Origin: Alphaproteobacteria bacterium
GTDB taxonomy: Bacteria; Pseudomonadota; Alphaproteobacteria; SP197
DNA length: 64,000 nucleotides
Direction of reading: 5' to 3'
Assembly (NCBI GenBank): GCA_964291265.2
Contig: OZ219747.1
Span: 1,280,001-1,344,000 of the forward strand
Below, piece after piece: positions 1 through 64,000 of the stretch (position 1 is the first letter of the stretch; each line of letters starts with the position of its first letter). Position numbers and translations under genes: made by a program. The notes below the pieces were generated by a model. The model worked only from the letters and a program-made list of their open reading frames with translations. It was not told the DNA's origin and searched no databases.

Positions 1-1004
1 ACATCCAGCCACAGGAAGAAACCGCCAGGTGGCCTGAAGAATCCGAAACGGTTGCCCAGAACGGCCTCGGCCATGTCGATCTTCTCCCGGTAGAGCCGAC
101 GGTTCTCCTCGACGTGCTCCTCGTCGGACCACAGCACCTCGGCGGTGTTCAGGACGGCCATCGGACTGGCTGCCGCCGCATACCTGCGCAGGCGCATGTA
201 GGCGGCGATGAAATCGGGATCGCCGGCCACGAAACCATGCCGCAGACCGGGAACGCTGGAGCGCTTGGACAATGAATGGAAGCACACGACATGTGACAGA
301 TCACCGTCCTCGGCACAGACCTGCATGACACCGGGCGGTGGTGCGCGATCCCAGATTTCCGCGTAGCACTCGTCTGCGACGAGCAGAAAGTCGTGTCGCC
401 TGGCGAGGGCGACAGCCCGCCGGAGATAGGCGGGATCGGCCACCGCGCCCTGTGGATTGGCAGGTGAACAAAGGTAGAAGATGGCTGTTCTGTCGAGAAC
501 GTCATCGGTGAGACCGTCGAGATCCGGCAGGAAGCCGGTCCGCGAGGTGCAGGGCATGAAGAACGGCTGTGCTCCGGCGGCCACGGCGCCCGCCTTGTAG
601 GGCGGGTAGAAGGGATTGGGCATCAGCGCCAGCGGTCTGCCCTTCGCCCATGTTGTCGGCACGGCTGCGAGGGCGACCATGAAGAGGCCCTCCCTGGTTC
701 CCTGGACCGGGATGATGCTCCGGTCGGGGTCGATGAAGCCGTCGCAGAGAGCGTAGCGCCGGGAGAGCCAGGCAGCCATGGCACGCCTCAGACCCGGTGT
801 GCCCTCCACCGGGGGATACCTGCCGTAATCCACGAAGGCATCGGACAATGGCCGGCGCGCGATCTCCGGCACACCATGGCGCGGTTCGCCGATCCACATC
901 GCGATCGCCTCGCTGTTGCCGTCAGGCAACGCCATGTCCTTGATGAGCGCGTTCATGCGCCGGAAAGGGTATTCCTTCAGGGTTTCGAGTCTGTCGCTGA
1001 TCAT
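1..1004 (-). CDS. PLP-dependent class I/II aminotransferase (succinyldiaminopimelate transaminase-like); 3' end runs off the window
   Basis: Not in the ORF track because it is truncated. Manual translation from ATG at 1004 gives MISDRLETLKEYPFRRMNALIKD...IGEPRH, GTREGLF, PNPFYPPY, CSPANPQG, DECYAEI and SLSKRSSVPGLR (PLP lysine motif). Confidence 0.85.
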   Translation of the reverse strand, partial: MISDRLETLKEYPFRRMNALIKDMALPDGNSEAIAMWIGEPRHGVPEIARRPLSDAFVDYGRYPPVEGTPGLRRAMAAWLSRRYALCDGFIDPDRSIIPVQGTREGLFMVALAAVPTTWAKGRPLALMPNPFYPPYKAGAVAAGAQPFFMPCTSRTGFLPDLDGLTDDVLDRTAIFYLCSPANPQGAVADPAYLRRAVALARRHDFLLVADECYAEIWDRAPPPGVMQVCAEDGDLSHVVCFHSLSKRSSVPGLRHGFVAGDPDFIAAYMRLRRYAAAASPMAVLNTAEVLWSDEEHVEENRRLYREKIDMAEAVLGNRFGFFRPPGGFFLWLD

Positions 1005-1106
1005 GCTGTCATTCCGAGGACGGTCCGAAGTGTGGCACACATTTGCTCCCGCAATCAAAATATTCACTGTTGATGGTCTGTTAAGCGGTATTCCTCCCGG
1101 TTTCAG

Positions 1107-1982
1107 TCAACTTTTTCCCTGGCGCGCCAGGGATTCCCTGCGTGCGACATGGAGACCGGCAAGAACGATGATGACGGTGCCGGACCATGTCCACGTGTCC
1201 GGAAACTCGCGCCAGAAGACCCAGCCGTAGAACGTGGCGCCGACGATCTCCGTATAGATGAAGGGCGCCAGAAGCGAGGCCGGCGCCAGGGTATAGGCCC
1301 TGATGACGAGACCGTTGCTGCCCGACGAGAGCAGGGCAATCACCACGAGCGCCGCCCATTGCCAGCCAACGGGTGACTGCCAGTACCACGGACTGATCGC
1401 CGCGAGCACGACCAGGGTCACCAGAGATGACCACAACATCATGTTCGGAGTGGAGTTTCTCACCGAAATCTTGCGTGTGATGACGACATAGACCGACCAG
1501 ATCACCGTCGCCAGAACCGGCCAGATGGCGCCCCATCCCATGAGCCCCGAACCGGGTCGCACGATGATGAGACCGCCGACGAGGCCAACGGCGCAGGCGG
1601 CCCAGCGATGCCATCCGGCGCGTTCACCGAGAAACACGTGGGCCATGGCCGTGATCACGAGGGGACCGACGAAGAGAATGGCGATGAGATCGGCGAACTG
1701 GAGGACCCTGAGGCCGCTGTAGAACGTGAACCCCATGGCGAACTGGCAGGCCGAACGGGCGATCTGCCAACCCGTATCGGCGGTCCGGATGAGGCGCAGC
1801 GGATTGGGCTCGCGTGACACCAGCAGAGCCATGACCACGAGGCCGCAGGCCTGGAACACCATGACCTGGAAGATCGGCAGATCCTGGATGGTCCATTTCG
1901 CCAGGGCGTCGGAGGTGTTGACCACCAACAGTGACAGCAGCATCAGGATGATGCCGGCGGCGTGAGGATGGAATCGGGTCAC
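1107..1982 (-). CDS. DMT/EamA family transporter
   Basis: About 10 hydrophobic segments with FLGER and APF.Y motifs. The GTG start overlaps the amidase stop (GTGA). Confidence 0.85.
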   Translation of the reverse strand: MTRFHPHAAGIILMLLSLLVVNTSDALAKWTIQDLPIFQVMVFQACGLVVMALLVSREPNPLRLIRTADTGWQIARSACQFAMGFTFYSGLRVLQFADLIAILFVGPLVITAMAHVFLGERAGWHRWAACAVGLVGGLIIVRPGSGLMGWGAIWPVLATVIWSVYVVITRKISVRNSTPNMMLWSSLVTLVVLAAISPWYWQSPVGWQWAALVVIALLSSGSNGLVIRAYTLAPASLLAPFIYTEIVGATFYGWVFWREFPDTWTWSGTVIIVLAGLHVARRESLARQGKS

Positions 1983-3337
1983 GCCGGCGGTTGTGTCATT
2001 CCCGCCACCTCGACGGCGCGGGCGAGACGCAGCAGGGCCTCCTCCCTGCCGGGCCGTTGCATGAGCATCAGGCCTGCCGGCATGCCGGACGCGGCTTTCC
2101 CGCACGGCAGGGTGATGGCGCAGACCTTCAGGAGATTGCCCGGTGTCGTGTTTCCCAGCATGGCGGCGTTCGCATCTGTGTACACCTTCTCGTCCTCGAG
2201 GAGGTCGGCGATTTGCGGGGCGCTGATACGCACGGTGGGGGCGACCAGGGAGTCGCATCCGCCCATCCTGCGATGGAGCCTGCCGGCCACGGAGTCGAGT
2301 TCACGCAGGATTTCCAGAACTTCGTGTCCCGCCTGGATCTTGCCGGAGAGGAACCGGGGCAGCATGAAGGAGAAGATCTTGTCCGGCATGTCGCTCACGA
2401 CACCGGACCAGGACGACCAGGCATCCGTCGTGATCAGCCGTCCGGCGACTCTCATCGATTCCGCGAACTCGTCGACATCCTGCCATTCGACACGTGCGCC
2501 GGCATCCTCGAGACGTGCGAGCGCCTCGCGGCAGCAGCGATCAATTCCTTCATCGATACCGCGCCACATCGGCGAGGCGACGGCGATGAGGCGCTTTCCT
2601 GCGATGCGGGCGCCGTCCAGGTCAGCCATCGGCCTGCCCGAGAGGACGGACCACATGGCCGCGGCATCGGCCACGTCCGAGGCCAGGGGTCCGATGGTGT
2701 CGAACAGCGATGCCAGGGGCATCACGCCGTCCATGGGGAGTGCGCCTATGGTGGTCTTGAAACCGACCACGCCATTGAGGGCTGCGGGAATACGCACCGA
2801 CCCTCCGGTATCGCTGCCGATCGCGATCGGGCCCAGCCCGCGCGCAACGGCGACTCCGGCTCCCGACGACGAGCCTCCGGGAACGCGGTCGACAGTCGCG
2901 TCATGGGCATTGGCCGGTGTTCCATGAGTCGTGTTGATTCCGAGTCCGGAGAAGGCGAACTCGGTCATGTTGGTCTTGCCGAGGAAGACGGTGCCTTCCT
3001 GGGTGGCGCGCCGCAGCACAAGGCCGTCGCGTTCGGGGATGCGGCCCGCGAGAGCCCGTGCGGCCATCGTTGTCTCGACACCGGCGACATCGACCACGTC
3101 CTTCCAGGACACCGGGACGCCGTCGAGAGGTCCTCGCCGCAATCCCTGGCGCTGGCGGCGACGGGCGGCTTCGGCTTCCGCGCGGGTACGATCCCGGACA
3201 AGGCGGATGAAGATCCGGCCGTCGCCGTCAAGCGACGCGATGCGCTCGAGAAAGTGCTCGGCAAGATCCACGGGATCGATCGCACCGGCGGCCATCTCCC
3301 GGCCAAGCTGCAGCGCCGTCATGTCGTGCCACATCAT
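1979..3337 (-). CDS. Amidase signature family protein
   Basis: GPLDGVPVSWKD, GKTNMTEFA, PGGSSSG, GSDTGGSVRIPA motifs. Confidence 0.92.
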   Translation of the reverse strand: MMWHDMTALQLGREMAAGAIDPVDLAEHFLERIASLDGDGRIFIRLVRDRTRAEAEAARRRQRQGLRRGPLDGVPVSWKDVVDVAGVETTMAARALAGRIPERDGLVLRRATQEGTVFLGKTNMTEFAFSGLGINTTHGTPANAHDATVDRVPGGSSSGAGVAVARGLGPIAIGSDTGGSVRIPAALNGVVGFKTTIGALPMDGVMPLASLFDTIGPLASDVADAAAMWSVLSGRPMADLDGARIAGKRLIAVASPMWRGIDEGIDRCCREALARLEDAGARVEWQDVDEFAESMRVAGRLITTDAWSSWSGVVSDMPDKIFSFMLPRFLSGKIQAGHEVLEILRELDSVAGRLHRRMGGCDSLVAPTVRISAPQIADLLEDEKVYTDANAAMLGNTTPGNLLKVCAITLPCGKAASGMPAGLMLMQRPGREEALLRLARAVEVAGMTQPPA

Positions 3338-3447
3338 CGCCCCGTTCCCCTGCTGTCCCTCACGGGATGTTTCCGGTTGCTTGCTATCACTGTCGCGCGG
3401 ATGCTGCCAGTGATGACGTTGGGCTGGATGTGATGTTGAATGGAGCC

Positions 3448-4656
3448 ATGGACTCGCGTTTCGACATCTGTGTCGTCGGCGGTGGCATGAGCGGCATGAC
3501 GACCGCCCTTGCCCTGGCGCGGGCCGGCTTCGAGGTGGCCCTGGTCGAAAGGGTTCCCCGCCAGACGATTCTTGACGCCTCGTTCGACGGGCGCGTCTCC
3601 TCCATTTCCTGGGGTTCGAAACTGGTTCTTGAACGGCTCGATGCATGGCAGGGCGTCGTTCCCCAAGCCCAGCCCATCCTTGACATCCGCGTCTCGGATC
3701 GACAGTCGCCCTTCTTCCTTCACTACGACCATCGGGATGTCGGTGACCATCCCATGGGGTGGATCATGGAGAATCGGGCGCTTCGGCAGGCTCTCGACAG
3801 CGCGGTCGACCACGCCACGCGGGTGCATCGGGTATGCGCGCGCGTTGTCGCCATGGAATGCGACGATGCGGGCGCGACCCTGGACCTTGACGATGATTCC
3901 AGGCTGCGCTGCGGTCTTGTCGTGGCCTGCGACGGCGCCGGTTCGCCGTTGCGCACCATGTCCGGCATCGCCACCTGGCGGCACGATTACCGGCAGACGG
4001 CCATCATCGCCACGGTGCGCCACACAAGACCACACAACGGTATCGCCCACGAGCGGTTCCTCGCCGGTGGTCCCTTCGCCATCCTGCCCCTGCCGGGGAA
4101 TCGCTCCTCCGTCGTGTGGACAGAGGACGAGGATGTCGCGAGGCGGATCCTCGAACTCGACCACGGCGCGTTCGCAGAGGAGCTGGCGTGGAGGTTCGGC
4201 GACTTTCTGGGACCGCTGGACGTGACGGGACCGGTCCTTGACCACCATCTCTCCCTGGCGGTCGCCAACCGTCTCATCGGCTTCCGGCTGGTCCTTGTGG
4301 GCGATGCCGCCCACGCCATTCATCCCATTGCCGGTCAGGGGTTCAATCTGGGTATCCGCGATGCGGCAGTGCTCGCCGAGGTTCTGGCCGACATGGCGCG
4401 TCTCGGACTGGGTCCGGGTTCGGGCGCTGCCCTGACGGCCTACGCCCGCCGGCGCCGTGTGGATACGTGGATGCTGGTCACCATGACCCACGGTCTCAAC
4501 CGCCTCTTTGCCATGCGCTCGCCTCCGGTGGCGCTGGCCCGCGGCCTTGGTCTCGCTCTGGTGGGATCCATGAAACCCGTCAAGCGCCTGCTCATGAAGG
4601 ATGCCATGGGAGTGGCCGGGCGGTTGCCGCGGTTGATGACCGGGGAGAGGCTGTAG
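3448..4656 (+). CDS. UbiH/UbiF/VisC/COQ6-family FAD-dependent ubiquinone hydroxylase
   Basis: GGGMSG, ACDG, GDAAHAIHPIAGQGFNLG motifs. Confidence 0.9.
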   Translation: MDSRFDICVVGGGMSGMTTALALARAGFEVALVERVPRQTILDASFDGRVSSISWGSKLVLERLDAWQGVVPQAQPILDIRVSDRQSPFFLHYDHRDVGDHPMGWIMENRALRQALDSAVDHATRVHRVCARVVAMECDDAGATLDLDDDSRLRCGLVVACDGAGSPLRTMSGIATWRHDYRQTAIIATVRHTRPHNGIAHERFLAGGPFAILPLPGNRSSVVWTEDEDVARRILELDHGAFAEELAWRFGDFLGPLDVTGPVLDHHLSLAVANRLIGFRLVLVGDAAHAIHPIAGQGFNLGIRDAAVLAEVLADMARLGLGPGSGAALTAYARRRRVDTWMLVTMTHGLNRLFAMRSPPVALARGLGLALVGSMKPVKRLLMKDAMGVAGRLPRLMTGERL

Positions 4657-4667
4657 CCACGGCCGGA

Positions 4668-5951
4668 TCAGGAGCGGTCCTGCTGGTCCTCCAGAGTGTT
4701 CAGCACCAGCCAGCCCGCTGCCAGCAGGACAACGATGACAGCCATGCCAAGGCGCTGGCTCGACGTCGCGTAGGCGACCACGCCGACGAGCAGCGGACCG
4801 GCGAAGCTGGTGATCTTGCCGGAGAGCGCGAACAGGCCGAACATTTCACCGGTCATGTGCGACGGGGCGAGGCGGGCCATGAGCGATCGGCTTGCCGACT
4901 GCACCGGACCGATGAAAACGCCGAGCAGGCCACCGAGTATCCAGAACCAGAGCGTCGATTCGATGATCAGCACGACGACACTGAGCACGATGAGGGCGGC
5001 GAGCGTGACAAGCAGTGTCCGCCGCGCTCCGACCCGGTCGTCCACCCATCCGAACGCCGCGGCTCCTGCGCACGCCGTGATGTTGAGCAGGATGGCGAAC
5101 AACAACACCGATTCCTCGTCCATGGCGAAGGTGGTGGCGGCATAGACGCCTCCCAGGGCGAAGAGCGTGTTGAGGCCGTCGACATAGAGCAGTCGGGCGA
5201 TGAGGAACCTGATGATCGTGCGGTGCTGGCGAAACTCCCGCAGCGTGTCCATGAGCTGTTTGACGCCGATGCGCACGGCCTCTGCCGGCGCCCGTCCGGT
5301 GCCCGGTCGGTCTGGCGTGAACAGGAAGAACGGCCAGCTGAAGATAATGAACCAGAGCGCCGTGACGACGGCAACGAAACGGATGTGCTCCGCCTCATCG
5401 CGTTCCAGGCCGAAGGGGAGCGGATCGGCCAGGACAAGGAACCCGAGGACCAGGACGAGACAGCCGATTCCCCCGGCATATCCCAGGCCCCAGGCCCATC
5501 CCGACAGGCGGCCGAAGCGGGAGGGTTCGACGAGATCCGGCAGCATCGCGTTGTAGAACACAACCGACGTCTCGAAGGCGACGTTGACCAGGACGACGAG
5601 GCCGAGGACCGGAATGATCCAGCGCGATTCGGGGGCGCAGAACCACAGCGCCGCCGTCGCGACGACCATGATGAGACTGAAACCCATGACCCATGGCTTG
5701 CGCCGGCCGCCGGCATCCGCGATGGCGCCTGCCACCGGCGCCAGGATGGCGATGACGAGTGCCGAGACCGCGATACCCCAACTCCACAGGGCAAGACCCT
5801 CCGCCTCGCTGTCGGCAACGGCGCGGGCAAAGTAGGGAGCAAAGATGAACGTGATGACGATGGTGGGCGTGGGAGAGTTCGCCCAGTCGAAGAGACACCA
5901 CGAGACAAGTCCCCTGGCTCCGGCAGGACGGGTGGTTCCGGTGGTTGTCAT
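4668..5951 (-). CDS. MFS transporter, UMF1/Atg22-like
   Basis: SWCLFDWANS, FYNAMLP, QSASRSLMARL, GEMFGLF motifs. Confidence 0.88.
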   Translation of the reverse strand: MTTTGTTRPAGARGLVSWCLFDWANSPTPTIVITFIFAPYFARAVADSEAEGLALWSWGIAVSALVIAILAPVAGAIADAGGRRKPWVMGFSLIMVVATAALWFCAPESRWIIPVLGLVVLVNVAFETSVVFYNAMLPDLVEPSRFGRLSGWAWGLGYAGGIGCLVLVLGFLVLADPLPFGLERDEAEHIRFVAVVTALWFIIFSWPFFLFTPDRPGTGRAPAEAVRIGVKQLMDTLREFRQHRTIIRFLIARLLYVDGLNTLFALGGVYAATTFAMDEESVLLFAILLNITACAGAAAFGWVDDRVGARRTLLVTLAALIVLSVVVLIIESTLWFWILGGLLGVFIGPVQSASRSLMARLAPSHMTGEMFGLFALSGKITSFAGPLLVGVVAYATSSQRLGMAVIVVLLAAGWLVLNTLEDQQDRS

Positions 5952-6498
5952 GACGCTTCCCGACTGATGCCGCCCCGGTGCCCGGGACAACGGTATCCCG
6001 CCCGCCGGTCCTGCCGGTTGATCGCATGGAGAACCCGGGGTCCCTGGCAGGCGACGACATCCTTCCTGCACGTGAACCCAAGTCTCGACATCAGGCGCCT
6101 TGACGAGAGGTTGTGAGGGCTCGTGATGGCCTTGATGCTGCGTGTGCTCAATTCCATGAAGGCATGCTCGAGAACCCGTGCGGTGGCCTTCAGCTACTCG
6201 GCAGAATCGACGTCATCGCCGATGACGCATCCCGTGCTGCCCATGATGGGCGCCTTGGTCCGGGTCTTCTCCAGTACGCCCCACATGCCGCTGCCATGGT
6301 GTTCGAAGGCCGCGGCGGCCGTTCGTACCGGGAGAGGGCGCCCGGGTCACTGGAACACCCCGGAATGATCCGTGAGACTATGTGCTCCTGGTCGGCAAAC
6401 AGGTTCCCGAGTGCCGGGAGGCGACCCCTCTCGAGGAGACGCAACTCGAGCCGCCTTGCAGCAGGAACTGTCACACGCCTGTCACCTCGACCGTTCAT
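5948..6498 (-). pseudogene. GNAT (RimJ/RimL-like) acetyltransferase pseudogene
   Basis: RLELRLL...LFAD in one frame, then a frameshift to FEHHGSGMWGV..., an in-frame TAG at 6194-6196, and a C-terminal ITSPHNLSSRRLMSRLGF. The central GY...GxGYA motif is missing. Confidence 0.6.
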
Positions 6499-6577
6499 GT
6501 GACACTGTGCCGGTGCACCATTCCCCGGACAACCCCCGGGCTTGGCAAGCGGAGGACAAGGTGGCGGGAACCAGCTC

Positions 6578-7471
6578 ATGCCGGACGCGAAGGAACCGAT
6601 GACAATCGCGCTGATCCACGGACTCTCCGCGCTGGCCGGACGCTATGACGGGTTGCTCGTGGACCTGTGGGGATGCCTGCACGACGGTATCGACGCCCAT
6701 GCCGGAGCCGTCGAGGCACTGGTGGCGTTCCGCCGCCTGGGCGGTCGTGTCGTGTTGCTGTCCAACGCCCCACGCACGCCACAGGCCGTTGCCCGGCAGC
6801 TGCAGGCGATGGGGGTTCCCGACTGCGCCTGGGACGGGATCATGACAGCCGGCCTGGCGACGCGTCTGGCCGTCGAGCATGGCGAGGACCCCTGGTATGC
6901 AGCGCTGGGTCCCAGGTTCTGGCACCTGGGAACGGAACGGGATGCACATCTTCTTGACGGGCTTGCCCGCCAGCGATGCACCAGCATCGATGAGGCGGAC
7001 TTCGTGCTGTGCTGCGGTATCCGTTGCCCGGGCGAGACCCTTGGCGACATCATGCCTGACCTCGAACCGGCGCTCGAACGCGGCCTGCCGATGGTGTCGG
7101 CCAATCCGGACAGGTTCGTGCTGCGAGGCAAGGCGCGCGAGATCTGCGCCGGCACCATCGCCGATGCCTATGTCGCCCGCGGAGGATGCATGCGCCAGGA
7201 GGGAAAGCCCTTCCCGTCGGTCTACCGGCGATGCCTTGCCATGCTGGCGGGTGTGCTGCCGGAACGCGTCCTTGCCGTGGGAGACGGCATCGGGACGGAC
7301 ATTGTCGGAGCACGTGACAGTGGTATCGATGCGGTATGGATCACGGGCGGCCTGCCGGCCCACTTCTGGGGCATCGCACCGCATCAGGTTCCGCCGCGGC
7401 CCCTTGTCGATGAAGCCTGCCGGCATCATGGCGTCACTCCGGCGGGCATCATGCCCATGCTGGCTTGGTAG
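6578..7471 (+). CDS. HAD-superfamily hydrolase subfamily IIA (TIGR01459-like)
   Basis: DLWGCLHDG, LSNAPR, ANPD, GKP, VGDGIGTDI motifs. Confidence 0.88.
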   Translation: MPDAKEPMTIALIHGLSALAGRYDGLLVDLWGCLHDGIDAHAGAVEALVAFRRLGGRVVLLSNAPRTPQAVARQLQAMGVPDCAWDGIMTAGLATRLAVEHGEDPWYAALGPRFWHLGTERDAHLLDGLARQRCTSIDEADFVLCCGIRCPGETLGDIMPDLEPALERGLPMVSANPDRFVLRGKAREICAGTIADAYVARGGCMRQEGKPFPSVYRRCLAMLAGVLPERVLAVGDGIGTDIVGARDSGIDAVWITGGLPAHFWGIAPHQVPPRPLVDEACRHHGVTPAGIMPMLAW

Positions 7472-7795
7472 CAGGAGAGACCAGGGGTGTCGAGGGCATT
7501 CGCGCCTGTGCCGAACGCGAGTCGCAGGGGTCTGCTCATTCCTCTTCGGAGACCCGAATTCAGGCGAGTTTCCGGTCGCGCCGCGGGAGCACGGCACTGA
7601 TGTCAGTACAGCGAACTCCATGCTGCATCGACGCTATCGGCCGAGGGCCGCAGAAACGTGTCGACTGCCCGTCGCTCGACCACTACAATGGGTCGCAAGA
7701 CGATGACCGTCTGGTCGGTTCCCGGGGCGGTTCGCGTGATGGGCGCGCGGACGAAAGCACCGCCAAACCAGCCACGTCAACCAGGAGAAGTTATC

Positions 7796-8587
7796 ATGAA
7801 GAAGATACGTACGATCCTGGCGGCGGCACTCGCCGTCGTTGCATTCGGCATGGTCAATGTTGCCACCGCGGAAACGCTGCGGGTCGGAATGGAGTGCACC
7901 TACGCACCGTTCAATTTCAAGAACGCCGATGGTGACCTCATGGGCTATGACGTCGATGTTGCCAAGGGTGTCGCCGGCCTTATCGGCGCTGATCTGGAAT
8001 TTGTCTGCCAGCAATGGGACGGCATGATCCCGGCTCTCCTCGCCAACAAGTTCGACTTGATCATCGCGTCCATGTCGATCACCGAGAAACGCCTGGAGAA
8101 AATGGACTTCTCCGACACGTACCGCATTTCCGTTGGCCGTCTGGTGGGGAGAACGGATGCCGGTTGGGAGTTGTTCGACGATGCGGGCAATCCGATCCCC
8201 GAGAACTTCGCCGGCCTCAAGGTGGGGCTTGAACGGGCAACGACCTACGCCGACTGGTTCGAGAACGAGTTGCCGGAAGCTGAAGTGGTTCTCTACGATT
8301 CGAACGAGGCACTGTATCTCGATCTGGTGAATGGCCGAACCGACATGATCATGACCAATCCCATGAAGGCCTACCTCAGATTTCTCAGCCAGGAGGACGG
8401 CGGGAGTTTTGAGTTTGTCAGCCCGCAGATCGACGAGAAGAAGTACTTCGGCATTGGTGTCGGCATTGGACTGCGAAAGGGCAATGACGAATTGAAGGCC
8501 CGCCTGAATGCCGCCATCAGGACGCTGACCGATGACGGTTCACTGGAGAAGTACGCCCTGCAGTACTTCCCCTTCGCCATCCACTGA
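7796..8587 (+). CDS. Polar amino acid ABC transporter substrate-binding protein
   Basis: Signal peptide; YAPFNF, GYDVD, WDGMIPAL, SMSITEKR motifs; RBS AGGAG. Confidence 0.92.
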   Translation: MKKIRTILAAALAVVAFGMVNVATAETLRVGMECTYAPFNFKNADGDLMGYDVDVAKGVAGLIGADLEFVCQQWDGMIPALLANKFDLIIASMSITEKRLEKMDFSDTYRISVGRLVGRTDAGWELFDDAGNPIPENFAGLKVGLERATTYADWFENELPEAEVVLYDSNEALYLDLVNGRTDMIMTNPMKAYLRFLSQEDGGSFEFVSPQIDEKKYFGIGVGIGLRKGNDELKARLNAAIRTLTDDGSLEKYALQYFPFAIH

Positions 8588-8726
8588 CCGGGCGCCCCAA
8601 AGCCCACAGTCAAGAGCAGACGCACAGTCCGCGATGAGGGTCTTGAGAGGCCCCCGTCGCGGACGTTTGTCCGGTGATCTGGCATTCCGCCCGCAATTGC
8701 TGTGCTGTCGCGCCAGATTGGGATAA

Positions 8727-9428
8727 GTGGCAGTGGACGCGCTGGATGGCTGGTGGGATGACTATTTCCGGGGGTCTCTTGTTGTCGTCGAGGTCTTTGT
8801 CGTAGCACTGATCCTGACGATCCTGTTTGGCTTGATTGGCGCGGCTGCGAAACTATCGAGGAATCGTGTCGCCAGGGCTATGGCCAGCGGCTATACGGTC
8901 GTCTTTCGCGGCACACCCGAGATTCTGGTTCTCTTGCTGATTTACTTCGGGTCCGCAGTCACCCTGACAGCCATTGCCCGGATCTTCGATCCCCAGATCA
9001 AGTTCGTCGATCTCCCGCCATTCTGGGCGGGATCGTTTGCCATCGCACTGATCGTCGGCTCCTACGCGACGGAGACCTTCCGCGGCGCCTTCCTCGGTGT
9101 CGCAACGGGACAGATCGAGGCTGCCCGGGCGCTCGGTCTCTCGACCCTGCAGACATTCGTCCATGTGCGTATTCCGGCGATGTGGCGGCTCGCGCTGCCG
9201 CCTTTCGGCAATCACATGCTCTCGCTGATCAAGGATACGGCGCTGATCGCCATCATCGGCCTGGAGGAAACGCTGTTTGTCGCCGCCCAGGCAATTGGCA
9301 CCACGAACAGGCCGTTTACCATGTATATTGTCGTTGGCGCGATCTATCTGGGGCTGTCGACGATCATCACCCTCGCCGTCATGGTTCTGGAAAAATACGC
9401 CAATCGGCATCTGGAGGTCGCGCGATGA
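8727..9428 (+). CDS. Amino acid ABC transporter permease (HisQ-like)
   Basis: FRGTPE motif, EAA loop (GQIEAARALG), LIKDTAL. Confidence 0.92.
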   Translation: MAVDALDGWWDDYFRGSLVVVEVFVVALILTILFGLIGAAAKLSRNRVARAMASGYTVVFRGTPEILVLLLIYFGSAVTLTAIARIFDPQIKFVDLPPFWAGSFAIALIVGSYATETFRGAFLGVATGQIEAARALGLSTLQTFVHVRIPAMWRLALPPFGNHMLSLIKDTALIAIIGLEETLFVAAQAIGTTNRPFTMYIVVGAIYLGLSTIITLAVMVLEKYANRHLEVAR

Positions 9429-10120
9429 GCTTCGACATGGCGCTGATCCTGGACAGCATTCCCAGGATGCTCATGGGAATTGGGCTGACGCTTCAGTTGC
9501 TCTTCCTGTCGGCGGCGCTGGGCCTGACCTTCGCCGTCATCCTGTTGTTGATGCGAATCAGCGGCCGGTGGTATCTCGCGGTCCCGACAATGGCCTATAT
9601 CTACATCTTTCGCGGTACTCCCATACTGGTGCAGATTTTCATCATCTACTATGGTCTGCCGCAGCTGGAGTTCGTGCGCCACAGCATTGTCTGGCCGATC
9701 CTGCGGGAACCCTTCGGCTGCGCAATTCTCGCCCTGACACTCAATACCGCCGCCTACGTTTCGGAAATCCTGCGTGGCGGAGTGCTGGGCGTGGACCGCG
9801 GCCTGCAGGAAGCCGGTGCGGCACTGGGGCTCGGCACACGGCATCGATTCATCTACATCACGACTCCCATCGCCATCCGCCTGGCGCTTCCGGCCTACAG
9901 CAATGACGTCATCAGCCTGATGAAAAGTACGGCCCTGGCCAGCACGATCACGCTCCTGGACATGACGGGTATCGCGCGAACCATCGTGGCCGAAACCTAC
10001 GCGCCGTATGAGATTTTCATTTCGCTGATGGTCATCTATCTGATCCTGACGTGGATGATTCAGAGAGGTTTCGGCTGGGTGGAGAAGTGCATGAGCCGGT
10101 ATGTGAGAGAGGGGGTGTGA
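9425..10120 (+). CDS. Amino acid ABC transporter permease (HisM-like)
   Basis: FRGTPILVQ, AYVSEILRGG, MKSTALAS motifs; ATGA overlap with the previous gene. Confidence 0.92.
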   Translation: MSFDMALILDSIPRMLMGIGLTLQLLFLSAALGLTFAVILLLMRISGRWYLAVPTMAYIYIFRGTPILVQIFIIYYGLPQLEFVRHSIVWPILREPFGCAILALTLNTAAYVSEILRGGVLGVDRGLQEAGAALGLGTRHRFIYITTPIAIRLALPAYSNDVISLMKSTALASTITLLDMTGIARTIVAETYAPYEIFISLMVIYLILTWMIQRGFGWVEKCMSRYVREGV

Positions 10121-10121
10121 C

Positions 10122-10874
10122 ATGAACGACAGCACCCCAGTCGACATCATTCAACTCAGGAACGTCAGCAAGTTCTTTGGTACGTTCCAGGCGCTCAAGG
10201 ACGTCAATCTGTCGGTCAGGAAGGGGGAGCGCGTTGTCGTTTGTGGTCCTTCCGGGTCAGGCAAGTCGACGCTGATTCGGTGCATCAACCGGCTCGAGAA
10301 ACACGACAGCGGCACGATCACCGTCAATGGCCTCGAGTTGACCGGTGACGTCAGCAACATGGATGCCGTACGCCGCGATGTCGGCATGGTGTTTCAGGAC
10401 TTCAACCTGTTTCCCCACATGACGGTGGTCAAGAATCTCATGCTGGCGCCCAAGCTGGTGCGCAGGTTCTCGAGGTCGCAGGCCCATGACATCGCCATGC
10501 GCTACCTTGAAAGGGTCAAGATCCCGGAGCAGGCCGACAAGTATCCCAGCCAACTCTCCGGTGGACAGCAGCAACGTGTGGCAATCGCCCGTGCACTGTG
10601 CATGGAACCCATGATCATGCTGTTCGACGAACCGACCTCGGCGCTCGATCCGGAGATGATCGCCGAAGTCCTCGACGTCATGACGGCTCTGGCGCGCGAC
10701 GGCATGACCATGATCTGCGTCACCCACGAGATGGGGTTTGCCCGTTCGGTGGCCGACAAGGTCGTTTTCATGGACGAGGGCGAGATCGTCGAAATGAATC
10801 CGCCCGGGGAGTTCTTCGACAAGCCGAGGAGCGAACGCACCAGGCTGTTTCTCAGCCAGGTCCTGTCATACTGA
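10122..10874 (+). CDS. Amino acid ABC transporter ATP-binding protein
   Basis: GPSGSGKS, LSGGQQQR, FDEPTSALD motifs. Confidence 0.95.
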   Translation: MNDSTPVDIIQLRNVSKFFGTFQALKDVNLSVRKGERVVVCGPSGSGKSTLIRCINRLEKHDSGTITVNGLELTGDVSNMDAVRRDVGMVFQDFNLFPHMTVVKNLMLAPKLVRRFSRSQAHDIAMRYLERVKIPEQADKYPSQLSGGQQQRVAIARALCMEPMIMLFDEPTSALDPEMIAEVLDVMTALARDGMTMICVTHEMGFARSVADKVVFMDEGEIVEMNPPGEFFDKPRSERTRLFLSQVLSY

Positions 10875-10884
10875 AGCCGGCGGC

Positions 10885-11667
10885 GTGGACCAGGCCCTCA
10901 TCGATGAACTTGCCGAGTTCGCCGGCCGGCTGGCCGATGCGGGTGGCCCGGTCATCCGCAGGGCGCATCAAGGAGGCTTCTCGACCGAAGCGAAGGCCGA
11001 TGGCAGCCCGGTGACCGATGTCGATCGTGCTGTCGAGGACCGGTTGCGCGCGATGATCGCGATGTTCTGTCCGGATCACGGCATCGTCGGCGAGGAACGC
11101 GGCGCCACAGCGGCTGACGATGGTCCGGTCTGGGTGATCGACCCGATCGACGGTACGCTGCCCTTCCTCGCCGGCATCCCGGTGTTCGGTACGCTGATCG
11201 CCCTGCTTGAGGACGGTGTGCCGCTGATCGGCGTGATCGACATGCCGGCGACCGAGGAACGTTGGCTCGGTTGTCGGTCCCGTCCGACGACACGCAATGG
11301 CGTGACGGTCAGTGTGCGTCCCTGCGGCGGCCTCGCCGACGCGCTGATGTCGACCAGCAATCCGGATTTCTACGGCGCCGACGACGGCGTCGCCTTCGCA
11401 CGACTCAAGGCGGCGGTACGCTGGACGGTCTACGGCGGCAGCTGCCTTGCCTATGCCCAGCTCGCCTCGGGACGTACCGACCTCGGCATCGACGTCGCGC
11501 TCGACCCTTTCGACTACCTTGCGCTGGTGCCCGTCATAGAGGGGGCCGGAGGCGTCATCAGCGATTGGCGGGGCGCGCCGCTGACCATGGCCTCCGGCAG
11601 CCGCATCCTCGCTGCCGGCGATGCGCGAAGACATGCCGAGGCCTTGGCGATCCTGGCGGGTGCCTGA
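10885..11667 (+). CDS. Inositol monophosphatase family protein (histidinol-phosphatase HisN-like)
   Basis: SPVTDVD, GEE, WVIDPIDGT, PFD...EGAGG motifs. Confidence 0.85.
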   Translation: MDQALIDELAEFAGRLADAGGPVIRRAHQGGFSTEAKADGSPVTDVDRAVEDRLRAMIAMFCPDHGIVGEERGATAADDGPVWVIDPIDGTLPFLAGIPVFGTLIALLEDGVPLIGVIDMPATEERWLGCRSRPTTRNGVTVSVRPCGGLADALMSTSNPDFYGADDGVAFARLKAAVRWTVYGGSCLAYAQLASGRTDLGIDVALDPFDYLALVPVIEGAGGVISDWRGAPLTMASGSRILAAGDARRHAEALAILAGA

Positions 11668-12304
11668 GGCGCCTGTCGTGACGGTGCCTTGCCCGTGGGC
11701 ATGGAGCCGGCTGACACGATTCATCGCCCGTGGTACCGGTCCGGTCCAACACTCAGGGAAGATCGCCGCCGCGCATTCGATCACGGTCTGCCGTGTCTCC
11801 GCAGGGGGGCTGGCAGCGCTTGTTCGAGCCTGTTGCCGCGGGCCGTCCCGCGAGGTCTTCGAGCGTGAACCCGTGCGTCACGACCACGCGTTGGTTCAGG
11901 GGACATCGACAAGGCCTCCTTCGGCGCGCACATCGTGCCGGAGGCGGTCGAGCGCCTCATTCGACAGGTAAAGTACCCGGAACATGCATCGGCCCCTTCT
12001 GAGCAGCTCATGAGGTGTCCGGCGTACGGGTCATGACAGCCGTGCAGTCGGGCTCATGGCGCCTGCCTTCACGGTCGTCCGGTGAGGAATTCGGACTTCC
12101 CTACATGGCCTGAGGGCATCGCCCCGTCGTTGAGCGAGGCGGCCCTTCGGCATGGCGTTCTCCCCTGATCCTGTTGTACAGGGGGGGAGGAAACGATGTG
12201 CACCCGCTCGCTCGGCGAAAGCACTTGCGAGAGAGAGTATGCTGATTCAGCGTGTCGATGTTCCGGTGTCACGCCGCCAGCTTCGTCAGAGGGAGAATGG
12301 ACCC

Positions 12305-14389
12305 ATGCTGCCCGAACCGGTCCGCAAGGGATACAGCGTCTGCCCGCACGACTGCCCGTCGACCTGTGCCCTTGAGGTCGACCTTCTCGCGGCGGACCGG
12401 ATCGGCAGGGTGAGGGGGGCGAAGGACAACAGCTACACTGCCGGTGTCGTCTGCGCCAAGGTGGCGCGCTACGCAGAGAGGATCCATCATCCGCAACGCC
12501 TGACGACGCCATTGCGCCGCGTCGGGGACAAGGGGTCGACGGACTTTGTTCCCGTCACCTGGGATGAAGCGATGGACGAGGTTGCGACCCGTTTCGCCGA
12601 GGCGGAAGCCTGCCATGGCGCCGAAACGGTCTGGCCATACTACTATGCCGGCACCATGGGCCTCGTGATGCGTGACGGCATCAACCGGCTGCGCCATGTC
12701 AAGCGCTACAGCGGACAGCACAACACCATCTGCACCACACTGGCCTGGGCCGGCTACATGGCCGGTACCGGAGCGCTCATGGGCCCCGACCCCCGCGAGA
12801 TGGCGAAAGCCGACTGTGTTGTCATCTGGGGCACCAATCCTGTCAACACGCAGGTCAACGTCATGACCCACGCGATGCGCGCACGCAGGGAACGCGGCGC
12901 AACCATCGTGGTCGTCGACACCTACCGTACCGGCACGGCCGACAAGGCGGACCTCTTCCTGTGCGTGAAACCCGGAACGGACGCAGCCCTGGCCTGTGGC
13001 GTCATGCATGTCCTCTTCCGCGACGACTTGGCCAACCGCCCATGGATGGATCGGTACACCGATGATCCGGCAGGCCTCGAGAAGCACCTCGAGACCCGAA
13101 CCCCCGAGTGGGCCGAAGCGATCTGCGGCGTGCCCGCTGACAGGATCGAGACCCTTGCCCGGCTGGTGGGCCGAACACCCAGGACCTACCTGCGCCTGGG
13201 TTACGGATTCTGTCGCGGCCGCAACGGTGCCGTCTCCATGCATGCCGCCAGCTGCATCGCCTCGGTGACCGGTTCGTGGCGTCACGAAGGTGGTGGCGCC
13301 TTTCACAACAACGGCCAGATCTACCGCTGGGACCGCACGATGATCGAAGGTATCGACCGGAGGGATGCGTCGGTTCGCGTCTTCGACCAGTCGCGCATCG
13401 GTCCGGTCCTCGTCGGTGACAGGCGCGATCTCGGTGAGGGTCCTCCAGTGACCGCCATGCTGATCCAGAACACCAACCCGATGGTGGTGGCTCCCGATCT
13501 CGGCCTCGTGCACCGGGGATTTGCCCGGGACGACCTGTTCTGCTGCGTGCACGAGCAGTTCATGACGGAAACGGCCAGGATGGCCGATATCGTGTTGCCC
13601 GCCACGATGTTCCTCGAACACGACGACATCTACCAGGGGGGCGGACATCAGCACATCATGTGGGGGCCCAAGCTGGTTTCGCCCCCGGAAGAGTGTCGCA
13701 GCAACCACGACGTCATCTGCGATCTCGCCCGCCGCCTCGGGGTGGCGGACGAGCATCCCGGGTTCTCCATGACACCCGTCGAACTGGCCGATCACCTGAT
13801 GCAGGCATCGGGTTGGGGACCACTGGACAGTCTCGTTGCCAGGAGATGGATGGACGTTCAGCCCGACTTCGAGAAGGCGCATTTCATCAAGGGATTCGGT
13901 CACGCCGACGGTCGTTTCCGCTTCCGTGCGGACTGGTCGCACCGGCACAATGTCTTCGCGCCGCAAGGCGTGCCGCAGACCATGCCGCGGTTTCCCGATT
14001 TCTGGGATGTCATCGACACACGCCATCCCCTGCGACTCGTGACGGCGCCGGCGCGCCACTACCTCAACTCGAGTTTCACCGAAACGCCGACATCCATCCG
14101 GCACGAGAAGGCGCCCACGGCCCAGGTGCATCCCGACGATGCCCGCCCCCTCGGCATCACGGATGGCTCACGGGTGCGCCTGGGCAACGAGAAGGGCAGC
14201 GTCGTGCTGCGGGCCCGTGTCACGGGCGATCAGCTGGCCGGCACGGTCGTCGTCGAGAGCGTCTGGCCCAACAGCGCGTTCGACGAAGGGGTGGGCATCA
14301 ATCTCCTGGTGTCGGCGGAACCCGGCGCCCCGATCGGTGGCGGTCTCTTCCACGATACCTCGGTGTGGCTCGAACGTCAGTCCGACTGA
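12305..14389 (+). CDS. Molybdopterin-dependent oxidoreductase
   Basis: CPHDCPSTC...C Fe-S motif, TETARMADIVLPA, C-terminal molybdopterin-dinucleotide domain. Confidence 0.9.
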   Translation: MLPEPVRKGYSVCPHDCPSTCALEVDLLAADRIGRVRGAKDNSYTAGVVCAKVARYAERIHHPQRLTTPLRRVGDKGSTDFVPVTWDEAMDEVATRFAEAEACHGAETVWPYYYAGTMGLVMRDGINRLRHVKRYSGQHNTICTTLAWAGYMAGTGALMGPDPREMAKADCVVIWGTNPVNTQVNVMTHAMRARRERGATIVVVDTYRTGTADKADLFLCVKPGTDAALACGVMHVLFRDDLANRPWMDRYTDDPAGLEKHLETRTPEWAEAICGVPADRIETLARLVGRTPRTYLRLGYGFCRGRNGAVSMHAASCIASVTGSWRHEGGGAFHNNGQIYRWDRTMIEGIDRRDASVRVFDQSRIGPVLVGDRRDLGEGPPVTAMLIQNTNPMVVAPDLGLVHRGFARDDLFCCVHEQFMTETARMADIVLPATMFLEHDDIYQGGGHQHIMWGPKLVSPPEECRSNHDVICDLARRLGVADEHPGFSMTPVELADHLMQASGWGPLDSLVARRWMDVQPDFEKAHFIKGFGHADGRFRFRADWSHRHNVFAPQGVPQTMPRFPDFWDVIDTRHPLRLVTAPARHYLNSSFTETPTSIRHEKAPTAQVHPDDARPLGITDGSRVRLGNEKGSVVLRARVTGDQLAGTVVVESVWPNSAFDEGVGINLLVSAEPGAPIGGGLFHDTSVWLERQSD

Positions 14390-14619
14390 GACCATGTCAG
14401 CACGCCGCATCCCTGTTGCCCCTCTCTCAACAAACGCCTTCTGACAGACACATGAAGGAATGAAGCACCGGCGCGTGACGGCCTCTTCATCACCGGGAAC
14501 GCTCCCGGAGGCCTGGATCCGTGGTTCCACATGTTCCTTGAATGTTCTCATATCGAGATGCCGCCATGGAGAACGGACTCAGATTCCGTCACGAGACTCA
14601 CTCGCACCGCGCCCGTCCC

Positions 14620-14705
14620 ATGAAACGCAAGGCGTGCATCGAGACATCGGTCATCAGCTGTCCGACGGAACGGCCGTCGCCGGACCTTGTCACAGCCGCT
14701 TGCCC
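14620..14705 (+). pseudogene. N-terminal remnant of a PIN-domain (VapC-like) protein
   Basis: MKRKACIETSVISCPTERPSPDLVTAA resembles the M-K-x-x-V-Y-I-E-T-S-V-I-S-Y-L-T-A-R-P-S-R-D-L start of a PIN family; the remainder is absent. Confidence 0.5.
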
Positions 14706-14938
14706 GTGCCCTGTCCCGTCAGCACGTGTCGTTGTTGGCGAAGATGGAATCGGCTTCTGCGACACAGACGTTGTCGTTCTCGATCGTGCTGTCCTGCTGG
14801 GGCACCTTGTTGAACGACCCGCGCCCGGTGGCGTGTTGGCTGATGTGGAGACGTTCGTCGCGATGGCTCGCTTTCCGGGTGAAGGGGGCGTCGCGAGGGC
14901 CACCGCCGCTTTGACGGCTGGCCCAAGCCCGCCTCGAG

Positions 14939-15571
14939 TCAGCGCCAGGCGAAGACCGGCTGCTCGAGATGATCGACCCGGGTTGCCCGCCCGCTCAGCG
15001 CCACTTCGCGAAACTGGTAGATCACGGCAGCGGTCGGGGCGTGGATCCTGCTTCCGGCGATCGGCATGCGGATCACCGGGCGGTCACTCTCGGGTATGGT
15101 GACGAACTCCGGGGACCCTGGTCTGTAGAGGCAGGTGAAGGGAATACGGTGGACGGCTTCGACCTCTTGCGGATTGGCCTTCAACTCGACCTTGCCCCCG
15201 CCCCAGATGACAACCGGCGTGATGAGGTAGCCTGACCGTGTCGGATAATCGTCGAGTCGTCCCAGCACGGCGCTCTTGTCGAGATCGAGGCCCACCTCCT
15301 CGGCGAGTTCCCGCAGTGCCGCCTCCTCGGGCGTCTCGCCGGGATCGAGACGGCCTCCGGGAAGTGCCCACTGTCCGGCATGGTGGTTCATGCGCGCCGA
15401 CCGGCGCGTCAGGATGAAGGCGCCCCGGTCCTCGCGGTCGGAGACGACGGTCATGCTCACGGCAGCGCTCTTGCGTCCTTCAGGGGCGATCTGCCGTGTC
15501 TCGAATTCGCCAAGATGGCGCATCATGCGCTCCTTGAGGGCAGGGCCGTTGACGAGACTGTCCGCGTTCAT
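14939..15571 (-). CDS. NUDIX hydrolase, CoA pyrophosphatase-like
   Basis: Nudix box GGRLDPGETPEEAALRELAEEVGL; H.GQWALPG motif. Confidence 0.9.
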   Translation of the reverse strand: MNADSLVNGPALKERMMRHLGEFETRQIAPEGRKSAAVSMTVVSDREDRGAFILTRRSARMNHHAGQWALPGGRLDPGETPEEAALRELAEEVGLDLDKSAVLGRLDDYPTRSGYLITPVVIWGGGKVELKANPQEVEAVHRIPFTCLYRPGSPEFVTIPESDRPVIRMPIAGSRIHAPTAAVIYQFREVALSGRATRVDHLEQPVFAWR

Positions 15572-15701
15572 GGCAAGGTTCTCCCCCGGTGTCCCGGAAC
15601 CAGGGCGTGGACTGTGACCGGCCGGCGAAGGGGCGTCAACGCGCCCCTTGCGCCCGGGCCATCTGTCCGGCAGAAGGTGACGGACGATCCGGCAGGGACA
15701 G

Positions 15702-16799
15702 GTGATGACGATTCCCTCGAACATGGCAGCCGTCCTGCTGACCGGGCACGGCGGGCTGGACATGCTGGAGTACCGGGAGGACGTACCTCGCCCCGATCCC
15801 GCACGGGGCGAGGTGCTGATCAGGGTTGCCGCAGCGGGAATCAACAACACGGATATCAACACGCGGATCGGCTGGTACTCGAAGAAGGTGACCGGCGGCA
15901 CCTCTGAAGGAGCGGCGTCGATTGACGTGTCCGACGCGTCATGGTCCGGCGTGGCGATGACATTTCCGAGGATCCAGGGAGCCGACTGCTGCGGCAGGAT
16001 CGTCGCCATCGGCGAGGGTGTCGATCCTGCACGCATGGGCGAGCGCGTCATTGTCCGCAGCGTGATGCGGGCACCCCTTGCCTCGAGCCCGTTCGAGTGC
16101 TGGACCTTCGGTTCCGAGTGCGACGGGGCCTTCGCCCAGTTCGCGGTGGCGCCGTCTGCCGAAACCTATGCCGTGACGAGCGACTGGACGGACATCGAAC
16201 TGGCCTCCATTCCCTGTGCCTGGTCGACCGCCGAGAACATGCTGGAGAGGGCGGGTGTGGGGGCGGAGCGAATTCTCGTGACCGGTGCCTCCGGCGGTGT
16301 CGGGTCGGCGGCAGTGCAGTTGGCCCGGTACCGGGGAGCCACGGTCATCGCCGTGGCCGGCGCGGCCAAGGCGGAAGGCGTCCGGGCGCTCGGAGCCAGC
16401 GAGGTGATCGACCGCGATGCGGACCCCGTTGTCGCGCTCGGACAGGAATCGGTCGAGGCGGTCATCGACGTCGTGGGTGGAGCGACATGGCCGCGTTTTC
16501 TCGACATCCTGAAACGCGGCGGCCGTTACGCCACATCCGGCGCCATCAGCGCCCCGCTGGTCGAACTCGACCTGCGGACACTCTATCTCAAGGACCTGAC
16601 GCTGATAGGCTGTACGGCCCAGCAGGAAATCGTCTTCGACAACCTGGTGCGTGCCGTCGAAGGAGGTTCGGTCCGCCCCCTGGTGGCCGCCACCTTTCCG
16701 CTCAACGAGATCAGGCAGGCGCAACGCGCCTTCGCGGCCAAGACCCACGTCGGCAAGATCGTCCTCGTCCCGCCTCCCGTGGAGGGAGAGCCCCCGTGA
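15702..16799 (+). CDS. MDR-family alcohol dehydrogenase / quinone oxidoreductase
   Basis: AGINNTD, PRIQGAD, VTGASGGVG, GKIVL motifs. Confidence 0.9.
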   Translation: MMTIPSNMAAVLLTGHGGLDMLEYREDVPRPDPARGEVLIRVAAAGINNTDINTRIGWYSKKVTGGTSEGAASIDVSDASWSGVAMTFPRIQGADCCGRIVAIGEGVDPARMGERVIVRSVMRAPLASSPFECWTFGSECDGAFAQFAVAPSAETYAVTSDWTDIELASIPCAWSTAENMLERAGVGAERILVTGASGGVGSAAVQLARYRGATVIAVAGAAKAEGVRALGASEVIDRDADPVVALGQESVEAVIDVVGGATWPRFLDILKRGGRYATSGAISAPLVELDLRTLYLKDLTLIGCTAQQEIVFDNLVRAVEGGSVRPLVAATFPLNEIRQAQRAFAAKTHVGKIVLVPPPVEGEPP

Positions 16800-16836
16800 T
16801 GCGGGAACGTGCGACGGTGTCGGGAGAAACGTGACC

Positions 16837-18066
16837 ATGCCCGTGATCGATGGCGACAGACTGATGCGCGATCTCGAGACGCTTCGCACGTTCGGCCGGT
16901 GCGGCAGCGGCGTGGTTCGCCAGTCCCTGAGCGAGACCGACATGGAGTCCCGCCGCTGGCTGGTGGAGCGCATGGCGGATGCGGGGCTCGACGCCGGGAT
17001 CGACGGCATCGGTACGGTCTTCGGCCGCTCGCGCAAGCCCGGCAGGGCGCTGCTCGTCGGCTCCCACACCGATACCCAGCCCACGGGGGGCTGGCTCGAC
17101 GGCGCCCTGGGCGTCATGTATGGCCTTGAAACGGTGCGCGCCTTCGCCGAGTCCCGCGAAACCCGGGACCTTGCCGTCGATGTCGCTTCCTGGATCGACG
17201 AGGAAGGAACCTTCTTCGGTTTGCTGGGAAGCAAGATGTTCTGTGGTCTCGTCGGAGAGGGCGACCTTGACGGGGCAAGCAATGCCGACGGGGTGAGCCT
17301 GCGTGCAGCGCTGCGCGATGCCGGTCTTGAGGGGCGCCTCCTTGAACGCCGTGTACCCGACCGGTACCGGGCCTACATGGAAGCCCACATCGAGCAGGGG
17401 CCGTGGCTCGAGGAAGAGAAGAGGCGCATCGGCGTGGTCACGGGCATCGTCGGTATCAGGGACGTGTCGGTCCGCTTCGAGGGCCAGCAAAACCACGCCG
17501 GTACGACCCCGATGGCCCGGCGCCGGGACGCCGGCGTGGCGCTTGTGGCCTTCGCCGCGCGTGTTCACGAGGTGTTTGCCGCACATGCCGGACCACGTTC
17601 CGTGTGGACCATCGGCACCATTCGCCTCGAGCCGGGTGCAGCCAGCATCATTCCGGGGCGCGCCTGGCTCTCCCTGCAGTATCGCGACGCCGATGAGGCG
17701 CGAATGGACCGTTTCGAAGGCCTTGTCCGGGACCTCGTCCGCGAGAGCAATGCATGTGGTCCGGTGGCCGTGTCGATGGAAGCGACGAAGGATCGGACCG
17801 CCGCTGCCCTCATGGATGCGAGCCTGCAGCGACACCTCGAGGCGGCGGCCGAGTGTCACGCTCCGGGAGCATGGATGTCCATGCCGAGCGCAGCGGTGCA
17901 TGACGCTCAGAACCTTGCCCAGGTCATGCCCAGCGCCATGCTGTTCGTGCCAAGCCAGGGCGGCATCAGCCACGCCTTCGAGGAAGACACGTCACGGGAG
18001 GACATTGTCCTCGGGTGCCGGGTCTTCGCCGACGCCGTCGCCTCGGTTCTCCTCGAGGGACGATAG
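16837..18066 (+). CDS. M20-family Zn hydrolase (N-carbamoyl amino acid/allantoate amidohydrolase-like)
   Basis: GSHTDT, LDGALG, DEEG, EAHIEQG, NHAGTTPM, HDA, GISH motifs. Confidence 0.9.
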   Translation: MPVIDGDRLMRDLETLRTFGRCGSGVVRQSLSETDMESRRWLVERMADAGLDAGIDGIGTVFGRSRKPGRALLVGSHTDTQPTGGWLDGALGVMYGLETVRAFAESRETRDLAVDVASWIDEEGTFFGLLGSKMFCGLVGEGDLDGASNADGVSLRAALRDAGLEGRLLERRVPDRYRAYMEAHIEQGPWLEEEKRRIGVVTGIVGIRDVSVRFEGQQNHAGTTPMARRRDAGVALVAFAARVHEVFAAHAGPRSVWTIGTIRLEPGAASIIPGRAWLSLQYRDADEARMDRFEGLVRDLVRESNACGPVAVSMEATKDRTAAALMDASLQRHLEAAAECHAPGAWMSMPSAAVHDAQNLAQVMPSAMLFVPSQGGISHAFEEDTSREDIVLGCRVFADAVASVLLEGR

Positions 18067-18140
18067 AGCCGGGGCAATGTCGTGCAACGGCGCCCCTCGT
18101 CGTGCATGATGTTCGCTCGATGCATGAAAGGGATCCGCCC

Positions 18141-19085
18141 ATGGAGCAGAGGACGTTCGGTCACTCCGGCCTTCAGGTGTCGCTTGCCGGCATGGGCTGC
18201 AACACGCTCGGCTGGTCGGTGGACGAGAACCAGGGAACAAGGGTGGTTCATGCGGCCCTCGATTGTGGTGTGGCCCTGTTCGATACGGCGGACATGTACG
18301 ATGACGGAACCTCGGAACGCATTCTGGGAAAGGCGCTTGCCGGCCGCCGGCAGGACGTTGCGGTCGTGTCGAAGTTCGGCCTGAAGACGGCAAGCGACCA
18401 GCGCGACATACCGCGCGGGTCGCGTGACTACATTATCCGTTCCTGCGAGGGCAGCCTGCGCCGGCTCGGTACCGACTACATCGATCTCTACCTGCATCAC
18501 GCGCCCGATCCCCTGACCCCCGTGGCGGAAACGCTCGATGCCCTTGACCGCCTGATCGACCAGGGAAAGATCCGCTACCACGGCTGTTCCAACTACAGGG
18601 GCTGGCAGATCGCGGATGCGGCCTGGCAGGCCGATACCCTCTCGGTACCCCGCTTCGTTGCGGCGCAGAACGAGTGGAGTCTCATCTCGCGGGAGACCGA
18701 AACCGAGGTTGTGCCCGCGGCCCGGCGGTTCGGACTTGGCATCATGCCCTACTTTCCTCTGGCCATGGGATTTCTCACCGGAAAGTACACCTCAGGCGCC
18801 AAACCGCCCGAATCGTCGCGCCTGGCGTCGGGAGAGGTTCGCCATGCCGCCCTGCTGTCGCAGGAGAACTTCGAGCGTCTCGACAGGCTTGCGGCCTACG
18901 CCGAGGAACATGGAAGGAGTCTCCTGGAACTGGCCATCGGCTGGCTGGCGAGTCACGATACCGTCACCACCGTGATCTGCGGGGCCACCACGGAGGACCA
19001 GGTGAAGGCCAATGCGGCGGCGGTCGGTGCCTGGAACATGACGGCTGGCGACATCGACGAGATCGCCTCCATCGCCGGACCTTGA
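18141..19085 (+). CDS. Aldo/keto reductase
   Basis: FDTADMY, SKFG, SLRRLGTDYIDLY, GCSN, YFPLA motifs. Confidence 0.92.
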   Translation: MEQRTFGHSGLQVSLAGMGCNTLGWSVDENQGTRVVHAALDCGVALFDTADMYDDGTSERILGKALAGRRQDVAVVSKFGLKTASDQRDIPRGSRDYIIRSCEGSLRRLGTDYIDLYLHHAPDPLTPVAETLDALDRLIDQGKIRYHGCSNYRGWQIADAAWQADTLSVPRFVAAQNEWSLISRETETEVVPAARRFGLGIMPYFPLAMGFLTGKYTSGAKPPESSRLASGEVRHAALLSQENFERLDRLAAYAEEHGRSLLELAIGWLASHDTVTTVICGATTEDQVKANAAAVGAWNMTAGDIDEIASIAGP

Positions 19086-19112
19086 GACGGCAGCCCGAAG
19101 GGAAGTGATCCC

Positions 19113-19331
19113 ATGCCTCTTGTACTCCGCCATCTCCTCCTTGCCGCGGCCAGGCGGGCCGCGTCCGATCCCAGGGTGAGGGCCAAGGCGAAGAAGATCT
19201 ACGAAGAGAAGGCCCGCCCGGTCCTTGCCAGAAAGGCGCGTGAACTGAAGCAGGAAGCAGCCAGACGCGATCCCGAAGAGCATCCCGCACGATTCGTGGG
19301 GCGTGCCTTCAGGCGGTTTCTCGACGGCTGA
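19113..19331 (+). CDS. Small basic hypothetical protein
   Basis: 72-aa ORF filling the operon gap in the same orientation as its neighbours. Confidence 0.6.
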   Translation: MPLVLRHLLLAAARRAASDPRVRAKAKKIYEEKARPVLARKARELKQEAARRDPEEHPARFVGRAFRRFLDG

Positions 19332-19348
19332 TCATTCTCCTCGGAACC

Positions 19349-20566
19349 ATGGATCGTTCCTGGAGATCACCCCTTGTCGTGATCGCTGCAGGTTGCGCCA
19401 TTGCCATGATCGGCTTCGGCGTCCGTTCCGTCTTCGGCCTCTTCCAGGAGCCGGTGACGCTTTCCCACGGCTGGAACCGGGAAGTGTTCGCGCTGGCGCT
19501 CGCCGTCCAGAACCTGCTCTGGGGCCTCGGCGTTCCGATCGCCGGAATGATCGCCGACCGCTTTGGTCCCGGCCGCGTGATCATCCTTGGAGCGATCGTC
19601 TATGCCGTTGGCATCTGGGCGATGTCGGTCGTCGAATCCGGCACCATGTTCGTTCTGGCAGCCGGTGTCCTTGTCGGTCTCGGTGTCGCCTTCACCGCCT
19701 TTTCCCTGGCGCTTGCCTCCATGGCCCGGGTCGTGGCGGCGGAGCGGCGTTCCTTCGTCCTCGGACTTGGCACCGCCGCCGGCTCCTTCGGTCAGTTCGT
19801 CTTTTCGCCCAATGCCCAGTTCGCCATCAGCCTGTTCGAATGGCAGGGCGCGCTCTTGGTCCTGGCGGCGGCATCCCTGGTGATGATCCCGCTGGCCTTC
19901 ATTCTGCCGGCTTCGTCTGCGGCCGTTGACGAAGCGGCATATGAACAGGGCATGCGGGATGCCATAGTCGAGGCCGGACGGCATTCCGGATACGTGCTGT
20001 TGACCCTCGGATTCTTCGTGTGCGGCTTTCAGATTGCCTTCATCACGGTGCATTTCCCGGCATTCGTGACCGGATCCGGCTTCGATGCCAGGGTGGCAGC
20101 CTGGTCGCTGGCCCTGGTGGGCGCCTTCAACATCGTCGGTTGCCTCCTGGCGGGAGTGGTCGGCCAGCGCTGGAGCAAGCGCTACAGTCTTTCCGTCATC
20201 TACTTCCTTCGGGCCGTGCTCATCGTCGCCTTCATGCTGGCCCCCAGAACCGACGCCACGATCTATCTCTTCGCCGGCTGCATGGGACTTGTCTGGCTCG
20301 CTACCGTGCCCCTGACGTCGGGCATCGTCGCCCAGGTCTTCGGCACCCGCTACATGGCCACTCTCTTCGGAATCGTGTTCTTCAGCCACCAGGCCGGCAG
20401 TTTCATCGGTGTCTGGCTGGGAGGGCGGCTCTTCGATGCGACCGGTTCCTACGACGTGATCTGGTGGATCAGTGCGGTGCTTGGACTGCTTGCCTGCCTG
20501 GTTCACCTTCCCTTGGACGAGAGACCACTGATGCGTCTTGCCGTTGTCCCGGAACGGGAGGCCTGA
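19349..20566 (+). CDS. MFS transporter
   Basis: About 12 TM segments; GMIADRFG, GTAAGSFGQ, HQAGSFIG motifs. Confidence 0.9.
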   Translation: MDRSWRSPLVVIAAGCAIAMIGFGVRSVFGLFQEPVTLSHGWNREVFALALAVQNLLWGLGVPIAGMIADRFGPGRVIILGAIVYAVGIWAMSVVESGTMFVLAAGVLVGLGVAFTAFSLALASMARVVAAERRSFVLGLGTAAGSFGQFVFSPNAQFAISLFEWQGALLVLAAASLVMIPLAFILPASSAAVDEAAYEQGMRDAIVEAGRHSGYVLLTLGFFVCGFQIAFITVHFPAFVTGSGFDARVAAWSLALVGAFNIVGCLLAGVVGQRWSKRYSLSVIYFLRAVLIVAFMLAPRTDATIYLFAGCMGLVWLATVPLTSGIVAQVFGTRYMATLFGIVFFSHQAGSFIGVWLGGRLFDATGSYDVIWWISAVLGLLACLVHLPLDERPLMRLAVVPEREA

Positions 20567-20607
20567 CCGTCGATGAGTGCCCGCGAGAGAGATGAGGGAT
20601 TGACTGC

Positions 20608-23226
20608 ATGACCATGGACGTGACACGCCTTGCCGATTACCGGCCCTTTCCCTGGCGCATCGATACCGTCGTTCTTCATGTCGCACTCGATCCCGCCGCG
20701 ACGGTCGTTCATGCCAGGCTGGCCGTCGAGGCGGCGCCAGGTGGCCAACCCCTGAAACTCGATGGGGACAGCCTCACCCTGGACATGGTGGCCATCGACG
20801 ACGTGCCGCTGGCAGCATCGGCCTATCGTCATGACGAGACAGGACTCGTCATCCATGAGCCCCCACGCGTGTTCACCCTTGAAACCCGAACCACCATCGC
20901 ACCGGCCCGCAATGTGGCCCTGGAGGGCCTCTATATGTCCTCGGGAATCTACTGCACGCAGTGCGAGGCCGAGGGGTTTCGCCGCATGACCTTCTTTCCC
21001 GACCGCCCCGACGTGCTCACCACCTACACCGTCGCCATCGATGCCGATCGCGGCAGCTGTCCGGTTCTCCTTTCCAACGGCAATCTGGTGAAGGAACATG
21101 ATCTCGCAGACGGCCGTCACCGCACGGTCTGGCATGATCCGTACCCGAAACCCTCCTATCTCTTCGCCCTGGTTGCCGGGGATCTTGACCGCCTTGAGGA
21201 TACCTTCACCACCGCCTCGGGCCGCGATGTCGACCTGCGGATCTGGAGTGAGCACGGCAACCGGGAAAAGTGTCTCTATGCCATGGATTCCCTCAAGAGG
21301 GCCATGCGCTGGGACGAGGAGAACCACGGTCTGGAGTACGACCTCGACACGTTCAACATTGTCGCCGTCGCGGATTTCAATGCCGGTGCGATGGAGAACA
21401 AGAGTCTCAACATCTTCAATTCCAGCCTGGTTCTCGCCAGTCCTCAGACGGCAACGGACGCAAACTACGAAGCCATCGAGAGTGTCATTGCCCACGAGTA
21501 CTTCCACAACTGGACCGGTGACCGCGTGACCTGCCGCGACTGGTTCCAGCTCTCTCTCAAGGAAGGACTCACCGTCTACCGCGATCAGGAATTCAGTGCT
21601 GACATGAGAAGCCGCCCGGTCAAGCGAATCGATGACGTGCGTCGCCTGCGCGCCGCGCAGTTTCCCGAAGACGCGGGGCCCATGGCCCATCCGGTGCGCC
21701 CGTCGAGCTACGTCGAGATCAACAACTTCTACACGCCGACCGTCTATGAGAAGGGGGCGGAGGTCATCCGCATGATGGAACGCATCCTCGGCAGGGACGG
21801 ATTCCGCAAGGGCATGGATCTCTACATTGACCGCCACGACGGCATGGCGGTGACCTGCGACGATTTCATCGCCGCCATGGCGGATGCCAGCGGGGTCGAT
21901 CTCGGGCACTTCAGCCTGTGGTACAGCCAGGCCGGCACGCCGGAAGTGACCGCCTCGGGTCAGTGGATCGCCGATGAGGCGGTCTATGAGCTCGTTCTCG
22001 AACAGGAAACGCCACCAACGCCGGGTCAGGCAGCCAAGAAGGCCCTCCGCATTCCCTTTGAAGTCGGTCTCGTCGGTCCGAACGGCAACGACATGGAGGT
22101 CACCCTCGAAGGCCGGAGCGCCACGAGCCATGTCCTCGACCTCGATCTTCCCTCCCGGACCTTCCGTTTCGAAGGTGTCGGAGCCCGTCCCGTCCTGTCG
22201 CTCAACCGGGGCTTCACGGCACCGGTGCGCGTCGCGTCCGATATCGATGATGCCGGCCTGGCCTTCCTCATGGCCCACGACAGCGATTCCTTTGCCCGCT
22301 GGGAGGCGGGTCAGAGTTACGCAACGCGCCTGCTTCTCGCCATGATCGCGACCATTCGCCAGGGCGGCACTCCGGCAACCGACGAGCGCTGGCTCGAGGC
22401 CATGTCGACGACCATCGGCGATTCGTCCCTCGATCCCGCGTTCAAGGCCCGTGCGCTCGCACTCCCCGGTGAATCCTGGCTCGCCGATCAGATGAAAACG
22501 GTGGATGTCGAAGCCATCCATGAGGCGAGGGAGGCCATGAGGCTGGCGGCGGCGAACCGCTTCCCCGGCAGCTGGAGAGCACTGATCGAAGGTGACGACG
22601 AACCCTACAGTCCCGGCGGCGAACAGGCCGGCAGGCGTGCGCTCAAGGGCGTGGCCCTGTCCTACTGTGCCGCGCCCGGTGACGCGGAGGCGGTCTCTCT
22701 CGTCACCGGGGTCTACGCCGGCGCCGGCAACATGACCGACCGCCTTGCCGCGCTGTCGCTGATCGCCGCCATCGACACGCCACACCGCGACACATGCCTC
22801 GCGGATTTTCGCGACCGGTTTCGTGACGATGACCTGGTCATGGACAAGTGGCTGGGCGTTCAGGCGTCGTCGCCGCTCGATGATACGCTCTCCAGGGTCC
22901 GTGACCTGCTCGCCCACGAGGTCTTCAGCCCGGAGAAGCCCAACAAGGTCTTCGCCCTCATCGGCGGTTTCGCGATGGCCAATCCCCTGAACTTCCATCG
23001 TCGCGACGGGTCGGGCTACCGCTTTGTCGCGGACCGGTTGGTGGAACTGGACGATGTCAATCCCCAGGTGGCGGCGCGGATCATCAACCCGCTCATGCGC
23101 TGGCGTCGCCAGGACAGTGATCGGCAGGCGCTCATGCGCCATGAACTGGAGCGAATAGGCGCGAAGCAGAACCTGTCGTCCGACCTTGGCGAGAAGATCA
23201 CGAAGTCCCTGGAGCAGGAGGAATAG
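20608..23226 (+). CDS. pepN: Aminopeptidase N (M1)
   Basis: TQCEAEGFRR, GAMEN, HEYFHNW...KEG, YEKGAEV motifs. Confidence 0.97.
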   Translation: MTMDVTRLADYRPFPWRIDTVVLHVALDPAATVVHARLAVEAAPGGQPLKLDGDSLTLDMVAIDDVPLAASAYRHDETGLVIHEPPRVFTLETRTTIAPARNVALEGLYMSSGIYCTQCEAEGFRRMTFFPDRPDVLTTYTVAIDADRGSCPVLLSNGNLVKEHDLADGRHRTVWHDPYPKPSYLFALVAGDLDRLEDTFTTASGRDVDLRIWSEHGNREKCLYAMDSLKRAMRWDEENHGLEYDLDTFNIVAVADFNAGAMENKSLNIFNSSLVLASPQTATDANYEAIESVIAHEYFHNWTGDRVTCRDWFQLSLKEGLTVYRDQEFSADMRSRPVKRIDDVRRLRAAQFPEDAGPMAHPVRPSSYVEINNFYTPTVYEKGAEVIRMMERILGRDGFRKGMDLYIDRHDGMAVTCDDFIAAMADASGVDLGHFSLWYSQAGTPEVTASGQWIADEAVYELVLEQETPPTPGQAAKKALRIPFEVGLVGPNGNDMEVTLEGRSATSHVLDLDLPSRTFRFEGVGARPVLSLNRGFTAPVRVASDIDDAGLAFLMAHDSDSFARWEAGQSYATRLLLAMIATIRQGGTPATDERWLEAMSTTIGDSSLDPAFKARALALPGESWLADQMKTVDVEAIHEAREAMRLAAANRFPGSWRALIEGDDEPYSPGGEQAGRRALKGVALSYCAAPGDAEAVSLVTGVYAGAGNMTDRLAALSLIAAIDTPHRDTCLADFRDRFRDDDLVMDKWLGVQASSPLDDTLSRVRDLLAHEVFSPEKPNKVFALIGGFAMANPLNFHRRDGSGYRFVADRLVELDDVNPQVAARIINPLMRWRRQDSDRQALMRHELERIGAKQNLSSDLGEKITKSLEQEE

Positions 23227-23230
23227 GAGC

Positions 23231-24040
23231 GTGCCCCACGTCACCACCTCCGGCGCTTCGCTGTGGTATGAGCAGACCGGTTCCGGTCATGACATCGTCT
23301 GGCTTCCCGGCGGGGATCAGCGCGGTTCGGCGATGAGATGGCAGGTGGAGGGATTCCCGGACTTTCGCAACACGACGATGGATCCCCGCGGCGTCGGCGA
23401 AACCACGTCCTTCGAAGGTCCGCCGTGGTCCATTCTCGACATGGCGCGCGACTGCGCCGAACTGATCGAGGCGCGCTGTTCGCCCCCCGTGGTGGCGGCA
23501 GGACTCTCCATGGGTTCCCTCATCGTCCAGGAACTGGCGATCAACTGGCCGCACCTCGTGCGCCTTGCCATCCCCATGGGGACCTTTGCCGTGTCGGAAG
23601 GATTTTCCCGGGAGTGGATGGAGGCAGAGATCCGTTATCGCCGCACGCGCGGCGACCTGCCGTTCGACTTTGCCGTCACGCACTACGCGGTCTTCATGTA
23701 TCCACCTGAAGTGCTGGATGATCCGCAACTCTGGGCGCGTCTGCGGGGGGTCACGGAAGCGGCCTACGGAGAACGGGACGGCGCCATGCTCGATGCCCAG
23801 TGGCAGGCGTGCTGCGAGTTCGACACGACGGCAAGACTCCCGCTGTGCGAGGTCCCGGTCCACGTCATCGGTTTCGGACTCGACATGCAGGCGCCGCCCT
23901 CCCTGGGCCGCAAGTGCGCCGCGCTGGCGGCCAACGGCCACTATTATCACCTCGAGGGCCTCAGTCACCTTTCTCTCTGTGGCCACCGCCACGAGGTGGT
24001 GAACGCCACCATCCGCGCCATCATCGAAGGCCATGGGTGA
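23231..24040 (+). CDS. Alpha/beta hydrolase
   Basis: DPRGVG, GLSMG nucleophile elbow; RBS AGGAG before the GTG. Confidence 0.85.
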   Translation: MPHVTTSGASLWYEQTGSGHDIVWLPGGDQRGSAMRWQVEGFPDFRNTTMDPRGVGETTSFEGPPWSILDMARDCAELIEARCSPPVVAAGLSMGSLIVQELAINWPHLVRLAIPMGTFAVSEGFSREWMEAEIRYRRTRGDLPFDFAVTHYAVFMYPPEVLDDPQLWARLRGVTEAAYGERDGAMLDAQWQACCEFDTTARLPLCEVPVHVIGFGLDMQAPPSLGRKCAALAANGHYYHLEGLSHLSLCGHRHEVVNATIRAIIEGHG

Positions 24041-24810
24041 CGCCCGTCACCCGTTGCCGACGGGAGCGAGCGTATCGACATCGCCGCCTGACATCCGATG
24101 GCGGGGGCTTCCCGACCCGCCACGGCGCTCAGGCAGGCGCTGGAAACCCTGGCGAAGATCGCCTTCAGGGTCCCGTGGGCTGCCGATCCCGATCTGTGCC
24201 CCGATGCCCTGGTCAGCGCTCGCTGCCTGCACGAGGCGGGGGGCGGTCTGCGCAAGGCCGCTCGGGCGCGAGCGGCCATGGCAGGACAAGGCACGTCCGG
24301 CTTGTCGGACAAGGGTGAAGCGGCGGCCATCACGTCAACGCCTGCATGCCGGGTGGCCGGGCGTTTGCGGTCGCCCGATCCGACATGTTCGACACCTTGG
24401 AATCCGCTTGGCCGGCAGTCGTCGTTGACGCGGCGCCGGGCGACGGGGACGATGCGATGACAAGGGCACGCGAAGCGTTCTGAACTGTTGTGGTCGGGCC
24501 GACTGCAAGCCCACGCTGATTCGCTTCGGGCTGTTGGCCGAACGCCACATCAACGGGCCGGTTGCCCGTGAAGACGCGGTGACCACAGGGGCCACGACTT
24601 CCTCGCAGGCGGTGTTGACAAGGAATTCACATGACTGCGTGATCTCGTCGACAATGACCTGACGGCAGCGGCCTCGCTGCCTGTCATGAAGGCGGTTCCT
24701 TGAGGGAGCGGCCTGCGTTGGAGAGGCAGAACGGCCGATCGCCGGACGTTCTGCGCTGGATGTCGGGCCGCTTTGAGCAGGCGGTTCACCGCTGAGGGAG
24801 AGTCGCATCC

Positions 24811-25848
24811 ATGAAGTGGTCGAAGACGCTGACGATGGTCGAGGCCCATGCTGAAGGAGAGGTTGGCCGCGTCGTAACCGGAGGCTTTGTGAATGTTCCC
24901 GGCGAAACGATGGCTGCCAAGCTCGATCATCTCAACCGGGTCGACGACAGCATTCGCCGATTCTGCGTGTTCGAACCTCGTGGCTGCGCCCAAATGAGCA
25001 CGAATCTCGTCCTTCCCGCGACACGCCCCGATGCCGATGTCGGTTTCGTCGTCCTTCAGGGCGACAAGGCACACGCCATGTCGGGCTCGAATGCCATTTG
25101 TGTCACGACGGTCCTGCTGGAGACGGGCGCCGTGCCGATGACGGAGCCGGAAACGGTGGTGCGCCTCGACACGGCCGTTGGATTGGTTGCCGCACGCGCC
25201 GCGTGCCGAGACGGCAAGTGCGAGCGTGTCACACTCGACATGCCGTCGGCCTTTGTCGAGGACCTGGATGTCGGACTCGACGTACCGGAACTCGGCCCGG
25301 TCACGGTCGACATTGCCTTCGGCGGAATCTACTACGCCCTGATCGACCCCCGACAACTTGGCCTTTCGATCGCACCGGATCAGGGACGCGCGCTGGTGGA
25401 CGCCGGATCGAGGATCCATCGCGCCGTCAATGCCACTCTCTCGTTCCGTCATCCGGAAGTCCCGTCCCTGAATGCCCTGTCCTACGTCATGTTCGCCGAC
25501 ACGCTTGACGACGGCACACTGATCGGCGCGACAGTCATGCCGCCGGGGCGCCTGGACCGGTCGCCGTGCGGAACGGGCAACGCCGCCCGCCTGGCCGTGC
25601 GTGCGGCCCGCAACCAGACCCGTCCCGGTGATGTCGTCACGGCGCGATCGATCATCAACAGCGCGTTCAGCGTCGAGTTCCTGGGCCCGGCGCAGGTCGG
25701 TCCGAAACCGGCGATACGCGCCCGGATTTCCGGACGCGGGTGGATCCATGGAGTTCACCAGATCGGACTGGATCCGAGCGATCCGTTTCCGAACGGCTTT
25801 CTCCTCTCGGACACCTGGGGCGATGCCTTCGACCTTCTCGTATCCTGA
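24811..25848 (+). CDS. Proline racemase family protein (Ser/Cys catalytic dyad)
   Basis: HAEGEVGR, EPRG, MSGSN and DRSPCGTG motifs. Confidence 0.92.
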   Translation: MKWSKTLTMVEAHAEGEVGRVVTGGFVNVPGETMAAKLDHLNRVDDSIRRFCVFEPRGCAQMSTNLVLPATRPDADVGFVVLQGDKAHAMSGSNAICVTTVLLETGAVPMTEPETVVRLDTAVGLVAARAACRDGKCERVTLDMPSAFVEDLDVGLDVPELGPVTVDIAFGGIYYALIDPRQLGLSIAPDQGRALVDAGSRIHRAVNATLSFRHPEVPSLNALSYVMFADTLDDGTLIGATVMPPGRLDRSPCGTGNAARLAVRAARNQTRPGDVVTARSIINSAFSVEFLGPAQVGPKPAIRARISGRGWIHGVHQIGLDPSDPFPNGFLLSDTWGDAFDLLVS

Positions 25849-26037
25849 ACGCGCGGTTTGCTGGACCAGTCAAGTCCGCGTCGTCGGCAGCCGAGAAGAC
25901 GGACGTCCGCCCACGACACTTGTTTCGGGCGTTCGACGACCAGCCGGCTGCACGCCTCCCCAGACTTGATGTTGATGGCTGCATAGAACGGCGGGATTTC
26001 GGCGATTTGCCGCGCTTTGTCAGGGTCGTGTTTCTTC

Positions 26038-26129
26038 CCTGTTGTCAGGTCCTATTGTCACGTCCTGTTGTCGTGGGTTCAGTGTTCGGTTGATTGTCTC
26101 ACCGAGCGTCGCCGTCTTTTCCTATTGTC
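26038..26129 (+). repeat. Subterminal CCTRTTGTC repeats: three at a 13-bp period plus one
   Basis: Copies at 26038, 26051, 26064 and 26121; related inverted copies near the right end at 31144-31166. Confidence 0.75.
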
Positions 26130-26400
26130 GTTTTGGTCCGGTTCGGGTTGTTCCGTCGGCCTCTGCTTCGGTCTTGGTGAGGGTTGCCGGGAGGGTTCCG
26201 GTTCCGAGGCACTCGCGGGATCGTCTGTTTTCCCTGTGGTCTGGGTCGCGTTGTCCGGTCCCGGGGCGGCGACTTTGCCGCCGCCCCGGGTGGATGCTAG
26301 ATCGGCATCGAAAGAAAGAGCGATGCGATGCCGGGCAGAGTTGTGATGACGACCCCCGGCGCAGCACCCGGACGAGCCGGTCACGGGGGACCGAACTCCC

Positions 26401-26931
26401 GTGTATTGTCGAGCCATTTTGCGTCCGGGTCCACCCCCGCTCTCGAGACGGATCGTGTGCACGACGGGACGACTGTTCAACTGCAAGCGGTGTCAGCGGC
26501 AGGTTGTTCTCTGCCGGTCGTGTGACCGGGGGCATGTGTATTGCTCCGATGAGTGCAGGGAGCGGTCCCGGATCGAGCGGCGCCGCGCGTCGCGTCGTCG
26601 CTACCAGAGCACGCTGAGGGGCCGTGAGACGGGCCGTCACCGCCAGCGGCGTTACCGGCTCCGCAAGGCGGAGGAGGCGCGTGCGTTGAAGGCCAGGGCG
26701 GCGATGCTTGCCGAGATCATGGGCACGCAGACGTCTGCTGTGGTGCTGCTTGGCGACGTTCCGGCGGTGTCTGGAGACGCCGGTTCCGAAGAAATCGTTA
26801 CGGACCACCCTTCCCGACTGCTGCCGACCTCCCTACCTGCGGTTGTGAAGGCGCAAGAGCGACGCGAATCGCCGCTTCGGTGCGCCCGTTGCGGACGGGT
26901 CGTGACGCATGTGGTGCTGAGGGACCCGTGA
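26401..26931 (+). CDS. Cys-rich, Arg-rich putative Zn-binding nucleic-acid-binding protein of the IS21 element (start uncertain)
   Basis: CKRC...CRSCDRGHVYCSDEC, a basic helix RRYQS...HRQRRYR and a C-terminal CARC. Confidence 0.75.
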   Translation: MYCRAILRPGPPPLSRRIVCTTGRLFNCKRCQRQVVLCRSCDRGHVYCSDECRERSRIERRRASRRRYQSTLRGRETGRHRQRRYRLRKAEEARALKARAAMLAEIMGTQTSAVVLLGDVPAVSGDAGSEEIVTDHPSRLLPTSLPAVVKAQERRESPLRCARCGRVVTHVVLRDP

Positions 26932-26963
26932 TGCGGCGTTGAGGAACCAGAGGGAGGGAGTTC

Positions 26964-28457
26964 ATGGCGATCGACGAGGACACGCGGGCGACGATCGTGC
27001 GGCTGTCGCGGGCCGAGGGCTGGGCTGTGGGGACGATTGCCCGGCATCTCGGCGTGCACCACGGCACGGTGACGCGGGCGCTCAAGGCGTCGGGGCAGGA
27101 GCGGCGGCCGCGGGCCAAGCTCATCGACCCCTTCGTTGCCTTCCTCGGGGAGCGTCTTGAGGCGTCGCCGGACCTTCCGGCCAGCACGCTCTGGCGACAG
27201 GTCGTGGCTCTGGGCTACCGCGGCGGCGAGGATCACTTCCGTCACGACCTGCGCCGCCTCGGGCTGAGGCCGGTGAAGAGGCCCGAGCCGTCGCTGCGGC
27301 TGAGCTTCCTTCCGGGCGAGCAGGCGCAGGTTGACTGGGCCGAGTTCGGGAAGGTCCGCATCGGCCGGGCGGAGCGCAGGCTCATGGGGCTTCTCGTCAC
27401 CCTCAGCTACTCGCGCCAGACTGTCCTGAGCCTGTTCCACGACGCGCGGATGGCCAGCTTCCTGCAAGGCCATGTCGAGGCTTTCGCGGCATTCGGGGGT
27501 GTGCCGCGGAGGCTTCTGTACGACAACCTGAAGAGTGCCGTGGTGACGCGCCGCGGCAAGGCGGTCACCTATCATCCGATGCTGCTCGGCCTCGCGGCCC
27601 ACTATGCCTTCGAACCGAGCGCCGCCTGGCCCAGGAGCCCGCAGGAGAAGGGCCGCGTGGAACGCCGTGTGCGCTTCGCGCGCACCGGGTTCTTCGCCGG
27701 GCGCGACATCACGGTCCCGCTCGGCGAGCTCAACGCCGCGGTTCGGGAGTGGTGCTTCGGCGCCGCCGCGGAGCGGCCCTGGCCGGACGACGACAGTCTC
27801 CTGGTGCGGGACGCCTTCGCCCGGGAGAGGGAGCACCTGATCGTCCTTCCCGTCGACCCCTTCCCGCATCACGAGGTCCGCCCGGTGCGCATCGACAAGA
27901 CCTGCCACGCCCGCTTCGACACCAACGACTACAGCGTTCCGGGTAGCTTCTCCAAGGCCCTGCTGACGCTGGTCGCCGACCGCGACGAGGTTCGCATCCT
28001 CGACGGCGCCGACGAGGTCGCGCGCCACCGACGCTCCTACGACAGGAAGCAGGCCGTCACCGATCCGGAGCATGCCAGGGCGATCGCCGCGGGCAAGCGG
28101 CGGGCCCGCTCCATGAGCGTCCGCGACCGGGTCCTGCGCACCGTGCCGCGGGCCGAGGAGATGCTGGCGCGCGCCGGGACCAACGGGCGCAACGTGGCCT
28201 CCTGCGCCCGGATGCTGGAGACGCTTCTCAACGCGCACGGCGCCGACGCTCTCGACCGGGCTGTCGCCACGGCGCTGGAGCGCGGCTCGTGCCACCCCGA
28301 AACCGTGCGCGTCATCATCGAGGAGCGCCGCCGGGAGCAGGGCCTGCCGCCCCTCAGCATCGCCGACGACGGCCGCGGCGGCCGTGGCACGACGCCGCGG
28401 GGGACCGCTCTCGACGCCTACGACAGGCCCGAAGCCAGCGCCAGGAACAAGACATGA
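26964..28457 (+). CDS. istA: IS21-family transposase IstA
   Basis: N-terminal HTH; DDE motifs PGEQAQVDW, LYDNLK, PQEKGRVER; C-terminal NDYSVP beta domain. Confidence 0.96.
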   Translation: MAIDEDTRATIVRLSRAEGWAVGTIARHLGVHHGTVTRALKASGQERRPRAKLIDPFVAFLGERLEASPDLPASTLWRQVVALGYRGGEDHFRHDLRRLGLRPVKRPEPSLRLSFLPGEQAQVDWAEFGKVRIGRAERRLMGLLVTLSYSRQTVLSLFHDARMASFLQGHVEAFAAFGGVPRRLLYDNLKSAVVTRRGKAVTYHPMLLGLAAHYAFEPSAAWPRSPQEKGRVERRVRFARTGFFAGRDITVPLGELNAAVREWCFGAAAERPWPDDDSLLVRDAFAREREHLIVLPVDPFPHHEVRPVRIDKTCHARFDTNDYSVPGSFSKALLTLVADRDEVRILDGADEVARHRRSYDRKQAVTDPEHARAIAAGKRRARSMSVRDRVLRTVPRAEEMLARAGTNGRNVASCARMLETLLNAHGADALDRAVATALERGSCHPETVRVIIEERRREQGLPPLSIADDGRGGRGTTPRGTALDAYDRPEASARNKT

Positions 28458-29155
28458 GCGAGCTCAGGGAGCGTGCCCGGGCGCTCGGCCTCCACGGGCT
28501 CGTCGAACGCTGGGACGAGGTCGCCGGGACCGCATGGATCGAGGAGGTGGTCAGCGGCGAGGAACAGGCCCGCAGGGCCCGCAGCCACGAGCGCCGCCGC
28601 GCCGCGGCGCGGCTGCCCGCCTTCAAGCCCCTGGCGGACTTCGACTGGACATGGCCGCGCGACATCAGCCGGGCTCATGTCGAAGCGCTCCTCGGCCTCG
28701 GCTTCGTCGACCGTGCGGACAACGCCGTGCTCGTCGGCGGGCAGGGCACCGGAAAGACCATGATCGCCGCCAACGTGGCGCACCAGGCCCTGCTGCACGG
28801 CCACACCGTCCGCTTCGAGAAGGCGCCGGAACTGCTCGAGGCACTCGCCGAGACCGTCTCGCGCAGCGAGCTGCGCCGCCGCCTCGCGATCCTCGCCAGG
28901 CCCCGCCTGCTCGTCCTCGACGAAATCGGCTACGTGACCCTCGAAAGCCACCATGCCGACATCCTCTACGCCATCGTCTCGCGGCGCTATCAGCGCCGCT
29001 CGACCATGGTCACGACAAGCCTCGCCTTCGCCCAGTGGGACCGCGTCTTCCCCAGCGCCTCCGGCATCGCCGGCACCGTCGACCGGCTCATGCACGACGC
29101 AACCCTCATCTCCATCGACAGCGACTCCTGGCGGCTCAGGCGTGAAACCCGATAA
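28454..29155 (+). CDS. istB: IS21 helper AAA+ ATPase IstB
   Basis: DFDW, Walker A GGQGTGKT, Walker B LLVLDEIGY, RY, DRLMH, SWR; ATGA overlap with istA. Confidence 0.95.
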   Translation: MSELRERARALGLHGLVERWDEVAGTAWIEEVVSGEEQARRARSHERRRAAARLPAFKPLADFDWTWPRDISRAHVEALLGLGFVDRADNAVLVGGQGTGKTMIAANVAHQALLHGHTVRFEKAPELLEALAETVSRSELRRRLAILARPRLLVLDEIGYVTLESHHADILYAIVSRRYQRRSTMVTTSLAFAQWDRVFPSASGIAGTVDRLMHDATLISIDSDSWRLRRETR

Positions 29156-30035
29156 ACCCCGCCGCGTCGACTTCGACGCCGTCAAGCGCATGCCGTTCGA
29201 ACGCATCGCCGCCGACTGGGGATACGTCCGCGACGAACAGGCCTCGACACGCGCCAACCCCGTCCTGTGCGCACCCGGCCTGCCGAAGCTCGTCACGAAG
29301 TGCCTCAACAACGGACACTGGGTCTACTTCAACACCCAGAACGATGAAGACAACGGAACCGTCATCGACTTCATGCTCAACCGCGGACTGGCCTTCGCCG
29401 ACATCTGCACCCGCTTCGCAGCACCCGACGCCGCGCCACGCGACTTCCGCAGCCTCTGGGCCGCGGCAACGCCCGATGCGGCCCCGGACTGGCTCACCGG
29501 GCGCGGCATCCTCCCGGAGACCCTCGACACCTGCCGCCCCCTGGTCCGCCGCGACCACAACGGACGCGTCCTCTTCGCCCATCGCAACAGGAAGCGAAAG
29601 CTCACCGGCTTCGAGATCGGTCCCCCCGACGGACCGAAACGCTTCGCCACCGGTGGAACCCGAAGCCTGTTCGCCGTCCGCGCCGGAACCGCCGCGGACC
29701 TCGAGGCCCTCGTCATCACCGAAAGCGCCGTCGACGCCCTCAGCCTGGCCCAGATCGACCAATGTCCCCCCAGCCACGCCTTCCTCTCCACCGCCGGGGC
29801 ACCCTCGCGAAGACAGCACGAACAGATCAGCCTCGCCGCAAGCAGCCTGCCCAACGTCAGGACCATCGTCCTCGCCCAGGACCACGACGAGGCCGGAGAG
29901 CGACAGGCCGAAACCCTGCGCAAAAAGATGAAGCTCCCCTCCCACGTCTCGTTCCACAGACGCAGACCGCCGGAAAACGCCGACTGGAACGACGTCGTCA
30001 ACGCCAGGACCAAAGAACCACAAGCGAGATCATGA
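29142..30035 (+). CDS. Toprim-domain primase-like protein (DUF3991+Toprim architecture)
   Basis: DNGTVIDF, WLTGRGI, GFE, ITESAVDALS (Toprim E), AQDHDEAG (DxD), DWND; the GTG start overlaps the istB stop. Confidence 0.85.
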   Translation: MKPDKPRRVDFDAVKRMPFERIAADWGYVRDEQASTRANPVLCAPGLPKLVTKCLNNGHWVYFNTQNDEDNGTVIDFMLNRGLAFADICTRFAAPDAAPRDFRSLWAAATPDAAPDWLTGRGILPETLDTCRPLVRRDHNGRVLFAHRNRKRKLTGFEIGPPDGPKRFATGGTRSLFAVRAGTAADLEALVITESAVDALSLAQIDQCPPSHAFLSTAGAPSRRQHEQISLAASSLPNVRTIVLAQDHDEAGERQAETLRKKMKLPSHVSFHRRRPPENADWNDVVNARTKEPQARS

Positions 30036-30061
30036 CCACGTCCGTCACAAGGAGACCACTC

Positions 30062-30352
30062 ATGCCCCTCACGCCCGCCGAAAAGCAGCGGCGATACCGG
30101 GAACGGCGCAAGGCCGGCATCCCTCCCGTCCACACCCCAAAGCATCGTGACCGGCGCTCGCGACCGCAACGCTGGAACGACGCCGTGGCCGAACTGCGCG
30201 CCCTGCAGGACGAATGGCGTGACCGCCTCGACAGCATCCCCGAAAGCCTCCGTGACACGCCTTACGGAGAACGCCTGCAGAGCGTCGCCGATGCCGACAT
30301 CGAGGCCCTCGAGGACATCGAACCGCCACGCGGCTACGGAAGGGATACGTGA
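30062..30352 (+). CDS. Small hypothetical protein (LTPAEKQRRYR ... PPRGYGRD)
   Basis: RBS AGGAG at about 30050; alternative ATG at 30032 overlapping the primase stop; basic N-terminus followed by a helical acidic domain. Confidence 0.75.
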   Translation: MPLTPAEKQRRYRERRKAGIPPVHTPKHRDRRSRPQRWNDAVAELRALQDEWRDRLDSIPESLRDTPYGERLQSVADADIEALEDIEPPRGYGRDT

Positions 30353-30912
30353 TCCCGCAAGACCCTTGAACGCGGTCACGCGTTACCATCCAGGAATGAG
30401 AACGTCTCACCCCGACGCGCTTCTCAGCCTCCCCGGGGAAACCCCCGGGCCGTCCAAACGACACCGCATCACGAGACTGCCGCAGCCGCTGGCCGGACTG
30501 GCTTACAGGTCGCAGCATCCGCCCGAAAACACTCGACGCCTGCCGCACCCTGCAGGACGAATGGCGTGACCGCCTCGACAGCATCCCCGAAAGCCTCCGT
30601 GACACGCCTTACGGAGAACGCCTGCAGAGCGTCGCCGATGCCGACATCGAGGCCCTCGAGGACATCGAACCGCCACGCGGCTACGGAAGGGATACGTGAT
30701 CCCGCAAGACCCTTGAACGCGGTCACGCGTTACCATCCAGGAATGAGAACGTCTCACCCCGACGCGCCTCTCAGCCTCCCCGGGAAACACCCGGGCCGTC
30801 CAAACGACACCGCATCACGAGACTGCCGCAGCCGCTGAGCCGCAGCAACGCCCGATCCGCCGCCGGACTGGCTCACAGGTCGCAGCATCCGCCCGAAAAC
30901 ACTCGACGCCTG
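30201..30912 (+). repeat. Near-identical tandem duplication of about 350 bp
   Basis: CCCTGCAGGACGAATGG... starts at both 30201 and 30548; junction microhomology GC(G/A)CCCTGC; the first copy lacks about 20 nt present in the second. Confidence 0.92.
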
Positions 30913-31140
30913 CCGCACCCTGCGCCGCCGCAACCGCAACGCACGCAGCCTCTTCGCCCAGCGCAACAGAAACCGTCAGCTCTCCAGCCTCGAGATCGTC
31001 CCGCCCGACGAACCACGACGAGGACGGAGAACGCCAGAACGAAACCACGCGCAAAAGCCTGAAGCTCCCCTCCCACATCACGTTCCACAAACGCCGAACG
31101 CCAGAAAACGCCGACCGGAACGACATCGTCAACGTCAATG
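30812..31140 (+). pseudogene. Diverged, internally deleted copy of the primase gene
   Basis: Aligns to about 29433-29635 and then jumps to about 29881-30005 via the shared (G/A)ACC sequence; contains a TGG>TGA nonsense change. Confidence 0.85.
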
Positions 31141-31508
31141 CAAGACCAATGGGATCCAACAATAGGCAGAAAACAAAGACCGGGCGGACCTTCGTCCAAT
31201 GCCGCACGTTCTCCTGTCGTGGTCACCCACTCACACGATCAGCGCCCAAAAGAGCGGTTCTCCGCCAATATCCCGCCGTTCTAAATCGCCGCCGACAGAC
31301 TTGATCCACACCGCGGATCTTCGGCCAGCCCGCGACGTTCAGTCCGGCAAATGCCTGCGTGGGTAGACAGGGTCGGCAACGATCCCGTCTACTCGGCACT
31401 GGGGGCAACGCGCCTGTCGACTGCAAGTCCGTTCGAACATGTGTGAGCCACGCTGTCGATGGGACTGCTGCCGGGAGGCAGTTCCCGCTGCACTGACATC
31501 CGCACAGG

Positions 31509-33179
31509 TCAGGTCGATGCGGACCCGCCACAGTACCCGTAGTCCCTCCTGGCGGCGGCGGGGGTGACGAGACCGCTCCTGAGATCGGCGGCGATCAGGG
31601 TCGGGTCGCGTGTTGCCGGATCGCCGTAACCGCCGCCGCCAGGTGTCTCCATGCGAAGCGTTTCGCCCGGGGGAATGTCCTGTTCGCCCTTGCCGTTGAG
31701 CGGTCGCCCCGATGACAGGCGCAGGACACCGCGGGCGCCGTCACGGCCGCCCTCCCGGCCCCGCGGCGGATAGGTGATCCTGTCGAGTGCCGCTGCCAGC
31801 TGGAGCGTGGCGTTCTCGGACGATCCGACCTCGATGATCTGTCCGTGGCCGCCTCGATAGCGTCCGGCGCCGCCGGAGTCGGGACGCAATTCGCGGCGCC
31901 AGATGATGAGCGGAGCGACAGACTCGGCCAGTTCCACCTGGGTTCCGATGACACCGGAGGGAAAGGCAGTCGCATCGAGGCCGTCACTCGTGGGGCGGGC
32001 GCCGGTGCCGCCGTTGTGGACCATTTCGAGGGCGAAGCGCGTCTGTCCGCTGGAATGGTAGATTCCGAAGCCGCCCCGCAGGGGAAGATCCCAAAGCACC
32101 GACGTTCCTTCAGCCGGTACGCTTCCGGGCCGCGCCCTGTGGAGACAGCCCAGGGCCGCATCGGGAAGCAGCTGTCCGACGATGTGGCGCATGACCACGG
32201 GGGCCGGTTTGCTGGCATTCATGATCGAGCCTTCCGGGGCCCGTACGCAAAACGGCTCCAGGGCTCCGGCGTTGTTGGGGATGTCGGGCGCCATGACGCA
32301 CTTCAGACCGAACACGGTGTAGGCCTGGGAGTAGGTCATCGGGCAGTTGATGCCGTACCGGGAAGCCGGCGAGCTGCCGTCGAAGTCGATGGCGAGGGTG
32401 CCATCGGCAATGGTGAGCCGGGCGGCGATCCTGATCTCGAACTCGTAGCCGTCAACCATCATCTCGTTCGACCAGGTTCCGGAAGGCCACGAGCGAAGGC
32501 GCCCCCTTGTCGCCTCGCGCGACGTGTCGATGATGTGGTCCGCAAGGCCGGCGAGCGACGTCAGGGCAAATTCGCGCATCATGTCGCCAAGCCGTTCCTC
32601 ACCCACTTCGCAGCAGGCGATGAGAGCGTAGAGATCACCCTCGTTCTGCATCGGGACCCGGCTGTTGGCCCTGATCAGCGTCATCAGCGTGTGGTTGATC
32701 GTGCCGCCTTCGATGAGCTTGATGGGCGGGATGAACATGCCTTCCTCGTGGACATCGGCGGCGTCGGGGCCGAAGCTCCTTCCGCCGATGTCGGCGAGGT
32801 GCGAGGTGCAGGCATTGAGGCCAACCACCGTGCCATCGAGGAAACACGGCTTGACCAGAACGAAATCGTTGAGATGGCCGGCCCCGATCCAGGGATCGTT
32901 GGTCAACCAGAGGTCGCCGGGACGGGCTTCACCCGGGGGAAAGTGGCGGACCAGGTGACGGACCGATGCCGCCATGGTGTTGATGTGGCCTGGCGTGCCC
33001 GTCACCGCTTGGGCCATCATGCGCCCCTCAAGATCGAAGATGCCTGCCGAGATGTCACCCGATTCGCGCACGATGGGACTGAAAGCGGCGCGCATCAGTG
33101 TCTGGGCCTGTTCCTCGACAACCGAGATGAGACGGTCCCACATGATCTGGAGGTGAATTCTCTCGAGCGCGTCGGTCAT
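31509..33179 (-). CDS. Hydantoinase B / 5-oxoprolinase family protein
   Basis: AFSPIVRESGD, NDPWIGAGHLND, HLADIGG, DSGGAGRYRGG, TPGGGGYG motifs. Confidence 0.95.
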   Translation of the reverse strand: MTDALERIHLQIMWDRLISVVEEQAQTLMRAAFSPIVRESGDISAGIFDLEGRMMAQAVTGTPGHINTMAASVRHLVRHFPPGEARPGDLWLTNDPWIGAGHLNDFVLVKPCFLDGTVVGLNACTSHLADIGGRSFGPDAADVHEEGMFIPPIKLIEGGTINHTLMTLIRANSRVPMQNEGDLYALIACCEVGEERLGDMMREFALTSLAGLADHIIDTSREATRGRLRSWPSGTWSNEMMVDGYEFEIRIAARLTIADGTLAIDFDGSSPASRYGINCPMTYSQAYTVFGLKCVMAPDIPNNAGALEPFCVRAPEGSIMNASKPAPVVMRHIVGQLLPDAALGCLHRARPGSVPAEGTSVLWDLPLRGGFGIYHSSGQTRFALEMVHNGGTGARPTSDGLDATAFPSGVIGTQVELAESVAPLIIWRRELRPDSGGAGRYRGGHGQIIEVGSSENATLQLAAALDRITYPPRGREGGRDGARGVLRLSSGRPLNGKGEQDIPPGETLRMETPGGGGYGDPATRDPTLIAADLRSGLVTPAAARRDYGYCGGSAST

Positions 33180-35305
33180 GAGGGGACTGCCTCCCTGGTC
33201 TCGAGTACGATGTGTCCGTGACGGTCAATTCGCCCGTGGAACGATGCCGTGACCACGGTTGTGGTCTGCCCTTCGGTGATGACGCAGGGGCCCTCGAAGA
33301 CGGCGCCGGGGGTCAGCGACTGCCTGCTGAGGACCGGCACATCCACCATCTCTCCTGTGGCGGGGTCGACAACGTGGCGCCGTGGCGAGCCTGCCCCTTC
33401 GTCTCTTGCGGCAGTCATCACCGTTTCCGGATCGTCCGGCAGCGGTGCTGCCACCACGAGTTTCCAGCCGAGGATCTCGATGTCCATCCCTGGAACGTTG
33501 CGGGAGTACTGGCGAGCGTACTCATGGTCGTATGCCGCCCGCAGAACCGTCCTTTCGCCATCGTTGATTGTGCCGCCGCTAACAGGAACCTCGATCTCGT
33601 GCCCCTGTCCGAGATAGCGCATGAAACAGCTGCGGCGCTCCTCGAGGGGGGCATCTCCGGCTCCCTGGCGGACGATGGTCGATGCCTCTTCGGCCATGGA
33701 GGAGTAGATCCCTGCCACCACGGGAGCGTCGAACGTCGCCAGGGTCATGTAGCGGCTGCGCACGACCTCGAATGCGACCGGTGCGCGCAGCATGCCGACG
33801 GCAGAGCCGACGCCGGGATGGAGCGGAATGACAACGCGTCGGATACCGAGTTTTTCGGCCATGCGACATGCGTGCAGGGGACCTGCGCCTCCGAACGCAA
33901 TCATCGTGCATTGCCTCAGGATCTTGCCTCGCTCGACCGCATGGACCTGGGCGGCGCTGGCCATGTTCTCGTCGACAACTTCCGACAAGCCGAGTGCTCC
34001 GGCCACGACGTCCATGGACAGTGGATCGGCAATGTCCCGTCGGATGGCCTGCCGGGCCGCATCCATATCGAGGGTCATGCTGCCACCGGCAAATCCCGTT
34101 GCCTGAAGGCGGCCAAGAACGAGGTCCGAATCGGTGACGGTGGCATTGGTGCCGCCCCTGGCGTAGCAACTCGGTCCTGGTTCCGACCCGGCGCTGCGCG
34201 GACCGACCGAGATCCGCCCGAGGCCGTCGACGCCAGCTATCGATCCTCCGCCGGCGCCGATCTCGATCATCTCGATCACCGGCAGGCGAACGGTCATGCC
34301 GCTCCCCTTTGTGAAACGTGCCGCACGGGCAATCTCGAAAATGCGGGCAGTCTGCGGCCTGGCATCGTCAATCAGGCAGATCTTGGCCGTGGTGCCGCCC
34401 ATGTCGCAGGACAGAACGCGGGGATCACCGCGCCTGTCCGCCACCCGGGAGGCGAGCACGGCTCCGGCGCTCGGTCCCGACTCGACGAGTCGGATCGGAA
34501 GGCTGACCGCCGTCTCAAGGGAGCAGATACTGCCGCCCGAGGTCATCAGCAGCAACGGGCCGGAGATGCCGGCAGCGGTGAGTTCTGCCGCAAGCGCGCC
34601 GAGGTAACGGGCCATCAGAGGCCGCACGTAGGCATTGCACACGGTGGTGGTGAGCCGTTCGTACTCCCTGACCTCGGGACAGGCCTCCGAAGAAAGGGTG
34701 ATGGAGACATCGGGGCATTCACGCAGGAGAACATCCCGCACCCGCTCTTCGTGATGCGGATTGGCGTAGGCATGCAGGAGACCGACGGCGACGGATTCGA
34801 TTCCTTCGTCACGCACCCTTCCAGCGACCTCCATGACACTCGTCTCGTCGAGTTCGAGGAGGGGCGTTCCGGTGACGTCCATGCGCTCGGTTACTGGCCA
34901 GGTGAGGTGGCGGGGGACAAGGGGCTCGGGCTTGTTCAGCCAGATATCGTACTGATCGTATCGATTCTCGTAGGCGAGGCGCAGCGTATCGCGGAAGCCT
35001 CGGGTACACACCAGCGCCGTTCTCGCACCCCGTCTCTCGATGAGCGCATTGGTGGCAAGCGTGGTGCCGTGGATCACCGAGAGGACGGCATCCGCACCGA
35101 TGTCAGCCTTCTCCAACGCCAGTCGGACGCCTGTCATCACGCCCTGTTCGGGTGCCCGAGGTGTGGTGGGTACCTTGGATGTCTCGAGGCGTCTGTCGCT
35201 TGTTTGAAGAGCGACATCCGTAAAGGTGCCGCCAATGTCCACCCCTATACGGACCCCACCTTGGCGTCGAAGGTCCTTTGTCTTTCCATCAGCGCGTTGT
35301 GGCAT
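33176..35305 (-). CDS. Hydantoinase A / 5-oxoprolinase family protein
   Basis: DIGGTFTD, HGTTLATNA, ESGP, DMGGTT, GAGGGS, FGGAGPLH motifs. Confidence 0.95.
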   Translation of the reverse strand: MPQRADGKTKDLRRQGGVRIGVDIGGTFTDVALQTSDRRLETSKVPTTPRAPEQGVMTGVRLALEKADIGADAVLSVIHGTTLATNALIERRGARTALVCTRGFRDTLRLAYENRYDQYDIWLNKPEPLVPRHLTWPVTERMDVTGTPLLELDETSVMEVAGRVRDEGIESVAVGLLHAYANPHHEERVRDVLLRECPDVSITLSSEACPEVREYERLTTTVCNAYVRPLMARYLGALAAELTAAGISGPLLLMTSGGSICSLETAVSLPIRLVESGPSAGAVLASRVADRRGDPRVLSCDMGGTTAKICLIDDARPQTARIFEIARAARFTKGSGMTVRLPVIEMIEIGAGGGSIAGVDGLGRISVGPRSAGSEPGPSCYARGGTNATVTDSDLVLGRLQATGFAGGSMTLDMDAARQAIRRDIADPLSMDVVAGALGLSEVVDENMASAAQVHAVERGKILRQCTMIAFGGAGPLHACRMAEKLGIRRVVIPLHPGVGSAVGMLRAPVAFEVVRSRYMTLATFDAPVVAGIYSSMAEEASTIVRQGAGDAPLEERRSCFMRYLGQGHEIEVPVSGGTINDGERTVLRAAYDHEYARQYSRNVPGMDIEILGWKLVVAAPLPDDPETVMTAARDEGAGSPRRHVVDPATGEMVDVPVLSRQSLTPGAVFEGPCVITEGQTTTVVTASFHGRIDRHGHIVLETREAVPS

Positions 35306-35472
35306 GGTTTCTACCTGTACGCGAAAGTACGGTCGGAAGGGATGACAGGAGAAGCCGCCGTCTTTCCGGTACGGAAGTGGTCCGGCCTCATCGGCTGAGG
35401 GCCTCAGTCAGGACTGCTCAAGGGTTTCGGTCGCTGCCGTCGGACCGCCGAAGGCGCATGCTCCTGTACATG

Positions 35473-36576
35473 TCAGCATGTCACCGCCATCACCGGCGCA
35501 CCCAACTGCGCGAAGTCCGCAGTGACGCCGAGACCGGGTGAATCCGATGCCCACATGAAGCCGTCCTTGATGGCCGGGCCGCCGTCGGCGATGACCACAG
35601 GGGTGTAGTCGTGGAACGGGGACGACTGGAAATGATATCCCTCCGGCGTTGAGTGGGAGAGATGGGCAATCGCCGCGGTGGCGATCTCCCCTCCCCAGGA
35701 GTCCTCAATTGTCATGACTATGCCGAGCGAAACGCAAAGATCGCGAAAGAGCCGGGCCTTTGTGAGTCCTCCGACGCGGCTGATTTTCAGGTTGACCACA
35801 TCCATGGCCCGGTCCGCATAGCCGCGCAGCAGGATTTGCAGACTGTCCATGCATTCGTCGAGGATCATCGGGTGGTTGCAATGCTCGCGCACGACGCGGC
35901 ATTCCTCGTAGCTGAGGCAAGGCTGTTCGATATAGACTTCCACATCGCGTACGGCCGAGACCACGCGCATGGCATCATGCTGGAGCCAGCCGGTATTGGC
36001 ATCGGCCGCCAGAACATTGCCCGGCTGCAGGCCGGCCGAGACCCTGCGGATGCGGCAGATGTCGACATCTGGATCTTCGCCGACCTTCATCTGGAACTGC
36101 GTGAATCCCTCCTCCTGGTATTCGTTCAGCCTGTCGGCCATGACCCCTGGGTCGGTCCGGGAAATCACCTTGAACAGCTTGACCTTGCTCTGCAGACGGC
36201 CGCCCAGAAGATTGCAGACCGGCTGCCCGGTGGCCTTGCCGAGGATGTCCCAGCAGGCCATGTCGATGGCGGACTTGACGTAGGGATGCCCTTTCAGCAT
36301 GCGGTCCATCAGCTGGTTGATCGCGCCCAACTGGCAAGGGTCCTGGCCGATCAGGCCGGGGGCGAGAGTGGCGATGCCGGTGCGCGCGCCCTCCGCATAG
36401 GCCGACAGATAGGCTGGGCCGAGAGGGCAGACTTCTCCCACGCCTGAGAGGCCTTCATCGGTTTCGATCACGACAACGGTGCTGTCGAACGCCGAGAAGG
36501 ATTGCGTCGACCAGCTGTAGGATCCCTCCTTCATGGGAAGGTCGACCTGATAGGTTCTGATGCCGGTGATTTTCAA
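35473..36576 (-). CDS. Mandelate racemase/MLE enolase superfamily, cis-3-hydroxy-L-proline dehydratase-like
   Basis: VDLP..EG.YSWS, CPLG.AYL, QMKVG, DANTGW, EQP, LDE, NLKI, IEDSWGG motifs; TTG start. Confidence 0.82.
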   Translation of the reverse strand: MKITGIRTYQVDLPMKEGSYSWSTQSFSAFDSTVVVIETDEGLSGVGEVCPLGPAYLSAYAEGARTGIATLAPGLIGQDPCQLGAINQLMDRMLKGHPYVKSAIDMACWDILGKATGQPVCNLLGGRLQSKVKLFKVISRTDPGVMADRLNEYQEEGFTQFQMKVGEDPDVDICRIRRVSAGLQPGNVLAADANTGWLQHDAMRVVSAVRDVEVYIEQPCLSYEECRVVREHCNHPMILDECMDSLQILLRGYADRAMDVVNLKISRVGGLTKARLFRDLCVSLGIVMTIEDSWGGEIATAAIAHLSHSTPEGYHFQSSPFHDYTPVVIADGGPAIKDGFMWASDSPGLGVTADFAQLGAPVMAVTC

Positions 36577-37059
36577 GGGCGCCCCTCTGGCAATCAATGC
36601 CCTGCACCTATCATGCATGGGTCACCCTGCCAATGCGCCGGGATCAAGTTGCCGGGGGGAATTCAGCATCGCGACCTGATCATGCAACAGCGAATTCGCG
36701 CGCTTCTGATCCGGCATCTGCACCAGATCGGCATGACGTACTTGGTGGACATGCGCGAGAACCTCGGCTCACTCGTTGGCAACCGCGCTTCCGGCCACCA
36801 CTGCCGCCGCCGCGAGCAAAGATGTTGGTCTTGTCATGGATCGCCTCTCCATCAAGGCACTGGACTTCAGACGGGTACCGCGCCTTGGTGCAGAGCATGG
36901 AGCCGCTCGGCCTTTGTGGTCTGGTGGATGGGTGGCAAGGGCTGTCGCAAGTCGGACGGTTCCCCGCGAGGTGCAACGCTTCCTTCGTGATGGGCCCGTC
37001 GGGCCTCTCCGGAGGATGTCGAGGCGTCCCTCGACGCCAGCCGGGAGTTGGTGCGGCGA

Positions 37060-37440
37060 AGGGAAGGGACGGTTCCGGCGCTTGCTGGAAATGCGCGTCG
37101 GGGCCCTCGCGGTTCTCAAGATCGAGGCGCCCCTCAGGCCTGCCCGCCGACAAGCCGACCAGGTGGACCACCGCCTGCTCAAGGGCGAGAAGGTGTTGTC
37201 GATCTTCGAGGAGCACACGCGCTGGTGCATGAAGGGCAAGGCTGGGGTGCCGGTGGCCATGCTGGAGGACCAGCATGGCTTCCTCCTGCGCCACCGGGTC
37301 CTGATCCTGTGGAGTGGACGGCTTTGCGCGGATGATGGCGCTGTCCATGGTGGCCTTCGATGTCCACCGCATCGGCCCGCTGCTGCACAGGCAGGCCCGG
37401 GACCAGTGACGACGAAGACGCACCGTCTGACGGCGGCTCC
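37060..37440 (+). pseudogene. ISNCY-type transposase remnant with internal deletions
   Basis: DQVDHRLLKGEKVLSIFEEHTRW..KGKAGVPV..LEDQHGFLL; in another frame GFARMMALSMVAFDVHRIG (C-terminus). Confidence 0.7.
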
Positions 37441-37709
37441 CATCCACTCCACCCTGAGAAGTCCGGGCGAAGCGGGAACCGAACCGCTCGCCCGGCGTTC
37501 GGAGTCCCGGCCGGAAGGGCCCTGATGCCGCCGCCAATCGCCAGGAATCCCCCTGGAACGAGCGCGGATCAGTTCCCGTTCAGGCGGCGCCGGCGCTGCG
37601 ACGGCGGGCGGACAACAGGTTCCTTGCCGGCTTTGCGCGGCCGAGATTTCGTTGAATCGGACGTGCGTCTCGTGACATGGTCGCAAAACCAGTGTCGGGA
37701 GACAATCAA

Positions 37710-38540
37710 ATGAGCACAATGAAGCATCTCAGGGGCGCCTTGGCTCTGGCAGGACTCGTCGTTCTGCCTCACTCGGCCAATGCGGACCTGCTGGACGACA
37801 TCGTGGCCGATGGCGAACTGAAGTGCGGCATCATGCTCGACGTGCCGCCTGTGGGCATGCGCGACGAGCAGAACAATCCGGTCGGGTTCGACGTCGAGTT
37901 CTGCCAGGACATGGCCTTGGCGCTGGGCGTGGAGGCCGTCATCGTGGAAACACCGGCCCCGGATCGAATTCCGGCCATCCTTTCGGGACGCGTCGACATC
38001 GGCGTCGCCTCCGCCACCAACAGCCTCGAACGAGCCAAGGCCGTCGCCTTTTCCATTCCCTACCAGATCTGGAATGTCGGCGTCGCGGTCGCGGCGGACA
38101 ACGAGGACATCAACTCGTACACGGATCTTGTCGGCAAGAGCGTCGGCACGGTTCGCGGCACCACCGGCGAAGTGGCTTTCCTCAATGATTTCGAAACATG
38201 GAAGGATATGGGCACGACGCACATTTCCTACGGCTCCAATGCCGAACAGTTCCTGGCGCTGCGACAGGGCAAGGTCGATGCAATCGTCGAATCAACCACG
38301 ATCTTCGGTGAATATATAAAGGGCGCCGGCGCTGGGCTCATCGACGTGTGCTGCGACTACACTTCCGCGCCGTCTGACTGGACCGGCCTCATGGTTCGCC
38401 GCAACGAGCAGGGTTTCCTCAACTGGGTGAATTTGTTCGTCTGGCACCAGTGGAAGAACGGCCGCACCAGCGAACTGTACAGGATGTGGTTCGGTTATGA
38501 CGCGCCGCAGATGGCCTATCCGGGCGTCCATGGATACTGA
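37710..38540 (+). CDS. Amino acid ABC transporter substrate-binding protein
   Basis: Signal peptide; PVGFDVE, DRIPAILSGRVD, SLERA motifs. Confidence 0.92.
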   Translation: MSTMKHLRGALALAGLVVLPHSANADLLDDIVADGELKCGIMLDVPPVGMRDEQNNPVGFDVEFCQDMALALGVEAVIVETPAPDRIPAILSGRVDIGVASATNSLERAKAVAFSIPYQIWNVGVAVAADNEDINSYTDLVGKSVGTVRGTTGEVAFLNDFETWKDMGTTHISYGSNAEQFLALRQGKVDAIVESTTIFGEYIKGAGAGLIDVCCDYTSAPSDWTGLMVRRNEQGFLNWVNLFVWHQWKNGRTSELYRMWFGYDAPQMAYPGVHGY

Positions 38541-38556
38541 GGCCGCCTGACATTCG

Positions 38557-38589
38557 CCCCGGACGCCGGCGGAAAGCGGGCGTCCGGGG
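38557..38589 (+). terminator. GC-rich stem-loop between the SBP and permease genes (attenuator or mRNA stabiliser)
   Basis: CCCCGGACGCC ... GGCGTCCGGGG inverted repeat, without a U tract. Confidence 0.5.
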
Positions 38590-38603
38590 GATGATCACAG
38601 TGC

Positions 38604-39266
38604 ATGTTCGACTACCGCTTCCAGTGGCGCGTTGTCCACCAGCACTGGCCGGAACTGCTGGAAGCGGGCCTGCTGACTCTGCAGATCACGGTCCTATCCG
38701 TGCTCATGGGCCTTGGCATCGGCTTGGTGTTTTCGGTCTGGCGCCGATCCGGCAATCCGCTGCTCTACTGGTTCACCGCAACATGGGTAGCTCTGGCGCG
38801 CAATACGCCGGCCCTGTTGCAGATCTATCTGGCCTACTTCGGACTCGGTGCCTTCGGTCTGCATCTCAGCCCCTATGCGGCGGTGCTGGCGGCCATCACC
38901 TTCAACAATGCAGGCTACCTCGCGGAAATCCTGCGCGGCGGCATTGATTCGGTCAATCCGTCACAACGGGGCGCAGCCCTCGGCTTGGGGCTGAGCCGGT
39001 TGCAGACGTATGTGCACGTGATCTTTCCGCAGGTGTTGCGGACCGTGTTCCTGCCGATCACCAACCAGATCATCTGGGCGATGCTCGGCACGTCTCTCGG
39101 CATGATCATCGGGTTGCAGGAACTCACGGGCATGACGACATTTCTGCAGTCCCAGACTTTCAGACCGTTCGAGTTCTATCTCGCCGCGGCCGCCATTTAT
39201 TTTGTGGTCGCCGAGACGGTGCTGATCTCGGCGCGCATTGTCGCGCGGCTGGCTTTCAGATGGTGA
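38604..39266 (+). CDS. Amino acid ABC transporter permease
   Basis: RNTPALLQ, YLAEILRGG motifs. Confidence 0.92.
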   Translation: MFDYRFQWRVVHQHWPELLEAGLLTLQITVLSVLMGLGIGLVFSVWRRSGNPLLYWFTATWVALARNTPALLQIYLAYFGLGAFGLHLSPYAAVLAAITFNNAGYLAEILRGGIDSVNPSQRGAALGLGLSRLQTYVHVIFPQVLRTVFLPITNQIIWAMLGTSLGMIIGLQELTGMTTFLQSQTFRPFEFYLAAAAIYFVVAETVLISARIVARLAFRW

Positions 39267-39276
39267 TGGGAAGACG

Positions 39277-39954
39277 ATGGGCACGATGCCGCTGAACTTC
39301 ACACTGAACGACCTCCACCTGATGGCGCAGGGTGCCGTCATCACGTTCTTTCTGACGATCATTTCAGGCCTTTTCGGCACGATGATGGGTTTTCTTGTTG
39401 GTTGGGGCCGGTGTGTCGGAAACCGCGCGCTCCTCTACGCACTGGGCGCCTACATCGAGGTCATCCGCACTGTTCCGCTCATCATCCAGTTCGTCCTCTT
39501 CAACAGTTTCATGGCCATTGCCGGCCTGCCGCTCAATCCTTTCGTTTCCGGCCTTGTCACACTCTCGGTCTATATTTCCGGCTATGTCGCGGAGGTGGTG
39601 AAAGCCGGCATCGAATCGGTGCCGCGACAAACAAGCATGGCAGCGCGCAGTCTCGGGATGACCTATCTTCAGGACTTCTTCCATGTTGTCCTGCCCATCG
39701 GCACCAGAGCCGTCCTGCCCGCGTGGACCGGACTGATGCTCGGACTGATGAAAGACACGTCGCTGATCGCGGTTCTCGGCGCCACGCCGCCAGAGCTGCT
39801 GCGAGCCTCGCAGATCATCATCACCCGCATTCAGGAACCGCTCATGATCCTCGTTGGCGCCGGTGCGTTCTACTTTGCGATGTGCCATCTTGTCGCCAGG
39901 GTCGCGGACGGCATGGAGCGGCGCTGGCGACGCGAGCAGGAAGCCCTGCAATGA
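39277..39954 (+). CDS. Amino acid ABC transporter permease
   Basis: RTVPLIIQ, AARSLG, MKDTSL motifs. Confidence 0.92.
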   Translation: MGTMPLNFTLNDLHLMAQGAVITFFLTIISGLFGTMMGFLVGWGRCVGNRALLYALGAYIEVIRTVPLIIQFVLFNSFMAIAGLPLNPFVSGLVTLSVYISGYVAEVVKAGIESVPRQTSMAARSLGMTYLQDFFHVVLPIGTRAVLPAWTGLMLGLMKDTSLIAVLGATPPELLRASQIIITRIQEPLMILVGAGAFYFAMCHLVARVADGMERRWRREQEALQ

Positions 39955-40673
39955 TACGCATCGAAGAAGTCCGGAAATCCTATGGTTCCCTCGATGTCCT
40001 CAGGGGCGTAGACCTGACGGTCGAAACCGGAGACGTGCTGTGCCTCATCGGCGCCAGCGGCTCCGGCAAATCGACCCTGCTGCTGTGCATCAACGCGCTG
40101 GAGACCATTCAGGGCGGCCGCATCCTGGTCGACGACATCGATGTTCATGCGAAGGAAACGGATCGAAACGCGCTCCGCCGGAAGATCGGCATCGTCTTTC
40201 AACAGTACAACGCCTTTCCGCACCTCGACGCCGTCGGCAATGTCGCCTTGGCGCCCCGCCGGGTTCTCGGCAAGAGCAGGAAGGTCGCCAAGGAGCTTGC
40301 CGAACATCATCTTGCCCATGTCGGCCTGGGCGACAAGCTGCGCCACTACCCGTCGCAGCTGTCGGGAGGGCAGCAGCAGCGCCTGGCGATCGCCCGGGCG
40401 CTCGCCATGGAGCCGGACTACATGCTGCTGGACGAGGTCACCTCGGCTCTCGATCCGGAACTGGTTGGCGAAGTGCTTGATACTCTGCGCCTTCTCAGCG
40501 ACGAAGGCATGACGATGATCGCCGTCACCCATGAGATCCCGTTCGCGCGCGAAGTGGCGGATCGGGTCGCGTTCTTCCACAAGGGCGTGATTCACGAAAT
40601 CGGCCCCGCCGAAGAGGTGATCGACACGCCCCGGATGCCACGCACTCGGGAGTTTCTGGGAAAGATACTCTGA
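39951..40673 (+). CDS. Amino acid ABC transporter ATP-binding protein
   Basis: GASGSGKS, LSGGQQQR, LDEVTSALD motifs. Confidence 0.95.
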   Translation: MIRIEEVRKSYGSLDVLRGVDLTVETGDVLCLIGASGSGKSTLLLCINALETIQGGRILVDDIDVHAKETDRNALRRKIGIVFQQYNAFPHLDAVGNVALAPRRVLGKSRKVAKELAEHHLAHVGLGDKLRHYPSQLSGGQQQRLAIARALAMEPDYMLLDEVTSALDPELVGEVLDTLRLLSDEGMTMIAVTHEIPFAREVADRVAFFHKGVIHEIGPAEEVIDTPRMPRTREFLGKIL

Positions 40674-40699
40674 ACAGAAGACCATGCGAGGAACGACGG

Positions 40700-41608
40700 A
40701 TGAAATTCGAAGGAATCTACACGCCCATCATCACGCCCCATAACCGGGCGGGAGACATCGATACCGGCGCCTTTGCGGCAATGGCGGAGCATTTAATCGC
40801 TTCAGGAGTGCACGGCATCGTGGTCGGCGGTTCGACAGGTGAGTACTATGCGCAGAGCGTCGAAGAGCGGATATCCCTGATCCGAACGGCCAAGGAAGCC
40901 GTGGCCGGCCGCCTGCCTCTCGTCGTCGGTACCGGCGCAATCAGACAGGATGATTCCATCACCATCGCCAAGGAGGCGCGCAAGGTCGGCGCGGAGGCCA
41001 TTCTGGTCAGTTCGCCGCCCTATGCCGTTCCGACGGAAAGGGAAAACGCCCGCAATGCGCTGGCGATCGACAGGGCGGCGGGCCTGCCCATCATGCTCTA
41101 CAACTATCCGGGCCGCACCGGAGTCCACATGGGATCCGAATTTCTGGACCTTGTGGGAAGGTCAGCCAACGTCTGCGCAATCAAGGAGAGTTCCGGCGAC
41201 ATCAACCGGGTCCACCTTCTTGCCTGCGACTATCCTCGGATCCAGATGAGTTGCGGCATGGACGACCAGGCACTGGAGTACTTCGCTTGGGGTGCCCGCT
41301 CCTGGGTGTGCGCCGGCTCCAATTTCCTGCCGGAGGAACATGTGGCGCTCTACCAGGCTTGCGTCGTCGATGGCGATTTCGACAGGGGTCGCCGGATCAT
41401 GTCGGCAATGATGCCCCTGATGCGTGTTCTCGAACAAGGCGGAAGGTTCGTTCAGTGCGTCAAGCACGGTGTCGAGATCGCGGGCCTGAAGGCCGGTCCT
41501 CCGCGCCCTCCGCTTGAAGCTCTCGACACGGAAGAGATGAGGAAGCTGGAAGAGGTCGTTCATGTGCTCAAGGAGAATGTGGCAGCGATAGTGCGGAAAG
41601 CCGAATGA
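40700..41608 (+). CDS. Dihydrodipicolinate synthase family protein (class I aldolase/deaminase)
   Basis: GGSTGE, YNYPGRTG, IKES (Schiff-base lysine) motifs. Confidence 0.9.
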   Translation: MKFEGIYTPIITPHNRAGDIDTGAFAAMAEHLIASGVHGIVVGGSTGEYYAQSVEERISLIRTAKEAVAGRLPLVVGTGAIRQDDSITIAKEARKVGAEAILVSSPPYAVPTERENARNALAIDRAAGLPIMLYNYPGRTGVHMGSEFLDLVGRSANVCAIKESSGDINRVHLLACDYPRIQMSCGMDDQALEYFAWGARSWVCAGSNFLPEEHVALYQACVVDGDFDRGRRIMSAMMPLMRVLEQGGRFVQCVKHGVEIAGLKAGPPRPPLEALDTEEMRKLEEVVHVLKENVAAIVRKAE

Positions 41609-41688
41609 ACCTTCCCCGGCCCCCGGCGTTGCTGGAGCGGACCACCCCCAGGACGGGTGACCGGAGGGCGGTGCCCGGACCGAACAGA

Positions 41689-41835
41689 ATGCTCAAGATG
41701 GAGTCGCGGACCGTCGGGTTCGGCATCGTGGCGGGCGTGGACGACGTCAGTTGCGGCGCCCTTGCCGGGCCGGTGTTCGCGGCTTCTGTCGTGTTTGACG
41801 ACGACGATGTTCCGGATGGATTGCAGGATTCAAGG
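41689..41835 (+). pseudogene. rnhB: Ribonuclease HII N-terminal fragment
   Basis: VAGVDDVSCGALAGPVFAASVV...PDGLQDS is a degenerate form of GVDE.GRG.LAGPV...DSK; truncated. Confidence 0.65.
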
Positions 41836-41989
41836 ACGCGGTTCGGCCTTCCGAGCGCTTCGTCATCCGAAGCCCGGCTGACTCTGCTGCACGCTGGGCC
41901 TGCGCTGGAACCGGGTTCCGTTCGTCTGCAGGCCGCTCCCGCCGGCGCCCCCGTAGCGGCTTGACCGCTGCGGCGCGACTCGGGTTAAG

Positions 41990-42760
41990 CGCTTGCGCCG
42001 TGCGCGCATCGTAGCGCCAGCCCTTCTCGCGGACACAGTCGAGGATCTGTCGTCGGCGGTTCGAGAACGCTTCCAGTGCCATGCGCCGCCAGCCCGATAT
42101 CCCGAACCCCGGAACCCGTCCGATCATGGAGGGCCGCAGAGCGAACCCGACCTTTCGCAGCCCATGCGCCAGCTCGTTGAGGCAATGTTCTCCGATCAGC
42201 TTCTCCAACCGGCGCAGCAGCCCGAACTCCACGCTCCACCACTGCCCGCCATCGCGTGTCATTGTTGGCGATCACGCAATGGGCATGAAGCCGAGGGTCG
42301 TTGTTGCGGCTCGTGACCTGCCGGAAGGTCGCCGCCACCAGGGCCGGCGCGTTCACCAGCACCGAGCGCCGCTCCTCCCCGGTTCCAGCGGTGCGTTCTC
42401 AGCAGCCGTGTCTCCATGTCGTCCAGCGTCGCGCGCACCGCCGAATCGCCCGCGCCGCACCCGGACCGCCGAGCAAGGCCTCCAGCGACACCGACTTCGG
42501 TGCCGACAGCGTGATGTCCACCAGCCGAAGCTCCGATCCCTCGACCCCGCCCACGCTGGCCGGAAGGCCTGCAGGCTCGGCAACCGCCACCTCCCTTCGG
42601 ACCGCGGTCCCCCGGCCGCGCCACGCCGGGGCGAGGGGAGATCCGGATCAACGGAGTGCTCCGCGCCACGACAGCCTCGACATGCGTCGTCGCCAGGCCG
42701 AAGAGCGCGATCAACACCATACTGGAGATGACGCCAACCCAGGTGCCCCGGCATTGGCTT
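41990..42760 (-). pseudogene. MobF/TrwC relaxase N-terminal remnant
   Basis: Across shifted frames: DITLSAPKSVSLEAL, ATFRQVTSRNNDPRLHAHCVIAN (3H motif), GQWWS, AFSNRRRQI. Confidence 0.85.
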
Positions 42761-42844
42761 ACCCCCAGGCAGGGTCGTTGGGAGATCGACTTCAGGATCC
42801 AGAGAATATGACAGCCTGTGCTCCGGCCATGCTCCCCCGGGGTG

Positions 42845-43189
42845 TCAACAGGACTCGACAAGAGCTGACCGCGTGGTCTCGGAGAATCCCACCAGCACGT
42901 GATTTCCGGAGGCGAACAGAGGTCGTTTCATGACCGCGGGCCAGGCCCTGATAAGTGCGGCGGCCCGGGTTTCGTCGAGATTCCGTCTTTCCTCTTCCGG
43001 CAGTTTGCGCCACGTGGCGCCGCGCCGGTTGAGCAGCGTCTCATGACCGCATGCGGCAATCCATGACTCGACGTCACCGAATCCATCCTTGCGGACATCG
43101 TGGAACGTGTGTGGAATCTCCTGCTCCACGAGCCAGGCAAGGGCGCGCCGGCAGGTATCGCAGTTCTTCAGACCGTAGACGGCGGTCAC
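42845..43189 (-). CDS. ArsC/Spx family protein (YffB-like)
   Basis: YGLKNCDTCRRA, LLNRRGATWRKL, MKRP, VGF motifs. Confidence 0.9.
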   Translation of the reverse strand: MTAVYGLKNCDTCRRALAWLVEQEIPHTFHDVRKDGFGDVESWIAACGHETLLNRRGATWRKLPEEERRNLDETRAAALIRAWPAVMKRPLFASGNHVLVGFSETTRSALVESC

Positions 43190-43896
43190 GGGTTGGGCCC
43201 GTCCGGAAAGGCCGGATCGGAATCGGGAACGTGCATGGTCAGGCACGGCAGCCAGCCGCCGGGTACGGGAATGCGTTGATCGTGTGTGGTTCCGTCGATG
43301 AGATCGACGAGAAGATGGGTATGCGGGCCCTCGGGGGTCACCGATTTCGCGATGGGGCCGGTGACGGTGATCTCGGCCAGCCGCGAGCGGAACAGTCGGG
43401 GCGGGCCTGCTTCGACGATTCGTGCCAGTGCCGGATGATGGGTGCCGACGAGTCGTTCGCCCTCGGCCCCGGCGAGGGTGAGGTGAAGCGAGGGATCCTC
43501 CACGATGATGAGAGCATCCATGGTGGCGGCTCCGGCGCCGATGTCGAAGAGAGCGGCATGACCCCGGAAACCGGCATGCCGAAGCACCCGATGACAGGCC
43601 ATCCGTGCCGACTTCTCTTCCAGGCAGAAGAGAAATCCGCGGACCCGGCCGGCGATGTCGTAGGGCAGGCACAGGGCGTGGTCCGTGGCCGTGATCTCGA
43701 TGCAGCCGCCCGGGCATATGCCGGTCATGGTGCCCGCCGTCGCCTGCCAGGCAACCGATCCATCGCCCGGAGCGTGAAACTCCGCGATCACGCCGCTCAC
43801 GCCGACACTGAACGACACACCGGGCCTTGATCGCCAGAAGCACAGGAACGACTCGAACTCGATCCGGTCGAGGAGGCCGTCATGAATGGATCTCAC
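43186..43896 (-). CDS. Conserved hypothetical protein
   Basis: FSVG..G.IAEF, LFDIG, PEGPHTH motifs; overlaps both neighbours. Confidence 0.7.
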   Translation of the reverse strand: MRSIHDGLLDRIEFESFLCFWRSRPGVSFSVGVSGVIAEFHAPGDGSVAWQATAGTMTGICPGGCIEITATDHALCLPYDIAGRVRGFLFCLEEKSARMACHRVLRHAGFRGHAALFDIGAGAATMDALIIVEDPSLHLTLAGAEGERLVGTHHPALARIVEAGPPRLFRSRLAEITVTGPIAKSVTPEGPHTHLLVDLIDGTTHDQRIPVPGGWLPCLTMHVPDSDPAFPDGPNP

Positions 43897-44603
43897 GGGC
43901 GCTTCCGGTACTGGTCGGCGCCGAAGGAAACCGACCAGCTCTCCGGTGTGAAACCGGTGACGATGTCAGCCGAGGCGGCGATGTCGCGCGTGACGGCCGG
44001 ACGCTCGCTGATGGCGCCGTACCAGCGTTTCACGTTGGGAAAATCGTCGAGATCCTGTTCCTGTCGCTCATGAAGCCGGCACCAGGGAAAGATGGCCATG
44101 TCGGCAATCGAATAGGCTTCACCGGCAACGTGGTTGTTCTCACCGAGCTGCCGGTCGAGTACGCCGTAGAGCCGGGAGGCCTCGTTGCGGTATCGGTTCT
44201 GGGCATAGGGCAGGACCTCGGCGCCCGAAGGGTTCATCGGGGCGTAGGCGAGAAAGTGGTGCGCCTGTCCGAGCATCGGCCCGAAGCCTCCCATCTGCCA
44301 GAACAGCCACTGCATCACGTCCCATCGCCGCTGAGGTTCCGCCGGCAGGAACCGGCCTGTCTTCTCGGCAAGGTAGAGCAGGATGGCGCCCGATTCGAAG
44401 AGAGAGAAAGGTCGACCTCCCGGGCCTTCGTGGTCAACGATGGCCGGAACCTTGTTGTTGGGGCTGATCTTGAGGAAGTCCGGATCGAACTGTTCACCCT
44501 TGCCGATGTCGATGATGATCAGATTGTAGGCGAGTTCGCACTCCTCGAGCATGATATGGACCTTCTGCCCGTTCGGGGTGTGGTCGAAGTAGAGATCGAT
44601 CAT
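43893..44603 (-). CDS. Glutathione S-transferase (YfcG/YghU-like)
   Basis: TPNG, SPNNKVPAI, FESGAIL, QMGGFGPMLGQ, YSIADMA motifs. Confidence 0.93.
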   Translation of the reverse strand: MIDLYFDHTPNGQKVHIMLEECELAYNLIIIDIGKGEQFDPDFLKISPNNKVPAIVDHEGPGGRPFSLFESGAILLYLAEKTGRFLPAEPQRRWDVMQWLFWQMGGFGPMLGQAHHFLAYAPMNPSGAEVLPYAQNRYRNEASRLYGVLDRQLGENNHVAGEAYSIADMAIFPWCRLHERQEQDLDDFPNVKRWYGAISERPAVTRDIAASADIVTGFTPESWSVSFGADQYRKRP

Positions 44604-44719
44604 GGCCGTGATTCCTCGGATCCTGCGCCGGAAAGCTGCCTTCCGGAGCCCCGCAGCGCAAGTCCTTCACGCTGCGGCCCCGGCTCTGGTAGGATCCGCC
44701 AGGACAAGAAGGACATGCC

Positions 44720-45787
44720 ATGGCTGATGTCTACCTTCAACCGATTCACCATCCTTCGGCGTGGACCTCGGCGGGTCTTGGTTCCCTCGACGCCATCAGG
44801 ATCGACTGGGATCAGCGCCACATCGATGCCCTCGACGAGGCGTGGCGCGAGGTTGACCGTCAGGGGCTGACGCTCGATGAAATCGGGCACCATCATTTCA
44901 GGCTGCCGGCCATCGCCGATGATCTGCGTGACATCTACGAGGAGATCATGTGGGGCCGCGGCATCGTTCTCGTTGACCGCCTGCCGGTCGAGGAGTGGCC
45001 ACTCGCCAAGGCGGAGATCATCTACTGGGGACTCGGAACACACTTTGGCACGGGCCAGTCCCAGTCGGTCATCGGCGACCGCCTCGGTCATGTCGTCAAC
45101 GTGGGCGGCAAGGATCACAAGGAACGCGCCTACCGCAACTCCCTGCCGCTGACCCTGCACACCGATGCCTGCGACATCCTGTGCATGCTCTCCATACGCA
45201 GGAGCATCGAGGGCGGGGAGTCCCAGTACGCCAGCGCACTCGCCGTTCACAACACGATTCTCGATGAAAGGCCGGACTATCTCGGTTCCCTCTATCGCGG
45301 TTTCCGCTACCACCGGTTTGGCGAGGAAGGACCCGGCGAAGCTCCGGTGACCGAACATCGCGTCCCGGTGCTGTCGGAACGCGAGGGATGTGTCAGTTGC
45401 CGCTACGTCGCCGGATACATCTACATGGCCTGCGAGGAACTTGGCGAGGACCTTCCGGCGTTCGACCGTGCCGCTCTTTCCTATTTTGATGACGTGGCCC
45501 TGCGTCCCGACCACATGTTCGAGTTCCAGATGGAGCCGGGGCAGCTGCTGGTCTGCAACAACCTGACGACACTTCACGCCCGCCGTGGGTTTGAAGATCC
45601 TCCGGGAGAAGACGAGGGGCGCCTTCTTCTGCGCCTGTGGCTGACCGCCCATGAGGGTGATCGCCGGCCCGTGGACAATTCCATCGAGATCTATCGCACT
45701 CATGGCATCCGGGCGCGGGAAGGTCGCCGCGATACCCGCTACCGTGGCGATGCCACGGAGATTCTCGACGAGGTCCTGAAGTACTGA
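44720..45787 (+). CDS. TauD/TfdA-family Fe(II)/2OG dioxygenase
   Basis: LHTD...NN...LHAR...RLLLRLWL motifs. Confidence 0.88.
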   Translation: MADVYLQPIHHPSAWTSAGLGSLDAIRIDWDQRHIDALDEAWREVDRQGLTLDEIGHHHFRLPAIADDLRDIYEEIMWGRGIVLVDRLPVEEWPLAKAEIIYWGLGTHFGTGQSQSVIGDRLGHVVNVGGKDHKERAYRNSLPLTLHTDACDILCMLSIRRSIEGGESQYASALAVHNTILDERPDYLGSLYRGFRYHRFGEEGPGEAPVTEHRVPVLSEREGCVSCRYVAGYIYMACEELGEDLPAFDRAALSYFDDVALRPDHMFEFQMEPGQLLVCNNLTTLHARRGFEDPPGEDEGRLLLRLWLTAHEGDRRPVDNSIEIYRTHGIRAREGRRDTRYRGDATEILDEVLKY

Positions 45788-46200
45788 CCGCGCCGCCGGA
45801 ACCCGGGGAAAGGACGCCCATGAGATGCGGTCGGAATCGTTGCTGATCCGGTGTCAGCCCGGGACATACGCAGAATTGTCTGTCTCCCACGCCTGCAACC
45901 TGCCGATCGATGATCGAGACAGTATCGTTCCCGGGCTGTTGAGGGGAACTGGCGGCGGCGCCCACCGGGTCATTGTCCCTTCGTGCGGCCAGACACCGAT
46001 CGCCGGAGTTTCCACCGGGATCGGCAACGCCTTTCCGGAGTTTCGCGAACCGATCATCACCGGTTTCGCTGTCGGCCCGGCAATGGGCGGCCACGTTCCA
46101 GCCGACCTCGCCCTTGCCCTGAACATGGCGTCTGGTGGTGACCGTCAACGGACGCCACGAGACTGCGCTTGTGGATGCCGCCGTGGTAGCTGAAAGCTAT

Positions 46201-46244
46201 GTGGGGTATGTGTCATCTGGGAGTGGGGTATGTGTCATCTGGGA
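46201..46244. repeat. Perfect 2 x 22-bp tandem repeat
   Basis: GTGGGGTATGTGTCATCTGGGA repeated twice. Confidence 0.9.
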
Positions 46245-46471
46245 AACGGAGAGACCCGTGACCTGTGCGCCACCCTTGGAGAGGAGGACGGGTAAGCGTT
46301 CGGTTCGCGCGGTGACTGGGGCGATGACAGCACCGAGCGAATGCGAGTCCCGGGCAATGCGTCGTAGACACTGTCATCCTCATCATCGTCACCCTTTCAG
46401 TCAACGATACAATCACCATTCCTTTCACATCACCGCCCGGCGCTGCGACCGGAATTGGAGGAAACGGGGTC

Positions 46472-47107
46472 ATGACGAAACCGGTCAATGTCACACTGTA
46501 TCGATGGGCGGGTGCATGGGGTCCTTTCAGCGTGAAGATTCCCTGCGGTGAGTGCGCCCTTACGAAGGATGTGATTGCCGATGTCGTGGAGACCGAACTC
46601 GGCGGTGTGCCGGTCGAGGTTGATACTCGCGACTGGTTGACGCACTGGTGGAAACCCTTGCCGAAGGGCGGCTGGCACGCTCCCATCGTTCTGGTGGAGG
46701 GGCGCCTTGTCAGCCAGGGGGCGGCACTCAACCGGGGGGTGCTCACCCAGGCCATCATCGAGGCGCATGCCAAGCGTACGCCGCTTGTCGGGAACAGGCT
46801 GTTCGGCAAGGCAACCTGTCCGCACTGCGTACGCGCCAAGGACTGTCTCGACGAGGCAGGGATCACCTATACCTATCATGACGTGGTGCGCGAGCCGGCA
46901 GCGCTCTACGAGATGCTGGCACGGGTCAAGCCGATCGTCGGGCCGAAGACACCGGTCACGGTGCCGCAGATCTGGATCGATGGCAGCTATGTCGGTGGTG
47001 CCGATGACCTCGGCGACATCCTCGGGCGTGCAGTCGAGCCCAATCCGGACCGCGGTCGGTGTTCAATCTCGCCAGGTCGCCTGACAGCGGACCGGCAGTC
47101 CGCTTGA
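46472..47107 (+). CDS. Glutaredoxin-domain protein (two thioredoxin folds)
   Basis: CGEC and CPHC motifs; TVPQIWIDG.YVGG. Confidence 0.85.
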   Translation: MTKPVNVTLYRWAGAWGPFSVKIPCGECALTKDVIADVVETELGGVPVEVDTRDWLTHWWKPLPKGGWHAPIVLVEGRLVSQGAALNRGVLTQAIIEAHAKRTPLVGNRLFGKATCPHCVRAKDCLDEAGITYTYHDVVREPAALYEMLARVKPIVGPKTPVTVPQIWIDGSYVGGADDLGDILGRAVEPNPDRGRCSISPGRLTADRQSA

Positions 47108-47289
47108 GACATCCGCCCGCCGCATTCCAAGGCAATCCTCGTCCATGATCCGGCACCCGGGTCGCTTGAGTGACAGCCGCTACGCATGGATCCTGGTGGC
47201 GGTTTCCGGTGAACGCACTCTTCGAGAAGGAAGCGCAGGATCCCGGGGCAGCGGGCTGAAGCGCTGTGGTCTCGCCGAATCGACCGGTG

Positions 47290-48453
47290 TCAGTCGATGA
47301 TGTCGAGGTCCGTTGGACCGCTGCCGGCCAGCATCGTGACACCGTCCTCCAGCATCAGCCAGGTGCCGCCAACAACCACGCCACACCCGGATCCGGGTGG
47401 CGTGAGGCAGGCGTGCAGCACGAAGGTCATGCCCGGTTGCAGACGCTGGTCCGCGTGGCGGCCGATCTCCAGAGTCTCGAGCCACAACGGAGGGAAGGCG
47501 ATGCCGATGCCGTAGCCGAAACGCATCATGGCGGCATCTTCGAGACCGGCGTCCCGGACCGCCGCGAGAGACGCCTCCTCGACCTCGGCCACCGGCACGC
47601 CGGGCCTCGTCGAAGCGATCCCGTCCTCGAGCGAATGCCGCGCTACCGCGTAGAGATCACGTTTCCCGGCGGAGGGCCTGCCGGCCGCCATGGTGGCGAT
47701 GGCAACGGCGTGGTAGCGCTCGTGAACACCCGCCAGTTCGACGTGAACGAGATCACCCGATTCGATGATGCGGTTCCGCGGTGTGGCATGGCCGCCTTCA
47801 CTCCTCGGGCCGCTCGCCAGTTCGACGGGGATGGCCCAGTAGTCGCATCCCAGCCGACGCATCGCATGTTCGATCTCGGCCGCCAGTGCGATCTCGCTCA
47901 TGCCCGGCCTGAGTGATCGGCGCATGGCGGCAAGACCGGCCTCGGCATGGCCGGCGGCTTCGCGCATGAAGGCGATCTCTGCCGGCGACTTGATGCAGCG
48001 CAGGGCGCCGATGAGCGGTGTGACGTCGGTGAATCGTGATGCCGGAAGGGAGGCTGCAAGGGCCTGGCCCCATTCCCAGGAGAGACAGTGCGAGCGCATC
48101 TCGATGCCGACCCGGGCGCCGAAGCGGGACATCTCGTGCACCAGGCCGGCCATCAGGGCTGCCGCATCGTCGTGGTGCAGGCGGTAGGTACGGATATCCC
48201 GGACCCATGTGGTTTCCGTCGCCAGGGGCAGATCGACGTCTCGGACGACGAGGCAGGGGTCATCGTCGCCTGCATTGAAGACAAGGGCCTGAGGACTGTT
48301 GACGGCGACCCAGGAATCATAGCCGGCGAGCCAGTAGAGGTGTTCAGGCGCCACGCAGAGGCAGACATCGATCCCTTGCTGTCTCATCGCATCGCGGGTG
48401 CGCTCGAGCCGGCGGCGGTGTTCGGCTTCGCAGAAGGAGGCAAAGGCAGGCAT
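47290..48453 (-). CDS. M24 (Xaa-Pro peptidase/creatinase-like) hydrolase
   Basis: WLAGYD, IKSPAEI, GGHAT, GYGIG motifs; canonical metal ligands appear replaced. Confidence 0.85.
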   Translation of the reverse strand: MPAFASFCEAEHRRRLERTRDAMRQQGIDVCLCVAPEHLYWLAGYDSWVAVNSPQALVFNAGDDDPCLVVRDVDLPLATETTWVRDIRTYRLHHDDAAALMAGLVHEMSRFGARVGIEMRSHCLSWEWGQALAASLPASRFTDVTPLIGALRCIKSPAEIAFMREAAGHAEAGLAAMRRSLRPGMSEIALAAEIEHAMRRLGCDYWAIPVELASGPRSEGGHATPRNRIIESGDLVHVELAGVHERYHAVAIATMAAGRPSAGKRDLYAVARHSLEDGIASTRPGVPVAEVEEASLAAVRDAGLEDAAMMRFGYGIGIAFPPLWLETLEIGRHADQRLQPGMTFVLHACLTPPGSGCGVVVGGTWLMLEDGVTMLAGSGPTDLDIID

Positions 48454-48586
48454 GGTCTCTCCTTCACAGGGCTCCGGGCTTCCTCATGGTATGCCGGACC
48501 CCGGTTCCGTGGAACGGACTTGCTCTGCCACCGGCATTGGCGATGATCTTCGGTCCCGGGTGAAGATCAACAGGGAGGCTTCCGGC

Positions 48587-50308
48587 GTGTCGGAACAATC
48601 CATCTCGTATGATGCCGTCATCGTGGGCGCCGGCTTTTCGGGCCTGTACATGCTCTACAGCCTGCGGCGTCTGGGGCTGCGGGTGGTCGTGCTCGAGATG
48701 GCAGACGACGTTGGCGGCACCTGGTACTGGAATCGCTATCCCGGGGCCCGCTGCGATGTCGAGAGCATGGAGTATTCCTATTCCTTCGACGAGGACCTGC
48801 AGCAGGAGTGGGAGTGGACGGAACGCTACTCGGCTCAGCCGGAGATACTGGAATACGCCGGTCACGTGGCGGACCGCTTCGATCTCCGCCGCGACATCCG
48901 CTTCGGCACCCGGGTAGTGCGGGCTCGGTGGGACGAGGACTGCGGGGTCTGGAACCTTGAAACCGACGCAGGCGCGGTCTTTCGCGGCCACTACTGCATC
49001 ATGGCGCTCGGCTGTCTTTCCGTGCCGCGGCGCCCCGACCTCCCAGGTCTCGAGTCCTTCCTCGGCCCCTGGTACCACACCGGCCTGTGGCCTCACGAAC
49101 CGGTCGACTTCCGAGGCCTGGGTGTCGGAATCATCGGCACCGGTTCATCGGCGATCCAGTCGATTCCCCAGATCGCCGGCGAGGCGCGTCATCTCACCGT
49201 TTTCCAGCGTACGGCGAACTTTTCTGTGCCTGCCTGGAACCGCCCGCTTGATGCCGAGGAGGTGCGGGAGATCAAGAAGAACTACGCCGCCTTCCGGGAA
49301 GGCGCCCGCTGGTCGCACAGCGGTTACAACTGTGATGATGCCGTCGGTCCCGGACTGGAGATCTCCGACAACCTGCGCAAGTCGGAGATGGAACGGCGCT
49401 GGCAGATCGGCGGTTTCACCATTCTCTCGACCTTCGATGACGTCAACTCCAACATCGAGGTCAACAGGCTCTTCGTCGACTTTGCCCACGACAACATACG
49501 CAGCAGGGTCGACGATCCGGAGACGGCCAGATTGCTGTCACCGACCGACCACCCGTTCGGCACCAAGCGGCTGTGCGTCGACATCGACTACTTCGAGACC
49601 TACAACCGGAAGAACGTCACTCTCGTTGACATCAGCAACGATCCGATCGACCACATCACGCCGACCGGCCTCGTCACCGAAGAAGGCAGGGCCTTCGACG
49701 TCGATGCCCTCGTGTTCGCCACCGGGTTCGACGCCATGACAGGCCCTCTTCTCGGGATCGACATTCGTGGCGCGGAAGGTGTCAGCCTGCGCGACAAGTG
49801 GGAGGCCGGGCCGCGTACCTATCTCGGTCTCACGATGGCCGGGTTTCCCAACATGTTCACCATCACCGGTCCGCAGAGCCCCTCGGTCCTGACCAACATG
49901 ATGAGCGCCATCGAGCAGCACGTGGAGTGGATCACGGACTTTCTGGCCTGGCTGCGGCGCCATGATCTCGACCGGGTCGAAGCGGCTGAAGACGAGGAGG
50001 AGGCCTGGGTCGAACACACCATCGCGGTTGGCGATGCGACCCTCTATTCCCTGGCGAACTCCTGGTATGTCGGCGCCAACATTCCCGGCAAGCCCAGGGT
50101 GTTCACGCCCTATGTCGGGGGTTTCGACACCTACCGGCGGACCTGCGACAAGGTGGCCGGTGACGGCTACCACACATTCGATCTCGGACGGGTGGAATGC
50201 TACGCTAGAGGGAGGAATGGTGCCTCTGGAGGGACTCGAACCCCCACTTCCGGATGGAAAGCAGATTTTGAGTCTGCCGCGTCTACCAGTTCCGCCACAG
50301 AGGCCTGA
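48587..50308 (+). CDS. Baeyer-Villiger monooxygenase (cyclohexanone monooxygenase-like)
   Basis: GAGFSG, GGTWYWNRYPG, F.G.WYHT..WP fingerprint, GTGSS, ATG motifs. Confidence 0.95.
   Translation: MSEQSISYDAVIVGAGFSGLYMLYSLRRLGLRVVVLEMADDVGGTWYWNRYPGARCDVESMEYSYSFDEDLQQEWEWTERYSAQPEILEYAGHVADRFDLRRDIRFGTRVVRARWDEDCGVWNLETDAGAVFRGHYCIMALGCLSVPRRPDLPGLESFLGPWYHTGLWPHEPVDFRGLGVGIIGTGSSAIQSIPQIAGEARHLTVFQRTANFSVPAWNRPLDAEEVREIKKNYAAFREGARWSHSGYNCDDAVGPGLEISDNLRKSEMERRWQIGGFTILSTFDDVNSNIEVNRLFVDFAHDNIRSRVDDPETARLLSPTDHPFGTKRLCVDIDYFETYNRKNVTLVDISNDPIDHITPTGLVTEEGRAFDVDALVFATGFDAMTGPLLGIDIRGAEGVSLRDKWEAGPRTYLGLTMAGFPNMFTITGPQSPSVLTNMMSAIEQHVEWITDFLAWLRRHDLDRVEAAEDEEEAWVEHTIAVGDATLYSLANSWYVGANIPGKPRVFTPYVGGFDTYRRTCDKVAGDGYHTFDLGRVECYARGRNGASGGTRTPTSGWKADFESAASTSSATEA
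50218..50304 (-). tRNA. tRNA-Leu(CAA)
   Basis: GCCTCTGTGGCGGAACTGGTAGACGCGGCAGACT-CAA-AATCTGC...GGTTCGAGTCC...CAGAGGCACCA; long variable arm, encoded CCA. Confidence 0.97.
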
Positions 50309-50356
50309 AGGAGCGTCATCAATGTCGGGGTTGGTGCGACCGGTCAAGAAGAACCG

Positions 50357-51259
50357 TCAATGACGGCTCGGTTCTCCCAGTACCGCGGTCTTGAAGACGC
50401 TTGAGTCTTCCACGTACTCGCCGCCTTCCGGTGAGGCCGGCATGACATCGGTGAACCTGTCCTCGAGCACGACATGGGGGTCCTGTCCCTCGACCCAACC
50501 GAGGAAGATGTCGTGCAGGTGATAGCCGATCAGGTGCTGGATATCCTCGCGCAGGCGGCGGGCGACAGCGGGTGGAACGGCGAGATACTGGTTTTCTTCC
50601 TGGCGCAGCCAGCCGAGGCTGTATCCGGTGATCGCTCCGGTGCGGTGCTGGTCGGCGGTGACATTCCGTCCGCCGCCATGAAACACAGAACCGAGATAGA
50701 CGAGACACGAGCCCTTGGGCATCACGGCGCAGGCGACCCTGGAGTTGTCGTCGGGGTAGGTGTCGTCGTCCCAGAGGTGGCTGCCGGGAATGACATTCGT
50801 GGCGCCGTTTTCGACCGTGAAGTCCGACAGCGCCCACATCGTATTGCACAGGCACTGGGGTCCGGGGTGGCGGAAAGGAATGAGACCATCGTCGCGATGC
50901 ATGATCTGGCGTCCCTCGCCCGGCGTGATTCTCACCGCCTGCGTCACATGCAGCTGATAGCGTTCGCAGCGGGGCAGCAACAGGCGATCCATGACCGCGA
51001 GAATCTGCGGCGCCGTGGCGAGTTCCTCTCCATAGGCCCTGGATCTGGCGATCAGCGAGCTCACGCGCCGCGTCCGGCGGCCCCAGAACTCGCCTTCCCC
51101 GAAGTAGGCTCGACCGAGATAGGGTTCGAGTTCCTCGTTGACCCGGTCGATGACGTCGTCATCGACAAGATTGCGGAAGATGACCGCACCGTCCTCCTCG
51201 AGAATGGCCATCGCCTCGTCGGTCGATGCCGTGCGATCAACGGACCTGACTTCCTCCAT
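50357..51259 (-). CDS. Phytanoyl-CoA dioxygenase family protein
   Basis: HRDD, DFT.ENGAT..IPGSH, FHGGG, GWLRQEENQ motifs. Confidence 0.9.
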   Translation of the reverse strand: MEEVRSVDRTASTDEAMAILEEDGAVIFRNLVDDDVIDRVNEELEPYLGRAYFGEGEFWGRRTRRVSSLIARSRAYGEELATAPQILAVMDRLLLPRCERYQLHVTQAVRITPGEGRQIMHRDDGLIPFRHPGPQCLCNTMWALSDFTVENGATNVIPGSHLWDDDTYPDDNSRVACAVMPKGSCLVYLGSVFHGGGRNVTADQHRTGAITGYSLGWLRQEENQYLAVPPAVARRLREDIQHLIGYHLHDIFLGWVEGQDPHVVLEDRFTDVMPASPEGGEYVEDSSVFKTAVLGEPSRH

Positions 51260-51353
51260 GCCTGCCTCCATATCCCTCGAATCATGCTACCCCCACGGCG
51301 AGGCCGGGTCACGACGTCGATGAAGCGTGACGCGGTATCGTGGACGCCCCGAC

Positions 51354-51935
51354 ATGTTTGAGCGTCTCTACGCCAGGACCATGGACCTTGCCGCCAGCCG
51401 CCACGCGGTCTGGTGGCTGCTGGCGCTCGCCGTCGCCGAAGCCTCCTTCTTCCCGGTGCCCGTGGAGGCCCTGCTCCTGCCGATGATGTTCGCGACGCCC
51501 TCCAGGGCGTGGTTACTTGCCCTCCTCGCCACGATCGGGACCGTCCTGGGCGGTGCTGCTGGTTACGCTGTCGGACTGTTTTTTCACGATGCCGTCGCCT
51601 GGCCCGTGCTCGAATTCTACGGCTACGCGAAGGTCTATGCGGAGTATGCCACCCTCTACAACGAATGGGGGGCCTGGATCGTCTTCGCCGGCGGATTCAC
51701 GCCGATTCCCTACAAGGTGGTGACCATTGCTTCCGGCGCCATGCATCTCGACATCTGGGTCTTTGTCGTTGCCTCCGCCGTCTCGCGCGGCCTGCGCTTC
51801 GCCATTGAGGCGGCGCTGCTGTCGTGGTTCAGCGTGCCCTTGCGCGGCCTCGTGGAACGCCATTTCACGTTGGCGGGCTCGGCCATGCTGGTTGCGCTGG
51901 TTGCCGGTTTCGCCGCCATCAAGTGGTTCTTGTAG
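51354..51935 (+). CDS. YqaA/DedA family membrane protein
   Basis: AEASFFPVP, GFTPIPYKV.TIASG, SRGLRF motifs. Confidence 0.9.
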   Translation: MFERLYARTMDLAASRHAVWWLLALAVAEASFFPVPVEALLLPMMFATPSRAWLLALLATIGTVLGGAAGYAVGLFFHDAVAWPVLEFYGYAKVYAEYATLYNEWGAWIVFAGGFTPIPYKVVTIASGAMHLDIWVFVVASAVSRGLRFAIEAALLSWFSVPLRGLVERHFTLAGSAMLVALVAGFAAIKWFL

Positions 51936-51968
51936 GATTCCCTGGAGCGGTTTCATACTCGGGGTCCG

Positions 51969-52469
51969 ATGACCGTCCTTTCTCCCATGGCGGCATGGCA
52001 ACGTTCCAGGCTGCTCGCTGGCCTGCTCGGCCTCGCCAGTGCCGCCTGCCTCGCCGCCGCCTTCTGGTTCCAGCATGTGGGGGGACTTGAGCCCTGCCCC
52101 CTGTGCATTGACCAGCGCTGGGCCCATGGCGCGTCCGTCGCCGTTGCGGCCGTGTCGGTTGTCTTCATGAGGCCGGGGCGTGCGGCGATCATGCTGGCAG
52201 CCCTTGCCCTTGCCTTCCTTGCCGGAACCGCTATCGCTGCTTGGCATGTCATGGTTGAATGGCGCTGGGTGTCGTCGCCGGGATGCAGCACACCGGAGTT
52301 CGGGGACATGTCGATCGATTCCTTTCTCTCCATCGAAGTCGTGCCGTGCGACGATGTCGCGTGGTCGATGGCGGGGGTCTCCATGGCCGGATGGAACGCC
52401 ATCGTTTCCCTGATGCTGGCAGCGGTCGCCATCAGCGGTTGTCTGGCGTCATTGCGGGGGCGCAGATGA
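51969..52469 (+). CDS. dsbB: Disulfide bond formation protein B family
   Basis: PCPLCIDQR, second Cys pair, G.SMAGWN motifs. Confidence 0.85.
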   Translation: MTVLSPMAAWQRSRLLAGLLGLASAACLAAAFWFQHVGGLEPCPLCIDQRWAHGASVAVAAVSVVFMRPGRAAIMLAALALAFLAGTAIAAWHVMVEWRWVSSPGCSTPEFGDMSIDSFLSIEVVPCDDVAWSMAGVSMAGWNAIVSLMLAAVAISGCLASLRGRR

Positions 52470-53026
52470 CGGCAGAGCGCAACACCCGCGACGGACTTCT
52501 GCCCGGTGACGGCACGGTGCGCGATATCGTCCATGCCATGATCCGGGTCGATCATGCCGGAGAATTCGGTGCCAAACGGATCTATGACGGACAACTCGCC
52601 GTGCTCGGTGGCACCCGGGCCGGCGAGGTCATTCGCGGCATGGCGGAACAGGAACAGAAACACCTCGACCGTTTCGATGAACTGATCGTCACGCGGCGGG
52701 TCCGGCCAACCGTGCTTTCGCCGTTATGGAATGTGGCGGGCTTTGCGCTTGGCCTCGGCTCCGCCCTCCTGGGCCCACGCGCCGCCATGGCCTGCACCGA
52801 GGCCGTCGAAAGCGTCATCAGCGAACACTACGCCAGCCAGGCCCGGCGTCTGGGAGGCGATGAGGCGGATCTCAGGGCCACCATCGAGGAGTTTCGCCAG
52901 GATGAGACGGCCCACCACGACACCGCTCTGGAGCACGGTGCCCGGGAAACGCCTGCGCACGACATTTTCACCGGTGCCATCCGCCGTGGCACACGCCTCG
53001 CCATCCTTCTTTCGACCAGGCTGTAA
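52466..53026 (+). CDS. coq7: Demethoxyubiquinone hydroxylase (di-iron)
   Basis: MIRVDHAGEFGA..IY.GQ, E..H, AMACTEAVE.VI..HY, DE..H motifs. Confidence 0.92.
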   Translation: MTAERNTRDGLLPGDGTVRDIVHAMIRVDHAGEFGAKRIYDGQLAVLGGTRAGEVIRGMAEQEQKHLDRFDELIVTRRVRPTVLSPLWNVAGFALGLGSALLGPRAAMACTEAVESVISEHYASQARRLGGDEADLRATIEEFRQDETAHHDTALEHGARETPAHDIFTGAIRRGTRLAILLSTRL

Positions 53027-53301
53027 CAGGTCTTTGTGCGCCACCGGACCTTCGGCCCTGGCCCGGGCATGATGCCGTTCACGGCTTCGCGATGACGTCC
53101 GAATACCTCGACTCCCACAGCTGCGCCGACGCCGACAATGACTTCGCCGCGAACTACGGCCGGCCACGTGGTCGCCTTCCACCGCCCTCAGGAGATCGAG
53201 CTGCGCCAGGGCAAGCGCTTATCTGCCTGACCCGCAACGACACAGGCCTCGGCCCCGTCAACAGTGGCACGGCAGGGTCACGTTCCACCTCGAAGGCTTA
53301 A

Positions 53302-55084
53302 CCCGGTTCTGTCACCAAGGGGAATGATAGTGGAATGATGGCGTAATCTTCAGCCTCGGGCGCAGACAAGGTTCACTTTGATTGCGCTGTTGGCGGAATC
53401 GTGTCGCATTTGGGATAGTTTTTCGGCTCATATTGGCAGGCCAAGGGAGCCGAAAGCCGTTTTTAGCGTTCGTGCCTATGCCGGGACATGCGCCAGGCAC
53501 ACCCCTGGCGACGCCTTCGGGAGACGCTGTGATCAGACTGTGATGGGATGCAGCACACGCTATCCCGGCGGCGGCGCCTGGGCCGCGGCACGCAGGTTGA
53601 CGAGGGTGCGGGCGAACACCTCCTGCAAGGGGAAGATCGAGGCAAAGGAGAGGCGAAGCCGGCGCACCGTCTTCGTCACCCTGCCGGCAAGCTTGAACAA
53701 CCGGGAGCGTATGGTGTCGACGCGCCAGCGGGCACACTCGGTGCCGTGCAGGCCGACACGGCGCAGGATGTCGACGATGGCGCCGGCAAAGGCCGAGAAG
53801 TACATGCGCAGCTGGTTGGCCCGCATGACATGGCACGACGTGCGATCGGAGAACAGCCACAACTGCTGATCCTTGATCCGGTTCTCCATGTCTCCCCGAG
53901 CACAGTACCTCTGCTCATAGAGTTCCCGAGCGCCGACCTCCTTCCTGGAGATGCTCGTCACAATGTAACGAGCGTTCTTGCCGCGCGGTCCCGGTAGCCA
54001 TTCCGCCTTGGCCACCACTCGCCGCTCGCGGGACCATGACTTCTGCGTGCGATACCGCAGATCCCGATACCGTCTGGATGGCTTGCCGGACACCAGACAA
54101 CGCCGCCTCGACTTGTTGAGTGCCTTCGTGACCATGCTGTTCAAGCGAGGATTCTGACCATATCCAAAGACATAGTCGACACCATGGTCCTCGCACCAGA
54201 CCATGATGTCGTCCGTGCCGAAGTCACAATCCCCCCGCACCACGATCCGTGTCCGGGGCCACACGCCGCGGATCTGCTCAACGATCTGTGACAGCTCATC
54301 CACCGAGCCATCCGCCGCGCCATGGTCGGCCGTCCGCAACCGGCAGCGCAGGATGTGCTCGCCGCAGACGACGAACAGCGGCAGGAAGCAATGGTGGTCG
54401 TCATAGCCGTGGAAGTACTTGCCCTCCTGGTCGCCATGCACCGGATCGTCGGTGGCATCAAGATCCAGAACAATCTCCTCGGGCGGTTCCGCATGGCTCT
54501 CCAGAAACAGGTCCACAAGAAGACGGTCCAGTGCTTCGTGATCGGCCACGATCTTCTTATAGCGGTCCAGGCTCGCCTCATTCGGATCGCCGAGTTCCAG
54601 GCGGTTCAGCGTGCTCGAGGCCGCCAGCACATGTCCACGGTCCCGCTCGCGAACCCGTCTCGCTCCCTCCACATCGTCGATCCCGCAAGCCAGGGCCAGA
54701 GCAGGGTCGTCACGCAGACGGTCATGATCATTGAGATCCTCGTAACCCAGAGCCAAAGCGATGATGCGCTGCGCCACCAGTGTCGTCACATCGTGTTCAA
54801 TGCGACTGGGATCACGATAATCAACAAAAGCGTCAGCAACACGCTCCGTCACGTTGAAAAGCCTGTCTGCTTCCCGCAACAGAAGCGCACCACCGTCGGA
54901 GGTCATGCGGCCACCATCGAAATTGGCCACAATCTGCCGCCGTCCGAGACCTTCAAACTCCAGTTGTTGTGCTGGACACTGTGTCGCCATGTGGATGGGC
55001 TCCTTGGTGCATGTAACTCATTGGTCTTATTCATATATCACAAACCCCATCCCCATCAAAAGGAAACTTGGTGACAAATCTGGG
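53302..55084 (-). mobile_element. IS1380-family insertion sequence (1,783 bp), apparently intact
   Basis: TIRs CCCGGTTCTGTCACCAAG / CCCAGATTTGTCACCAAG; TTAA duplication at 53298-53301 and 55085-55088. Confidence 0.93.
53560..54990 (-). CDS. IS1380-family DDE transposase
   Basis: FDGG..TSDGG, GYEDLNDHD.LR.DP, DLDATDD..HG.QEG, RGD, YCARGDMENRIK motifs. Confidence 0.96.
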   Translation of the reverse strand: MATQCPAQQLEFEGLGRRQIVANFDGGRMTSDGGALLLREADRLFNVTERVADAFVDYRDPSRIEHDVTTLVAQRIIALALGYEDLNDHDRLRDDPALALACGIDDVEGARRVRERDRGHVLAASSTLNRLELGDPNEASLDRYKKIVADHEALDRLLVDLFLESHAEPPEEIVLDLDATDDPVHGDQEGKYFHGYDDHHCFLPLFVVCGEHILRCRLRTADHGAADGSVDELSQIVEQIRGVWPRTRIVVRGDCDFGTDDIMVWCEDHGVDYVFGYGQNPRLNSMVTKALNKSRRRCLVSGKPSRRYRDLRYRTQKSWSRERRVVAKAEWLPGPRGKNARYIVTSISRKEVGARELYEQRYCARGDMENRIKDQQLWLFSDRTSCHVMRANQLRMYFSAFAGAIVDILRRVGLHGTECARWRVDTIRSRLFKLAGRVTKTVRRLRLSFASIFPLQEVFARTLVNLRAAAQAPPPG

Positions 55085-55342
55085 TTAAGCGCATGCTCAA
55101 CCTTTCGGCCTGAAGCCCGCCACGTCGATCTCGCACGGGCCTTGACCGTGCATGCGTTCCGCCCGCACGGTCGATACCGTGATAGCCGCACTGAAGGCGA
55201 ATCATCCCATCTCGTCATGCAGAAGGGTTTGGAATTGAGTTCTCCCGTGCAGGCGACCGCGTCGAACTCGTCACGACAAGGAGACGCTCAAGGAGCGTCG
55301 CTTGAGGGCGCAATGGGCCTCGAGGCGGAAGCGGATGTTAGT

Positions 55343-55728
55343 CCGAAGTTCCAGCACCGATCAGACGTATCGTTATGAATGTATTGACGTTTGGGAGAAT
55401 CTGGTGTGTCGCTACTGGGAATGCTAGAGGCGCACGCCGAGGTGGTTCAGGGCCTCTTTCTGGAGCGTCGTGGGCCGCATGGTGACCTGGAAGGGCCGCG
55501 GGGTTTCGACTTTCTTCATGGGCCAGGAGGAGAGATTGTTGGCGGGGGGCTCATGCGGTTGGGGACGATGTCTGTGTACATGGCAACGTATATGAGGGCG
55601 ACAGCCGCCTGTGTCAACAGAGTGTTTCACCGTTACATGGGAACTTCTGCATGTCGCTTCTGTGCGATTTTATCAGTAAGATCAACTACTTGATGTGGTT
55701 GTAGCGCTGAAATCGTCCGGAACTTCGG
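55343..55728 (-). mobile_element. IS1634-derived non-autonomous element (MITE-like, 386 bp)
   Basis: Perfect 10-bp TIR CCGAAGTTCC...GGAACTTCGG; flanks GTTAGT/GTTAGG; internal MYTDIVPNRMSPP and NLSSWP (N-terminus) joined to RPTTLQKEALNHLGVRL* (C-terminus). Confidence 0.8.
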
Positions 55729-56121
55729 GTTAGGCCGCGACAAGGTTCGATCGAGCGACCGAGCCATGTCGCGGGAATGAACGGGCGCCGAAGGACGAGG
55801 ATCGTGGCTCGAGTTGGTAGGCGCGGGTGCCCACGTGTCGGCCAGTCAGTCGAAGCCGTGTCGTCGGCGTGATGTGGGCGCAAGCGAGTCATGCGCACCT
55901 GACGGGATCAGCAAGAGGCCCTTGTAGGTCGATGTGAGGCGAAACCGGAGGTTGGGTCAGTCTCGCAACGGAGTTCCTGTCGAGCGGAAGGATGCGTGCT
56001 GTCGCAGTTTCGCAGACAGTTCTTTCTTCCTACCATGGGCATTCACGTCCGCTGCGCCGGGGGGCCTGATCGGACTGGCGCTCGACGTTCGAGGAGTACG
56101 GGGTCAGCCGGGAGTGTCCAG

Positions 56122-57222
56122 ATGAAAATCGTCGACGTGACGCCGTTTCTGGTCGGTCCGAGGCCGAGTTCGGACGGCTGGTCCGAGGGCCAGACCATGG
56201 TGTTCGTGAAACTGGAGACGGACCAGGGCCTTGTCGGCTGGGGCGAAGCCTATGCTCTCACCTACCGGGAACCCGCGACGTGCGAGATCATCATCGTCCT
56301 TGGCGAGGCCCTGAAACAGATGCCGCACACCAGTCCGCGCGCCTTCCTGCATCACGTCGTGGAACCCATGTCGTACAAGCATCCCGGGATCGACTATGCG
56401 TCGGCGGCGAGCGCGGTCGAGGTCGCGCTCTGGGATCTCGCCGGACAAGCGGCGCAGATGCCCGTGCACGCGATGCTCGGCGGCGCCATCATCGACCGGG
56501 TGCCGGTCTACGCCAACGCCTGGGACGGGCCGGTCCAGACGCCTCGGGCCATTGCGGAGCGATGTGCGATGATGCGTTCCGAAGGCTATGGCGCCGTCAA
56601 GATCTACCCCCTGCGCCAGGCCACCCTGGAGGATGCCGAGGCCTGCGTCCGCCTGACCCGGGAAGCGGTCGGCTGGGATGTCGACATCATGCTCGATTTC
56701 GCCGTCCAGAAGGACCGTCGCCACGCGCTTCGGGCCGCCCGACTGTTCGAGCCCTACGCTCCCTTCTGGATCGAGGAACCGCTCGCCGGGGACGACCTTG
56801 ATGGTCTGGCCGAATTCCGCGCCAGCACGACATCGCGCATCACCACCGGCGAGCGCCAGTCGGGTGTGCGCCATTACCGCAACCTCCTCGACAGGAGGGC
56901 AGCCGATGTCCTCAATCCCGACATCGTCGGGGCCGGCGGCATCGTGACGATGCTCGAAATCGGCGCCATGGCGGACGCCCACTCGGTGCTCATCTCACCC
57001 CATTGCTGGAACAGCACGACCGTGGCCTTCGTCGCCATGCTGCATACCTGCGCCGTGATGCCGAATGCCATTCATGGTGAGCTCTACTACGACTACCTGG
57101 AACTCGGCGCCGAGTTCGCCACCTGCGACTATGTCATCAAGGACGGCATGGCCAGCCTGCCCCGGGCGCCGGGACTTGGCGTGACGGTCGACGAGACCGT
57201 CCTGCGCTCCCTCGCTCCCTGA
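56122..57222 (+). CDS. Mandelate racemase/galactonate dehydratase-like enolase superfamily protein
   Basis: G.VGWGE, ALWDL.G, VK.Y, MLD, IEEP, TGE, SPH, PGLG motifs. Confidence 0.9.
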   Translation: MKIVDVTPFLVGPRPSSDGWSEGQTMVFVKLETDQGLVGWGEAYALTYREPATCEIIIVLGEALKQMPHTSPRAFLHHVVEPMSYKHPGIDYASAASAVEVALWDLAGQAAQMPVHAMLGGAIIDRVPVYANAWDGPVQTPRAIAERCAMMRSEGYGAVKIYPLRQATLEDAEACVRLTREAVGWDVDIMLDFAVQKDRRHALRAARLFEPYAPFWIEEPLAGDDLDGLAEFRASTTSRITTGERQSGVRHYRNLLDRRAADVLNPDIVGAGGIVTMLEIGAMADAHSVLISPHCWNSTTVAFVAMLHTCAVMPNAIHGELYYDYLELGAEFATCDYVIKDGMASLPRAPGLGVTVDETVLRSLAP

Positions 57223-57321
57223 GCACATCGCGTTCAAGACCTTGGCGGACATGCGAAGCGCGACCGATCGACACAACCGTCGCAGCGGTTGTACCGGATT
57301 GCAACCCCGGCCGCCGACGCG

Positions 57322-58647
57322 CTAGGCGACGAAAACGAAGTCGAAGTCGTCGATGGTCAGGGTGTTCATACGGGTGTCGACCAGCGTGATGGTGTCTCCC
57401 GCATCGCCGTAGCCGATGACGGTATCGCGGCCGTCCCGGCGGATCTTCAGCGACTCGAAAGCGGCTTCGTCCGATGTGTCGCCCGGAACGTTGAGGTGAA
57501 GCTGGATGATGTCCGTCTCCCCATTGGCCAAGGCCCTCTTCCGGGCCGCATTCTCAGCTTTGAGAGTGGGATGGTACACGTTGCTGCCACTGAACCCGAA
57601 GCCGAAATCCTCGATCGTGTCCTGCCCGTCACCCTCGTGGAACACGAAGGTATCGGCTCCCCAGCCGCTTTCCATGGTGTCATTGCCCTTGCCGCCAACC
57701 ATGGTGTTGTCGTCCCAGCTGGCCTCCAGGGTGTCGTCGCCGGCCCCGCCGTGGAGCTCGTTGTTGCCGTGGGAGACGGTAAGGGTGTCGTTGCCGTCGC
57801 CGCCGTGGAGTTCGTCGTCTCCATGGCCACCTGTCAGGGTATCGTCGCCGTCGCCGCCGTGGAGCTCGTTGTTGCCGCGGGAGACGGTAAGGGTGTCGTT
57901 GCCGTCGCCGCCGTGGAGTTCGTCGTCTCCATGGCCACCTGTCAGGGTATCGTTGCCGGCATAGCCGTAGAGGCATGTGTCGCTCCATATGGCCTCTAAA
58001 GTGTCGTCGCCACTGGTGCCGTAGAGGATAATGACGCAGTCGTGGGGATTGTCGGCTTCGAGGGTGCCGTCGCCCTCGCGACCAAGGATCTTGTCCTCGC
58101 CATCCCCATTATTACTGACGTCGAGCGGCTTATCACCCGAAGTGTCCGGGATCGTGTCCCCGCCGCCGTCGTTGTTGGCATTCGGGTCGCCACCGTCGTT
58201 GTCGTTGTCGAGGGGGTTGCCGCCATCGCCAGCAGGCAGGATGAAGTCGTTCGCATCCAAGCTGTCTGCCGACACGCCCGACAGCGTGATGGTATCGCCG
58301 GCGTTGCCGTAGCGAATGACAGTATCGGCGCCGCTCTTCTCGATGATCAGCGCCGCAAACCCGCCGGATACGCCATCCAGACGAATCCTGTCGCCGTCCC
58401 CGAAGTCGGTGATCGTGTCGGCGCCGTCTCCCGCCTCGAACACGAAGGTGTCGGCGCCGCGGCCACCCGTCAGCGTATCGTCGCCGTCGCCGCCGATCAG
58501 CGTGTCGCCGCCCTTGCCGCCCCCCAGCGTGTCGGAGCCAGCGCCGCCGGTCAGCGTGTCAGCGCCCTTGCGGCCCCGTAGAACGTCGTCGCCGTCGCCG
58601 CCAGTCAGCGTGTCAGCGCCCCGGCCGCCAGTCCGCTCGATAGCCAT
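57322..58647 (-). CDS. RTX (hemolysin-type Ca-binding repeat) secreted protein
   Basis: Many GGxGxDxLx nonapeptides; two GADTFVF...DTI.DF...DTVI.YG.AGDTITL modules; RBS AGGAGG. Confidence 0.92.
   Translation of the reverse strand: MAIERTGGRGADTLTGGDGDDVLRGRKGADTLTGGAGSDTLGGGKGGDTLIGGDGDDTLTGGRGADTFVFEAGDGADTITDFGDGDRIRLDGVSGGFAALIIEKSGADTVIRYGNAGDTITLSGVSADSLDANDFILPAGDGGNPLDNDNDGGDPNANNDGGGDTIPDTSGDKPLDVSNNGDGEDKILGREGDGTLEADNPHDCVIILYGTSGDDTLEAIWSDTCLYGYAGNDTLTGGHGDDELHGGDGNDTLTVSRGNNELHGGDGDDTLTGGHGDDELHGGDGNDTLTVSHGNNELHGGAGDDTLEASWDDNTMVGGKGNDTMESGWGADTFVFHEGDGQDTIEDFGFGFSGSNVYHPTLKAENAARKRALANGETDIIQLHLNVPGDTSDEAAFESLKIRRDGRDTVIGYGDAGDTITLVDTRMNTLTIDDFDFVFVA
57746..57958 (-). repeat. 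Near-identical 108-bp tandem duplication within the RTX gene
   Basis: GGHGDDELHGGDGNDTLTVS(R/H)GNNELHGG occurs twice. Confidence 0.9.
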
Positions 58648-58676
58648 GGTAGAACCTCCTGATTGCTATGACGCAT

Positions 58677-58709
58677 ACTTTACCCCCCCCCCCCCCCCCC
58701 CGCCGTCAA
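58677..58709 (-). promoter_or_regulatory. Sigma70-like promoter of the RTX gene with a G19 tract in the spacer
   Basis: TTGACG (58709-58704), then GC plus G19 (21 nt), then TAAAGT (58682-58677), 30 nt before the ATG. Confidence 0.75.
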
Positions 58710-58807
58710 ACAAGTCCGAGCAGATTTTTTTTGTCGTCCCGACGCTCGGCGCACGCAGGCTGATTTTGGGGGTGGACATCCCGTTTTCGCTGTGGCAGTG
58801 TGCCGGC

Positions 58808-59212
58808 ATGACGACGCTTGTGACCCCGGATTCCCCTATCGACCTTCGCGAGGTGACGGTGCGGCCGACCCGTGGCGCACGTGAGCACCGGCTCTGGGAT
58901 CGTCTGGTCAAGGAGCATCACTACCTGCGGTTTCACGGCATCATCGGCAAGGGCCTGCGCCATGTCGCCCTGCACGGCGAGACCTGGGTGGCGCTGGTCG
59001 GCTGGCAGCCGGGCTCGTTCAAGCTTGCTGCACGCGACCGCTGGATCGGCTGGACTGCGGAGCAGCAGTTCCGCCGCCTGCATCTGATCGCGAACAATTC
59101 CCGGTTCGTCATTCTTGGCCCGAGAGGGGTGCCGAACCTGGCGTCCCGCGTGCTCGGCCTGAGCCTTCGGCGGCTGTCCGCCGACATCGAGGCGGCGCAC
59201 GGATATCCGGTG
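58808..59212 (+). pseudogene. DUF4338 (DruA-like, IS-associated) domain ORF, truncated
   Basis: WDRLV..HHYL, G..LRHVA, W...FKL.ARDRWIGW, LHLIANNSRF.IL, PNLASRVL; breaks after GYPV. Confidence 0.85.
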
Positions 59213-59360
59213 TCGGAGAACCCCATGCACGTCCGCACGCCTTCTGTTGGGACCCTGGGAGGTCTTCGAACTATCCCGCCTGTCGTGGCGGGACCGTGTA
59301 GGGAAAGGAGAAAGCCGAAGCCTATGATGGATGGTTTGAAGAAGTCGGATGGGGCCGTAG
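59213..59360 (+). mobile_element. Internal fragment of a group II intron RNA (approximately late D1 to D2/D3)
   Basis: GGGA-CCTGGGAGGTC...GGGAAAGG..AAGCCG..ATGATG...AAGTCGGATGGGGCCGTAG pattern resembles intron internal sequence. Confidence 0.55.
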
Positions 59361-59361
59361 G

Positions 59362-60557
59362 GTGTGCTGGGCAGCGCCCAGATCAGGTGGGTTCAAGTCC
59401 CACTGGCGCTCGGGTAAGGGGCGCCATATCCAAAAGCGGGGGTCATTCCTCGCTGGCCGGGGTGAGCGAATAAGCGACGCCCTAAACGGGCACGAAGTTG
59501 GAAACGACGGACACTGCCAAGGGAAGAGCTAAGTTGGTTCACTGTCGAGAGACAACCGGAGGGCAGGGTGTCCACCGTGAGGTGGAATCTGAAGGGCTTG
59601 CGGAGAAGTACCGGGCCGTAATCGAGGGGGCGACCCCATGATGAATCGGTCGGCCAAAGACGGGGCAAGGTCGAGCCGGCACTATGGCGGCGAAGGCGTT
59701 CTTACTCACCCGTCGCACCAAGGTGTTTGCGAACGGCACGGTACGGAAGATCTGGACGTGACCCCAGGAGGGCTCGTCGTGTTCCCGGGTGGCACCGGGA
59801 TAACGGCCCCTATAAGCCGAGAGGCGAAGTGAGAAAGGATGCACGGCGAGCAATCGGACAACCGAATAGTACCACAAGCCCGGTGAAAGCCGGGTGACCG
59901 CGCGAGCGGCGACCGGGTGGGTCGGGGAAGGCGGTTGGCAGAGGTGGTTGGTGAGAGACGGTGAAGGAGCGAGTAAGGATCATGACGCGGACAAGTTCCA
60001 TGAGCGAAAGACCCGGACGTCATGGGCCGAGGAGACTGGTTCACTGGCTCAACCTGACGGGAGAAAGGAAGGTCCACTCACTGGTGGACAAGGTGTACAA
60101 GCGGAAGAATCTTGAGGTGGCCTGGGAGAAGGTCAAGCGCAACCGCGGTGCCGGTGGCGTGGATGGAGAGAACCTGGCGGCGTTCGAGGCATCGCTTGAT
60201 GCGAATCTCGATCGCTTGCACCGAGAGTTGCGGGACGGTGATTACGGTCCGCAGCCGGTTCTCCAACGCCTGATTCCCAAGGCGGGCCAGCCGGGGAAGC
60301 TACGTCCTCTTGGCATCCCGACGATTTACGATCGGGTGTGTCAGCAGGCGCTGCTGAACCGGCTGGAGTCGATCTTCGAGCCGATTTTCGATGATGCCAA
60401 CTTCGGGTATCGGCAAGGGAGGTCCGCCCATGGAGCACTACGCAAGATATGGAAGGAACTGGACGAGGGCCGGGAGTGGGTTGTTGACGCGGATTTGCAG
60501 GATTTCTTCGGATCCGTGGACCACGCGAAGCTTCTTGAGCTTGTGAACCAGCGCGTC
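59362..60557 (+). mobile_element. 5' part of a group II intron, 3'-truncated
   Basis: GTGTG 5' end; structured D1 (GGGTTCAAGTCCC; GTCCACCGTGAGGTGGAATCTGAAG); D3-like ATAGTACC..GCCCGGTGAAAGCCGGGT..GGGAAGG; RT ORF follows. No D5/D6 seen. Confidence 0.85.
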
Positions 60558-60575
60558 AACAATCCACAGGGCTGA
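60000..60575 (+). pseudogene. ltrA: Group II intron reverse transcriptase/maturase, truncated after RT3
   Basis: AW..VK.NRGAGGVDG, IPK, RPLGIPT..DR, FGYR.GRS, DAD..DFF..VDH; lacks RT4-7 and YADD. Confidence 0.9.
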
Positions 60576-60976
60576 AAAAAGAATGGTCCTGCAAGTCCGA
60601 GACATCTGCGCTCATGGTGCCTGTTCGGCCACAGTGGGTGGTGTTCCAGGTCCGGGCGGCCCTGTGTTCCGGCGTGTTGGGTTGTCCGTCTGCCGGGGTC
60701 CGGCGTGCCTGCCACCGATCGGCGTCATCGTCACGCTGTCGATGAAGGGCGCATGCCCGTCAGCGACATGATCGCGCAAGCCATCCTCCATGCCCCGAAG
60801 GGGCCCGGGCATCATACTGTCTTGGTATGGCGCCGCCGATCAACTGCACAAACCGGCGTGCGGTCCAGGCCTGTTCCGGGTAGGGAAGCATCGGGTTCAA
60901 GCCGTCAACATCAGATGATTGACGCGCAGAACATGTCGTGTATCGACGACATCGACCTTATGTCGGGTCGGCCGCG

Positions 60977-61594
60977 TCAGTCCGAGACGAGTTCGCTGTC
61001 CCAGTAGAGGTAGTCGCGCCAGTGTTCGTGGAGGAAGTTGGGCGGGAAGGACTGTCCGTTGCGGCGAAGCTGGAAGGTCGTCGGAGGAGCCGGCCTGGCG
61101 AGAGGGAACATCCGCGCCTCGCCAGGCATCCGGTTGCCCTTCGTCATGTTGCAGGACCGGCAGGCCGTGACGACATTGCTCCAGGTAGCCCGACCTCCGC
61201 GCGAGCGGGGGATCACATGGTCGAATGTGAGGTCCCGGGTCTCGAAGCGCAACCCGCAGTACTGGCAGGAGAACCGGTCGCGCAGGAACACGTTGAACCG
61301 GGTGAATGCCGGACGCTTGTTGATCGGAATGTAGTGTCGCAGGGCAATGACGCTGGGAAGCCGCATTTCGAACGACGGCGAGCGGATCGTGAGGTCATAG
61401 GCACTCACGGCCTCCACGCGATCGAGAAACACCGCCTTGACCGCTTCCTGCCACGGCCAGACCGAAAGCGGGAAGTAGCTCAGCGGCTTGTAGTCCGCAT
61501 TGAGGACCAGAGCCGGACATGTCTGGAGCGATACCACTGGCTGTGTTTCCGAGGGTGAGAAATCCAAAACATCGGCGTCATTCGGCGGCATCAT
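60977..61594 (-). CDS. HNH endonuclease family protein
   Basis: LVLNADY.PL, FTRFNVFLRD..CQYC, TFDHVIPRS.GG..W.N...AC..CN motifs; start uncertain. Confidence 0.92.
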   Translation of the reverse strand: MMPPNDADVLDFSPSETQPVVSLQTCPALVLNADYKPLSYFPLSVWPWQEAVKAVFLDRVEAVSAYDLTIRSPSFEMRLPSVIALRHYIPINKRPAFTRFNVFLRDRFSCQYCGLRFETRDLTFDHVIPRSRGGRATWSNVVTACRSCNMTKGNRMPGEARMFPLARPAPPTTFQLRRNGQSFPPNFLHEHWRDYLYWDSELVSD

Positions 61595-61754
61595 AGCGGC
61601 CAACGGCCAGATGTTAAGTCTCGGGATCGTGTTCCCTTGCGGCCGTGCGACAGTGGAGTTGTCCCGCCACGGGCCATGGACTCGTTCCGTCCATCCATCA
61701 TATCAGTTTCGTGACCCCAATTGCGGGTCATGCAACGACAAGGGGGGGTGGCTG

Positions 61755-62987
61755 ATGGCCCTGGCACTCGACGGCATCGTGGTTCTCGATCTTTCGCGCA
61801 TTCTCGCCGGTCCCTGGTGCACCCAGATCCTCGCCGATCTGGGGGCGACGGTGATCAAGGTCGAAAGGCCGGGAACCGGAGATGACACACGGACATGGGG
61901 ACCCCCCTACCTGAAGGACGGCGACGGCAAGGACACCTCGGAGGCGGCTTATTATCTCGCGGCCAACCGTGGCAAGCAGTCGCTGACGCTCAACATCGCG
62001 ACCCCCCGGGGAGGGGCGATCGCCCGCGAACTCGCCGCCAGGGCGGATGTCCTGGTCGAGAACTACAAGGTCGGCGGCCTCGAAAAATACGGTCTCGACT
62101 ACGCCGGTCTTCGCTCCCTCAACTCCGGACTCATCTACTGTTCGATCACCGGCTTCGGACAGACCGGTCCCTATGCGGCACGGGCCGGCTACGATTTCGT
62201 CATCCAGGGCCTGTGCGGATTCATGTCGGTCACCGGGGAACGCGACGACCTGCCGGGCGGAGGACCGCAAAAGGCCGGTATCGCCGTTGCCGACCTGACC
62301 ACCGGCCTGTACAGCGCCATCGCCATTCTTGCCGCCCTCAATCACCGCCATGCGACCGGTGAGGGGCAGTACATCGACATGGCGCTGTCCGATTGCGCCG
62401 TGGCGCTCATGGCCAACATGAACATGAACTATCTCACCACAGGCGTCGCGCCGAAGCGCTACGGCAATGCCCATCCGAACCTGTTACCCTACCAGGTGTT
62501 CGACACGGCTGACGATCCCATCATCATCGCCATCGGCAACGATACGCAGTTCCGCCGCTGGTGCGATCTCGCCGAGGCGCCGGAACTGGCCGATGACGAA
62601 CGCTTTGCCACCAATCCGGCTCGCGTCCGTCATCGCGAACTCCTGGTGGCAAAGGTCGTCGAACGGATGAAGCGCCGTCCCCGTTCCTGGTGGGTCGAGC
62701 ACCTGGAGAGAGAGGGCATTCCCTGTGGCGTGGTGAACAACTTCCGGCAGGTCTACGAGGATCCGCACATCCAGGCGCGCGGCATGAAGTTCGAGATGGA
62801 CCATCCGCTCGCCGACACGATTCCCCTGGTCCGCAGTCCGGTCAACCTCGAAGACTCTCCTCCCGCCTATCAGCGTCCGCCGCCGCTTCTGGGTGAACAC
62901 ACCCGGGCGATTCTCGCCCATATGCTCGACAAGTCCGACGAGGAAATCGCTGAACTGGAGGCCGACGGGGTCGTCAGCTGCTCCTGA
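61755..62987 (+). CDS. CaiB/BaiF family III CoA-transferase
   Basis: DLSRILAGPW, DLGA.VIKVE, NRGK, SITGFGQTGP, GYD, PPLLGEHT motifs. Confidence 0.95.
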   Translation: MALALDGIVVLDLSRILAGPWCTQILADLGATVIKVERPGTGDDTRTWGPPYLKDGDGKDTSEAAYYLAANRGKQSLTLNIATPRGGAIARELAARADVLVENYKVGGLEKYGLDYAGLRSLNSGLIYCSITGFGQTGPYAARAGYDFVIQGLCGFMSVTGERDDLPGGGPQKAGIAVADLTTGLYSAIAILAALNHRHATGEGQYIDMALSDCAVALMANMNMNYLTTGVAPKRYGNAHPNLLPYQVFDTADDPIIIAIGNDTQFRRWCDLAEAPELADDERFATNPARVRHRELLVAKVVERMKRRPRSWWVEHLEREGIPCGVVNNFRQVYEDPHIQARGMKFEMDHPLADTIPLVRSPVNLEDSPPAYQRPPPLLGEHTRAILAHMLDKSDEEIAELEADGVVSCS

Positions 62988-63624
62988 AGGCGTTCTTCAG
63001 GAAGAGGGCCGCAAAGCCCAGGGATTCGGGATCGATACCGTGTCCCATACCCCGGCAGACATGCCACTGGACGGGTACGTCGTGCTGGCCGAGTGCGTCG
63101 ACCGCGCTGTGCAGCATGGCGAAGGGAACCACTTGGTCGGCATCGCCGTGACACAGGAAGACCGGCGGCCGGCAGGCGATCTCCCGGCCAAGACTCTCTT
63201 CCTCGATCAGCATACCGGAAAACCCCGCCACGGCAGCGACCGGTCGCCGTCGACGCAGCGCCACATGGAGCGCCATCATGCAACCCTGGCTGAATCCCAG
63301 GAGGGCAAGGGCACGGTCATCCAGGCCGAGGCGTTCAAGCTCCGAATCGACCCAGGCATTGATCATGTCGCTGGCCCGGTCGATGCCCTGTCGCACGCGT
63401 TCGGGGCACCGCTCCATCAGGGAATACCACTGGCGTCCGGCAGGATCCTGATCACACGGGTCGGGAGCATCGGGGCTGCTGATCCGCGCCTGGGGGAGGG
63501 CTGACTGCAGGGGGCCGGCAAGACCGATCAGGTCGTTGCCGTTGGCCCCCCAGCCATGCAGCAACACGACAAGCTGGCATGCATTTCCCTTTCGGGGCGG
63601 CACGGCTGGTCCTGACAAGGGCAT
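62974..63624 (-). CDS. Phospholipase/carboxylesterase (alpha/beta hydrolase)
   Basis: LHGWGA, GFSQG, HGDAD.VVP, GHGI motifs. Confidence 0.92.
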   Translation of the reverse strand: MPLSGPAVPPRKGNACQLVVLLHGWGANGNDLIGLAGPLQSALPQARISSPDAPDPCDQDPAGRQWYSLMERCPERVRQGIDRASDMINAWVDSELERLGLDDRALALLGFSQGCMMALHVALRRRRPVAAVAGFSGMLIEEESLGREIACRPPVFLCHGDADQVVPFAMLHSAVDALGQHDVPVQWHVCRGMGHGIDPESLGFAALFLKNAFRSS

Positions 63625-63743
63625 GGCGGTCTACTCCCCGGACGATGAGACCATCTCGCGCAGGATCTGTCCTGTCCCTCGTCGTTGTCCAGACCTTCCA
63701 TGCCGGCGCGGAGACTGTATCGTCGATGAGAGGGGTTCCGCCC

Positions 63744-64000
63744 ATGTCCGTCATCGTCACGCGTTTCGCGCCATCTCCAACCGGGTTGCTGCACATCGGC
63801 CACGTTTTCTCGGCTCTCGAGGGCCGGCGTCTGGCCCGCGACAACCGGGGAAGGTTTCTCCTGCGCATCGAGGATATCGACCGGGCACGTTGCCGCGACA
63901 CCTTCGAGCAGGCCATCCTGGAGGATCTCGCCTGGCTCGGCATCGACTGGGACGGCGAGGTCCGGCGCCAGTCGGACCATCTCGCCGTCTACGCCTCGGT
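63744..64000 (+). CDS. gluQ: tRNA glutamyl-Q(34) synthetase GluQRS (partial, runs off the window)
   Basis: TRFAPSPTGLLHIGH, LLRIEDID, EDLAWLG..WDG.VRRQS motifs. Confidence 0.85.
   Translation, partial: MSVIVTRFAPSPTGLLHIGHVFSALEGRRLARDNRGRFLLRIEDIDRARCRDTFEQAILEDLAWLGIDWDGEVRRQSDHLAVYAS

Follow-up and report, generated by a model that had tools for sequence, protein, structure and literature searches.

An IS21-family lineage that retains a predicted DnaG/T7-type primase gene, possibly for second-strand priming during copy-out

The window, a 64,000-nucleotide stretch of an alphaproteobacterial contig, contains an IS21-family element of 5,328 bp (25970..31297) with the ends TGTT...GACA. Its terminal inverted repeats, the left at 25970..26018 on the forward strand and the right at 31249..31297 on the reverse strand, are imperfect TG...CA repeats identical at 34 of 49 positions, and related ends occur in eight other lineages. 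The element is flanked by GACTTGA at 25963..25969 and 31298..31304 (no strand assigned). The filled site is found in run X1. In runs X2 and X3, contigs connect 25960 with 31296 and leave out 5,335 bases, or the 5,328 of the element plus 7. This empty allele has kept a single GACTTGA, which proves the 7-bp target duplication. In the IS21 family, duplications range from 4 to 8 bp. The sequence and the empty site thus bear out an earlier sequence-only reading, which had placed these ends and this duplication around 5,328 bp, and the five open reading frames that it listed (Zn-finger, istA, istB, Toprim and a small ORF) all lie inside the ends. Membership in the IS21 family is indicated by IstA, an adjacent IstB, the TG...CA repeats and the short duplication. 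Searches of the element returned no sigma-70 promoter-like site, no Rfam match and two terminator-like sites (3.1 expected). No gene for a relaxase, a type IV secretion system (T4SS) or a tyrosine or serine integrase was found inside the ends.

The core of the element consists of the Zn-finger ORF, istA, istB and the Toprim gene, all on the forward strand. The istA gene (26964..28457) encodes an IS21 DDE transposase of 497 amino acids (NF033546, 222 bits against a cut-off of 160) with the catalytic residues D124, D187 and E233, which are the positions quoted for IS21 in PMC11208146. It overlaps by 4 nt with istB (28454..29155), which encodes an AAA+ helper ATPase of 233 amino acids with Walker A at residues 95-102 and Walker B at 153-157. 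IstB matches PF01695 (E 3.6e-50, 171 bits against a cut-off of 24) and, slightly under the cut-off of 200, NF038214 (191 bits); it scores weakly with DnaC/DnaI models. Upstream of istA lies a Cys-rich, Zn-finger-like ORF (26401..26931, start uncertain) that has no Pfam or NCBIfam match. It is intact in 32 of 32 copies in the genome, with a dN/dS of 0.5-0.7 when the ORFs of L056, L074 and L075 are left out. The apparent breaks in those three, like those in the Toprim genes of L035 and L066, arise where the alignment runs on beyond the natural start or stop. An Atlas search with the Cys-rich and small ORFs returned unnamed clusters only.

The Toprim gene (29142..30035) encodes a DUF3991/Toprim_2 primase-like protein of 297 amino acids that matches PF13155 (E 3e-13), PF13154 weakly and T7 gp4 (E 1.2e-8). 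Its predicted structure (pLDDT 91) has a domain resembling a zinc-binding domain (ZBD) at residues 1-95 and a primase catalytic core at 96-290. Primase cores take the top ranks in structure comparison, with a Z score of 15.6 for T7 gp4 (1nui_B, rmsd 3.3, 178 residues aligned) and 13.5 for Aquifex DnaG; human Twinkle, a non-priming relative, also ranks high. The best four matches of the N-terminal domain are primase ZBDs (1d0q, Z 6.4, rmsd 3.8, 85 residues aligned), and Foldseek with this domain alone returned nothing at E<=0.001. Across 40 aligned N-terminal domains there is no conserved Cys set to serve as zinc ligands, and a single His is invariant. The acidic residues E194, D198, D247, D249 and D281 are present and align with those of T7 gp4. 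In 36 close homologues spanning 50-80% identity, E194, D247 and D249 are invariant and D281 is found in 35, while D198 is replaced by N in 16. The predicted fold of the product therefore matches that of DnaG/T7-type primases, and the primase-like identity first read from the sequence holds, with the Toprim E and DxD in place.

The sequence-only reading had also proposed gene overlaps and the movement of five genes as one unit. The istA/istB overlap stands. The database gene call (P0001) sets GTG 29142 as the Toprim start, giving a 14-nt overlap with istB here, but in G424 and G004 the Toprim start lies after the istB stop, so this overlap is not universal. The small ORF, a basic/acidic frame of 96 amino acids (30062..30352, forward strand), most likely starts, to judge from its sequence, at ATG 30062 behind AGGAG, as in its homologues, and with this start its overlap with the Toprim gene is probably incidental. 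It occurs in two of nine element lineages and is broken in 4 of 32 copies; a stop-bearing version is found in three identical copies at separate sites. With this distribution and the null in dispersed copies, a five-gene operon is ruled out and the proposal of a five-gene moving unit falls. A 78% identical copy lies behind an IS110 transposase in the same genome, and a 71% identical homologue behind a Toprim-less IS21 in G005. The small ORF is a dispensable hitch-hiker that also travels behind IS110 and other IS21 transposases. The sequence beyond it, 30353-31137, which the earlier description had not included, is made up of duplicated stretches of the small ORF and of the Toprim gene that have since decayed. 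Within these duplications as a whole (30197..31137, forward strand, no Rfam match), 30197-30553 is repeated at 30544-30923 (92% identity), 29426-29635 at 30805-31014 (81%) and 29865-30006 at 30995-31137 (83%).

The genome carries 32 full-length copies of the element, about 30 copies amounting to 3.5% of it, and the assembly holds about 36-37 Toprim copies. A count of duplications, which the sequence-only reading had proposed along with that of copies, shows that 27 of the 32 have their own 5-7 bp duplication (5 bp in 22, 6 bp in four, 7 bp in one) and five have none. The copy studied here is the 7-bp case, so this length is rare. Two of the five copies without duplications (C2:4152391 and 4253167) lie in nested structures whose outer ends match, and since copies are nested in one another, target immunity looks weak. 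Chance repeats or an assembly artefact are ruled out by the differing duplications among copies and by the empty site. The summed contig depth in X1 is 54-59 in the flanks and about 1,600-2,700 across most of the element, a ratio near the 36-37 Toprim copies of the assembly, although such depth is not a copy number. No RNA dataset is listed as containing the element. The element has been active recently.

The linkage of the Toprim gene to the transposition genes extends beyond this one locus. Of the 32 copies in the genome, 31 carry it undamaged, and istB adjoins it in all 61 related loci with an intact N-terminus, the remaining 6 of 67 being N-terminally truncated fragments. When the search was started from IstA in four other genomes, matching Toprim counts were obtained for 42 of 42 IstA matches (G422 5/5, G423 4/4, G424 28/28 and G426 5/5). 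The dN/dS of the Toprim gene, 0.33-0.57 against the window copy and 0.21-0.41 in close pairs, resembles that of istA (0.31-0.72 and 0.27-0.37) and istB (0.23-0.60 and 0.11-0.37). The same starred groups appear in the Toprim and IstA trees. L090 and L091 stand apart from the main Toprim clade in the best trees of IstA and IstB, but a single clade is not rejected (p-AU 0.43). The ends of the L066/L067 lineage come from a separate end analysis, and automated end-finding recovered both ends in 3 of 19 G424 loci. These sequence comparisons support the view that the Toprim gene is a lasting component of the element, maintained by selection, and not one-off cargo, which together with the fold partly supports the proposal that the primase is a functional part.

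Among IS21 relatives whose IstA is 42-47% identical, most are without a Toprim gene. In ten of ten Toprim-less loci the slot after istB lacks it, and in five of these the slot holds a tiny ORF with an acidic P-x-F end, a tail that is missing in half; the Cys-rich ORF lies upstream of istA in nine of the ten. A class-wide IstA search that scored three candidates per genome gave matches at E<=1e-70 in 2 of 400 other genomes; in both, the short contigs show no Toprim gene over the length they cover. An intact close Toprim homologue is present in 3 of 22 congeners, and also in Paracoccaceae and one Acidimicrobiales bin. The sister clade of the Toprim protein (35-37% identical, Myxococcota) lies among TrbG/TrbI and tyrosine-integrase genes, with a trace of istB, and a distant one, near 1 of 89 loci. 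On plasmids, the relatives are DUF3991-Toprim genes, in part located within MobV relaxases, and one has been reported to be co-induced with tra genes (PMC13055273); these are settings of single-strand transfer. It seems likely from these relationships that the Toprim gene was captured from an integrative conjugative element (ICE). In addition, an unrelated transposon family with a DDE transposase and an ExeA-type ATPase carries a homologous Toprim gene at the same position.

The synonymous sites of the element are also skewed. The G+T content of fourfold sites falls along the element from 0.64 to 0.38 to 0.22 (p 1e-23), and the Toprim gene, with 0.18, ranks lower than every one of the 486 host ORFs, whose minimum is 0.31. 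The gradient is found in nine of nine element lineages, and the skew of ICE-borne Toprim genes is host-like. It is not specific to the Toprim gene, being present in 5 of 12 control IS ORFs in the genome, one of them Tn5-like, and in some Toprim-less IS21s. The mirror-image pattern fits a replication that can enter the element at either of its ends.

Overall, the evidence leans towards the interpretation that this IS21 lineage keeps its predicted DnaG/T7-type primase, likely ICE-derived, to prime the second strand at copy-out. Because the gene is kept by selection, its product likely starts second-strand copying in the element's own transposition, and we infer that it acts by priming during replicative transposition. 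IS21 has been placed among the circle-forming families (10.1101/2023.06.07.543989), and conversion of a figure-eight into a circle by host replication has been described (PMC7780238). Specifically, IstA would nick one end and join it to the other to give a figure-eight, after which the free 3'-OH of the flank would prime host synthesis into the element and displace one strand. The element's primase would lay a primer on this strand, yielding a double-stranded circle that IstA and IstB would insert with a 5-7 bp duplication. If the reaction can start at either end, the part of each strand nearest its 5' end would stay exposed for the longest time. The slot after istB would be a replication-helper slot, in which the tiny acidic P-x-F protein of Toprim-less relatives would recruit host restart proteins instead. 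With dnaG and priA both intact in the host genome, an element primase answers no obvious need, and the lack of either gene is rejected as a driver. A wider interpretation, more tentative and given a little under an even chance, is that at least two unrelated transposase families (IstA/IstB and DDE with an ExeA-type ATPase) have domesticated ICE or plasmid primases in a swappable helper slot, whose other occupants are an SSB-tail-like recruiter or a helicase-primase pair. Such self-priming DDE transposons would govern the copying themselves, a step for which every insertion sequence studied so far relies on its host.

Among the other explanations, an unlikely one that nevertheless carries some weight is that the Toprim protein is mainly a non-catalytic helper, binding or protecting the displaced strand or branched intermediate and passing it to host replication. 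The ZBD-like domain without zinc ligands, the D198N replacement in 16 of 36 homologues and the non-enzymatic nature of the acidic-tailed protein in the same slot all point this way, but the near-complete conservation of E194, D247, D249 and D281 over 50-80% identity argues for catalysis. It is improbable that the gene is a passenger kept for a benefit to the host or to co-resident conjugative elements. Such a role would suit its ICE/plasmid family, an element that demonstrably takes on hitch-hikers, the small ORF being one, and close IS21 relatives that move without it; against it stand the position, unchanged in 61 of 61 loci, the dN/dS shared with the transposition genes, the congruent trees and the independent acquisition by an unrelated transposase family. 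Nor is it evident how the host would benefit from 36 identical primase copies when its own dnaG is intact.

The primase could act after horizontal entry, making a single-stranded incoming element double-stranded in a foreign host whose restart proteins cannot be recruited, as relatives fused to MobV relaxases or located in T4SS regions and the patchy distribution (3 of 22 congeners, Paracoccaceae, one Acidimicrobiales bin) might suggest. This is quite improbable given that the element has no relaxase or transfer gene and that 31 of the 32 copies generated inside a single genome have retained an intact Toprim gene. The sequence-only reading had named the element a candidate for self-replication, and the excised circle could be a mini-plasmid for which IstB serves as a DnaC-like loader and Toprim as the primase. 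The weak DnaC/DnaI scores of IstB, the high copy number and a mirror skew centred on the end junction are compatible with it, but IstB is an ordinary IS21 helper, the copies are chromosomal insertions with duplications, and no initiator, Rep, helicase or polymerase gene was found among the ORFs. In addition, no end-to-end junction of the kind that the reading had named as a check was found in the genome assembly or among the listed joints of contigs, which drop rare forms. Self-replication as a free replicon is thus not supported, and the mini-plasmid is very improbable.

As in the accessible descriptions of the IS21 family (PMC11208146, PMC10122671), the element has a D124/D187/E233 DDE transposase, an overlapping gene for the AAA+ protein IstB, TG...CA ends and 5-7 bp duplications. 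It differs in having four conserved genes in 4.0-5.3 kb, including an upstream Cys-rich ORF and a downstream selected primase-like gene, neither of which appears in those parts of the IS21 literature. No description of an IS21 with a Toprim primase gene behind istB was found in the literature search, in agreement with the novelty claimed at the outset. By analogy, the proposed figure-eight and replication-made circle would resemble those in the copy-out/paste-in elements IS911 and ISCth4 (PMC7780238), in which the copy step is left to host replication and repair and not to a predicted element-encoded primase. The Toprim protein shares family and fold with DUF3991/Toprim_2 proteins from ICEs and plasmids, MobV-linked ones among them, and 35-37% identity with the Myxococcota ICE-borne clade, but it lies inside IS ends without relaxase, T4SS or integrase. 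Compared with T7 gp4 and DnaG, the modelled protein has a ZBD-like domain, a catalytic core (Z 6.4 and 15.6) and the acidic Toprim residues, but lacks the zinc-binding Cys/His set and any helicase or helicase-binding domain. The insertion sequence excision enhancer IEE is likewise a primase-related protein proposed for the IS copy-out step. In contrast to the Toprim-fold protein encoded inside the element, IEE, an AEP PrimPol-helicase whose gene lies outside the IS, acts in trans and promotes IS loss. Tn6049 of Cupriavidus metallidurans, a multi-copy transposon with a secretion-type GspA/ExeA ATPase, resembles by its description the second Toprim-bearing family; it is not an IS21, measures 3.5 kb, and no primase is mentioned in the accessible part of that description.

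Well-studied insertion sequences leave the start of the second strand to the host, and this element likely provides its own. How the branched intermediate of a replicative IS is handed over to replication and its second strand primed is poorly resolved in the field, and the accessible literature documents the in vivo route of IS21 thinly. An element-encoded primase turns the priming question into a point-mutant experiment, and the slot variants (primase, small acidic-tailed protein, helicase plus primase) form a natural comparative series. A literature search on DUF3991/Toprim_2 found no established biochemical role, and the proposed priming, if true, would be the first function for this family. 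It might also explain bursts to about 30 copies, as in this genome (3.5% of its length) and in G424, with its 28 IstA matches.

The element occupies 25970..31297, and the ends and target duplication proposed for it in the sequence-only reading, enclosing 5,328 bp, were confirmed in the window, where 25963-31304 reads GACTTGA / TGTTGATGG ... CGCCGACA / GACTTGA. The terminal inverted repeats are identical at 34 of 49 positions, and the flanking host genes, a proline-racemase-family gene and a hydantoinase B gene, are convergent. Among three public sequencing runs from one study, X1 contains the filled site, while X2 and X3 contain a join omitting 5,335 bases. The copy count that the same reading had called for paired 48 left-end with 40 right-end matches and yielded 32 full-length copies in this genome (4,971-5,347 bp; 24 distinct sequences), 27 of them with target duplications (5 bp in 22, 6 bp in 4, 7 bp in 1) and five with none. 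The window copy has one identical twin, whose target duplication is different. Because copies carry their own duplications, an identical twin lies elsewhere and the site is filled or empty across runs, the insertion is real, polymorphic and recent. Moreover, the element is nested in its own copies in four clusters (G000:C2 of this genome, at 296-309, 4058-4075, 4145-4152 and 4237-4258 kb), which suggests that target immunity is weak or absent.

The element is a member of the IS21 family that differs by a domesticated primase-like gene. IstA scores above the NCBIfam cut-off for IS21 transposases. IstB has a PF01695 match, although its NCBIfam score is 9 bits under the cut-off. All 32 copies keep the Cys-rich ORF, istA and istB intact; 31 have an undamaged Toprim gene and 28 an undamaged small ORF. 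The Cys-rich ORF (26401-26931), although never broken, has 90 variable columns per kb, compared to 13 in istA, and 28 amino-acid variants. The small ORF (30062-30352) had been taken for part of the mobile unit, which was not borne out. Three identical element copies at separate sites carry a stop in it, so it is a passenger. In this genome it is also found downstream of an IS110 transposase, and in another (G005) downstream of a Toprim-less IS21. The terminal kilobase of the element consists of decayed duplications of small ORF and Toprim fragments. In its occurrences in the window and elsewhere (L235; L032:11409-11705; G000:C2:3295623-3295862), the small ORF accompanies IS110 and two kinds of IS21 and neighbours a large serine-recombinase-like ORF.

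The linkage of the Toprim gene to istB is fixed. A genome scan confirmed 238 stretches, the best 80 of which merged to 76 loci, 67 of them in the close clade; istB adjoins all 61 with an intact N-terminus, the other six being fragments, and these loci are multiple copies from fewer than 20 assemblies rather than independent events. Element boundaries could be set in eight further lineages, which are multi-copy, measure 4.0-4.7 kb, have related ends and are flanked by duplications of 5-7 bp. When four genomes were searched for IstA first, 42 matches were accompanied by 42 Toprim genes, of which one has a frameshift and another is set apart by a nested IS. Of the 22 other genomes of the genus, five contain an IstA match, three of them with the full arrangement; one congener (G012) has an IstA fragment, and another (G015) has an IstA 47% identical with no Toprim found genome-wide. 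The Toprim tree reproduces the starred groups of the IstA tree. For both IstA and IstB, the best tree groups L090 and L091 with L200, which has no Toprim, but a single clade is not rejected. Pairwise dN/dS of Toprim follows that of istA and istB, as estimated by a simple counting method on GC-rich, partly saturated sequences. Mobility, fixed linkage and purifying selection are shown, and the earlier view of the gene as a functional part of the element is upheld.

Structural prediction shows the Toprim product to have a primase fold with acidic residues. A PDB search with a 51-sequence profile matched T7 gp4 only (E 1.2e-8), and Foldseek matched the model (pLDDT 91) to Twinkle, T7 gp4 and DnaG. 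With VIA-align, model residues 96-290 superpose on T7 primase (Z 15.6, rmsd 3.3, 178 residues), and topoisomerases rank lower. The N-domain, folded separately, has no Foldseek match and lacks a conserved Cys set. Its four best VIA matches are all primase zinc-binding domains (Z 6.4, 5.5, 4.6 and 4.1), a modest but consistent predicted likeness.

The closest clade outside the element comes from Myxococcota bins and metagenome contigs (35-37% identity) and is ICE-related, with recurring TrbG-like, TrbI and tyrosine-integrase neighbours and no adjacent istB in 89 loci. The matches from plasmids are DUF3991-Toprim genes; most sit on conjugative plasmids (297/449 records), and some are embedded in MobV relaxases. 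Among IS21 loci with IstA 42-47% identical, all ten distinct loci lack a Toprim after istB (three contigs stop within ~510 bases). In nine, a small ORF occupies this position, showing that the slot alternates, and five of these nine encode an acidic P-x-F tail, which we take to resemble the SSB C-terminus. The SSB C-terminal tail recruits restart proteins. ORFs of 61-73 aa annotated 'hypothetical' and coupled to istB, several with this tail (L213-L219, L191, L194), occur on plasmids of cultured Rhizobium, Mesorhizobium, Aromatoleum, Burkholderia and Methylotuvimicrobium, and are amenable to testing in tractable strains.

Synonymous sites favour a replicative route, with no direct bearing on the primase. 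At fourfold-degenerate sites, G+T declines along the element from 0.64 to 0.22, and among 486 single-copy host ORFs one equals the drop of 0.25 within istA alone. The gradient is present in all nine Toprim-IS21 lineages and both DDE-ExeA elements, and ICE-borne Toprims are host-like. Deamination acts on single-stranded DNA, and both element strands are G/T-rich toward their own 5' ends, as expected if it hits strands displaced from either end. Control elements weaken this argument: of 12 other IS ORFs in this genome, five have a significant gradient (IS66, ISLre2-like, Transposase_29, DruA-ISAs1-like, one Tn5-like) and seven do not (five IS4/Tn5-like, IS110, part of a second IS66). This mirror-image skew thus varies by family within one genome (L220-L237), being strong in IS66 and ISLre2-like and flat in most IS4/Tn5-like elements, and may provide a sequence-only marker of replicative routes.

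It seems fairly probable that the Toprim protein primes the displaced strand catalytically. The route would be copy-out, in which replication makes the IS circle (PMC7780238). The predicted primase would synthesize primers in cis, to the element's benefit. The host carries dnaG and priA, so the benefit would be efficiency or freedom from host-specific restart, not rescue. IS911 circle formation requires DnaG. Across 36 close homologues, E194, D247 and D249 never vary, and 35 keep D281; at position 198, 20 have D and 16 have N. A non-catalytic helper is unlikely. That the gene is a passenger, as the small ORF is, appears improbable beside its fixed linkage and purifying selection. Priming after transfer, which the ICE-related sister clade brings to mind, is more doubtful still. 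The proposal of a self-replicating element was not upheld, and a free replicon has the slimmest chance of these readings. Literature searches found no earlier description of IS21 with a primase, though such elements may be listed in supplementary element tables, ISfinder or TnCentral.

A second transposon family carries a homologous Toprim (29% identity) in the order ORF, DDE transposase, ExeA-type AAA_22, optional AAA_25 helicase and Toprim, with short target duplications. This genome has about six 5.16-kb copies (L236, G000:C2:47062-52222, and about five more), the helicase being present in this genome only, and G005 has a 4.0-kb element (L028:2346-6350) and 15 Toprim matches, five copies of which were examined. 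One copy in this genome is split by the IS21 element at C2:2284347-2289672. At L209 (G009:C2:254815-259125), the Toprim of an IS21 copy reads straight into a second-family ExeA-type ATPase fragment; this locus is a recombinant of the two elements. Other repeats on G000:C2 include multi-copy transposases in which a Druantia DruA domain at the N-terminus is joined to a Tn5-like or ISAs1-like DDE domain (L224, 3982457-3984888; L226, 2238556-2240903; L237, 2532061-2534154) and a 3.8-kb repeat of fibronectin type III repeats in about five copies (L230, 3489807-3493611).
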